A stretch of 52,204 nt of DNA, filler included, from Malassezia furfur (GCA_052055015.1; 2 parts of 2 records of this genome joined end to end with filler, not necessarily neighbours in it); one strand, 5' to 3'. Positions 1 to 52,204 are shown, counted from the whole stretch's first letter. A program made the numbers and translations. The notes: generated from the letters alone by a model not told the origin.

Positions 1-793
1 CAAATGCGACAAACGGATAGGTGGTGGCGCGCAGCAGCGACGCGACCTGGTGCGCCTCGCGTGCACGCACGTCGCCGCCCCACACGGTCAGGTCGGCGCC
101 GCGCAGCGTGTCGACGAGCTGTGGGTCGGTCAGGACGCGCGTGCGGAAGTAGTCGTCGTCGGCGTGCGCCGCACTGGTGAGCACCACGACAAGGATGTGG
201 ATGTGCTCCTTCGCGTGTACGAGCGCCTCGGCGTAGCTCCCGGCAAAGAAGGGCGGGAGCAGCGTGCGTACGCCGTCCGCCTCGAGCGTGCCGTGGGTGT
301 CGCGTTCCAACTCGGCGATCCACGTGCGGGCACTGGCGCGCGGGTCCTCGGCGAAGCGCGAGGGCGCGAAGCGCCCGCTGGCACCTCGCGGGAGCGGGCG
401 CACGGCTCCGAGCGCACGCAGGCAGACGAGCAGCACGGTGCCGAGCAGCGAGAACGGGAACGACACGACGCGCCAGAGCTGCGCGAGCCACCGCGTGTCC
501 CATACGTTTTCGTGCGCCACGGCGCGGCCGCGCGACGCGGGCACGGGTGCGGCCGCGGGCGGCGATGCGGGGGGAGCGGGCGAGGTGGGTGCGGGTGAGT
601 CGATGGACGACGCGGCGACCGAGTGCCGGTCTTCGGCGAGCTGGGCGTCGCTGATCGCGCGAGCCGCGCGCGTGACGCTGCCGTGCTCAACGTCGAGCAT
701 CACGCGCAGCATCTCGTCGTCCGGCTGCTGCATGGGCGAGACGCCGCGCAGCGCGAGCTCCGCACGGAGCGCCTCGACCGGATCCACGTCCAT
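1..793 (-). CDS. UBX/UAS-domain protein (FAF2/Ubx2-Ubx3 family), 3'-truncated by the window edge
   Basis: Not in the ORF track. ATG at 793 gives MDVDPVEALRAEL..., then a hydrophobic hairpin (WRVVSFPFSLLGTVLLVCL) and a UAS-like domain (LPPFFAGSYAEAL...WGGDVRAREAHQVASLLRATTYPFVAF). Open to position 1. Confidence 0.8.
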   Translation of the reverse strand, partial: MDVDPVEALRAELALRGVSPMQQPDDEMLRVMLDVEHGSVTRAARAISDAQLAEDRHSVAASSIDSPAPTSPAPPASPPAAAPVPASRGRAVAHENVWDTRWLAQLWRVVSFPFSLLGTVLLVCLRALGAVRPLPRGASGRFAPSRFAEDPRASARTWIAELERDTHGTLEADGVRTLLPPFFAGSYAEALVHAKEHIHILVVVLTSAAHADDDYFRTRVLTDPQLVDTLRGADLTVWGGDVRAREAHQVASLLRATTYPFVAF

Positions 794-880
794 CGGCGGT
801 GTGGGGCAACTACGGGTGCCGCTACGTGCAGGGCCCTGGGGCGTCGCTGTGACTCGGCCGAGTAGGTGCGCCGTGCGCGC

Positions 881-3249
881 TCAGGCCGCCTTGCCCGCGT
901 CGGCGAGGTAGGCGGCGCCCACGTCGTTCGCCGCGTCCCAGAAGCGCTCGTCGACGGGCGGACGCTCGGGCGCGTACGGCTTCCCGGCGTCGGTGTGTTT
1001 GTGCGGCTCGCGTGTGCGCTCGAGGCGCTCGACGAGCGAGACGCGGTTCTCGTACTGCGTGCGGCGCACCGCGCGCTCCTCGGCGCTGTCGCGCCAGACG
1101 ATGCGCGTCAGGACGTGGTGCACCACCATGGCCAGAACCTGATACGCCTGCTCGCACACGAGTGCCACAAGGAACGACGACACGAGCGCACGCGCCACGG
1201 GGCCGTCGGGCAGCAGGCCGGGCAGCACCGCAGCGCCCGCCGGCGACGCCGGCATAGAGCTGACGCGAAGCGTCGTGTGCACGGCACGCTTGAGCCCGGC
1301 ACTCTTGTTGTGTGCCTCAAAGAGGTACACGAGCGACGCGTTTGTGAACACGCCGACGCGCACCAAGCTCGCGAGCACCTCGAGCCAGGAGCCGATGGTT
1401 TCGGTGCGCACCGGCACGGGGCGGCGCATGTTGACGACGATCTTGTAGGCGTCGGAGCGCAGCTCAAACCAGTTGTTCACGTAGCCCATCACCGGCGCGA
1501 GCGGCCAGATGGTCGACCAGAGCGTGATGGTGCCAAACTGCGTGCCCATCTCGGCGTAGTCGACAAACAGATCGTAGGCCGGCAGCGCAAACTCGGCGCC
1601 GACGCGCTGCAGAAAAGTGCGCTCCGCCTGGTCGCTCGCAAACGAGACGCGGTGCGACGAGCGTGCATGCCGCTTGTCTGCCCAGTACGCCGCCGCGCGC
1701 TCCTTCCAGCGCAGCACGGCGCGCAGCGCAATCGGTACCAGCACCTCGGACACGGTGTTCATCACCTGCCCCGTGACGCACAGCGCAAAGAGCTGGTCGT
1801 GCAGGCGCGCGGGGTGCACGGTAAAGTTGAGCTGCGTGGGCATCTGGAAGTGCGGCTGGCGCGACAGCAGCCGGAAGGCGCGCGTGAGGTAGCCCCGCGC
1901 AAACAGCGCCTGCATCAGCCGCTCGCCAAACGGAATGTATACGTAGGCGGTGAGCACCAAGCTGCCGTACGTCACGAGCGACTGCAGCCCAAAAATCTTC
2001 AGCGTAAGGCTCGCGTTGTACGAGCGGACCGTGGCGTGGTTCTCGTAGTCGGTCAGTAGGCGTGCGACTGCCTGCCAGGCCGCCTGCAGCGCGGGGATGC
2101 ACGTCGAGAAGAGGATGGTGGGCACGAGCGGCACAATGTGCTGCCCGGGCCCGTCATACACCTCGGCAACGATCACCTCGATGAAGAAGATGACGGTCAG
2201 CGCGGAAAAGAGCAGCACGACAAACAGCGCCACGACCGGCAGGCTGGCCATCACGACGCGCAGCTCGCGGCGCCACCACTCAAACACTTCCACCTGCTCG
2301 CCGGTGACCTCGTCGCGCTCCACGGCGCGCGGGCGGAACGCGGAACGCGGATCGGCGACGTTGCGCACACCCGTGGTGTCCCACCGCACCGCGTACCGCC
2401 GCTCGCGCAGGCGCCACACCTCGACAAACATGCACGCCCACACGGTGAGGGCCACCGAATACGCGGGGCTGTACAGCTCGCTGCACAGGAAAAAGACGAG
2501 GCCGAGCATCGCGGCCGGCGCAAGCGCCATAAAGTAGGTGTTCAAAAACGCAAAGTAGAGCGCAATCTGCTCGCCAAAGTGGAAGCGCAGCCGGTCAATC
2601 TCGTCGTCGCTGATGCCGAGCATGACGGAGCGCAGCGACACATTCGCCCACGCCTTGATCCACGCCGCATCAAAGATGCGGTCGTGCACGGGCATCATGT
2701 CGACCAAGTGCGGGAAGGCCGTGCACCGCACCGCTAGCCCCGCGCCGCCCTGCTCGCCGCGTCGGCCCTGCAGGCGCTCGCGGGGCATTGCCGTGAGCAG
2801 GTAGTGCACGTAGCGCACGCGGTCCGCCGGCGAAATCACTCCGCCGTCATCGGTGTACACGGCGCCCAACGTGTACCGCTTCGGCGCCTCCTGCAGTCCG
2901 CGCACTTCCACCACGCCCGACAGAAAGTCGTGCACGCTGCATCAGACCCAGCACGGCGTACGTACCGCTCGCGCTCGCGCACATCCACCAGGACCTCGTC
3001 TGGCGCATTCACAAACACCCACAGGTAGCTCGGGTCGTTCGGCGCGACGCGCGACGTGACCCGCAGCCGCTGCGCACGGATCGTGCGTACGAGCGCCTCC
3101 AACTCCGCCGTGCGCGCCTCGACAACGTCGCGCGGCATGCGCTTCGCATCCCCGTGGTATTCGGGCGGGATCGCCTCAAATTTTAACACATAATCTACGA
3201 GCGGTTCGCTCAGCACCTCGTGCTCGCGCCTGCGCCCCGCCCAGCTCAT
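881..3249 (-). CDS. IST2: Anoctamin/TMEM16 family lipid scramblase/channel (Ist2-like)
   Basis: Motifs HFGEQIALYFAFL, DYAEMGTQFG, NNWFELRSDAYK, IGSWLE and multiple TM segments. Exon 1 (ATG 3249) joins in frame across a 29-nt intron at 2937-2965. Confidence 0.9.
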
Positions 3250-3301
3250 GGCCCAACGCACGGCCGCGCCCGGCTCTCCCCCACGCCCCCGATCGCCCGG
3301 A

Positions 3302-5007
3302 TCACGTGCGGTCCGGGCGGTGCGCACGCTGCACTTCGGCCGCGTCGCCGCCGCGCAGGCGGCGCAACGCCGCGGCGGGCTTGGTGAGCAGGTCGAGGCG
3401 CTCGGTTGCGACCTGACTGCTCTTGTCGACGTGCGGATGGTGCGGGTTGATCTGCTCATCCGGAGGCAGCTGCCCATGCACCGAGCGTGAAAAGGGTTGC
3501 GCAGGCCGTTCATAGACCTCCACCGTACCGTTCGCCTCGGACTTCTCCAAGTCCTCGGACAGCGGCTCCTTGTCGGCAAAGAGCGACGCGAAAAACTCGC
3601 GCCAGCTGTGCTTTTCGTGCTCCGAGGGGGGTGCGGTGCGCGTGCGCGTGACGGTCAGCGTGCGTGTCTGCCGGACGACGTGCGGGCCAAAGTAGACGAT
3701 CGGCACCGTGATGCCGTGCGTGAGCACGGAGGAAAACACGCAGAACAGCACAACAGGCGCCACGACACGGCGAAGGTGGTTGCGTGTGCCGTCGTCGGGC
3801 ACCTTACGGATGGCCACCTCGATGTAGTACACGGCGCCCACACCGATCGGGCCAAACCAGCCCGCAAAGCACGCCTCCTTCCAGGTGCGCAACGTGGGGA
3901 TGATCTTGTACGTGAGCATCACCCACGGCAAGCGACGGAAAAGGATCACGAGGATGCCCAGCACCACGACGCGCCACCCGTTCATCCCGATCGCCATGTC
4001 GCTGTAGTCCTGCCAGGGGATGATCATACCGATGTACAAAAAGATGGCCGTATTGAACAGCATGTCGAGGATCTCTTGGAAGTCGGTCTCCTCCTGGCGC
4101 AGACGGAACCAGTCATCCCAGGTAAAGCTGTTGCCTGCCACAAAGCACGCGAGAATATCGTCCGTGCCAAACAGGCCGGCCGTCCCAAGTGTGAACATGG
4201 CGAGTGCAAAGCCGTAGCTAAAAAAGTTGTGCATGTCGATCAGCTTGTGCTCGGCAGCCCAGCGTAGCACCTTGCGTGCCAGGTAGCCCAGTAGTGCGCC
4301 ATACACACACGACAGGAGAATCTGGTACACAATTACGCTGTAGAACCAGCGCCAGACCTCGTCACCGACCGACTCGCCGTAGTCGGAGTGCGTGCGTGCC
4401 AGCAGGTACACGGCCAGGAACAGAAAGGGGAAGCCCAGTCCGTCGTTCGCGCCGCTCTCGGCCAGGATGATGTGCCGCACACGCTCTTCGACGTGCTCCT
4501 CCGCAAAGCGGCCCGAGGTGATCGAGTTCGCCAGCACGGGGTCAGTTGGGGTGACCGCGGCGGCGATGCACAACGCCTCGAGGTACGACAGGTCTTTGAT
4601 CATGGCCCATACGAACAATGCCGTGGTGAACCACGCGGCGGTCATGACCATCAGGAGCAGCACCATCAGGCTGTACCTTTTCTTCCAGAGGTACTTTTCC
4701 GGTAAGCTAATTCCAGTGAAAAGCACCTGGACGCCAATGACCAGCCGCGCAAGCTGGTAGGTGACCTCGTTTGTGTCCTCCTCACTACCCCACGAAAACG
4801 GGTCGACCCAGTTGAGGACGTGCGGGCCGGCCAGGATGCTGAGTGAGAGTGCGCAACATACCCGACCGTCGTGGCAAGCAGCGGCTCCGAGAGATAGAGA
4901 CGCTCTTTCACCACATAACTAAACAGGCCGTAGAATACAATGAACCCGCCCATGATGGCGAGCCCTTTCGAGACCTGCGAAAGCTCGGTCTCAATAATGT
5001 CCAACAT
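3302..5007 (-). CDS. NHA1: Na+(K+)/H+ antiporter, fungal Nha1/CPA1 family
   Basis: Motifs KERLYLSE, TPTDPVLA, ESGANDGLGFPF, GTDDILACF, GWFGPIGVGA. A 23-nt intron at 4839-4861 joins LATTVG/ILAGP in frame. Confidence 0.9.
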
Positions 5008-5400
5008 CGGAAGAAATCACAGGCGCGCCTGTGTAGAGCGTGTGTTACTGAACTGGGCAGAAGAAACGAGAGAGAGGTGCTGTGTTGCAGAAAAAGTTCA
5101 TAGAAGAGCAAGGTACAACTGGAACCGTCGTGCGTGTCCAGCCAATGCAGTCGTTGACGTCTACAATACTCTATCGCGCGCGAGACGCACGCCAAGCTTG
5201 GCACGCCGCTGACTAATGTGGGCCGGCGTCGCGAGCGCACCGCATGCGCGTGCGCGAGGAAGGACGCCGAGCCGTTGCTCTTCTCATCGAATGAGGCCCC
5301 CAGCGGTGGAATGCACGCTGCAGACTAATTTGGATGAGGTCCTGACGAGAAAACTGACTGACACACCACCAGCAAACGCAGCAGAATTGTTCAAGGTTCA

Positions 5401-6373
5401 TTAGCGCAAGGCCCACCTGTGTCAGTCGTCGAACGCACATCTGTACATCAAACAGCTCCTCCGGGAAGCCCAGCTGGACCTCGTAGTGCACCACCTCGAG
5501 CTGGGCCGCGGAAAAGAGGCGCTCATAGAGCTTGCGCGAGCTGATATAAGCTTGTGCGACGTACCGGGTCACCGAAAAGTCCTCCTCGTCATACCACGTC
5601 GCCTCGGTGCCATCCTCGCTGTCGCGGCACACGTTCTCTTTCACCACAATCACGCCGCCGGGGTAAGCGTCCTCGCCGCTGCCCGAGGGGGGGCGGAGCG
5701 CCTTTTGGGCCTCTTCCAGGAACGCGAGCAGGTCCTTCTCAGAGAGGTGCTGCAGACACCATTGGCACCAGATCACGTCGTATTGTACGGGCTCATCCAT
5801 CGGCGGAGGTGCCTCACCGTTCATGATGGTTGGCGCAAGCTGCAGCGACGCATCCTTTACCGCCGTGTAGGGACGCGCGATCGGGAAACCCTGCAGCGGC
5901 GAGGTGTGGAAGAAGGCTGCCTTCTTCGCGTGGAAGGGCGAGGAGGCCTCGGTTTGCTTGAGCGGCGCCCAGTTCGGCGAGTTGCGCTTCGCCTCTTGGA
6001 GGAACTTGTGCACCGGTTCCACGAGGTGCACCTCGTCGACGAGCGGCAGCAGACTGTGCTCCGACACGCGGCCGATTCCCGCGCCACAGTCGAGTGCCCG
6101 TGTAACCGTCTTGCCAGGTCCGCCGCGCTGCTCAATGCGGTGCGCAAGCCACTCTTGCGGCGTCCCGTTGTACGAGCACGGCGCGGTGCTGCTCAGCGAC
6201 GGCAGCACCCGAAGAAGAAAGGTGCGCGAGCCGAGCGCATCGATGCGTGGCAGTGTACCGTTTCCAAACCCGCCGAGCACACCATCAACGGTGGCAGGCA
6301 CACTCTCCCAATACTCAATTCCTTTGGCTACATCCGGTGTCGGATGCACCACGCGCACCACATTCGCCGTCAT
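5401..6373 (-). CDS. TAE1: Alpha N-terminal protein methyltransferase (NTM1/Tae1)
   Basis: Motifs DGVLGG, LDCGAGIGRV, IWCQWC, VVKEN. Removing introns 5541-5564 (24 nt) and 5417-5438 (22 nt) restores SVTRS and the C-terminus VQMWALR*. Confidence 0.92.
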
Positions 6374-6400
6374 CGACGAAAAAGGTGGAGGCGCCCTAGT

Positions 6401-7435
6401 CTATTCGGCCCACTCGCGGAGCATCTTGTTGAAGCGCTCGGGGAACTGGGCGTGCAGCGCGTGGCCACCGCTGGCCCACTCGACGTACTCGGCATCGGGC
6501 ATCTGGTCACGCAAATAGCGCGAGTGGCTTGTGTTCACCAGCTGGTCCCAGTCGCCGGTCATGATGCGAATTTTGGGGATGTCGGCGTTGATGCGCGCGA
6601 GCGCCTCGGGCGGCACCTTGTGCGTGAGCGCGGCAGAGATCTGCGACAGCGCACCGTGCCCCGTGGGGCGACGGGCAAACCCGAAGCGCCACATGAACAG
6701 CGGACGCATCACCTCGCGGTTCGTGCGCGACGGGTCCCGCGGACTCATCTCGTCCAGCCAGGCGGGCGGGAAGAGCACGTCGATCATGCGGTGTACGCGC
6801 GCCTCGGGTGTGCCGTAGCCAAAAATTTGCTCCGACATCCCCGTTGCGATCGCCTTGAGGCCCAGGTAGGGCGGCAGGTTGTGCTTCTCGCCGGCGGTCG
6901 TGCTCAGGAGAAGCAGGGTGCAGAATCGCTTGGGCTCCTTCCGCGCAAGCTCGAGCGCGATCATACCGCCCATCGACACACCGATCAGGTTGATACTGCG
7001 CTCCTGCGTCCAGCCAATGTGCGCAAAGACCTCGAGCACGTCCAGCGCAAAATCGCTCGTGCGGTAGCGTGTCTTGGGCGCGTCGGTGTTGCCGTAGCCC
7101 CGGTTGTCCAGCACCAGCACCGAGAACTCGGGATCAGCGCCGAACTCTTCGACCTGATCGAGCCAGCCAAAGCACGAGTTGTTCAGGCCCATGATGAACG
7201 CGAGCCGCTTGGGGCCCTTGCCGTGCAGCTCATAGTACATGTCGAAGCCTGGCTGGCCGTCCATGGAATGCTTGGCATCCACGCGGTCCTTGGCAATGCG
7301 CAACGGTCCTTTGGAGACCAGTGTCGCTGGGTTGAACACCGATGGCCTGTATGCATCGCCCGCATCGGTGCGCGCGCGGTCAAGCAATTCCGTCGTCGCG
7401 CCCTTGTAGGCAGCCCCCACCGGAATCGTGCTCAT
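6401..7435 (-). CDS. Alpha/beta-hydrolase fold protein, substrate unknown
   Basis: 344-aa intronless ORF with LDNRGYG, nucleophile elbow GVSMGG, candidate catalytic Asp (TGDWD) and His (GGHAL). Confidence 0.85.
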   Translation of the reverse strand: MSTIPVGAAYKGATTELLDRARTDAGDAYRPSVFNPATLVSKGPLRIAKDRVDAKHSMDGQPGFDMYYELHGKGPKRLAFIMGLNNSCFGWLDQVEEFGADPEFSVLVLDNRGYGNTDAPKTRYRTSDFALDVLEVFAHIGWTQERSINLIGVSMGGMIALELARKEPKRFCTLLLLSTTAGEKHNLPPYLGLKAIATGMSEQIFGYGTPEARVHRMIDVLFPPAWLDEMSPRDPSRTNREVMRPLFMWRFGFARRPTGHGALSQISAALTHKVPPEALARINADIPKIRIMTGDWDQLVNTSHSRYLRDQMPDAEYVEWASGGHALHAQFPERFNKMLREWAE

Positions 7436-7476
7436 GATGTGGAGTCAAGCGGATTTCACACGCGCCTCGATTCGCC

Positions 7477-9495
7477 ATGACGCTGCGGGCATGCCTGTCC
7501 GTCAGCGGGGGGGTGCGCGCGGCCCTCCAAGAAGGCCGGCCTGTTGTCGCCTTGGAGTCGACCATTATCACGCATGGGCTGCCGCGGCCCATCAACTATG
7601 AAACGGCCGTTGCTGCCGAAGAGGCGGTACGCAAGGCCGGTGCCGAGCCGGCGACCATTGCCTTGCTGGACGGCCAGGCGCACATCGGCTTGTCGCGAAG
7701 CCAGCTCGCACGCATTGCCGAGGCCAAGGAGAATTTGTACAAGGCGAGCCGAGCGAATCTGGCGCAAACTCTCGCCCAGGGAAAGGGGCATGTGGGAGGC
7801 ACGACGGTGAGCGGCACCATGGCGCTGGCGCATCTGGCCGGTATCCGCATCTTTGCGACGGGCGGCATTGGTGGTGTCCATCGCGGTGCCGAGTCGTCCA
7901 TGGACATTTCGGCGGACCTCGTCGAGCTGGGGCGGACACCGGTCGCGGTCTTCAGCTCGGGCGCCAAATCCATCCTGGACATTCCTCGAACGCTCGAGTA
8001 TCTCGAGACGCAGGGCGTACCGGTCATGTCCTTCCACCCCTCGGGCGAGTTTCCAAGTTTCTACTCGGCATGCTCGGGACTGTACGTGCCGAGCGTCCGC
8101 GACGCCCTCGAAGCCGCGCGGATCATTGCGTACAATCAGGCTTTGCAGCTGCAGAATGGCCTGCTCTTTGGCGTACCCATCCCAGCCGAGTTTGAGCAAG
8201 AAGGCGCGGCCATACAGGAGGCGGTAGAAAGGGCCGTCCGGGAGAGTGTCGAGCAGGGCATCGACCGACAGGGAAAACTCGCAACACCCTGGCTCTTGCG
8301 ACGCGTGGCCGAGTTGGCACAGCAGTCGGTGACGAGCAACATTGGGCTTGTGCTCAACAATGCTCGCGTGGCGGCAGAATGTGCCGTCGCTCTCGCAAAG
8401 GTGTCGCAAAGCAACGTTCAGCCTCCTCCTCGCATGGTAAGTGCATGGCTTACGCAGTAGGCGCGCAAAGCAATCTGCAACGCCCTCGTCGTGGGGTGCG
8501 CTGCAGTAGACATCACCGCCCAGCGAACCTCGCTGCCGGCCGTGCACAGCACAGCCAAAGGACAGGTGCGCTTTTCGCTCGGCGGTGTTGCGCAAAACGT
8601 TGCCAGCGCTGCACAGACGATCCTGGCGGACCGGGCTTCGGTCTTGCTGGCGGCACCCATCAATCCGTCGGATGTGTTGGGAAAATTTGCACAGGCTGAA
8701 ATGGCTCGCAGGCGTCTCCAGAGCGGTGCATTAATCCATATACGTGGGCGCACGGCGACTTGCAACCTGCTTCTGAACGAGCACGGTGATTTGGAAACGG
8801 GTGTCGCCGACATGGAGGCGGTGGAATCATCATTGACACCCGACGCCATGGAGAGGATTTTTTGCGAGCACTTTTCCCAGAATCTGCGCGTGGTGGGCGT
8901 CGATGCAAATGTGCTTCCTCATACTCTGGCCAAGCTGGCCCAGCTATGCAACGAAAAGAAAATACCCTTGCTCTTCGAGCCTACCTCGGTCGCCAAGTCG
9001 GACCGGCTCGTGTACGCCTTGCTGGACACCCCCAACCGGGCGAACTTTTCCACGCCCAATACATTGGAGCTGGCACACATGGCGCAGACATTGCGCGGTA
9101 GAGGCGTGCATGGCAAACCGATCCAAGCCCCTCAAATGCTGATGCACGTCCTACCGCTGGGCGCCCAGGCCTTGGTGGACGACGCCAGTGTGCTGTCTCA
9201 CCTCGTCGATGTACAACTCATCAAGATGGGCCCATTGGGTGTGCTCGTGGTACGCCGTTGCGGAGTCCAAACCCAAGTTGCCTACGCCCCAGCCCATGTC
9301 CTGGAAGCGTCTAAGTCGGTCAATACGACAGGGGCAGGCGACACATTCACTGGCGCCGTTGTCGCGGCTCTCTGTGAGATGCATACAGAGGCTGTCCCGT
9401 CTATGGACCAACTTTTGTCGCTCGTCGACCGAGGCCAGGCGGCGGCGGTCTGCACGCTGTACAGCAACGAGGCCGTCGCGCCGTCTTTCACGTAG
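7477..9495 (+). CDS. Bifunctional pseudouridine-5'-phosphate glycosidase (PsuG/IndA) plus PfkB-family pseudouridine kinase
   Basis: N-terminal VVALESTIITHG, TTVSGTM, GGIGGVHRG, DISADL, GAKSILD; C-terminal PfkB motifs FEPTS, TPNTLEL, NTTGAGDTF. An intron at 8437-8460 joins the two ORFs in frame. Confidence 0.9.
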
Positions 9496-9566
9496 CTGTC
9501 AACCAACACTTACCTCCACCTCCACTACCAAGGTATCCCTCCGCAGACACGAGAACAGCGGACTCC

Positions 9567-10336
9567 ATGGTGTCTTCGCGTTTCTTGCGCTTTTTCTTCT
9601 TGGCAATCCTGCTTGTTGTGGTACCGTCATTTGTGTATCTATCGCAACGTCAAAACGGCTTTGTTCGGGATCCTGAAACGGGTGAATGGTTCTCTGAGGA
9701 CTCCTACAAACATGGCAATAAGCCGGCACAGCTAGAGCAAGGACACGGTCCGCTTGTGTCCAACATGTTTAAGGGATTCTCGAACCTCTGGAATCTCGGA
9801 CATGACGCTTCAACCACAACACTCTCTTCACCGTCTACCTCTCTCAACGTCCCCGCACCAACAGCGCCGCCGGTCGAAGAACCCGAGGTTGAAGGGGCGT
9901 ATGCACACCAGATGACCAACGCCACGGCCAAGTACGTCGCGAGCTAACACCTAGGGCCGCTCTCGGTCGTGCAACATGGCATTTCTTGCACACGATGACC
10001 TTACGATTTCCTGAAAACCCTACCAAACAGCAGTCCGAGGATCTGCGCTCCTTTTTTCACTTATTCTCTAAACTATACCCATGCGGAGACTGCGCTGCTC
10101 ATTTCCAGAAACTGTTGGAGGAGCGGCCACCCCAGGTACTGTCGCGTCGCAACGCAGCGTTGTGGCTTTGTGGCGTACACAACGTCGTAAACGAGCGCTT
10201 GGGCAAGCCGGAATTTGACTGCCAGCTACTCAACTCAACCTATGATTGTGGCTGCGGCCCAGAGTCGGACACACCACTGTCCTCTATCCATCCCGAAGAA
10301 GCCACTGGCCTCGCCCATATAATGCCGATTTCGTAA
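9567..10336 (+). CDS. ERV2: FAD-linked sulfhydryl oxidase Erv2
   Basis: N-terminal signal anchor. After a 23-nt intron (9932-9954): LGRATWHFLH, LYPCGDCA (CxxC), WLCGVHNVVNERLGKPEFDC and the C-terminal CGC motif. Confidence 0.92.
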
Positions 10337-10478
10337 TAGACCACCTGAAATCGCACGAACGATCGGGCGGAATTTCGCTATCGAAAATCTCGCGCTCAGT
10401 ATGCTATTACGCCCAACCCCACGCCCCACCCCACGCAGACGGGCGTGATCTGTGCGGGCCACCGCTCCACTTACAAGC

Positions 10479-10634
10479 TTCGAGAACGTCGAAATTGTCC
10501 CGTGCTGGCGGGTGAGGCGGTGCGTTACGTAATGATGCATAGGCTGTGGCCCGTGCCACCTCAAGAATCCACTGCGCTGATCACACCGACGGGGAAACAC
10601 GCCGGACTACAGGCCAGACGGGAGCGCATATAAA
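10479..10634 (+). promoter_or_regulatory. Putative promoter of the Gly-rich gene: HSE-like TTCnnGAA, bZIP-type TTACGTAA, TATA box
   Basis: TTCGAGAA at 10479-10486, TTACGTAA at 10525-10532 and TATAAA at 10629-10634, about 45 nt upstream of ATG 10678. Function is inferred. Confidence 0.4.
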
Positions 10635-10677
10635 TAGACAATAGCGCACGTTCCGGGTAGGTTAGTATCGAACAATC

Positions 10678-11615
10678 ATGTCCAACTTCCTGAACAACTT
10701 GACCGGCGGTGGCCAGAACGACCAGGGCGGTATGTGTAGATTTTAAAGGAGCATGCTTGCTAACCAACAGGTGGCTTCGCCAACAACCTTCTGCACAAGG
10801 TGGCCGATAAGGTCGGCAACCACGGCCAGGGCGGCCAGGGCGGCCAGGGTGGCCTTGGTGGTTTTGTTAACAACCTGATGGGCAACAACAACCAGGGTGG
10901 CCAGGGCGGCTACGGCGGCAGCCAAGGTGGCTACGGTGGCAGCCAGGGCGGCAGCTATGGTGGCAGCTCGGACAGCTACGGCAGCAACCAGGGCGGCAAC
11001 TTCGGCAGCAACTCTGGTGGCTACGGTGGCAGCCAGGGCGGCTACGGCGGCAACTCGGACAACTTTGGTTCGGGCGGTAGCGGCGGCTACGGCGGCGGCT
11101 CTGACAACTTCGGTGGCTCGTCGGGCGGCTACGGCGGTGGCTCCGACAACTTCAGCTCCGGCGGCAGCGGCGGCTTCGGCGGCGGCGAGTCCGGTCGTCA
11201 CCACCACCGTCACCACGGCGGCGGTGGCAATGACAACTTCGGTGGCAGCTCCGGCGGCTACGGCGGCGGCTCCGACAACTTCGGTGGCTCGTCGGGCGGC
11301 TACGGCGGTGGCTCCGACAACTTCGGCTCCGGCGGCAGCGGCGGCTTCGGCGGCAACTCCGGCGGCTACGGCGGTGGCTCCGACAACTTCGGTGGCTCGT
11401 CGGGCGGCTACGGCGGTGGCTCTGACAACTTCGGTGGCAACCAGGGCGGCTTCGGCGGCAACTCTGGTGGCTACGGTGGTGGCTCCGACAACTTTGGTGG
11501 CAGCCAGGGCGGCTACGGTGGTGGCCAGGGCGGCTACGGTGGTGGCCAGGGCGGCTATGGCGGCGGCCAAGGCGGCTACGGTGGCGGCCAGGGCGGCTAC
11601 GGTGGCAACTACTAA
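10678..11615 (+). CDS. Glycine-rich low-complexity (prion-like) repeat protein, about 298 aa
   Basis: ATG 10678 (MSNFLNNLTGGGQNDQGG) and a 41-nt intron at 10730-10770 (GTATGT...GCTAAC...CAG) join the ORF-track frame. Strongly biased codon use (GGC/GGT, TAC, AAC, TTC). No signal peptide. Confidence 0.85.
10895..11612 (+). repeat. Coding tandem repeats: 42-nt GGYGGGSDNFGGSS-type units and 21-nt GGYGG(G/S)Q units
   Basis: Near-identical copies of ggcggctacggcggtggctccgacaacttcggtggctcgtcg and ggcggctacggtggtggccag are directly visible. Confidence 0.95.
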
Positions 11616-11757
11616 ACGGATTTCTTTGACCCATCGACTCAGTAAATGCCACAGCATTGTTTCCTTAATTGAATGCACATCTTGTTCCATGGTATAAGTC
11701 ATACTACATAGAGTTCTGCTAATGAACATGAGCTTAATTGATCTGCATTGCATCACT

Positions 11758-12469
11758 TTAAAGAGTAAAGTCGTGGAGCTGGATTAGCGGTGTACTAAGC
11801 ACATACCGAAGGCGCAATGACTTGGAGCCATTCGTTGCATGTCCGGACGTAGGCGTCGTCACCCGCATCGATGGGACCGTCCGGGCCCCAGACCCACAAC
11901 GACGTCCCTGCATCTGCTACGGGGCGCAAAGAGTGTCTGGTTGGGGCTAGTTGGGTGGACAACCGAGAATTGCCTTCGTAGCCATCGTCTTCCGATGGAG
12001 GGCCCGGGACTTCATTGAATGGCATTCCCACATTGTCAGTCTCGTCATCGTCGTCCTCGTCATCATCAAGAGCAAATCGCGATCCTCGGACAGGTGCAGC
12101 GGGCTCAACACGTCGCGTCGTCTTGGCCTGTGTCCGCCGCTTGGAAGGGGCAATTTTTTGCTCAGTTTCATCAGCAATGGTCTCCTCTTGTACGCAAAAA
12201 AATCCCAGTCTGTACGATTCTGGTAGCGCTAGTCGTGTTCCATAGACTCGTCGTCCACGGAAAGCAGACACGGCTTCCTTCGACAGACCATCGCCAGATT
12301 CAGGCTCGATGGGCTGGAATAAGAAGAAAGTATCCACAGGTGCTGGGCCAGTGTAATCAATCGAGAATGGCATAACATGAGCAATAACAGATTCTGTGGA
12401 CGCATAGGCTGTTTCCGAGCTCTTTAGGCGCAGTGCGAGCGGCAAAAACGTCTCGGCATCCATTGCCAT
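11758..12469 (-). CDS. RNH203: Ribonuclease H2 subunit C
   Basis: Motifs HVMPFSIDYTGPAPV, SAFRGR, VWGPD, EWL. A terminal 28-nt intron at 11779-11806 gives ...APS/LHDFTL*. Start is 12469 or 12463. Confidence 0.8.
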
Positions 12470-12538
12470 TCGCGAGTGACCCCAAGTGGAGAAGGTAAAC
12501 GGCACAATTTTGAACAAATTTATGATAAGAATCCGTCC

Positions 12539-13355
12539 CTACATAGTGCCTCGCTGCATGTCCGCATCCGTCAAAGGCACATACTAGGTTAAAGTATCCA
12601 CGTACCATCACGCCAAATAGCTTACTTCGTTTCACTTCACCTTGCTCAGACTTGTCGATTTGGAGAAGATCCCTTGGTATTAGCAAAACAGGCACAGAAT
12701 ACGCACTGGATTCCCGTAGTAGGATTGTCCACTGGGACAATCAGTCTACCGGGACTTTTCAATTGCTGCACCAGGGATTCCGGCACAGTAGGAGCTGCTG
12801 CTCCTACATGAATTGCGTCGTAGGGTCCCATGGGTGCATAGCCTGTGGTGAGCTGTATCACCTACCATCGCGTCCGTCGCCCGTCACCACCGTGATGCGT
12901 TTCGAAGCCATTTCTGCTTGCAGTCCGTCCTTCTCCATGTTGGAAATACTCAAGTCGGCCAGCTCTTTGAGATGCTCCACTCCAACAATGTGTCCTTGTT
13001 CACCCTGACCTTGGGTGTTCGTAAGGTGGTGGAAGACCGAGAGCATGTAGCCAGACCCCGAGCCCACGTCTAAAGCCGAGCTACCGGGCTGCAGGTAAGG
13101 GAGCAGCAATTCAGCAACATGCGCATGCATATGAGGTGCAGAGATGGTCGCATTATATCCGATCGACTGCGGTGAATCCTCATACGCTCTTGAACGGAAT
13201 CTCGGTAAAACATAGTTGGCGCGATCAACGCGCAGCATGGCCTAGGTAAGAGAGCGCACACTTACTTCTGCGACACGCGTCGAATGTATGAGACCTGCAC
13301 TCTGCATATTTGCGATGAGCTCCGCATTCGTCTTCCCTGTACAAAGCCACGCCAT
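12539..13355 (-). CDS. PCMT1: Protein-L-isoaspartate O-methyltransferase (PIMT)
   Basis: Motifs [43 protein letters not shown]. Four in-frame introns: 13242-13265, 12843-12865, 12673-12706, 12584-12605. Confidence 0.93.
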
Positions 13356-13409
13356 GGTGGGAAAAGGCAAGGTGCGCACGGGCCAATCTGAGGTCATGGG
13401 GATTACAAG

Positions 13410-14863
13410 CTACAATTCGTCGCGCGCCGGCATGGGCGTCTGTGTCTGTTTCGAAGCCGAGGAGGTTTCCGATGCTGATGAAGATGGAGCAATTCCCTGA
13501 ATATGCTTCAGGAAAGACTGTACATTGATTTGAACCTCGTCACCAACCAGATCGGTGGCTTGCTCTAGGGCGGTAGACTGCGAGGTGGTCGGTGGATCGG
13601 ACGCGGCCTCCGCTTCCTTCTGGTAGTAGGGAGACTCTTTTTTCACACGATTGAGGATCTCATAAAGACCATCGACATCCTGGTCGTCAAATTCCTCGCC
13701 AAACAAGTCGACCGTGTAGGCCTGTTCCGTCGCACCATCGGGAAAGACGTCAAAGTCGAGCGATTCGTCATCGGCAGCATGCTCGCCCGTCATGTTGCCA
13801 TGGACATAGTCTTTCACCATTCCAAACTCCTTTAAATACGCAATCCGCTCCTCAGGCTCGTCGGGCGTGACCAGCCGGCACTGGATTGGATGCACCGGTG
13901 TCTCGGACGGACGAGCAAATGCAGTAATGTTGCAAAGCGCGGGCGTGTGGACGTTGATGATACTGGGTAAGATGCACAACATACTAGTCGCAGGTCTGCA
14001 ACTCGTTGATCGACTCGATTTTATCCTTCTTGTCTGAGGGGCAGAAATACTGTGTAAGCTTGGAGACGTACGCGAACGAGCGTAGTACGTGGGAGTCCAT
14101 TAAGGTCACAAATGGTACCATCAGTCCACTTTTGCTCCAGGAACAAATTCTGGTCCGAGTAAAGTGTTTGTTCCTCGCTCTTGACATTCGAAGAGCCAAC
14201 GGGTCGAAGGCTCGAGGGGCTTGCCGATTTGTCGGCGGGGGCATCCTGCTCCGGCATATGCCCGAGGTGCTCAGACCACTTCCCCATGATGTACACGTTG
14301 TTTTCGGGGTCTTCGGGGCCCAACATAGCTAGTCTTTTCATGAGCGATGCTTCCATCAGCCGGGTCGCCGGGACCTGCCGCAGCTCGTGGTCGTAGCAGA
14401 AGCGGTACCCAAAGTAGCCGTTTATATATTCAATGCATAGGCCGCGCTGCTGCTGGAGCAAGTACAGAGCATGTCCCAAAATTTCGTTCCGCTCATGCGG
14501 CGTCAGAGGTAGCCGCTGCTGTTTCTGTGCAGTGTTTTCTGTAATGTGCGCGGGAGGGTAGCGGCACAAATAACATTCTCTTGGTGTGATGCGGTACAGT
14601 TCGTACTCTGCTGCATCCCCCCAAGTGAGGGTCATATTCTTAAAGGCGCCTTCCGGCTTGACCACCTCTGCTTGTTCGTCAAATTCGCCGCGAAGAAGCC
14701 GAAGCGAGTCAGACCGCGTGATGGTCCGGTTCTTTTCGAAGAGCACATCGTAGGTGGTTGACTGCAAGATATCGCGCGCAAAGTTTAAGCTATCCATTGC
14801 GCTGGCCAGGTGCACTAACGCTGGCGCAAGCAGCAGCGTCACCCAAAGTCTGGACGCTGGCAT
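13410..14863 (-). CDS. YOS9: ER lectin Yos9/OS-9 (MRH domain)
   Basis: Signal peptide, YRFCY, WTDGTICDLNGLPR, spliced TCDYIINVHTPALC (22-nt introns at 14050-14071 and 13963-13984) and a C-terminal RDEL retention signal. Confidence 0.88.
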
Positions 14864-14979
14864 CGTGCGCCGGTTGGATGTGGAGGTGGGTCGGTGCGTA
14901 GGGTCCCCCCACTCGTAAGCCTAGGCACGTCGGTCGGTCGAGAGAAGTTCATGGTAGCATACTCTATTCGACATGAATA

Positions 14980-15814
14980 TTAACGATTATCCGTACCACC
15001 AAACCCTGCGCTTGTATGCGTGCCTGATCCCGATGGCGTTGGCATAGGCTGCGTGCTTCCATAGTAAGGGTCGTACGGCCCATATGGCGGCATCGTGCCA
15101 TAATTCCGGTTGGAGTCCACCAGCCTAGATTGCCGCCCGGGTCCGAACAGAAGGGCCGCCAATGCGCCGAGGCCGAGGCCGGTCCAGAAGCCTGGGCGGC
15201 CCGACACGGTCTTGCCAGAACCAGGGTACGGCGGTGGCGCTGGGCCATTGGGGTCTGACCCTCCCGCATGGGCAGGATCCAAGCGGGGCCCGAAGATGGA
15301 GTACAGGCAGCAGAGCAGAATGTACACGAAGAAGCTCCAGAAGATGATGAGGAAGAAGGTGGATGCCCACCCTCCCTGCTCACTCGCATCTGCGCGAATC
15401 AATTCGTATTTGAGCCCGCACGATCCACGGAGCACATATTCATCGTCAGCGCTCTTCCAGCCTTCGCATGAGACGCGCACAGCGCCAAAGCTCAGTCCAT
15501 GTGGCAACTCGGCTTCACACTGCGTCAGCACTGTCACCTACCCTCCATTGACGATCGCCACGACTGACGCACTGCACCACGTTCGGTTGGAATTGAGCAC
15601 ATGGCTTTCCGATGCATTGCAGCTGAGGAATGGGGTCAGTGCGCCGCGCCGTCGTTTCCTTGTTGCGGTAGAAGGTCAATGCTTTGATCTCGTCGAAGCG
15701 GACTTTTGTGAGGTCTCGCTTCGACGCAGGAACCCATCCTGCAAATGCTACGCATGGAAGGTAAGCTAAGCATGCGACAAGGAACAGCCAGCGAAACCAC
15801 ACCTGGGTCTGCAT
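14980..15814 (-). CDS. SARAF: SARAF/TMEM66 family membrane protein
   Basis: Signal peptide, TTARRTDPIPQLQC, VSCEGW...YVLRGSCGL, one TM, PGFWTGLG and a FGGT..R C-terminus. One 22-nt intron at 15520-15541. Confidence 0.88.
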
Positions 15815-15900
15815 GCTGGTGGATGCGGAGCGGATCGACGCCACCTCCACAGCGCCCTGGCTCCACCTCCTGCACCCTTGCCACCCGACCTTCCACAACC

Positions 15901-16129
15901 ATGAGCGGGCAGAACGCGGGAAACAAGAGTTTCAACCCTCTCGACTTCATTGCACAGCAGTCGAAGAACTTGAAGGCGTAGGTGTACATGCTTACGCAGA
16001 AAATATGAGCACAATATGGAGAACTACGAGCGCAACACGGGCCACAAGAACCCGCTTGCCTCGGATGGCTCCAGCAAGGACAGCCAGATGCACATCCAGC
16101 AGGGTTCTTGGGGTAACAGCAGCAAGTAG
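15901..16129 (+). CDS. Hypothetical 68-aa hydrophilic microprotein (spliced)
   Basis: ACCATG context and a canonical 22-nt intron at 15978-15999 (GTAGGT...CTTACGCAG) that removes an in-frame TAG. Product MSGQNAGNKSFNPLDFIAQQSKNLKAKYEHNMENYERNTGHKNPLASDGSSKDSQMHIQQGSWGNSSK. Confidence 0.65.
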
Positions 16130-16391
16130 GCTGCATTACGACGCCGCTGCACACCGTTCTAGGCCGTGACTCGTTTCGAAGTCACTGGCGAAATAGCTTT
16201 AGAACCGACTTTGCATGTATAAACTGTGCGCTGTGCTATGTGCTGTACCTGTCACCACGCGACTATGCATACAGGATGCCTGTCGTGTACGCTGCTGCAC
16301 CGCAAGGCCGCTACGTCGGGTCGACACCCCGTGCCGCACGGACGATCACCGCCACGTGGTCGGCGTCTGTGCGTCGCTTTCTTGCCACCGT

Positions 16392-16935
16392 ATGCGCTGG
16401 GTGCGACCAAGTGTGCCCCTGTCCCGTCTCGCCCTACGCGTTCCCTCCGTGTAGGTCGACGCATGCTCACTCAGTCGATTTACGCATTCCAACGCTATGT
16501 CGCGCACTGAAAAAGAGTGGCGCGCCGTCCTTTCGCCCGAGCAGGTAGGTCGTGTGACTGACGCAGTTTCGTGTACTGCGTGAGAAAGGCACGGAGCGTG
16601 CCGGTACGGGCAAGTTCAACAAGCACAGTGAACCCGGTGTGTACACGTGTGCAGGTTGCGATGCGCCGCTGTACAAGAGTGCGACCAAGTTCGACAGTGG
16701 GTGTGGCTGGCCGGCGTTCTTTGACGCGATCCCGGGTGCGATCGACCGGCACGACGACTACTCGTTTGGCATGGTGCGTTGGGGTTGACTCATGCAGAAA
16801 CGTACCGAGATTACGTGCCACAACTGCGGGGGGCACCTTGGCCATGTCTTTTACGGCGAAGGGTTCCCCACGCCCACCGACGAGCGCCACTGCGTGAATT
16901 CCGTGTCGCTGGCGTTCCACGACGAGAAGCTGTAA
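16392..16935 (+). CDS. MXR2: Methionine-R-sulfoxide reductase MsrB
   Basis: Motifs [53 protein letters not shown]. Introns at 16451-16474, 16545-16566, 16774-16797. A second in-frame ATG sits at 16497. Confidence 0.92.
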
Positions 16936-16962
16936 GCAGGGGTATACACTAGAGTACAATGG

Positions 16963-17442
16963 CTATTCGGTCGCATGGTCTCGCTCCGGCGTGTCGGTCG
17001 AGTGGGCGGTTCGCGACTCGCTCGCTTGCAGCATCTGGACGAGCTGTTCCCGTACCTGGTGGGCGACGCGACCACGAGGCCCCAGCAAGCCCTCGCCGTC
17101 GCTGACACCGGCCGCCTCGGATGTTGCTTGTGGTGTAGCCAGTTTTTCGACTAGGTCGGGAAAGAGCGGATTTTGGTCCAGCTCGCGCAGTAGGTCACTG
17201 TGCCGCAGGCGTGCATCGCGAAAAACGTAGTGGTCGGGCCGCTTCTTTAGAGCGTCCATCATGGCGGTGTCGGCTTGTTCGACAAACGCCGCGTGGTGCG
17301 CACTTTGCTGGAACTCGTGTAGGATCTGCTTGCGGATCAGATCAAAGTGTCCCTGGCGCTTGAACTCTTCGACGAGCGCCTCTGGTGTCCACTGCATCGA
17401 CGGCGCAGCCTGCTTGTCTTGCGCTGCGGGAGACTCGGACAT
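16963..17442 (-). CDS. SHG1: BOD1/Shg1 (COMPASS-associated) domain protein
   Basis: LVEEFKRQGHFDLIRKQIL matches the Shg1/BOD1 N-terminal signature. Confidence 0.7.
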   Translation of the reverse strand: MSESPAAQDKQAAPSMQWTPEALVEEFKRQGHFDLIRKQILHEFQQSAHHAAFVEQADTAMMDALKKRPDHYVFRDARLRHSDLLRELDQNPLFPDLVEKLATPQATSEAAGVSDGEGLLGPRGRVAHQVREQLVQMLQASESRTAHSTDTPERDHATE

Positions 17443-17669
17443 GTCTGGAGTCAGTGTGCTCGACAGGACGCCGGGCGCAAGTCAGAAACCGATGAATCCA
17501 CAATAGCGTGCACCACGACCGCATCTGACACTTTGTACACTGTGTCGCGGCAGGCTTTCGCCAGGATGCACGCCTTCGGTCCGCCCATCGGAGATGTTTC
17601 ATCCTCGTGGCCCACGGCAGCGACGTACTCTCTGGGTGTTAGTCTGTCCACACGCGGAAGAGGGGGGAA

Positions 17670-17766
17670 AGATCAGACAAGGCTGAAACTGATAACAAAG
17701 ACGTATTCTCCATCTTTACATGCAGAGTAATTCTAGAGCTTTGGTACAATGTGGTTCATCATACAG
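17670..17766 (-). ncRNA. Box C/D snoRNA with two 18S rRNA guides (snR41-like D guide; SNORD45-like D' guide), intronic
   Basis: C box ATGATGA at 17762-17756 and D box CTGA at 17676-17673. The 13-nt guide at 17678-17690 is antisense to 18S CAAGGCUGAAACU, and the 14-nt guide at 17727-17740 is antisense to 18S GUAAUUCUAGAGCU, followed by a degenerate D' (CTGC). Flanked by a GTAAGG donor (17792) and an ACTAAC...CAG acceptor (17632). Confidence 0.85.
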
Positions 17767-17902
17767 CGGGGATTGGGGGGGCGACACCTTACCTTCTTCA
17801 CAGCGACATGACGGCACAGAGGAAAACCCGGCCGCGGCCGCAGGCGCACGTGACACCGGTGTGGTCTGGGCGGCACGCCCGCACGGCGAGGGTGTCCGTA
17901 CC

Positions 17903-19351
17903 ATGTCCTCGTTTGAAAGTTGGCAGTCTCCGCTCTCGAGCCGCTATGCGAGCAAAGAGATGTCGTCGCTCTTCTCGAATGCGACGCGTTTCGGCACGTG
18001 GCGCGAGCTGTGGCTGAACCTTGCGATCGCCGAGAAGGAGCTGGGTTTGCCCATTCCGCAGGAGGCCATCGACCAGATGAAGGTGCACCTCACGCTCGAC
18101 GAGGAGCAGATGAAGCTCGCAGCCGAGGAGGAGAAGCGCCGTCGCCACGACGTCATGGCTCACGTCCACGTCTTTGGCCAGGTCGCCCCCGCGGCGGCGC
18201 CGTTCATCCACCTCGGTGCGACGTCGTGCTATGTCACCGACAACGCGGACCTGATCTTTTTGCGCCGCGGTCTGGACCTGCTTCTGCCGAAGCTGGCACT
18301 GGTGATCCAGCGTCTGGCATCGTTTGCGGACAAGTACCGCGACCTGCCCACGCTTGGTTTCACGCACATGCAGCCCGCGCAGCTGACGACGGTCGGCAAG
18401 CGTGCGACGCTGTGGATCCAAGACTTTTTGTGGGACCTGCGCAACCTGAAGCGTGCGCGCGACGATCTCGGCTTCCGTGGCGTGAAGGGTACGACCGGCA
18501 CGCAGGCGAGCTTCCTGCAGCTCTTTGACGGCGACCACGACAAGGTGGAGCAGCTCGACGAGCGCGTCACGGCGCTGTTCGACTTCCCCTACGCGCTGCC
18601 GGTCACCGGGCAGACGTACCCCCGCAAGATCGACATTGACGTGCTGTCCACGCTGGCGTCCTTCTCGGCGTCTGCGCTGAAGATGGCGACCGACATCCGC
18701 CTGCTGTGCCACCTCAAGGAGGTGGAGGAGCCGTTTGAGAAGGACCAGATCGGCTCGAGTGCGATGGCGTACAAGCGCAACCCGATGCGCAGCGAGCGCG
18801 TGTGTGGCCTGGCGCGCTGGCTCGGCAACACGTTGAACAACGCGCGCGAGACGCACGGCGGACAGTGGATGGAGCGCACGCTGGACGACAGTGCGAACCG
18901 CCGCCTGTCGATCCCCGAGTCGTTCCTGACCGCCGACGTGATCTTGACGCTGCTGCAGAACATCACCGAGGGTCTCGTGGTGTACCCCGCGATCATCAAG
19001 CGGCACATCGACGCCGAGCTGCCGTTCATGGCCACCGAGAACGTGATTATGGCTATGGTGCGTGCGGGCGGCGACCGGCAAGAGTGCCACGAGCACATCC
19101 GTGTGCTGTCGCACCAGGCGGCGCGCGTCGTCAAGGAAGAGGGCGGCGAGAATGACCTGATCGAGCGCATCCGCAACGAGCCCTACTTCGCGCCGATCGT
19201 CTCGCGCCTCGACGCGCTGCTCGACCCCAAGAGCTTCACGGGCCGTGCGCCCGAGCAGGTCGACAGCTTCCTGAAGAAGTGGGTGCAGCCTGCGCTCCAG
19301 CCGTACGAGGCGCAGCTCCAAAGCGCCACCAAGGCCGAGCTCTCGGTGTAG
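17903..19351 (+). CDS. ADE13: Adenylosuccinate lyase
   Basis: Motifs [26 protein letters not shown] and the fumarate-lyase signature [11 protein letters not shown]. Intronless. Confidence 0.97.
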
Positions 19352-19352
19352 G

Positions 19353-21146
19353 TCAGTAGTACAACGTCGATCGCGCCGCAATCAGCGGCGCACCCGCCTG
19401 CCGCCGCACCACACGCAGCCACGCATCCGTCCATCGCCGCATGCGCGCACGAGCCGCTTCGCTCCCGACGTTCACCGTGGGGATGGTGCGCTGGTGCGGC
19501 AGCGCCGTCATGAACGCCGTCAGCTCGTAGAAGCTCGAGTGCTCCGAGTACGGCACGCTGTACACCTGGGTATCGGCGGTGCTGTCGCGCGTCGGTGTCA
19601 GCGCCGTGCAATCGAACCGCGGGGGCACAAGCTTGGGCACCTGCGCCGCGAGCGGCGCATCGGGCACCACGCCCCGGTCGCCGCCGCGGAACGACCAGCC
19701 CGTCGGCCGGAAGGCGAGCGTGTGCGTGATGGGCATGCCGCGCGCACGCAGCGTCTCGGCCCACGTCCGCAGCGCGTCGGGCGACAGCGCAAACAAGTTG
19801 GTGACGTGCACGCGCGCCTCGGTCGGGTCGCGCGTGAGCCGCGCAGTCAGCTCGGCGTCCTCGAGCTGCGCGTACACGTCATACTTGCGCGCGTCCACGC
19901 AGTAGATCGACGTCTGCAGCGCACGCGCGAGCGCCAGGACCAGCTTCTCCTTGCCGATCGAATAGGTGCCTACGACAACCAGCACATCGGCGGGCGCCCC
20001 CGCCTGCGCACGGCTCGCGTTCCACGAGAGCGTCGCCTGCTGCTTGCGTGGCTTGTGCCCTTGTACGGTGGTCTTTACCAACTCGACGCACGCGTCAATC
20101 ACCTCGGGCTGTGCGGGGAAGCAATAGCGGGGGTTGAGGTAGGTCGTATCGAGGTACACCAGGTCGACGCCCTGCTGCAGCGCAGGATGCGCCAGCTGCT
20201 GCGGGCATGCGCGAAAGTCCCCGCAGTGCAGGTAGCGGTACGTGCGCATCGGTGCGGCGGGACGCGTCGTCTGCCGGCCCTCGAACAGCAGGATGCACGC
20301 GCCGGGGCAGTGGTTGGCGTCGATGAGGGTGACGTGCACCTCGGTGCCGGGCAGGCGCACAGGCGTGTCCATGGGCAGCGCATGCACGTATTGCGCGTCG
20401 ACACCGAGCTTGGTGCACACGAGTCGCGCGGTCGGCGACGAGCAGTAAATGGGTCCGTGCGTCCATTTGCGGGAAAGGCCGCCGTAGTGGTCCGAGTGGA
20501 AGTGGGTGAGGACGTACGCCACGCATCCATCGATCGCGCCGTACGAAAACGCATCGACGGCGATCGGCATCCCTTCGAGCACTTTGTAAAACGGCGCACG
20601 GCGCATGCGGCCTTTGGTGTCGTACGCCTTGGGCGGTGCGTCGTCCGTCTTTCGCGCGCCCAACAAACGAGCTAGGAAGGACGGGGGGGTATCGTGAGAT
20701 GGTTTGGTGGGAGAGGATGCCTCGGTGGGTGGGCCGCTCGCGAGGGTGTCTGGTTCGTCGTCGTCTGCGCATGGATCAACGCAGGCGTCGGCATCGACAT
20801 CGGCATCGGCATCGGCGTCGAGCGCATTGCCTTCCTCGGATTTGCACGAGGGGATCTCTGACTTGAACGAAGTGCATACCGCCTCGGCGTCGCGCGCCTC
20901 TACAGCCTCGTCGCCGGCCGGATCGCCGCACCCACTGGCGTGCCGCTGAATCTCTTCCGAGGAGAACGACTGTGCACACAGCGGGCACACGACCTGCTCC
21001 TGCGCCGCGGCACGGCTCGCATGCAGCGCCTCCTGCAGCTCGATGTCCGTATCAGGCTCCGCGCGCCGTTTCGGGCTGCGCCCGGTGCCGCCGCCCAAGA
21101 ACGCGGCGAGCGACGGCTGGCTCAGCGCGCGTTTGGGTGGCGGCAT
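19353..21146 (-). CDS. PSO2: DNA cross-link repair nuclease Snm1/Pso2 (MBL-beta-CASP) with N-terminal UIM/UBZ-like motifs
   Basis: Motifs LTHFHSDHYGGL, DANHCPG, LHCGDFR, YLDTTY, GTYSIGKE, VPYSEHSS and CPLC...H...C. Confidence 0.93.
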   Translation of the reverse strand: MPPPKRALSQPSLAAFLGGGTGRSPKRRAEPDTDIELQEALHASRAAAQEQVVCPLCAQSFSSEEIQRHASGCGDPAGDEAVEARDAEAVCTSFKSEIPSCKSEEGNALDADADADVDADACVDPCADDDEPDTLASGPPTEASSPTKPSHDTPPSFLARLLGARKTDDAPPKAYDTKGRMRRAPFYKVLEGMPIAVDAFSYGAIDGCVAYVLTHFHSDHYGGLSRKWTHGPIYCSSPTARLVCTKLGVDAQYVHALPMDTPVRLPGTEVHVTLIDANHCPGACILLFEGRQTTRPAAPMRTYRYLHCGDFRACPQQLAHPALQQGVDLVYLDTTYLNPRYCFPAQPEVIDACVELVKTTVQGHKPRKQQATLSWNASRAQAGAPADVLVVVGTYSIGKEKLVLALARALQTSIYCVDARKYDVYAQLEDAELTARLTRDPTEARVHVTNLFALSPDALRTWAETLRARGMPITHTLAFRPTGWSFRGGDRGVVPDAPLAAQVPKLVPPRFDCTALTPTRDSTADTQVYSVPYSEHSSFYELTAFMTALPHQRTIPTVNVGSEAARARMRRWTDAWLRVVRRQAGAPLIAARSTLYY

Positions 21147-21202
21147 ACGCACACCTCCACCTCCTCCACTCCCCACGGTGCGGAGGCGCCTTGCGGCCGC
21201 GG

Positions 21203-22260
21203 ATGGCCGCCAACTACTGGTACTCGACGCAATGGTAGGTCGCGGCGCTCACGCAGCAATACCTGGCTGCTGGACCGTGCCGTACTCGATGCGGTCCTTG
21301 AGGAAGACGCCAAGTTTGCGAGCACACAGGAGATTGCGGCGGTGTCGACGTGGTGCATCCACAGTACGTGCGCCTGGGGCTGATGCAGCGATCGCAATGC
21401 TCTGCAAACGCCTGAACCTGCGCCAGCGCGTGGTGGCAACGGCCAGCGTATACTTCCAGCGGTTCTACAGCAAGAATACGCTCGCAAGCACGGATCCCTT
21501 CTTGCTGCTCACCGCGTGCGTCTACCTTGCGGCCAAGGTCGAGGAGGCCGCCGTACGCATCCGCACACTGTGCGGCGAGGCCTCCAAAATGTTTGCAGAA
21601 ATGGGCTACCATGAGCTGCCGAACTCGATCTCGCTCGTGGCCGAGATGGAGTTCTACCTGCTCGAGGAGCTCGAGTTTGATCTGATTGTCTTCCAGCCGT
21701 ACGATACCCTGCAGCGCCTGTGCGACGCCTGCACCCCACTCATCGCGCCCGATCGGCCGACGCAGGCACCGATGCCGCGCAGCACGTCACCCTCGACACC
21801 GATGTCGATGCCCGAGGAACCACAGGGCGCGCGCGGCCCGCAACTACTCCAAATGGCCTGGTTCCTCGCCAACGACCTGTACAAAACGCGGCTGCCGCTC
21901 GAGCACCCGCCGTACGTGCTGGCGGTCGCGTGTCTCTACCTCGCACTCGTACTGCTTCCCACAAGCGCCGAGCACATCCAGCTGACGCTTGCGCGCGATG
22001 TGCCGCAGCGCCCGCCGCCGGTGCTCGTCGAGTTCCTGAGCGGGCTGAATGTGTCGCTGCCGCTCGTCGCGAGCGTCGTGCAGGACATGCTCACCTACTA
22101 TGAGCTATGGCACAGGCTGCTCAAGCCGGGCCCGGACGGTACACCGAGCCTGCTAAAGGACCCCGCGGGGATCTTTGCGCGCGTCCAGCGCATGCATGCC
22201 CTGTACCGTGCGTCGCTGCTGCATCATGCGCCGGTGCGGCCTGCAGCGTACACCTCCTGA
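21203..22260 (+). CDS. SSN8: Cyclin C (Mediator kinase module)
   Basis: Motifs MAANYWYSTQ, RQRVVATASVYFQRFY, YLAAKVEE, EFYLLEEL. Introns at 21235-21256 (22 nt) and 21364-21388 (25 nt). Confidence 0.93.
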
Positions 22261-23045
22261 ATGGTCTTGGCAAACTGGGCAGGGTCGTGTGCAAAGCGTC
22301 CGAGGAACAGACCATCAACTCCCTCGTAGATGTGCTCGTACAGCCCCGGCTTCGCGGAGCCGCCGTAGAGGATCCGCAGCGACGCATCGCTGCGGCCCGG
22401 GAACTCGTCCAGGCACCGCGCACGCAGCGCCTGCGTCACTGCGACTATGTGCGCGGCACTCGCAGGCTGCGCCTTCCCGATCGCCCACACGGGCTCGTAC
22501 GCAAGCACCACATCGGCGTCCGTCGGCACCGCCTCGAGCACCGCGCGTGCCTGCTGCCAGCACTCGCTCACCGCGAGCTCGGTGTCCTCGCCAGGGTACG
22601 TCACCTCGCCCACACATACGAGAGGGAGCATTCCGTTGCGTACGATGGCGCCCGCCTTGCTTGCGACGATCACGTCCGTCTCGCCAAACAGGCTGCGACG
22701 CTCGGCGTGCCCAATCTCGACGAGGCGGCAGCCGGCTTGAGCGAGCGTCTTGGCCGAAACCTCGCCGGTGTACGCGCCTGCATCCTGGTCATGCGTGTCT
22801 TGCGCGCCCACCCACACCTCGGCCTGTGCGTCCTGCACGATTTCGCGCACGCTGGTCAATGAGACAAAGTCGGGGATCACAAAGACGTCGAGTGCTTGGT
22901 GCCCTGCTGCATCGCGTGGGGGAAAATCGGGCAGCTCGTTGAGCGTACGCACAACGTCGCGCACGTACGAGCGCGTCTTTTCCAAGTCAAAGTACATCTT
23001 GAGCGAGGTGCCGACGAGGCGCCGGCGCGGTCCCGTGGTCGGCAT
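22224..23045 (-). CDS. Triosephosphate isomerase family protein, non-canonical (TPI2-type)
   Basis: GTSLKMYF in place of the usual GNWKM, plus GAYTGEVS, GHAERR, AYEPVWAIG, LYGGS, DGLFLGR. 273 aa, intronless. Confidence 0.88.
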   Translation of the reverse strand: MPTTGPRRRLVGTSLKMYFDLEKTRSYVRDVVRTLNELPDFPPRDAAGHQALDVFVIPDFVSLTSVREIVQDAQAEVWVGAQDTHDQDAGAYTGEVSAKTLAQAGCRLVEIGHAERRSLFGETDVIVASKAGAIVRNGMLPLVCVGEVTYPGEDTELAVSECWQQARAVLEAVPTDADVVLAYEPVWAIGKAQPASAAHIVAVTQALRARCLDEFPGRSDASLRILYGGSAKPGLYEHIYEGVDGLFLGRFAHDPAQFAKTIQEVYAAGRTGA

Positions 23046-23104
23046 GGTGGGGGGGGACGGTGCGCGGCGCACGGACGCGTACGGCCCTCCACCTTCTTCG
23101 CACG

Positions 23105-23441
23105 ATGGAAAACGCAATGGAAACGGTAGGCCGCAAGTGCACGGCGCAGATGGGTACGCAAGGCGACTAACGCAGCCGACTTTGAGCGGTGCATTGTCGC
23201 GAACAAAGGCGACGGCAGCAAGTGCGTCGAGTCGCAACAGGCGCTTGCGCAGTGTGCGGCAGCCGCCGTACCCATGCTGCAGACTGTCAAGGAGCAATGT
23301 GGCCCGGCAATCCGCGCGTACGATGCGTGCATGCACAACAACGCTCACAAGGGCGACGACGAGCTCACCGAGGCGTGCACGCCCGCGCTGCGCGCGCTGT
23401 GGGCATGCACGGAGCGTGTCAAGGCCGAATCGTCGTCCTAA
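23105..23441 (+). CDS. MIX14: Mitochondrial intermembrane-space protein with four CX9C motifs (Mix14/CHCHD5)
   Basis: Not in the ORF track. A 22-nt intron at 23154-23175 yields MENAMETVGRKCTAQMADFERC...CVESQQALAQC...CGPAIRAYDAC...CTPALRALWAC. Confidence 0.85.
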
Positions 23442-23446
23442 GATCC

Positions 23447-23919
23447 CTATACAAATAGACGTGACAGTCCTAACCGCGCGACCCACGCGCCGATCGTCTC
23501 GCGCATGGGTGCCGTCTTTTCCGCGACCTTGGCGAGGGTCGTGGCACGCGCCGTGGGCGACCGCATGCGCCGTGCGGCTGCAATGGCATACACCTGCCGC
23601 GCGTGGGTCAGCGCCACACCGCCCAGGCCCCACAGCATGCCCTGCCAAATCGGCGAGAAGAATTGCTCCATAAGCAGTGTCCACAGGAATGGGAGCCTGC
23701 GGGGTGAGTGGGGGGGACGTACCATGCAACGCGCGTCGTGTCTTGCCACGGCGTCCGTGGCTCCTCGATCGGCACAACGCCCGTGCCATCCGGCTCAGCG
23801 ACGCGCACATGCTTCCGCACGGTCGTCAGAAAAAACTGCTCCTGCCGCAGGTCCGGCAATGTCGCGCGCGGGACGCGCACGGGCGGCTCTACGGACCGGC
23901 TGGACCGCCCCGTGCTCAT
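23447..23919 (-). CDS. DUF1770-like fungal protein
   Basis: LPDLRQEQFFL and EQFFSPIWQGMLWG resemble the DUF1770 consensus as I recall it. One 26-nt intron at 23697-23722. Confidence 0.65.
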
Positions 23920-23961
23920 CACGGTGGCAGTGGTTTAGTCAGCAAACGCTCCGGTCCGACG

Positions 23962-24438
23962 ATGGCGTCCGCGGCACCGGGCGCGACGGCGGGCGGCGCG
24001 GGCGGCGCGGACGTTGCCGCGGCGACTGCGGCGACGGCATCCACTACGCCGCTTGCACCAAACACCACAGCGCCGAGCGGTGCGCCGCTCTCAGCCGCGT
24101 CGCTCGATGCGTCGCTCGCCGAGCTGGCGACGACGTTGCTTCCTGCCACGCGGCATGCGGGAGACACGCTGCTGGAGCGCGTGTACGTGCACCACTGACG
24201 CAGGATGTACGCGCTGTACTACGATAGCGATGCGTCCGAGGCATTGGACCAGCTGGATGCGCGGCTCGCAGAGCTGCAAAAATTCCTACGAGACACGGGG
24301 TTGAGCGGTATTCCGTTGACCACCGACGCGTCGCGCGCGACCGATGTCCCTGCCGAGACGCGAAGTACGTTTGAGATGCGTGCGCGGCTCAGCGATGCGA
24401 CGGCGCTGGTGTCCAGTATCTTGCGGGCGGACGAATAG
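23962..24438 (+). CDS. Hypothetical protein (Ala-rich N-terminus, helical C-terminus)
   Basis: ATG 23962. A 21-nt intron at 24183-24203 (GTACGT...CTGACGCAG) removes an in-frame TGA and joins ORF 24205-24438. Confidence 0.7.
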
Positions 24439-24441
24439 GGT

Positions 24442-25264
24442 TCAGCTCCGTAGTGCCACGATGCGGTCCGGCGCCAGCTCGAGCGCCTCGGCAAACGTGA
24501 GTCCGCCTTTCTCGCCGCCGTTGAGCGGCAGCGGCGTCGTGTAGGTGATGCCGTCCTCACCAATAGGCTTGGCACCGACGGTGACGATCACCGACTGCAC
24601 CATGCCGGGCTGCTCCGCGTTCGCGGCGAGCAGGGAGTCGATGACCTGGGCACCGCCCTCGACCATAACCGAGAAGAGGTGGTGCTCTTCGAGCGTGGTG
24701 CGGATCGCTGGCCACGTCAGTTTGTCTTCGGCCCCGGCCTCGACGAGGACAACTTCGGCACCCGCGTGGGTGAGCGCTTCGCGACGACGGTGCCAATCCG
24801 CCACGTCGGCGGCATGGTGGGGCTGTGCCGCAAGAAGCAAAGGCGCACGTCCGGTGCCATCCGCGGCGTTGCGGATCAGCAGGCTGGACAACGGTGTTCG
24901 CAGCTCATTGTCCAGCACCACCGGCCGGGGGTGCTTCTTGGGTGCGGACCCGAGGCGGACTGGCGGTCAGCGGGGTTTCGGAGGGGCAGACGTACCGTTC
25001 AGCTGGGGGTCGTCATGGAGCACCGTGCCGATGCCCACGAGGATCGCGTCATGGAGCGCCCGAAGCCTGCCGGTGAGTTTACCCCACATACCGGTGGGTC
25101 ATTTCCATACTAGCCTCGCCGCTGATCTGCAGGCGCTGGCGCTGCGCGCCAGCAATCTTGCCATCGCTCGACTGCGCGAACGAGAGTGTGATGCACTTGT
25201 GCCCTGCGGTGGGTGCGTACGACGCCAGGAAGGTGTCCAACGGCTGCGCTGCTACCCCGGTCAT
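24442..25264 (-). CDS. RIB7: Riboflavin-pathway pyrimidine reductase (RibD C-domain)
   Basis: Motifs TLSFAQSSDGKIA, THRLRALHDAILVGIGTVLHDDPQLN, PRPVVLD, SVMVEGGA. Introns at 25067-25091 and 24960-24995. Confidence 0.92.
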
Positions 25265-25290
25265 GGTGTGGAGGTTCTTCCGGCTAAACG

Positions 25291-26085
25291 ATGGTGGAGA
25301 CCGTGTACATTGCCCGGCATGCGTTCCGGATGGCAATTTCGCACTTTAACCACGACGCTCAGGTCGCGCGCGATCCGCCGCTGACCGCGCACGGCGATGA
25401 GCAGGCGCGCGATTTGGCCGCCTTCTTTGCCGCGATGCCCGAAGACGAGCGGCCGGAACTGGTGGTGAGCTCGCCGTACTCGCGGTGCATCACTACGATC
25501 CTGCCGACCGTCGAGCGCCTCGGCATTGAGCTGGTGGTCGAGCCCGGACTTTCCGAGTGGTTTGCGCCCGTGTGGCCCGAGACGAGCGGGCAGCATCCGT
25601 CGCCGCGGCGCGCCGAGCATGTGCAGCGGCACTTTGCGGGGGTCTCGACGAGGTGGACGCCGTTGCTGTACCCCGACCCGCGCGGCGAGACGGTGCGCGA
25701 CGTGCACGAGCGGGTGTACGAGTGTTTTCGGCGCATCGAGGCGCGCCTCGATGCGTGGGGCATCCGGCGCGTGCTGCTCGTGTCGCACGCGGCGTCGATC
25801 ATTGCGCTCGGGCGCATGCTGCTGAGCGACGGCGACGTGGGCCGCGCGACGCAGCCCGTGCGTGCGGGCACCGCAAGCGTGAGCAAGTATACGCGCGGCG
25901 CCGATGCACGGTGGACCCAGGTGTACAATGGGAATACGTCGTTTCTACCAGGAGGCTCGGAGCGCGAGTGGGACTTTACGTTCGTGCCCGACAACAACAC
26001 CGAGCCGGGGATGGGCGCCGACTGGCACGACCAGTACGCACCGCAGGACGGTACGCTGGTGTTCCGTGCACGCTCGCGCATGTAG
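25291..26085 (+). CDS. Histidine phosphatase/phosphoglycerate mutase family protein (TFIIIC tau55/Tfc7-like)
   Basis: Motifs IARH, LTAHG, SSPYSRC, VEPGLSEW, LVSHAA, NGNTSFLPGGSEREW. Confidence 0.8.
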   Translation: MVETVYIARHAFRMAISHFNHDAQVARDPPLTAHGDEQARDLAAFFAAMPEDERPELVVSSPYSRCITTILPTVERLGIELVVEPGLSEWFAPVWPETSGQHPSPRRAEHVQRHFAGVSTRWTPLLYPDPRGETVRDVHERVYECFRRIEARLDAWGIRRVLLVSHAASIIALGRMLLSDGDVGRATQPVRAGTASVSKYTRGADARWTQVYNGNTSFLPGGSEREWDFTFVPDNNTEPGMGADWHDQYAPQDGTLVFRARSRM

Positions 26086-26106
26086 TCGTTCTAAGATACA
26101 AATGAA

Positions 26107-26653
26107 TCAGCGCGGCCAGGGCAGCCGCGACGAGGTGTTGACCCACGGGCAGGGACAGGGCCGGCTGCCGCCCGGCGATGCAGCGGCCGCCGCCGGCGAT
26201 GCGGCCGACGCGGCCGACACGTCGCCNNNNNNNNNNNNNNNNNNNNNNNNNNNNNNNNNNNNNNNNNNNNTTAATTAATTAANNNNNNNNNNNNNNNNNN
26301 NNNNNNNNNNNNNNNNNNNNNNNNNNCCTCGCCACGTACCGACACAACCGCGTTTGATACGTATTTTTCGCCGCCGGCGCGGGGCGGCGGCGGGGGCGCA
26401 CCGGGACGACCGGCACGGGCCCGAGAGCATCGTGGCGCATGGCCGGCGAAACGAGTGCGTCGGTCCGGTACTTGGTCTGGAACTCGTCGTAGACGTCCAG
26501 CGTCGGCGAGAATTTCGCCGCGGGCGCCTTGGGCCGCAGCGGCGGCGGTGCATGCACGGCGTCGAACGGGTCCGCGTCGTCAATCGCGAACAGCATCGGG
26601 GAGGCACCGCTACGCAGGCTTTCGTCGATCCAGCGGTGGACCTTGTCTCCCAT
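26107..26653 (-). CDS. Probable CCCH zinc-finger protein interrupted by the assembly gap
   Basis: ORF from ATG 26653 ends at the gap with YQTRLCRYVAR, resembling the (R/K)YKTxLC lead-in of TIS11-type CCCH fingers. An open frame after the gap ends at TGA 26107-26109. Confidence 0.45.
26227..26326. other. Assembly gap with an artificial six-frame stop linker
   Basis: 44 N + TTAATTAATTAA + 44 N, exactly 100 nt. Confidence 0.97.
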
Positions 26654-26890
26654 CCGCGCCGTAGACGAGTGCGAATGAAAGGGGCAGCGCCGCGTGCGAA
26701 GCCCTGGCCACCGCCGCCGCCGGAGTGCCTTCTTGCGGTCATCTTACTCCACTTCACGTGATGCGCCCCATGACAAGGGGGCGCATCCTTGCAGCGCGCA
26801 TTATTGATACGGCCAATCAGCACGTTGTCGGGCTATGTGTGGGGTACACGCAAATGCGCTCGTCTACGTGGGATCGTCGCGTGAACATGG

Positions 26891-28601
26891 TTAGAGACCG
26901 CTGAACACGAGCGTCTTTTCCACGAGGAACTCGTCGATCCCCGTGGGGCCGCCCTCGCGGCCGAAACCGCTCTCTTTCACGCCGCCAAACGGAATCGTGT
27001 TCTGCGAGATCATGCCGGTGTTGATGCCGACCATGCCGACCTGGAGCGCCTCGCCCACGCGGAAGCAGCGGCCGACGTCCTGGCTGAAGAAGTAGCCGCC
27101 GAGGCCGACGTCGACATCGTTGGCGCGCTGGATCACTTCCTCCTCACTCGAGAAGCGGTACAGCACGGCCAGCGGACCAAAGGTCTCCTCGTCGTCCGTA
27201 GGCTGTGTGGTTAGTTTTTTTTCCCTTTGCGTTGTTGACGTACCATGTGCTTGCTCGCCGGCGCCGTGACGACCGTCGGCTCGAAGAAGAGACCCTCGCC
27301 GGGCTGCCCGCCCAGAAGGACATCGCCGCCCGCCTCTTTCACCTTGCGGATGTGCTCCTCGACCTTCTTCTTGCCCATCTCGTTGTTCAGCGGGCCCATA
27401 GTAACGCCCTTGTCCATGCCGTAGCCCACCTTGAATTCGGCGGCCTTGGCCACGAGCTTCTTGGCAAACTCATCAAAGATCTTGTCCGCGATGAAGATGC
27501 GGTTCGCCGAGACACACGTCTCGCCCGCACACCGGAACTTGCACTGGAGCAGGTTGTCGACAGCCAGATCGAGGTTCGCGTCGTCAAAGACGATGAACGG
27601 CGCGTTGCCGCCCAGCTCCATCGACAGCTTCTTGAGCGTCGATGCGCTCTGCTCGGCCAAGATCCTGCCGACGCGTGTGCTGCCCGTGAACGAGACGGTG
27701 CGGATCTTGGGGCTCTCGCACAGCGTACGGCCCATCGCCTGCTCGTCGTCGCCACGCGCGGCGATAAGCACGTTGACGACACCCTTGGGGAAGCCGACCT
27801 CGTCGATGAGCTGCGCGAGCGCGAGCGCACTGAGCGGCGCCTCGCACGGCGCCTTGACCACGCCCGTGCACCCTGCCGCCAGCGCCGGCGCCAACTTGCG
27901 CGTGATCATCGCCAGTGGGAAGTTCCACGGCGCGAGCAGGCCCGCGACGCCGATGGGCTGCTTGATCACGATGTTGCGCACCGCCGGGTTGGGGGCGGGC
28001 ACCGTCGTGCCGTATGCGCGGAGCGCCTCCTCGGCGAACCACTCGACAAACGAGTTGCTGTAGGCGACTTCGCTTTGGGCGTCCTCCAGCGCCTTGCCGT
28101 TCTCGGCGACGATAATGTGTGCAAGGTCGTCGGCATGCTCGTTGATCTTGTGGTACAGCTTGTACAGCAGATCGTGGCGCTCCTTGGGCGTGCGCTTGGA
28201 CCATGCCGGGAAGGCGTCGTAGGCCGCATCAATCGCCGCCTCAGTATCAGCCGTCGTCTGCGTCGGCACGGTTCCGATCTCCTCCAGCGTCGCCTTATCT
28301 GGGTGAGCAAAATGGCCACGCACTGATCACTTTCTGCGTCTTGCCACTCTTGGCCTGCACCCACTGTCCGTTGACGTAGGCATCGCTGCGCAACAGGGCC
28401 GAGTAATGGAGCTGCGTCAGGGGACCATGCACGTACCGGAAGCTCTGCGCGTCCCTGCTTCACAACGCCCTTGGGCATGTACTTGAACGTGTCTGTGGCA
28501 ACAAACTGCGGGTTTTCGTTTCCGGCGGCGACCATGATGGATCGAACTGGGTGGCGAACGGCGCAACGCAGCGGGACGCTATTTAAGACCGCACGGAACA
28601 T
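26891..28601 (-). CDS. UGA2: Succinate-semialdehyde dehydrogenase (ALDH5), probable mitochondrial presequence
   Basis: Motifs WFAEEA, PWNFPLAMITRK, FTGSTRVG, MELGGNAP, catalytic Cys in GETCVSANR, ETFGP, FGGVKESG. Introns at 28412-28436, 28299-28323, 27203-27243. Confidence 0.93.
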
Positions 28602-28695
28602 TGGCGTTGGGTGGAGGTTCGGCTAGGGTCCCACGGGTACTCGTTCCATCAGGGCAACGGGCGCCCACATCAGATGCACCGTGGCCAATCGCGCT

Positions 28696-30241
28696 TCATG
28701 CCCCCAAGATGTCGCGCTTGCATGTGGGGCACAGACGGCGCGTCCCTGTGAGCCAGTCGTCTCTGACGTCAGTGGGGTTGGCACGCACACTTCGTCCCGA
28801 TGATATACATGGCCGCACGGTAGCACACGCACGTGGTCCCTGCGTCAGTGGCGCGCGCACGTACCCTTCTTCAAAGCCTGCCAAGCAGATGGGGCACACG
28901 TCCTGTGCATACCGCCGCACGTCGAGTGCCGCCGAGATCGCGGGTGGCGCCGGCTCGTCGGGCACCAGCGGCGCGCGCTCGGCCTGGGCCTCGAGCGCCA
29001 CGGCCGCCTAGGCCTCGGCGCATGGCTCGCTCGCACGCGGTAGGGCGCCGCGCGCCACGCAACGCACTACCGCGTGGCGCACGCGGTCGTAGGCACACGA
29101 CACGTAGTAGGATGCATGTGCCCACCACCCCGCACCCTTGGGCGGCGCTGCAGGCAGCGACGACGCCGCAAGGAGCTCCCATGGGCCCTCGGCGTGCCAC
29201 CGGTAGCAAGGCAGGTGCCGCACGGCCTGCACCGATGCACGTTCGCGCCACTGCTTGACCACTTGCTTGAGGTGCTGCACAATCACAAACACGATCGTCA
29301 GGATCGACGGCATGAACAGCAGCAGCATGCCAAGGTCGATGGCCGACAGGTCCGGCAGCGAGCTGTCGAGGAACAGGCCGACCTCGAGTCCGTCGGTGTG
29401 CCGGCGGAACAGACCGCCGCTCGACGCCGTGAGCGACTCGTGGACCAGCTCGAGCAGCTCGAGGTAGCTGCTCCGGATCACGAAACACGACGGGATGACA
29501 ATGTCGTCTGCATCGCCGTCGGGGTACATGGTGATGGGCCGCGTCTCGCCGGTGTCCCACTCGTCGTTGTCCCACGGAATGTCGCGCAGCGAAACGAGGC
29601 GCTCGATCTGCGAGTCTTCGTCGTAGGCATGCTTGGCGTCGCCTACGACGACGGCAATCGCGCCCAGCTCCTGCGCGAGGCGCACCTTGTCGCTAAACGC
29701 ACACTCGCCGCGCTCCACGAGCGCAATCCAGTCGGGCGGCGGACGCCGCGCGGCGTTCGCACCCCACAGACCGGCCCATGCGGATGTCGACGCGGACGAC
29801 GCGGCCGCGTGCGATGCCGAGGGGCACCCATAGTTCGGCACAACGCCGTCTGCATCCTGCTCGCCGTAAAAGAGACGAATAGGCAGCAAATGCCCCCACA
29901 GTCCGTCGTCGTCGACCTTGCCTGGCCCAAACGCCGCGGGGCGCGTCAGGTACGATTTGTCGGCGCTCTGCGTCAGTGGGGCCACATACCAGCACCACGA
30001 TCTTGTTGCCAGGCCACTGTGTGCGTGGGTTGGGCGAGTCGGGCGCGCCCGCCTCAGACGCACCGTCGGCGGACGGCAGGGGCGCCACAGTGTCGTCCGA
30101 CACCATCGAGCCAACAAACCCGTACCGCGCGAGCTGGTCGTACGGACCTACGTGCGGCACCGTGCCTGCGCGGGCGCTCTGTGTGCACGCCACGCCCCAC
30201 ATCCCGAGCAGCGCGACCGCCGCGGCGCACCGTGCATGCAT
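28696..30241 (-). CDS. PA-TM-RING-H2 E3 ubiquitin ligase (RNF13/RMR-like)
   Basis: Signal peptide, PA domain (WIALVERGECAFSDKVRLAQELGA), TM and RING-H2 CPIC...LPCGHVYH...WL...CPTC. Introns at 29968-29989, 28840-28864, 28763-28788. An in-frame TAG at 29008-29010 needs a further intron or other explanation. Confidence 0.8.
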
Positions 30242-30402
30242 GTCGTCGAGTGGCGGCGTGTGCGTTCAGCCGGGGCCCGATCAAGGCCCGATGCGCTTTC
30301 CCTCGCTGCGCACGGCGGACCCACGCCGCGGGGTACGGCGGGGAGCGCGCGGAACGCGTAACGAGCATGGACGGGGATTCGCATTGCAAAAAAAAATATG
30401 GG

Positions 30403-31887
30403 CTAGGACTTGGTGATCGCAGGGGCCAACTCGCCGTTCAGCGGACCGGTCAGCTGCAACTCCTCGCCGTTGTCTACGGGGTTCGCGAGTTCCGCCGTGT
30501 CGGTCAGGGGCGGGGCGAGCTCGGTCGAGGCGCGCGCCTTGAGCGAGGACTGCGTCCCCGACACGGGGATCACTGCTTCGTCCTCGGGGCCAGGCACCAC
30601 GATCAAGGCCTCCTTCTGCGCGTCGCTGCTGGGCGCGTCTGTGGGTGCGGTCGCGGCCTTGTCCGCAGCCTTGCCTGCGGCGTCGTCTTTGCCCGAATGA
30701 GCCGCAGCGGCCGCGCCGCCCGCGCCCGCCGCAGCGGCGCCACCGGCACCTGCAGCGGCCACCGCGCCACTGTCCTTGGCATCCGCGCTGTCCTTGACGC
30801 CGGCCGCACCGGCGTCCGGTGCCGTGTTGGGCGCCTCAGGCGAGGGGTCTTCACCACGCTCGTAGGCGACCTTGGCCTTCTCCTTCTGTTCCTTGACCCG
30901 CTGGATGATCTCTTCGCCTTCGGGCGTGTTCCAAGGGCCTGCGTCCGAGAGCTGGCACCCGCCGGGACAGTTGCAATGGCCGCCGATGATCGACGGCAGA
31001 TTCTCGAGCGGGATTTGCTTGCCGAGCTCACTCACGGGGCTTGAGCCGAGGATCTGGATCTTTTCCGTGGTGACCGGGTCGAGCCAGCCCTTGACTACGC
31101 TCCAGACGGTGGTGAAGATGTACGGGGCGTTGATGATATAGAAGCGGCCTGGGTCAGTCGGCACGGAACGCACCCATCGTCTCCGGGTAGTAGTACTGTC
31201 CGATGCGGCTCGCCTGCTGGACATACGACGAGACCTTCCAGAATTGAGCCACACCGACGTTCTTCAGATCCATGATGGTGCAGCTGGTCTCGATCAGCTC
31301 GTGACGGAACTCGGAGCAGACCGGCAGACGCTCGCGCTGGAAGCGCTCGTATTCGAAGATCAGCTGCTGGATCAGGCGCTCGGGGGTCGTGCTGCAGGTC
31401 AGCTGGGACACACGACACGTACATCTCAAAGAGTTTCTTGATGTTCAGATTGCCCAGCTGCTCAATGTATACCGGCCGGCCATCGACATCCGTCTTGTGG
31501 TAAAATTTGGGGTACAGTTCGCTCACGGCCTTTTTCTCGGGGAACGTAAACGTGGCGTACAGCTCGTCGACTTTGTTCTCCTTGCGCCAGTTTTCGGCCT
31601 CGAGGAACATTTCCTCGGCCGCGGCAAGGTCCCACTTGCGCGCGCGAAGGAAGCGGCACACTGCGTCAGGGAGAGGGTAACGTACGGCATGCATCGTCGT
31701 GACGGTCGGGCGTATAAATGCCCTTCTGCTGGATGTCCTTGCGGAACTTGTCCAGCTGGTGCTGCTGTCCGGGATTCAGGTTGCCTGGGTGGCCAGGCTT
31801 CGGCCCGGACGACGCAGCGCCGTGTTCGTGCGCCATGGGTCGTTCGATTTCACTCGACTTGCGGTGGTGCTTAAAATAGCTAAACAT
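30403..31887 (-). CDS. SEC14: Sec14 phosphatidylinositol transfer protein
   Basis: Motifs [53 protein letters not shown]. Introns at 31661-31685, 31392-31422, 31149-31173. Ala-rich C-terminal tail. Confidence 0.93.
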
Positions 31888-32127
31888 GGAGCAACAAACG
31901 AGGCTGCACCACTAATTTCTGGCCTGGGACTAGTGAAAACGGAGCGTGTACGTTGCACTCAGCACAAGACACAACGATCCGGGACAAGGTCCAGCCTGCA
32001 ACCCACGCTGTGCTGTTGTTGGAAACCAACCCACTGCCCGTGCCGAGAATGGCTGCGCGGCGGACCTCGCTTCCACGTGACTCAACATTTCCCCGAACGT
32101 TGGGCCCAACACGACGGCGTGCGAAGG

Positions 32128-32693
32128 ATGAACATACGGCAGGCGACGGTACGCGGCGCAACGCTCACGCAGGTCGATGACCTTCTAGGGATGCAGAACT
32201 GCAATCTGCACAACCTACCGGAAAACTATACCATGCGCTACTGTACGTGCATCGCTCATACAGACTTTTACCACGCGCTCACCTGGCCGCAGCTGTCGTA
32301 CGTCGCCGAGGACGAAAAGGGCAAGATTGTAGGGTACATCCTCGGCAAAATGTACGTCGGCACGCACCGCACCGCTCACACCAGGGAGGAGGACCCGACC
32401 GATGGGATCCCCAACGGCCACGTCACCAGCATCTCGGTGCTTCGCTCGCACCGCCGCTTGGGCTTGGCAAACAAACTCATGAAGCTCAGTCGTGCGTACC
32501 ACGATTACTCACTCCAGAGACCGCAATGCGCGACACCTTCAACGCCCAATACGTTTCGCTCCACGTTCGCGAGACGAACCGCGCGGCGATCGCGCTGTAC
32601 CGCGACACGCTGGGCTTCCAGGTGCATGGCACCGAGCACAAATACTACGCCGATGGCGAAAATGCCCTTGCGATGCGCATGCAGCTGCAGTAA
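32128..32693 (+). CDS. ARD1: NatA catalytic subunit Ard1/Naa10
   Basis: Motifs [56 protein letters not shown]. Introns at 32149-32172, 32243-32263, 32352-32384, 32492-32517. Confidence 0.95.
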
Positions 32694-32798
32694 CGAGTCG
32701 GTCGATGGCCGGTAAATACATATACATTTCCTATAGCCACTGCATGGTCTGTTGGTGGAACAAGAGGGGCGGGGGGGGGGTGTTGCATGTCGTGTGCC

Positions 32799-34430
32799 TC
32801 ATAACAGTCGCCGCTTGAAATCCGACTCCCAGTAGTCACGATCCCAATCGTTTGTGTTGGGCGTGAAGATGCGATCAATCGCAAAGTAGGCCGCAATGAG
32901 CGCCACAATGATCGCTGCAAGGACCACCCAGGCGATCGCCTGGAAGATGTGCACCTTGTGTTCATCCACGGTGCCCACCTCCTTCGGCGTTTCTTTGGAC
33001 TTGGCCTGATGCGGCTTTCCATAGGTATCGCTGCGGGTCGCGTTGTAGTCCTTTCCGAAGATGAAGTCCAGCGACGAGGTAGCCGCAATCATCGGGTAGT
33101 CCTGATGCGAGACGCCCGCGACGAAACCTAGAGAATGATTCGCAGGCCAGCCATTATTGAGAGAGCTGAGCATCGAAACAAAGTTGGTACCTCGCTCCAA
33201 GTGATTGGCACCTTGGTACTGTGCCTGACAATGCGTGTCACCGGCACCATTATCGAGCAGCGCCAACCCGTAGTGAATCTGCTTTTGAAGGAAACGCTGG
33301 ACAAACGGCTGGGTATCTTGCATGACCTCACTCCGCGCGTACTTGGGGATCACACTAAGGTTGTACCCCAGGCCATACGGCCAGCGGTTCTTCAGCTCCA
33401 CAGGATCACACTGAAGCGGAGCATTGGTCACGGCCTGCGTGTCGTTTTGGAGCCACGGCCAGGAACCGGGGTTTCCAATCCAGTACTTGACGCTTGCATC
33501 GTACTTCTTTTCCCGCTTCAGCAACGCATAACGCGCGACGGCCTGTCCACCCATCGAATGGCCGGCCACAACGAGTTGATTCACCTTGGGGAACAACGTC
33601 TGGTTCATGGCCATGTCCAGGATTTTGTCCATCGCCGAGTAAAACGATACCGAGTGCGTCAAGTTGGGATAATGCGTCACACCACCCATTTGCCAGATCG
33701 ATGAGTTGTACGCTGCCCAATTGGCCTCGACACCTCCAGCGGCTTGGTCATCGAGGTTTAACACCGTGGGCGCAATGATCATCACCTCGCCTTGCTTGAC
33801 GCCGTACAGCGACTGGTTGTAAACCCAATTCCGAGCGTTGTAAAACAGGTTCGCGTACTTCCACGAGTCACGCGGCTTACCCGGAAGCGCAACAATCACA
33901 CGTTTTACCTGTGTATAGTCGACGTCGTCGGAGATAAAGTAGGGCTGCACCACTCCCATAGTACTCGTGCCATTCTCCATCGTGAAAGTCTGGTTCGTAA
34001 TTTGCAATGACGTATTAAGGACAAATCCTTGGAAAGTTGGCGGAATCCAGGACCACCCTTGGTTGTTATCACCCATGGGTACATTGGTGGTTTGCGTAAA
34101 TGGGAAGTTGCCATTGTCGAACCAAGTGACCTGTCCTTCGTCACCGTCCTCACTTTGAATAATCTGGCCATACTGTTGTTGAGCCCACGTCGGTTCATCC
34201 TGATTGAGATTCGGGAAGGACTTGACAAGAGTAATGGCACCATCTGGGTCGGTGGCAGACATGTTTGCCGCTTGCTGCTGCTGATCTGTTGAACCCTGGC
34301 GTTTGGTCAGACGAAATTTCCGCTCATCCGCCCTAGCGATCCTCAGCCGTCCCGCAGCTGACTCGGCCACCGCCATATTGCCGATGACGTATAACACAGC
34401 GAGGAACAACCATGTCCTCGGGATCGTCAT
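32799..34430 (-). CDS. Secreted/membrane-anchored alpha/beta hydrolase, paralog 1
   Basis: Signal peptide, KR dibasic site, PGKPRDSW, GHSMGG, YWIGNPGS, GVSHQDYPM and a C-terminal TM helix. Confidence 0.8.
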   Translation of the reverse strand: MTIPRTWLFLAVLYVIGNMAVAESAAGRLRIARADERKFRLTKRQGSTDQQQQAANMSATDPDGAITLVKSFPNLNQDEPTWAQQQYGQIIQSEDGDEGQVTWFDNGNFPFTQTTNVPMGDNNQGWSWIPPTFQGFVLNTSLQITNQTFTMENGTSTMGVVQPYFISDDVDYTQVKRVIVALPGKPRDSWKYANLFYNARNWVYNQSLYGVKQGEVMIIAPTVLNLDDQAAGGVEANWAAYNSSIWQMGGVTHYPNLTHSVSFYSAMDKILDMAMNQTLFPKVNQLVVAGHSMGGQAVARYALLKREKKYDASVKYWIGNPGSWPWLQNDTQAVTNAPLQCDPVELKNRWPYGLGYNLSVIPKYARSEVMQDTQPFVQRFLQKQIHYGLALLDNGAGDTHCQAQYQGANHLERGTNFVSMLSSLNNGWPANHSLGFVAGVSHQDYPMIAATSSLDFIFGKDYNATRSDTYGKPHQAKSKETPKEVGTVDEHKVHIFQAIAWVVLAAIIVALIAAYFAIDRIFTPNTNDWDRDYWESDFKRRLL

Positions 34431-34954
34431 GGTTACCCGGTACCGAACGTGAGGGAGACTCGTCGCGGTTAACGTCGAGGGAAAAGACCGTGACCCATGC
34501 CCTGAGTCCCCTGCCTTGGAACTAAGCCGCGCGACGCGCCTTGGGTGGACGTTCGCAATGCAGGGCATGCAGCACGGGGGGAATGCCTGCCCGTCCCAAC
34601 ATGCCTTTTTCTCATTGGTGCGCTAGCCCTTTGCTGCGAACCTGTCGGGGAGTTATGCCATTGTGCAAACTCCGCCGCTACAATCTACAATTCCAGGGGC
34701 CTTGCACCCAACTGGTCGGTGGAGGCAACGCGGCTTGTGGCTATGCCAGAAATTCGACGATCGCTATTGCACGGTGTAGGCGGTGCTCTGGCGTAGAACT
34801 TGTGATCGTCGCGTTTATGCGCAGATCTCAAGGCGCCTCCACCGCTGGAGGGGCGCACAGATCTCATGGCCAATCGTAGAAATAATCAAGTGTCCATTAG
34901 TTCACCTTAACTAGAGACAACAACCAATTGCGAGTCATATAGTTCCACATTGTC

Positions 34955-36283
34955 TTAAAACCCATTGCCAAAGATGAAATCCAGCGACTCTGTGGCCGCA
35001 ATCATCGGGTAGTCTTGGTGGGAGACACCAGCAACATACGAGACGGCCTGCGTCGGGGGGAATCCGCCGTCTTGCTTGCTAAGCATCTCAACAAAGTTTG
35101 CGCCTCGCTGCAGGTGGTTTGCACCCTGGGTGTACGACTCGCAGTGCGTATCACCCGAACCATTGTCCAGCAGACCAAATGCGTAGTGGATTTGGCGGCT
35201 GCGGAAACGATTCACCATATCGCCTGTCGTTTCGCCGCCGTGAAGCATGCTCCGAACGTATTTAGGGAAGTTGGAATCGGCATCAAGACCGTAGGGGAAC
35301 TTGTTGGTGCTGCCATCACAATCGCCACCGGTGGGCCTGTCCGCCGTGAGCCAAGTGAACGATCCGGGGTTGCCGATCCAGTAAAGAACGTCACCGTCGT
35401 TGTCCTGGCCGTGACGGAATAGTGCATAACGCTGAACGGCCTGTCCACCCATCGAGTGGCCACCCACAACGACCTTCTCCAGGTTAGGGTAAACCGACTT
35501 GTCGAGAAGCATGTCAATCATTTTGTCCAAGGCAGTGTAGAAGGATACGCTCGAGTCAGCCGCAGGGGCCTGCGTAGATCCACCGAATTCCCAATTGGAC
35601 CCACCGTAAACTGCCCAGTCCGAACCGTCACCTCCCGTAGCACCGGCAGCTTGGTCATTGGTGTTCAGCACAATAGGCGCCACAATGATTACCTCGCCTT
35701 CTTGGATGCCATAGAGCGACTGGTTGTACACCCAGTTCAGCGCATTGTTGAACAGGTTGGAATACTTCCACGAATCACGCGGCTGCCCAGGCAGAGCAAG
35801 AATAGCGCGCTTGACATTCGTCGCATTGAAGTCGCTGGTAATGTAGTAGGGCTGCACAATCCTTGTGTCGCCGTCCGAGATAACCAAATCTGTGTTCATT
35901 TTGAAACCCTCAAACGAGGTCGGAATCGACGTCCATCCATCACTCGAGCCGTCAACGCTGACTGTATCCGTGAAAGGAAAGTCGCCGTTATCGAACCAGG
36001 GAACTTGAGAACTGTCCCCGTAGTTAGAAACCAACAATCCATTGCTTTCCTTCGCAAACGTTGATGCATCAACGTCGCCCAAGTTGGGCATTTCGAGGAC
36101 TTCGTTGGTCGCACCAACGAAGTCAGGGTACGCCTGAGACTGGATTGCTTGCTGTTGTTCGATGCCATACTGACGACGGGTTAAGACGGTATCAACCTTG
36201 TCGTTTGCCTTCAAAGGGGCGCTTTGTACTAGGGTTGCCAAGCACAAGCCGCAGGTCGCGGCAAAACAAAAATACTTCATCAT
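34955..36283 (-). CDS. Secreted alpha/beta hydrolase, paralog 2
   Basis: Signal peptide, RR site, PGQPRDSW, GHSMGG, YWIGNPGS, GVSHQDYPM. No TM. Confidence 0.8.
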   Translation of the reverse strand: MMKYFCFAATCGLCLATLVQSAPLKANDKVDTVLTRRQYGIEQQQAIQSQAYPDFVGATNEVLEMPNLGDVDASTFAKESNGLLVSNYGDSSQVPWFDNGDFPFTDTVSVDGSSDGWTSIPTSFEGFKMNTDLVISDGDTRIVQPYYITSDFNATNVKRAILALPGQPRDSWKYSNLFNNALNWVYNQSLYGIQEGEVIIVAPIVLNTNDQAAGATGGDGSDWAVYGGSNWEFGGSTQAPAADSSVSFYTALDKMIDMLLDKSVYPNLEKVVVGGHSMGGQAVQRYALFRHGQDNDGDVLYWIGNPGSFTWLTADRPTGGDCDGSTNKFPYGLDADSNFPKYVRSMLHGGETTGDMVNRFRSRQIHYAFGLLDNGSGDTHCESYTQGANHLQRGANFVEMLSKQDGGFPPTQAVSYVAGVSHQDYPMIAATESLDFIFGNGF

Positions 36284-36814
36284 GAAGCGAAGGATGTTTT
36301 GACAGTGTAGACGACCTGTATCGTCCTCATGTTTTATACCTCTGCATCCTAATCAACCCAACTCCATCAACAGCTTCTCACCGGTTACGACCAGCCGCCA
36401 AGAAATGGTTACGTGACCGCAAACCATGCAGCCAATGACAATCGCACTAATAATAGCTTATACACTTTTCTTGGCCTATGTCGGGTTGCAAGGGCCTGCT
36501 CGCTGGGGCATATCGGAATATTACCGGCGAAAGGAAGTCGATCCATTGCACAGATGCGGCTTTTGTGGAGGTAATTCAGCTTATCGCGAGAATCGCTCGA
36601 TATCCTAAGGGTGCATTGGTCACCGACTGCGCATGCTGGCTATCGGTATCGGCCCTACTCGCATACCGGCGGGCATTAAAAAAAATCCGACTGTCGCGCC
36701 GTCTATTATAAAATCATCTAAGGTGGAGGTGCGGAGCAACTAGAATACAAGCACCGAGAATTTTTGAGATCCTGAAGAGTTATTAAACGCAACTTGAAGG
36801 GAAGATCGACAGAC

Positions 36815-38140
36815 TCAGTCGTTCTTGGAGCTCATGATAAACTTCAATGCCTCGTAATGCGACAGCATAGGATAGTCCTGATGCGAGATACAGGTAGCGA
36901 AATCGGCACTGTGCGATTCAGGGAATCCTCCAAAGACGCTCTCAAGCGACTTGAGCCAGTAGGCACCACGGGAAAGGCGGTTCGGTCCCTGCGCTTCGGC
37001 AGCACATTTGGAAGAAGTGCCTCCGTTGTCGTCCATACCATACGAGTAGTGAACGCGGCGGTTCTTGAAACGGTTCAAGAGCTTCTTCTTGTTCCTGAAA
37101 TCACCCGTGGCATAATAGGGGTGAGATCCTTCAAGACCGTAAGGGAATTCATTATAGTCACTGCAGTTGCTTTGATAGCCGGAGACAGGGCGGTTTTCGT
37201 CCAGGTAAATGTAGGAGCCAGGGTTGCCGATCCAGTAGCTGACTTTGCTGTCGAAGTTGTCCGACTTGCGCATGAGTGCATAGCGTTGGACCGTCTGGCC
37301 ACCCATGGAATGACCAGCAACCACAAGGTGCTTGATGTTGGGGAAGTTCGTGCTGTTCAGGGCAAAGTTGACAAAGTGGTCAATGACCGAGTACGAGCTG
37401 ATTCCCTTGAAGCCGGACGGACCGCGCGTGGTTCCTGCCACCGCCCAGCCCGAGTCCTGGAAGTAAATTTCGTTCGAGTGAAGCGCACCACGTGCGTGGT
37501 CTTTCTGGTTAAAGAAGACAGGCGAGAGCATTAGTACACTGTCTTCCTTGACATCGAGCTCGGAATACTTCCTCGCAATGTTGTATGCATTGCCGATGAT
37601 GTTGATGTAGTTCCACGAGTCGCGCCATTGACCAGGAATGACAATCACTGCGCGCTCAATCTTTTCGGGGTTGTAGTCCGCATTAACATAAAACGGGGCG
37701 ATAGCCGAGTCATTGCCGTTAGTACGAACAGGCATAGTGCGGTTCAACTTGAAACCCGTAAGGAACTGAGGAAGATTAAAGTAGCCATCCTCGTAGTCTC
37801 CAAGGGCAAAGGGGCTCAGGTGAAGAGCAGCTCCGCGCGCCCACGGCACCTGCTCCTGAATGATGATCCCACGGCCAGGGACAATGTTTTGGTAGTCCCA
37901 CAGACCCTCGTCGGTGTTGAGCACATTCGGGATTTTCAATACTTCATCAGCAGCCGCGATGGGGTCCGTCTCGCTAAGCGTCGAGATGGATTTCTGGGCG
38001 CTACATGACGCTTGACGCGCCTGGAGCACCGGCGCTGTGTCGTGTGCACGCTTCTCCGCTGCGGTTTCCTCCGCAGAGGTGGAGACGATGCATGCCAAAA
38101 TGCCAAGGAGCAGCGCTGTCGGTTTGATGGCAGACCGCAT
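36815..38140 (-). CDS. Secreted alpha/beta hydrolase, paralog 3
   Basis: Signal peptide, KR site, PGQWRDSW, GHSMGG, YWIGNPGS, ISHQDYPM. Confidence 0.8.
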   Translation of the reverse strand: MRSAIKPTALLLGILACIVSTSAEETAAEKRAHDTAPVLQARQASCSAQKSISTLSETDPIAAADEVLKIPNVLNTDEGLWDYQNIVPGRGIIIQEQVPWARGAALHLSPFALGDYEDGYFNLPQFLTGFKLNRTMPVRTNGNDSAIAPFYVNADYNPEKIERAVIVIPGQWRDSWNYINIIGNAYNIARKYSELDVKEDSVLMLSPVFFNQKDHARGALHSNEIYFQDSGWAVAGTTRGPSGFKGISSYSVIDHFVNFALNSTNFPNIKHLVVAGHSMGGQTVQRYALMRKSDNFDSKVSYWIGNPGSYIYLDENRPVSGYQSNCSDYNEFPYGLEGSHPYYATGDFRNKKKLLNRFKNRRVHYSYGMDDNGGTSSKCAAEAQGPNRLSRGAYWLKSLESVFGGFPESHSADFATCISHQDYPMLSHYEALKFIMSSKND

Positions 38141-38630
38141 CGGTTACGACTTGGGAGGGAGCTGAGTCGTGCAATACGATCCAGGCGCTGTGGGACCCGT
38201 GACACTCCATATTTATGCTATATGCATTCAGGCAGCTAGGGCAAAGTGTCCCCGCGCCTATTTTCGTGACAGCTCATGTCGGTTGATGTTAATAAGCTGC
38301 GATGACGTTCATCGGTCGTGCGCAGTGTTTTTGCGGCAAATCTGTCAAGAATGGGTGGTGCCGGCCTGATACTCACCCAGGGACGATGCCTGGGCGGTTT
38401 CTCGGTAAATTATGGCCAATGAAACGTGTGGATTTACCAACTTGTAAACTAATTCTGCGTGCCGATGCGGCTCCAAATTAAAATTGCCGGCCCAATGCGG
38501 CAAATCAATATGATCGCAGGCGCAATTGCAGCAGCGCCGCGGATACATATCCACATGCATGGGTATGTCCCGCCCACCCAAAATAGCAGTGGGTGCCGAT
38601 GTCGTGAGTTTTACCGTGGCGCCGCCGTGC

Positions 38631-40854
38631 TTAACGGCTACGCGAAGTGCCCAGCCCCCGTTTTCCTGTCGCGTTAGTACACTGCTCCTGTCGCGGCGGC
38701 AGTAAACATACCAGCAAAGAGCCATTTGGGTTTGGACTCTTGGATGCGCCTGTCGGACTCGCCCGCGCGCGCCTCTTGGTTGCGCCCACGGATGCCCATT
38801 TCGTGAAGGTTTCGCGCCTTCTTTTCTTGTGCCTTGTCGCGGAGACCCTCCGACTGGCGGTTCCGCGCCGGAATACGGGCGGCACCAGCGCGAGCCGTGA
38901 TGGGACCGCCGACACGGTTGGTAGACGCCGTAGTCGAACTACTGCCGCGCGTGAGCGCCGCCGAGCGCTTAACGCCAGCTGCGCGGACCTTTTTCCGCGA
39001 GGGAGCGTCGTCCTCCTCAACAGACATAGCCTCGCTGGACGCGCCCTCGTCATCCTCGTTGTCGTCCATCGCCTCGTCCTCGTCGCTGTCTTGGCGGCTC
39101 TTGCGCTTGCCCACAAGGCCCTTGGCCTTGGCCAAGAGCTCGGCACGCATCTCAATATTACTGGGGTCAATACCCGCCGCGCGCATGTTCTCGGCCATCT
39201 GGGACAGCGTGCGGTGCTGCAGCTTGCGCGGCACTTGCGCGCGGCCCTGCAACGCCTTCTTGTTCTGTGCCATGAGCTTGGCCTTGTCCTTGCGGTCCTT
39301 GATACCCTGTGCGATAGCACGCATCTCCTCATCCTCGCTGTTCTGCTCATCCTCGCTTTCGTCGTAGAAACCGTCGGCTTCGAGCTTCTCCTCTTCACGC
39401 TCCAGCTTGTCGAGGGACGCCATAATATCAGGGTCGATAAAGTCGGCAATGTTCTTGCCCTCGTAAATCTCGGGAATCGTGTCATACTTCCACTCTTCGT
39501 TTGCAAGCAAGTAGTTCTTCTTCAGATCGATGTTGTGCACACCCGCACCGCCCTGCTCCTCCTGCTCGTCGCGCTCCGTCCGGCGGCGGCGGGGGTCGTT
39601 GATGTCAAACTTCTTGCGGCTACCGTCGGCAATCGCTGGGGGCACAAAGGGCTTGCGCTCGACATCGTCGCGGCGTTGGGGCGTCGCGACATGCAGGCGG
39701 TTCATGATCGAGTTGGCCTTGGGACCCTTGACCTTGCCCTCGACGCGGCTGGCGAGCAGCGTCTCACAGGCGTTCTGCTTTAGTTCCATGATGCCCTCGT
39801 CCGTAAAGGTGCTGATCTGCGCCAGGTGAACGTTGCCGTCGTCCAGCAGCCCACGGACCATGCCCGCACGCTCATCGTCGAGGTCTTCCAGCTTGGCCAC
39901 GTCGATCTTGTTGATGACCAGGAAGGTGGGCTTGTTGGCAAACAGCGGCTTGATGCTGTTGAATAGTTGCACTTGCGCCTCGATCGTGTAGCCACACTGC
40001 TCCGAGAGATCCATAAAGTACATGACTGCCGCACGCAGATGCGCCAGAGCCGTGATGGCCTGCATCTCAATCGTGTTCATCTCCTCCAGCGGGTGGTCCA
40101 GGATACCAGGTGTGTCGATGACCTGCCAGCGCAGGTACTTATAGTCCATGTGGCCCACAAACAGCGACTTGGTCGTGAATGCATAGGGCTGCACATCGAC
40201 ATCGGCGCGCGTCACCTTGTTGATGAAACTAGATTTGCCCACGTTGGGGTAGCCACAGATGACCAGCGTCCGCGTAGACGGGTCGATCGACGGCAAACGC
40301 GAGATATGCTGGCGGACCTGCTCAAGGTAGGCGAGTGGGTCCTTGTTGCGACGCATGATGGTGGCCATGCGACCAAGCGCCGCGCGCTTCAGTTGCTTAC
40401 AGCGGAACAAACTGTCACCAAACTTGATCAGACGGACATAGTCCTTGGCCACCTGCTCAATCAGATGCCGCGCCGTATTGATCTGGCCAAGCGCGAGCTT
40501 GTAGTGGTTCTTGTCGTACAGGACGCTGCGAAGGTTAGTACCAAACCCTAGGTGGGGGCCACTTACTTCATCAGTGAGGACGTGAAGGGGTGCAAGTTCT
40601 GCACGGTCAGCACCTTGGGCACACCTGGTACATACCTCAAGAACGGGGAACTCGTTCAGAATGCCCTGCAACTTTTCCACGAATGCATCCTTGGTGAACA
40701 TCACCTTGCGCATATAGAACGAGCGGATGCGTGTGATTTTGAAGCCGGGGTGAATCACCGTCGGCGTCTTGCGCTGGGTCTTGGACAAGACAATGTCCAG
40801 GAAATCATTAGCGGTAGGTACTGGCGCAATAGACGCCTTCAACGTTGCCGACAT
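38631..40854 (-). CDS. NOG1: Nucleolar GTP-binding protein Nog1
   Basis: Motifs LSKTQRKTPT, GYPNVGKSS, DTPG, NKID, KPKWLFAGKRG. Introns at 40599-40635, 40526-40566 (flanking a 32-nt microexon encoding NLHPFTSSLMN) and 38666-38711. Confidence 0.96.
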
Positions 40855-40910
40855 TGTGTCAACCAGGCACAGCAACCCAAAGACAAGTGCCCTCTGCCGG
40901 TGATGGCAAC

Positions 40911-41025
40911 AAAATTTGCAGCTGCGTTGCTGTGGAAATTTTTGGCACCCCCTTGCCTGACTAAACAGGTGGACCAATGCTGCTTGACGCCACCCCCCGA
41001 CCAAATTTTTTTTGGCAGCTAACCC
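40911..41025. promoter_or_regulatory. RRPE-like AAAWTTTT elements upstream of NOG1
   Basis: AAAATTT at 40911, AAATTTTT at 40936-40943 and AAATTTTTTTT at 41003-41013, in GC-rich surroundings upstream of a ribosome-biogenesis gene. Confidence 0.4.
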
Positions 41026-41654
41026 CAGCTATTGGCTGGATCTTACGGCACACCGCCAGGACGCGCGCTTAGTCAAGCCGGAAGAGAAAAAAGTGCACGA
41101 GCGCCCGGTGATACACGCCGCGCTGGGTTGTCAAGGCGAGAGCATTTATCGCCGTTGGACAGCCATCTAAGGGCACTACGGCCACATTACCGTCCGCGTC
41201 TTTTGTGTTTAGCCTAGAAAGTCCAGGTTTGTGCTACACTTGCTTGTGCGGAACTTTGCTTCGTTTTCCGCACTTGTTTTTTTGCTCAAAGTATGTATGC
41301 AGTGCCCCGCCGTTTCGGTGGGGCGACACTCAGCCCCTGAACATGTCTAACACCTGTTATCCAGATCATGCTTGAAGTGCTTATTCTGAGCTACAGACAA
41401 TCTATTATACCTACGAAATCGGTCAATTCGATTGACTATCCTACTAACCTTGAACATCAAACGTACTTTAATTTTCATCAAGACCTTGAGCTGGGGCATA
41501 CACCGCATACCCTTTGAGACAGGTTCTTCTTTCTGATTTTATTTGGGTTAAACAGGTACGATCCTCCTCGTGTCGTCGACCAGGTGCTGACCTTTTTGTT
41601 GCAGGAACAACCCGAGAACTGGTGCAAACGACGGACAGCAGGACGTTGCCCAAA

Positions 41655-44264
41655 ATGCAAGTTGCGCCAAATCCAGCACTCCTGGCATCATCGCCAGCAA
41701 ATGATAACCACAATACACAACTGAATTCGCGCCTAGGAACTTCATTGACTAGCGCTACCCACGAACAACCACACTATGACCATACTGACGACGATGCGAC
41801 TGACCTCGGCGAAGTCGTGGATTCTGACGACTACGTCTCCAATGATCAAGGATCAACGGGGGATCTCTCGGAAACTGACGATTCGGACATGGCGAAGCAG
41901 ATCGAAGCGGCAGGCGAGGGAGAGTCCCTGCTTGGCTCCGACGATTCCAGCGATGAGGCTCACCTTGCCGAAGAGGAGAAGTACATCATCGACGACGAAC
42001 TGCATCGGTCTAATCACCATCAACAAGAGGGGCCCGATGGCAAATCGGATGACGGCTATCGATCTGAGTCGGTCGGAACGGAAGAGGAGCTCAACTTCGA
42101 CCATGACTCTGACTTTTGGAATGCACTCTCACCGGCTGGGCAAGGCACTGACGAGGACATTGGCGAGGAAATGTTTAAGCCTCAGCGTGGGTTTGCGACG
42201 TCTCCAGAGCCGTCCTTTTCCGACTTTTTCGCATCCTCGGACGAGGTAGACGAGGGCAAAGAGAGCGGTGATGACGAGATGCTGACCACCGACGAAGATA
42301 CCGTCGAGGAATCCGACGGGAGCTCTACGATCAGCTCTGCATCTGTTTCGGCGCCGCTGATTGCGCACTTTGGCACATCACAGGAGCTGCCCGGGGATGT
42401 CGAGGGTGAGCATGCCGAGGAACCTGACGCCGACGAGGACAAGTCGCTGAAAAGTGCGATTCCCCTCCTCGTCATCGAGGACCTCGACGGGCGACTTATC
42501 TACGCCCGTGCCGGCGACGGTGAGGCCGTCTTTGGCTCAGATGGCGAATTTGAGTTCGTGGGCGAGAGCGAGGACGACTCGTCGAGCGACGACCTGGATG
42601 GCGGCGCGGGGTATGGATTCGCGGGAGACGCAAGTGCGCTGCCCCATCCGTCGCGCACCCCAGGTGCTTCTGATACCCAAGCTTACGATACTGGTGACGA
42701 TGGTGACACAACCGACGAGCTTCCTGACGAAGACATGCCGTACCCTCGCCTGCTGGTGGGCTCGATTGCGCCCCGAGGTGGCCGCAATGCCCGCCGTGCC
42801 CGTGAGATTGCAGCGCGCTCGCGCAAGTCCTCGCCCCGTGTCTCGTCTCCGGCGCCATTCGGGGGCCGAGGCGAGATGCGTACAAACTCACGTACGCCCA
42901 GCGCGCTCTCGCACGCCTATCCCGTCTCGGACGGAGAGTCGGAGCTGGATATGCACGAGAATGCCTCCGACGCAAGTCCCAGCAAGGGCGCCATGATGCA
43001 CGACACGAGTGGCCCCACGGCCCATGGCCCTGACGCCGGTGCCGGTGTATCGCGCAACAGCGACGCTTCCGCGAGCTGCAGCAAGCCTGAGATGGGCCAG
43101 TTCATTCCCGCACTCTCCAAGTCGGTGCACCGTGCGGTGATCGATGGCTCCCATCGCGCACCATCCCCGTTTAGTACCCACACTCCTTTGAAGCACGGCT
43201 TCGGAAAGCGCCGCGCCGCCTCGCGTGGCGGCCTCTCGGAGGACTCTTTGGAGCACGCGCTTAGTGCGCCCTCTCGCATGAAGCGAAAACGCTCGGAGAC
43301 CGTGCCGTATGTGCCAGCGCCCTACGGAGCCGTTTCAACGGCGCGACCCGACTCTTCACCTGAGCCCATGTCTCCTGAACCGCTGGATGCCATGGACCTG
43401 GGCGATGTCTTGGACGAGAACTTGATCTGGGAGATTGCCTCCAGCGATTCGGGAGACGAGCAGCCAAGTAACAAGGAGTTGGACGACGATTCCAGCGCAC
43501 GCCGGTCGAAGAACCGGACGCGTCGTGCCGATCGTCCAAAGCTGTCTGGCACACCTGGACTAAACTATAATGCCTTTGCGCGATGGAACCGAATTCCGAT
43601 GGGGGCCTTCCGCGACGCGCAGAAACAGAGTGGAAACAGCCACCCTTCGCCCATGTCGGAGGTGTATGCAAGCCATCAGCGCCCGACTGGAACCTATCTA
43701 CTGACCCACCCGTTCCCGACCAGTCGGGAGCAGCACCTGTCGAATGCCATGACGCCGCCGGCCCGGCCGTCGTCTCTGCTTCGTGCCAAAGAGCGCTCGC
43801 CCTTCCAGCGCACGGCGTCGCAGGGGATTGTTTCGCCGCTGCATAGGACACTGGCGGATGCATCTTCCTTGCAGGATCCTACCACGACTCAGTCGCCGCT
43901 GCATGCGAGTTTGGCATGGGCCCCCACCAGCGAAGGGCGCACCCACCCTTCATCGCGCTGGATGGACCAGGCAGGGGACCATACAGTGGTGGGGGGCCAT
44001 TTTCTTGTGTCGCCCAAGCTGACCCCTGTTAAACATTCGTCCAGGGGTCCCAATGCTGGCAATCTGGGCGCGCCAAGCGCACCTGGACCCTTACCTCACA
44101 GTCGCAAGGTCACGAAGCGGGAGAAGCGCGAACGACAGGCCCGGCGCGAGGCGATGAAGCGTGACCGCCTGCTCAGTCGCTCGCATTCGCACGAGGCCAA
44201 CGACTCTCCTAATAGTCCTTTGTCCTATACAGATGCCGCGCAGGTATCTCGCCTTCGTAGCTGA
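41655..44264 (+). CDS. Large acidic, largely disordered protein; possible Ifh1/Crf1-like regulator
   Basis: About 870-aa ORF from ATG 41655 with Asp/Glu tracts, a GDTTDELP motif, PEMGQF...AVIDG and basic NLS-like stretches. The CDS is solid; the identity is tentative. Confidence 0.7.
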   Translation: MQVAPNPALLASSPANDNHNTQLNSRLGTSLTSATHEQPHYDHTDDDATDLGEVVDSDDYVSNDQGSTGDLSETDDSDMAKQIEAAGEGESLLGSDDSSDEAHLAEEEKYIIDDELHRSNHHQQEGPDGKSDDGYRSESVGTEEELNFDHDSDFWNALSPAGQGTDEDIGEEMFKPQRGFATSPEPSFSDFFASSDEVDEGKESGDDEMLTTDEDTVEESDGSSTISSASVSAPLIAHFGTSQELPGDVEGEHAEEPDADEDKSLKSAIPLLVIEDLDGRLIYARAGDGEAVFGSDGEFEFVGESEDDSSSDDLDGGAGYGFAGDASALPHPSRTPGASDTQAYDTGDDGDTTDELPDEDMPYPRLLVGSIAPRGGRNARRAREIAARSRKSSPRVSSPAPFGGRGEMRTNSRTPSALSHAYPVSDGESELDMHENASDASPSKGAMMHDTSGPTAHGPDAGAGVSRNSDASASCSKPEMGQFIPALSKSVHRAVIDGSHRAPSPFSTHTPLKHGFGKRRAASRGGLSEDSLEHALSAPSRMKRKRSETVPYVPAPYGAVSTARPDSSPEPMSPEPLDAMDLGDVLDENLIWEIASSDSGDEQPSNKELDDDSSARRSKNRTRRADRPKLSGTPGLNYNAFARWNRIPMGAFRDAQKQSGNSHPSPMSEVYASHQRPTGTYLLTHPFPTSREQHLSNAMTPPARPSSLLRAKERSPFQRTASQGIVSPLHRTLADASSLQDPTTTQSPLHASLAWAPTSEGRTHPSSRWMDQAGDHTVVGGHFLVSPKLTPVKHSSRGPNAGNLGAPSAPGPLPHSRKVTKREKRERQARREAMKRDRLLSRSHSHEANDSPNSPLSYTDAAQVSRLRS

Positions 44265-45048
44265 CCTGAGCCATATCTTTACGGTGATGTCATACTCTCG
44301 CGCGTGCTGCACACTATGCCCGCTATGGACCCTTCCTCTGCAGGAGCGAGCAAGTCCCCGTGTTGTCGCACAGACACTCTTTGGTCGTCTAATTCAATCC
44401 AATAGAGCCGTGCGGCCAGGATTTCGCGAGACTATCCCAGGGACCTTGGGTACCCTGACGCAAGTGGTAGTATCCCCGCCCTCGTGGCTGAGTTGTGTAT
44501 ACCCAGGGTAGGGGGGGGTTAGTCGGCGTGGGAACCAGTTCTGGTAAGAAAATGATTGGGTCATGGGACTCGATGACTGCAGCCACTTAAAACACTGCAT
44601 GTCACCGTGTTGGCCCTGCAGCAAATGACGCGAGGAATTAAAGTTACGAATTGGCAGGGCAAAAGCGCGGTGTTGGACGCAGACCAGGCTCGGCTGGTTG
44701 GGAAAAAAATCTCGAAACGGTTGTACGAAACAGCGAGTACGCCGTAGACCTATTCGACTGTTTTCGACGGGAACACATCATTGCGGGGGATCACTGAGCG
44801 GCGAATTGCCCTTTCCGGTTGTCCGTCTCTCTCTCATCCTTCGTCCTTTTGCTTTTCTTCACACCTGTGTGCGGGTTGTGGTCGCCATTGGCTCTATTCG
44901 CACTCGCAAAAGCTACATCGCTCTCGTAAGAGAAGCAAGGTTTTGTCGCTCATCGTACCCTGTGCACATCGAGCAGCAATCAGCCACACACAATTGATAT
45001 ACTGTACTACGAACCTTCGGCGTTCGATTGTCTCTATCCGAACGTCTG

Positions 45049-46944
45049 ATGAGCGCGACTCCTCGTGCTTCGTTGGAAGCAGAAGTGTTGGGGGATCGAC
45101 TTGAGGAGCGCGATAATCCTTGCACGAACAGCCCGAACAAGGAGTCGTCCGTATTCTTGCACAACAAGCGGCCAAGCGTGGATACACCGGCAACGCAGAG
45201 CCCCCCTGATCGGCTAAGTCAAGGATATGGTCGTGAAGCACGATCACCAAACTGTTCTACGGGTGCAGCCCACGCTGGCTGTGACGATAAGACAACGAAA
45301 TCGCGTGAGGAGACAGCCGGTCAAGGATTGAACGAATCCAACACGTCTTCGAGCGACACTACGCCCTCGACGCAGAGCGAGGCTGCCACGCCAAGTGCAA
45401 ACGGTGATGCCGCTAAATCGCCTGAGACAAGAGCCAAATTGACCAGTGACTCTACGTCGTCTGGGACGCAGTCAGCCAAGGCTGTCCCTCAAGGACGGGA
45501 GTCTCGCGGGAGTATCAATGTCGGAGGCAAGAAACGGTACCCATGCCCCTTCCCTGGCTGCGAAAAGACGTTTTCGACCAGTGGCCATTCTTCGCGTCAC
45601 AGCCGCATCCATACCGGCGAGAAGCCCTACCGCTGCTCGTACCCCGGCTGCAATGCACAGTTCTCACGACACGACAACAGTTTGCAGCATTATCGGACGC
45701 ATATCATCTCCTCCAAGGGTGGGAAGAAGACACGAGGGAAGTCCAATGCGCAGGCGGCATCGGAAGATGCAACGGTGCCAGAACCCAGCCGGCTGCCTAG
45801 CGCGGCATTGGCACGGGCGACCAACGAGCAGCCCGCCTCGGCTGTGCCTGTTGCGGAGGCCGGTCCGCCGGACGACCGCATTCTGCGCACAGTACAGGCG
45901 CCTCCGTCCAACATGGCTCGCACGCACTCGTCACAGCCATCTTCTACCCTCTCGTCGCCAGTAGCCCGTGGTCCGCCGGGGTTGTCGACGTCGCCGTTGG
46001 ATGCTACCGTCGCTGGGCCATACGGGGAGGCCAAGATGGCTCCTGTGGCCCTTGATGGTGCACGTTCCGACTCGCTTGCACGAATAGCCAGCGTCGACCC
46101 TGACCGGGCCGCGGGCGTGCCGGCGGCCTCGCGCGTGGCGGATGGGTCCAAGAAGATCCGGTTGGACGGGCCGGCTGGACTCGCTGCGCTGGGGCCCCCG
46201 TTCGACGCATCTCGTACGCGGTATGCAATGCCGTACGAAGCTGTGGGTGCCCGTGATATATACACTGCTCACGGGTCCTACCTGCCGCTGCATTCCGGCA
46301 GGATGGAGAGCCCAGTCTGGTCCGACCACAGAGAGCATCTCGAGTTGAAAGCCCCGCCCATGGATGCGGCACCGGCGTATGGTGCTGTCAATGCGCGAAT
46401 GCTCTCTGCCGATCTATCGCCGAGCGTGTCGTCGATGCGCTCCGGCTCGTCTGTGCCCCAAGACGCCGCGTTGAAGCCGCCTTTGGCCGAGAGCCAAACG
46501 TTCGACTTTGGCGCACGGCCTGTGGCATACCCCCTGTTGGGCACGGAGACTGACCGGGTCCCTCTGCCACTGGCGCCCTACGTATCAGAATCTGGCAACC
46601 GCGGCTTCCGCAAGGTTGTCTCGCGTCATGGCCCCGAGTCGCCGATCCTGCAATCGCGTCCGCCCAGCTTCCGGATGCGCAAGAGTGGGAGTACGCCATC
46701 CCTGTTGACGCTCGAAATGCCACGCTCTGAGAGTTCCCATCCACTGTTTAAATACTCGCTCTCCTCCGGGATGCCGGCCACGAGCCATTCGTTGAGCCCT
46801 GTTCAGAGTCTCGAGCGCATCGGCAATCGCATGACGGTGTCAGAGCAATACGCTCCCGACGACTCCAAGATGGCTGTGCATGATCCAGCACATGGCGTGC
46901 CGAATGCGGAGTTTGTGCTGCCGCCGCTCTCGCGCCTGACGTGA
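45049..46944 (+). CDS. NRG1: Two-finger C2H2 transcriptional repressor, Nrg1-like
   Basis: [53 protein letters not shown] carries the Nrg1 hallmarks TSGH..RH and FSRHDN..QHYRTH. C-terminal LPPL motif. Confidence 0.85.
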
Positions 46945-47176
46945 GCAGCGCGCCGCGGCCGAGCGCGCCGCCAGTGTATGGCGCGTTCGTTGCGCAAGCG
47001 ACACATTTTGGATGTTTGCCTTCCCTTTTTCTTCCTCACTTGATGACTCCCCGCGTTTTGTGCCTACGCCGCACGTATAATTTCAAGATGGCTCTTATGT
47101 ATTCCTAGCGTCCCTTGTACGTAGCCTTCCACTTCCCTGTGCACCGGCCCTTCTGCGCCAAGCCTCCCTCGTAATG

Positions 47177-47185
47177 ATGACTCAT
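47177..47185. promoter_or_regulatory. Gcn4/Cpc1 (AP-1-type) binding site
   Basis: Perfect ATGACTCAT about 75 nt upstream of the PUT2 ATG, with a second TGACTC at 47044-47049. Confidence 0.5.
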
Positions 47186-47258
47186 CTAACTGCGCGCGTG
47201 GGCCACCGCGGCAAGATCTGCGCAGGGACGGCGTGGCGCGATCTTCTCAACTACCGCG

Positions 47259-48936
47259 ATGACGACGCCTACTCCGACGTTGGGTGACTTTCACCTCCCT
47301 GACATTCTCAATGAGCCCATGGTACGTTGCTCTTTAAGATGATCTTATGCAGCGCAACTTTGAGCCGAACTCGGTCGATCGTGCCGAGCTGCAAAAGGCC
47401 GTGGATGAGCTGATTGCGGCGGGCCCCCAGGAGGTGCCTGTCGTGATCGACGGCCGTGAGTTCACCTCGGGCAAGAAGAGCCAGCAGCTGAACCCCGGCA
47501 ACCACAAGCAGGTGGTGTGCAACTACTATGAGGCCGACGAGGCCATGGTCGACACGGCGATCCAAGGCGCGCTCAAGGCCAAGGAGGTCTGGGCAAACAT
47601 GCCGTGGAGCGAGCGTGCGGCGATCGGTCTCAAGGCCGCGGACCTGATCGCGAACAAGTACCGCTACAAGCTGCTTGCCGCGACGATGGTTGGCCAGGGC
47701 AAGAACGTGTGGCAGGCCGAGATTGATGCCGGCGCGGAGATCTGCGACTTTTTGCGCTTTGGCGTGAAGTACATTCACGACATGTACTCCATCCAGCCGC
47801 CGCGCAACTCTCCGGGCGTGTGGAACCGCACCGAGTACCGCCCGCTCGAGGGCTTTGTGTTCGCCGTGTCGCCGTTCAACTTCACTGCCATCGCCGGCAA
47901 CCTGGTGATGACGCCGGCGCTGGTCGGCAATGTGGTTGTGTGGAAGCCGTCCCCGATGGCCATCTACTCGAACTACATCGTGTTCCAGATCCTGAAGGAG
48001 GCTGGTGTGCCCGACGGTGTGATCCAGTTTGTCCCCGGTGACGCGCCGACGGTGGCAAACGCGGCGATCAACCACCGCGAGTTTTCGAGCTTGCACTTCA
48101 CCGGCTCGACGTTCGTGTTCCGCTCGCTCTGGAAGCAGATCTCCAACAACCTCGACCTGTACCAGGGCTACCCCCGCATCGTCGGCGAGACGGGTGGCAA
48201 AAACTTCCACTTTGTGCATCCCTCGGCGAACGTGGACGCGGTGGTCACGCAGTGCATCCGCGCTGCGTTTGAATTCCAGGGCCAAAAGTGCAGTGCGCTG
48301 TCGCGTCTGTATGTGCCCAAGTCGCTCTGGGAGGGCGGTATGAAGGACAAGCTCGTCAGTGCCACCAAGGGCATCAGTGTGGGCCCTGTCAACGAGTTCA
48401 AGCACTTTATGGGCCCGGTGATTGCCAAGCACGCCTTTGACAAGATCCTTGGTCTGATTGACGAGGCCAAGCAGCAGGGCGGTCAAGTGCTTACCGGCGG
48501 TACTGGCGATGACTCGGTTGGCTACTACGTCCAGCCGACCATCATCGAGACGAAGGACCCGCGCTCGGTGACGATGGTCAAGGAGATCTTCGGCCCGGTC
48601 ATTACCGTGTACGTCTACCCCGACAACGAGATCGACGAGACGTGCAAGCTGGTCGACACCACGACCGAGTATGCACTCACCGGCTCCATCTTCTCGTCGG
48701 ACCGCCAGGAGCTGCTGCGTGTCAGCAACCTGCTCCGCAACGCTTCGGGCATGATGTACTACAACGACAAGTGCACGGGTGCGGTTGTAGGCCAGCAGCC
48801 GTTCGGCGGTGCGCGCGCCTCGGGCACGAACGACAAGGCGGGCAGTATGAACATCTTCTTCCGTTTCGTGTCGCCGCGCACGATCAAGGAGTCGTTCCTG
48901 GACCCGTCGACCTACATCTACCCCTCGAACCAGTAA
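47259..48936 (+). CDS. PUT2: Delta-1-pyrroline-5-carboxylate dehydrogenase
   Basis: Motifs GQGKNVWQAEID, SPFNFTAI, GETGGKNFH, FQGQKCSA, QQPFGGAR. One 31-nt intron at 47322-47352. Confidence 0.95.
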
Positions 48937-49015
48937 CGTGTAGCAATCCGATAGTGGAAGAACCCTCGGGCATACACTTTGGGCACTGGGCCCGTCTACT
49001 ATGCTACAGCCGTCC

Positions 49016-49746
49016 TTAGTCGTCCGCTGGTGGTGCCTCTTCGTCCAGGTAGCGCACCAGCTTCACCCGGATCTCGGTCGTTTCGTCGCCCCTCAAGGTA
49101 TCCGAGACGAACTGGCACTGCGTCTGGATCTGCACCATCTCTAGTGCGCCACGGATCACGCCCGCCAACACGTTCGAGTACCACAGGCCGCCGCGCAGCG
49201 CCTCCGGCGGTAGCTCCACAAATTCGGCCAGTGGGTTTTCGGGGAATACGAGCGAGAATTCTCTGGCGCCTGCCGCATCCGCATCGGACGTGGCCGCTGC
49301 GCCGCTCGAGGGCCGTGCCGACGACACGTCCGGATCGGGCATATCAGCGGCGGGTGCGGACGGGTGTGTCACGTTTGGCACTATGTTGAGGAACATTTTG
49401 AATCCCACCTGTTGTCAGTGGGGACACGCACTTTGCTCACGGCCTGTGCCACATCGCGCATATCCGTGCACCGCGGTAGGTTGCTTCGTGCCAGAAAGTC
49501 CTCAATAAGACGCGTCCCAATGTTGAAGCCCCTGGGTCAGCGAACGTGGGTGGGAACGCACATCTTCTCGAGCTGGATGTTCACCTGCTCGTAATCCTCG
49601 TAATCCTTGATTAGCTGGACGACGAGCGCGCCGTACGTGAGCGTAAACAGCTCAGAGTTCTGGAGTAAGTGGAAGCGCCGACATACCACCTTGTCTGTAT
49701 TCTGTCTCCATAGGTCTTCGCCGATCGTCTTGTACTGCCTCGACAT
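49016..49746 (-). CDS. BET3: TRAPP subunit Bet3
   Basis: Motifs [47 protein letters not shown]. Introns at 49660-49686, 49532-49561, 49409-49431. Confidence 0.95.
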
Positions 49747-50264
49747 GGCGGCGGGCGCGTGTGGAGTCGGGGTACGATGTGGAGGAGCCCCATCGAGCGC
49801 GGCCGCGTGGCCTGGCGCGCAACTGGGCGGCGAGCGACGCCCCCACCTCCACTTGCGCGGTTCTCGGTCGGATCCTCGTCACGGTTTAGTCAGACTCCGG
49901 GTGCATGTGGATAGATTATCTACGCAGCGAATCGGCGGGCGAATCTAGCGGGCGTTGGACGCCATCGGGCTGCACGATGGCACGACCGTGGAAGTTGGCT
50001 CAAGACAAACGATGGTGGAGCACGACGGGCGTCTGGCGAGCAGATTCTACGCGCCCTCGCGACGTGGTCGAGCAACACACACCTCTCACCATACACCACC
50101 GTTGAGGCTGGACCTTGACCTTTGCGTGCGCTCGTGGAGAAGCGCGATCGGCTAATTGTTGTGCTCGAATTGCGAGCACTGCGCACGACCTTGGTGCTTG
50201 CGGGATTCCTATTTCGAGCAAGTGATTGCACGCGTTTTTTTTTCGTGTCTATACACACCCCAAT

Positions 50265-52204
50265 ATGCCCTCGACTGTGCCCAGAGGGAAACGGGTGCGC
50301 TGGTTGCTGCTGCTGGCAGCAGTACTCCAGGTTGCACCGTCGTGGGCCGACGTCCGTGTGGGCGTGTCCATCGCGGACCAATACCCCCCGCTGGCCCACG
50401 TCAACCAAGCGTATGACTGGCAATTTTTGCCCAACACTTTTACAGCGGACGGCGATCCGCTCACCTATGCTGCATCGGGCTTGCCGAGCTGGGCGAAGTT
50501 GGATTCCGACAGCGGTCGCATCACCGGCATGCCGTCCAAGCGCGGCTCGGGCGATATGACAAACCATGTGACGGTCACCGCGACCGACGGACGTGACCAT
50601 GCGCAGTCTGAGTTTGACCTGGTTACCATTACGGCGCCTGCGCCGACGCTGCGCCAGTCTCTGCAGGACCAGCTGCCGCAGGCAGCCTCGATGGGCGAGG
50701 GCAACATGCTGCCCAACAAGGTGCTGCATCTGCCGCTTGGCTGGTCGTTCAGTGTGGGATTCCAGGGCGATACGTTTGTGCTGCCCGACGACGACCGCGT
50801 GTACTACACGTCGTACCTGGAAGGTGCGCAGCCGCTGCCCGACTGGATCGTGTTCAACGAGGAGGAAATGACCTACGATGGCATTGCGCCCACGCAGCCT
50901 GGCCCCAACGGCACCTATTACAACATCATCCTCTTTGGCTCGAACCGGCGCAACACGGGCGGCCCGTCGACCAACTTTACGATCTACGTGGCGGGCGGCA
51001 TCATCGCCACGAACCAAACGCTCCCGACACCGATCGTGAATGTGACCGAGGGTCAGCCGTTTGCCTACACGGTGGACCAGCTGAACACTTCGGCGATGTT
51101 GGTCGACGGCAAGACGCCGCACTGGGGCTCTTTTTCGGTGGAGCCTGGGACGAATGCGCCGTCGTGGGTGTCGTTCGACACGCAGACCAACAACCTGACC
51201 GGCACGCCGCCGTTCGAGACCAAGGACAACAACTACACCACGACGACGGTGCCGCTGCGCGTGACGCACGACAACGCAGTGCCGATGGACTTCAACGTGA
51301 CGCTGGACGTATACCCCTCTGCCTTCAATGTCCAAACGTTGCCGAATGCCACCGTCTCCGCCGGGCAAGAGTTTGAAGTGGACCTGGCCAAGTACTTCCG
51401 GAGTACCAAAGGGTCGTCGAGCATCGACGTGGACACGCCGCTCGCGCGTCGCGACTTGCGCGCCGTAATGGGCCACCAGGCGCACCGCCACTTGCGCCGC
51501 AGCCTGCCGAGCTGGCTGCACTACGACAGTGCGCACCAGCGGATTACCGGCACGGCACCCACGGCCGAGCAGCAAGTCGCTGTGCGTGTATCGGCGGCGA
51601 ACCCCGTTGCGGACGCGCCCGTGCCCGACTCGCAGCTCGGATTCACGCTGTTTGTGCGCGACGAGCCGCACCCCGAGACGGCCCCGCACAAGCACGGCTT
51701 GACCGCTGGCGAGAAAGGCGCCATTGCCGGCTCGATCCTGGGTGCGGCGCTCCTGGCGGCGGTCGCGGGGCTGTGCTTCTTTTGCTACCGCCGCCGGCGC
51801 CGCACTGCGCCGGCGACCACCACGACGTACGATGCGCCGGCCGATGCCGCGGACGAGGCCGCGCCCGCGGCCGTCGAGGAGGCAGCCGTCTCGCCGTACC
51901 ATGAGGCGGCGTCGCCCAACGCAGGTGCTCTGTCTCCGTACGTGCCGCAGTCGGAGCGCGCGGCGCAGGCGCCATTTGACGACATCCGGGTGGTGCCAGA
52001 TCGTTCGCCGCGCACATACGGTACGGCGGCGGCTACATCGGCATACGCGCCGACCGCCGACGACGTCTACAACCCCCCTGCCGCTACGCACATGGACGAC
52101 GCGACGGGCGTTGGGAGCGCCGCGGGACTCGGTGCCGGTGCGGCACTGGGTGCTGGCGCTGGCGCCGCAGCGGCGCATGCGACGGCGCCGCGCCGGGGCG
52201 CGTC
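50265..52204 (+). CDS. AXL2: Axl2-like single-pass membrane protein with cadherin-like/Ig repeats, 3'-truncated
   Basis: Not in the ORF track. Signal peptide, DQYPPLAHVN, repeated LPSW...ITG.P modules, TM (AIAGSILGAALLAAVAGLCFFCY) followed by RRRRR. Open to the window end. Confidence 0.8.
   Translation, partial: MPSTVPRGKRVRWLLLLAAVLQVAPSWADVRVGVSIADQYPPLAHVNQAYDWQFLPNTFTADGDPLTYAASGLPSWAKLDSDSGRITGMPSKRGSGDMTNHVTVTATDGRDHAQSEFDLVTITAPAPTLRQSLQDQLPQAASMGEGNMLPNKVLHLPLGWSFSVGFQGDTFVLPDDDRVYYTSYLEGAQPLPDWIVFNEEEMTYDGIAPTQPGPNGTYYNIILFGSNRRNTGGPSTNFTIYVAGGIIATNQTLPTPIVNVTEGQPFAYTVDQLNTSAMLVDGKTPHWGSFSVEPGTNAPSWVSFDTQTNNLTGTPPFETKDNNYTTTTVPLRVTHDNAVPMDFNVTLDVYPSAFNVQTLPNATVSAGQEFEVDLAKYFRSTKGSSSIDVDTPLARRDLRAVMGHQAHRHLRRSLPSWLHYDSAHQRITGTAPTAEQQVAVRVSAANPVADAPVPDSQLGFTLFVRDEPHPETAPHKHGLTAGEKGAIAGSILGAALLAAVAGLCFFCYRRRRRTAPATTTTYDAPADAADEAAPAAVEEAAVSPYHEAASPNAGALSPYVPQSERAAQAPFDDIRVVPDRSPRTYGTAAATSAYAPTADDVYNPPAATHMDDATGVGSAAGLGAGAALGAGAGAAAAHATAPRRGA

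Follow-up and report, generated by a model that had tools for sequence, protein, structure and literature searches.

A predicted pair of snoRNA-bearing introns ahead of SHG1 in Malassezia furfur, resembling a compact fungal snoRNA cluster III

In a 52,204-nt stretch of Malassezia furfur DNA (GCA_052055015.1; two parts of two records joined end to end with filler, hereinafter the window), the minus strand between the divergent genes ADE13 and SHG1 carries signals for two adjacent introns, each holding a predicted box C/D snoRNA. We propose, at a probability of roughly 70%, that both introns belong to one transcript, most likely continuing into SHG1, and that the pair represents fungal snoRNA cluster III without snR51. 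The locus seems to be the known snR41-snR70 cluster, compacted into the SHG1 leader around a micro-exon of 3-5 nt. Papers are cited by accession.

Results

A predicted dual-guide snoRNA within a 161-nt intron

An earlier note on this DNA had read a dual-guide box C/D snoRNA within a minus-strand intron, and re-reading the sequence located every motif where that note had placed it. The putative intron (17632..17792, minus strand, as are all features below except ADE13; 161 nt; hereinafter intron 1) is delimited by a GTAAGG donor (17792-17787), an ACTAAC branch site (17643-17638) and a CAG acceptor (17634-17632). Its length had been described as about seven times the local mode, which holds. Of 38 candidate introns shorter than 45 nt, 19 connect open frames that run to 50 codons or more on each side. 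Counted once each, these are 16 distinct introns, 21-41 nt long and most often 22 nt, a mode that intron 1 exceeds about sevenfold. Donor..branch..AG arrangements of 20-29 nt number 25 on both strands of the 52-kb window, compared with about four per strand in shuffled sequence.

Folding the entire 161-nt intron reveals no significant structure (z = -0.14). A 5-bp pairing between donor and branch site in this fold is absent from the relatives described below and was dropped. A nested 22-nt mini-intron (GTGTGG..CAG, 17653-17632) was rejected because no such donor exists in the relatives and GTGTGG departs from what is usual locally.

Within intron 1 lies a predicted box C/D snoRNA of about 96 nt (17671..17766; hereinafter snoRNA-1), a dual guide of the snR41-II / Afu_455 / CD9 type. 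The RUGAUGA and CUGA motifs that mark the 5′ and 3′ ends of such RNAs are represented by the C box ATGATGA (17756..17762) and the D box CTGA (17673..17676). The 14-nt D′ guide AGCTCTAGAATTAC (17727..17740), complementary to 18S GUAAUUCUAGAGCU, is followed by a T and a degenerate D′ box CTGC (17722..17725); the 13-nt D guide AGTTTCAGCCTTG (17678..17690), complementary to 18S CAAGGCUGAAACU, is followed by a T and the D box. A degenerate C′ box ATGGAGA (17707..17713) lies between the two halves. Each guide is an antisense element of at least 10 nt, ends 1 nt before its D or D′ box and sets position 5 on a methylation site already known in rRNA. GC content is 0.43 across snoRNA-1 and about 0.61 around it.

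No terminal stem was seen beside the C and D boxes of snoRNA-1, whose flanks are pyrimidine-rich and whose consensus fold contains none. Many intronic snoRNAs dispense with a terminal stem, and its absence here fits splicing-dependent processing. The Afu_455 model of Rfam is likewise without annotated pairs.

To represent 18S rRNA we used eukaryotic 18S-like DNA present as contamination in prokaryote genome records (hereinafter stand-in 18S). The earlier description of two perfect antisense elements to conserved 18S is borne out in 10 eukaryotic stand-in sequences: the D′ guide forms 15 contiguous pairs in all 10, and the D guide forms 14 pairs in nine and 12 pairs in one. The guide/18S duplexes reach -22.5 and -22.8 kcal/mol, compared with -13.2 to -19.7 kcal/mol for shuffled guides (best of five shuffles per locus), and the exact 13-mer D target is present in 10 of the 16 stand-in loci that reach far enough. 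Counted from the 18S start, the A selected by the D′ guide under the +5 rule is nucleotide 152-156 or so in most stand-ins (a few carry insertions), and the G selected by the D guide is nucleotide 1118-1121 or so, with 1096 for one of three measured; these positions fit N. crassa Am154 and Gm1122.

The target assignments made earlier prove right when judged from the 18S pairing, the +5 positions and the published N. crassa and yeast sites. The D target, the first G of CAAGG, is the yeast Gm1126 site, for which snR41 is the guide (PMC4344503), and N. crassa 18S-Gm1122, which Table 1 of PMC2780460 assigns to CD9 with S. pombe snR41-II and S. cerevisiae snR41 as counterparts. The D′ target, the second A of GUAAUU, is the human Am159 site and N. 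crassa 18S-Am154, assigned in the same table to CD17, the homologue of human U45A/C.

Rfam yields no match in the window at gathering thresholds. The best match is Afu_455 (RF01860), aligned end to end over 17671-17766 on the minus strand at 40.4 bits (E = 2.2e-5 in a local search, 0.0029 for the 52-kb window as a whole); this supports the proposed snoRNA by E-value but stays under the gathering cut-off of 48, and the D′ half aligns poorly. Afu_455, equivalent to N. crassa CD9 and of the S. pombe snR41-II type, is intron-encoded and similar in length, has C and D boxes in common with snoRNA-1, and carries an identical D guide (AGUUUCAGCCUUGU-CUGA) for the Gm1122/Gm1126 site; it differs in the D′ region. 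The snR41 model (RF01218), whose cut-off is 50, reaches no more than 17.7 bits (E = 3.3), and SNORD45 gives no match in the flagged region at E up to 10.

Both guides and the intron signals are conserved in two relatives

Scanning metagenomes with a pattern composed of the D guide and D box returned at least 115 matches in at least 114 stretches. Among the matches listed, a C box lies no more than 110 nt upstream in 35, and the other 80 are not snoRNA-like. The D′ element is of the ..GGCATTCCTC..-type, as in the Afu_455 consensus, in 27 of these 35 family-like loci (again among the matches listed) and of another kind in six; only two loci, hereinafter L004 and L026, have the GUAAUU-site D′ guide. 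More relatives may exist beyond the matches listed. L004 and L026 are syntenic with the window, with ADE13 divergent upstream (89% identity to the window over 115 aa in L004, 70-84% in L026) and SHG1 downstream (40-45% identity between the window and the relatives). The conservation argument made here covers these three genomes.

In the three-way alignment, the D′ guide is identical at 14/14 positions and the D guide at 13/13, compared with 11-21% in flanking sequence; the flanks within intron 1 are identical at 4/28 and 6/29 positions (14-21%). The spacer and D box are conserved at 5/5 positions, the C box and C′ box at 6/7 each, and the donor GTAAG at 5/5 against 4/28 in the flank; the D′ box reads CTGT in L026. 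Intron 1 takes the form GTAAGT..(CTAAC or CTTAC)..CAG in the relatives, at positions matching those of the window, and the same family-level similarity to Afu_455 recurs in L004 (40.4 bits) and L026 (38.5 bits). The comparison provides strong evidence that the predicted snoRNA is functional, that both of its guides are under selection and that the intron around it is conserved. The dual-guide box C/D snoRNA that the earlier note had placed in this intron is supported by its boxes, 18S duplexes, Rfam match and conservation, and lies between conserved splice signals.

A second predicted snoRNA of probable snR70 type

Downstream of intron 1 we predict a second box C/D snoRNA, about 125 nt long and snR70-like (17482..17605; hereinafter snoRNA-2). 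It comprises a C box AGGATGA (17599..17605), a D′ guide CGATGGGCGG (17581..17590) followed by an A and a D′ box CCGA (17576..17579), an extra-pairing loop GTGTACAAAG (17531..17540), a C′ box TGTGGA (17497..17502; TG(T/A)GGA across the three genomes), an 11-nt D-side element TTCATCGGTTT (17486..17496) and a D box CTGA (17482..17485). Two conserved blocks are identical at 17/18 and 19/21 positions, the stretch TCCGATGGGCGGACCGAA is invariant, and the internal domain spans 71-73 nt. Departures from box consensus are AGGATGA, CCGA and TGTGGA in snoRNA-2 and the D′ box (CTGC/CTGT) in snoRNA-1. Searched up to E = 10, Rfam matches nothing in the region 17420-17640.

Position 5 upstream of CCGA in the D′ guide is set opposite the C that directly follows the G of CCGCCC within 18S TTGTACACACCGCCCGTCG. 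Of the 12 stand-in 18S loci long enough to cover this sequence, 10 carry it exactly. The guide forms only 10 bp, one of them a G-U pair, and places the Cm1639-equivalent C of 18S ..ACCGCCCGTCG.. at position 5, as expected of snR70. We take the targeted C to be E. coli C1402, yeast Cm1639 and human Cm1703, partly on the basis of the E. coli numbering. Human U43, the counterpart of snR70, is the guide for Cm1703.

An invariant GTGTACAA, starting at 17540, is complementary to the 18S bases just 5′ of the target, (C)TTTGTACAC, leaving one unpaired A between the two duplexes. This loop pairing amounts to -13.7 kcal/mol, compared with -7.1 to -12.5 kcal/mol for shuffles. The internal domain adopts a similar predicted fold in the three species, made up of a basal stem and two hairpins, one GNRA-capped and the other presenting GTGTACAA, which is unpaired in a loop in the folds of the window and L004. 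The sequence of the basal stem differs in each species and its pairing is kept, indicative of covariation.

The target in the decoding centre, the very short D′ guide, the divergent C′ and D′ boxes, the stem between D′ and C′, the loop pairing just upstream of the target and the place after snR41 are all common to snoRNA-2 and S. cerevisiae snR70. The two differ in that snoRNA-2 shows no detectable sequence similarity to Rfam models, has the C box AGGAUGA and measures about 125 nt, the yeast RNA being about 164 nt long. According to PMC3116282, yeast snR70 has a guide among the shortest, divergent C′/D′ boxes with a stem in between, and, in the part from D′ to C′, a conserved loop that stimulates methylation and pairs directly upstream of the target; because its features, including the D′-C′ stem with a conserved loop complementary to rRNA upstream of the target, match this description, snoRNA-2 is very probably an snR70-type guide. 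The sites Cm1402, Cm1639 and Cm1703 correspond to one another, and Cm1639 is guided by snR70 in yeast (PMC2794176).

For the D-side element TTCATCGGTTT, the best rRNA duplexes are no better than those of shuffles, and one 11-bp match to 18S with two G-U pairs is broken in L004. Modelling indicates that this element may instead pair with the D′ guide of its own RNA through a 7-bp invariant helix. A complementarity of 9-11 nt between the 5′ element of snoRNA-2 and variable region V4 of 18S did not exceed that of shuffles and was dropped.

A putative micro-exon and a second intron lead into SHG1

The second putative intron, which contains snoRNA-2 (17445..17628, 184 nt; hereinafter intron 2), has a GTACGT donor (17628-17623), a CTGAC branch site (17454-17450) and a CAG acceptor (17447-17445). 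In all three genomes its donor stands 3-5 nt past the first acceptor (GTACGT in the window, GTATGT in L004 and GTACGT in L026), and from this succession of acceptor and donor signals we infer a putative micro-exon AGA of 3 nt (17629..17631), with counterparts of 5 nt in L004 and 4 nt in L026. Intron 2 of the relatives reads GTATGT/GTACGT..CTAAC..TAG. Its acceptor lies 1-2 nt ahead of the aligned SHG1 ATG in three of three genomes, and 2 nt ahead in the window. The two introns are laid out almost alike across the three genomes: donor and C box are 22-33 nt apart, D box and branch site 20-28 nt, and branch site and AG 5-8 nt.

The SHG1 coding sequence (16963..17442, minus strand), for a COMPASS subunit, matches Pfam COMPASS-Shg1 (1.4e-11; residues 23-94 on profile positions 2-72). 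On the plus strand, Pfam (ADSL_C 1.4e-23, Lyase_1 7.5e-22) confirms the divergent ADE13 coding sequence (adenylosuccinate lyase; 17903..19351) that had been named as the neighbour, and its ATG is only 110 nt from the donor of intron 1. In the putative first, non-coding exon, the upstream ATG pointed out earlier at 17809, the only one there, does open a 3-codon ORF, ATG TCG CTG TGA (17798..17809); this uORF has 3 codons in L004 and 8 in L026 and stops before the donor in both.

The earlier note had described one intron of an apparently non-coding host, which only "may run into SHG1". The first part of this description is not supported, as a second predicted snoRNA and a second intron, both missed in that note, reach to 2 nt from the SHG1 ATG, and the non-coding reading of the host is probably wrong; the second part was a hint that can now be strengthened. 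SHG1 pre-mRNA is most likely the host, because the second snoRNA intron ends 2 nt ahead of the ATG and the layout is common to three genomes. The other possibility, a lone snoRNA intron in a dedicated non-coding host with SHG1 having its own promoter and a start further downstream, would be in keeping with the 3-codon ORF of exon 1 and with fungal cluster hosts being usually non-coding (PMC3596301, PMC2780460), and the published cluster III hosts, described in PMC3596301 as having no long ORFs, speak against SHG1 as host. We nevertheless consider it unlikely that the host is non-coding: in three genomes the second snoRNA and its splice signals fill the space to 2 nt before the SHG1 ATG, and only about 40 nt past the snoRNA-2 D box would be left for a separate SHG1 promoter and leader.

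The extreme size of the micro-exon counts against our preferred explanation, since an exon of 3-5 nt is sterically awkward and its two ends may be difficult to splice simultaneously. This difficulty would vanish if donor 17792 alone were functional, spliced to either acceptor (17632 or 17445), or if one 348-nt intron held both snoRNAs, with no true micro-exon in any of these cases. PMC3596301 offers such a reading for exon-less cluster introns, and the products reported in it always lack intron I first. A strong local-consensus donor is kept 3-5 nt past acceptor 1 in three genomes, in surroundings that are not conserved, and one snoRNA per intron is usual, two snoRNPs in one lariat needing an extra cut to come apart; we judge it improbable that the second donor is not used.

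That the locus yields an unspliced polycistronic precursor, cut by RNase III and exonucleases, with splice-like motifs that are chance or relics, has a precedent in S. cerevisiae and species closely related to it, which make the same cluster in this way (PMC3596301). Here all four splice-site sets are positionally conserved in three genomes against diverged flanks, and we estimate from base composition a chance of about 1e-4 for a GTAAG within about 40 nt upstream together with an ACTAAC..YAG within about 50 nt downstream. Combined with the lack of visible terminal stems in snoRNA-1, this makes an unspliced precursor highly improbable, and two introns removed from one transcript remain the reading we adopt.

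Relation to fungal snoRNA cluster III

Cluster III, snR41-snR70-snR51, is present in nearly all fungi examined in PMC3596301 and lies in introns in Basidiomycota, Euascomycetes and Zygomycota. For several ascomycete groups that paper describes internal exons that are small or absent, with apparent stepwise 5′-to-3′ splicing, and most Euascomycetes carry a U45-associated intron inserted in the cluster. We read the present locus as a compact form of cluster III because an snR41-type RNA is followed by an snR70-type RNA, each in its own intron, an order found in all three genomes. Gene order, intronic location as in Basidiomycota and the tiny or absent internal exons are in line with the published cluster. 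Unlike it, the locus has a last exon that is apparently the protein-coding SHG1 and not part of a non-coding host; exon loss is reported there for Ascomycota and not for Basidiomycota, and here a putative exon of 3-5 nt is kept in three genomes. A further difference is that no snR51 candidate was found in the window, either by Rfam or by a crude search for 11-mers complementary to rDNA next to NTGA, in which the one hit accompanied by a plausible C box was the D guide of snoRNA-1.

Among individual guides, S. cerevisiae snR41 (RF01218) resembles snoRNA-1 in its D guide to Gm1126 and its place as first member of cluster III. The second guide of the yeast RNA, for Am541, is absent from snoRNA-1, and the yeast gene is not intronic; the combination of guides does differ from that of S. 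cerevisiae snR41, as had been suspected, with Am541 and Gm1126 in yeast and a GUAAUU-site D′ guide here. In N. crassa, Am538 is mapped to snR41 in a table of PMC2780460. The D′ guide of snoRNA-1 instead has its target nucleotide, core antisense CUCUAGAAUUAC and one-base spacer in common with human SNORD45A/C (U45) and N. crassa CD17. A CD17-type RNA is a separate snoRNA of about 73 nt that has this guide ahead of its D box and a 26S guide besides; in snoRNA-1 the guide precedes the D′ box. The CD_17 family, which is of the U45 type, is reported only from Pezizomycotina (PMC5824354).

Discussion

If the RNAs are made and all four splice sites are used, expression of the locus may proceed as follows. 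The transcript would begin in the short divergent promoter between ADE13 and SHG1 with a non-coding exon 1 containing the uORF. Removal of intron 1 would release the snoRNA-1 of about 96 nt, whose D guide would direct 2′-O-methylation of the 18S G equivalent to yeast Gm1126 and whose D′ guide would direct methylation of the A equivalent to human Am159 and N. crassa Am154. The AGA micro-exon would then be joined to exon 1, and removal of intron 2 would release the snoRNA-2 of about 125 nt and leave the SHG1 ATG 2 nt further on in the mRNA. Through its short D′ guide and extra-pairing loop, snoRNA-2 would guide the methylation of that C in the decoding centre which corresponds to yeast Cm1639. 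Debranching and trimming by exonucleases probably release each snoRNA from its own excised lariat.

The metagenome loci hint at where the D′ guide of snoRNA-1 may have come from. Among the matches listed, in 21 of the 33 other family loci the snR41-type D guide is preceded, at a distance of 229-340 nt and on its own strand, by a CTAGAATTAC guide with a D-like box; no such upstream CTAGAATTAC guide is present in the remaining 12, some of which have only about 300 nt of flank. An upstream U45-type snoRNA in these loci agrees with the U45 intron insertion described in PMC3596301. A bolder interpretation, which we hold to be possible but doubtful, is that snoRNA-1 is a chimera of two cluster neighbours and that SHG1 expression depends on ordered, near-recursive removal of two introns across the micro-exon. 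A U45-type guide and its box would then have become the D′ half of an snR41-II-type RNA, and the output of a COMPASS subunit would be coupled to three 18S methylation guides. The chimera could have arisen by deletion-fusion of neighbours; conversely, an ancestral dual guide could have been split in Ascomycota. Lineage-specific second targets are common according to PMC5824354, and target transfer between snoRNAs is described there as "much more uncommon".

The arrangement was not seen in listings of the literature on Malassezia snoRNAs and on micro-exons of snoRNA host genes, of which PMC8476143 concerns the intronic snoRNAs of RPL7 and NOG2; Table S14 of PMC5824354, on lineage-specific targets, might list the D′ target. 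Relative to the texts consulted, a U45-type guide on the D′ side of an snR41-type RNA, an apparently protein-coding host and a 3-5-nt exon in a lineage with introns of about 22 nt would be new, as predicted from the sequences compared here. Current understanding is not overturned by any of these findings.

For snoRNA biology, the locus would offer a clean natural case of methylation guides re-sorted between cluster neighbours, moves of a kind that PMC5824354 calls uncommon. The 18S site equivalent to Am159 gains a candidate guide in a lineage where CD_17 is reported absent, and snoRNA-2 would add an unannotated snR70-type snoRNA that curated models missed. The locus would also provide a test case for how a spliceosome tuned to introns of about 22 nt deals with snoRNA introns of 161 and 184 nt and a 3-nt exon between them.

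snoRNA-2 and the short upstream ORF

The putative intron 2, which ends just before the SHG1 coding region, carries an unannotated snR70-type box C/D snoRNA (snoRNA-2; 17482–17605, minus strand) whose internal stem shows covariation and which also has a loop for extra pairing. Searching 17420–17640 against Rfam at E values up to 10 gave no match to snoRNA-2, which is predicted to guide modification of the decoding-centre Cm1639-equivalent. An 11-nt element preceding its D box (17486–17496, minus strand) is nearly invariant in three genomes, the window and the two syntenic metagenome relatives L004 and L026. A search for rRNA targets of this element gave none that was convincing; the element can form a 7-bp helix with the D' guide of snoRNA-2 itself (CCGATGG with TCATCGG).

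A short uORF (17798–17809, minus strand) has aligned counterparts in both relatives and spans 3, 3 and 8 codons in the window, L004 and L026, respectively. The motif G(C/T)CATG, conserved in all three genomes, precedes the uORF, which in each of them ends shortly 5' of donor 1, the donor of the snoRNA-1 intron (GTAAGG in the window). Once spliced, the uORF stop would fall 10 nt before the SHG1 ATG.

Intron candidates and weak Rfam matches in the window

Intron candidates across the window, among them those at 24183–24203 (plus strand), 29989–29968 (minus strand) and 27243–27203 (minus strand), are mostly 21–31 nt long with the pattern GTRCGT..CTGAC.CAG. Some longer candidates, two of them 41 nt, contain the stronger branch site CTAAC, which is also used in both snoRNA-1-type introns whose branch site is clear, and other long candidates have CTGAC or CTGAT.

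Two further Rfam matches are weak. The match to plant MIR7526 at 10924–11036 (plus strand; score 29.8 bits, cut-off 110, E = 0.04) is most likely due to chance. A U6 match at 17676–17717 (plus strand; 15.5 bits, E = 0.27) lies on the strand opposite snoRNA-1, is the reverse complement of its D-guide region, and likewise looks like chance.

18S complementarity and the snR41-type family

Eukaryotic 18S-like sequence occurs in at least 49 contigs of prokaryote species-representative genome records (L115–L163), several from isolates labelled Streptomyces, Nocardia or Rhodococcus, and looks like contamination. One of these stand-in 18S sequences (L144) contains GAGGAATGCCT, a complement of the D' element AGGCATTCCTC that is common in Afu_455-type RNAs; the site lies about +1420 from the GUAAUU site and near the yeast Gm1572 region. 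Among the matches listed, the complement of this D' element was not found in the other stand-in sequences.

At 21 loci among the matches listed (L010, L017, L018, L025, L031 and 16 more), a separate U45/CD17-type snoRNA stands directly upstream of the snR41-II-type snoRNA, 229–340 nt from the snR41-type D guide, and combines a D' element of CGAACAATCCAA type with the D guide CTCTAGAATTAC. An earlier study describes a U45 intron inserted into cluster III in most Euascomycetes (PMC3596301), and the arrangement at these loci agrees with that reported insertion.
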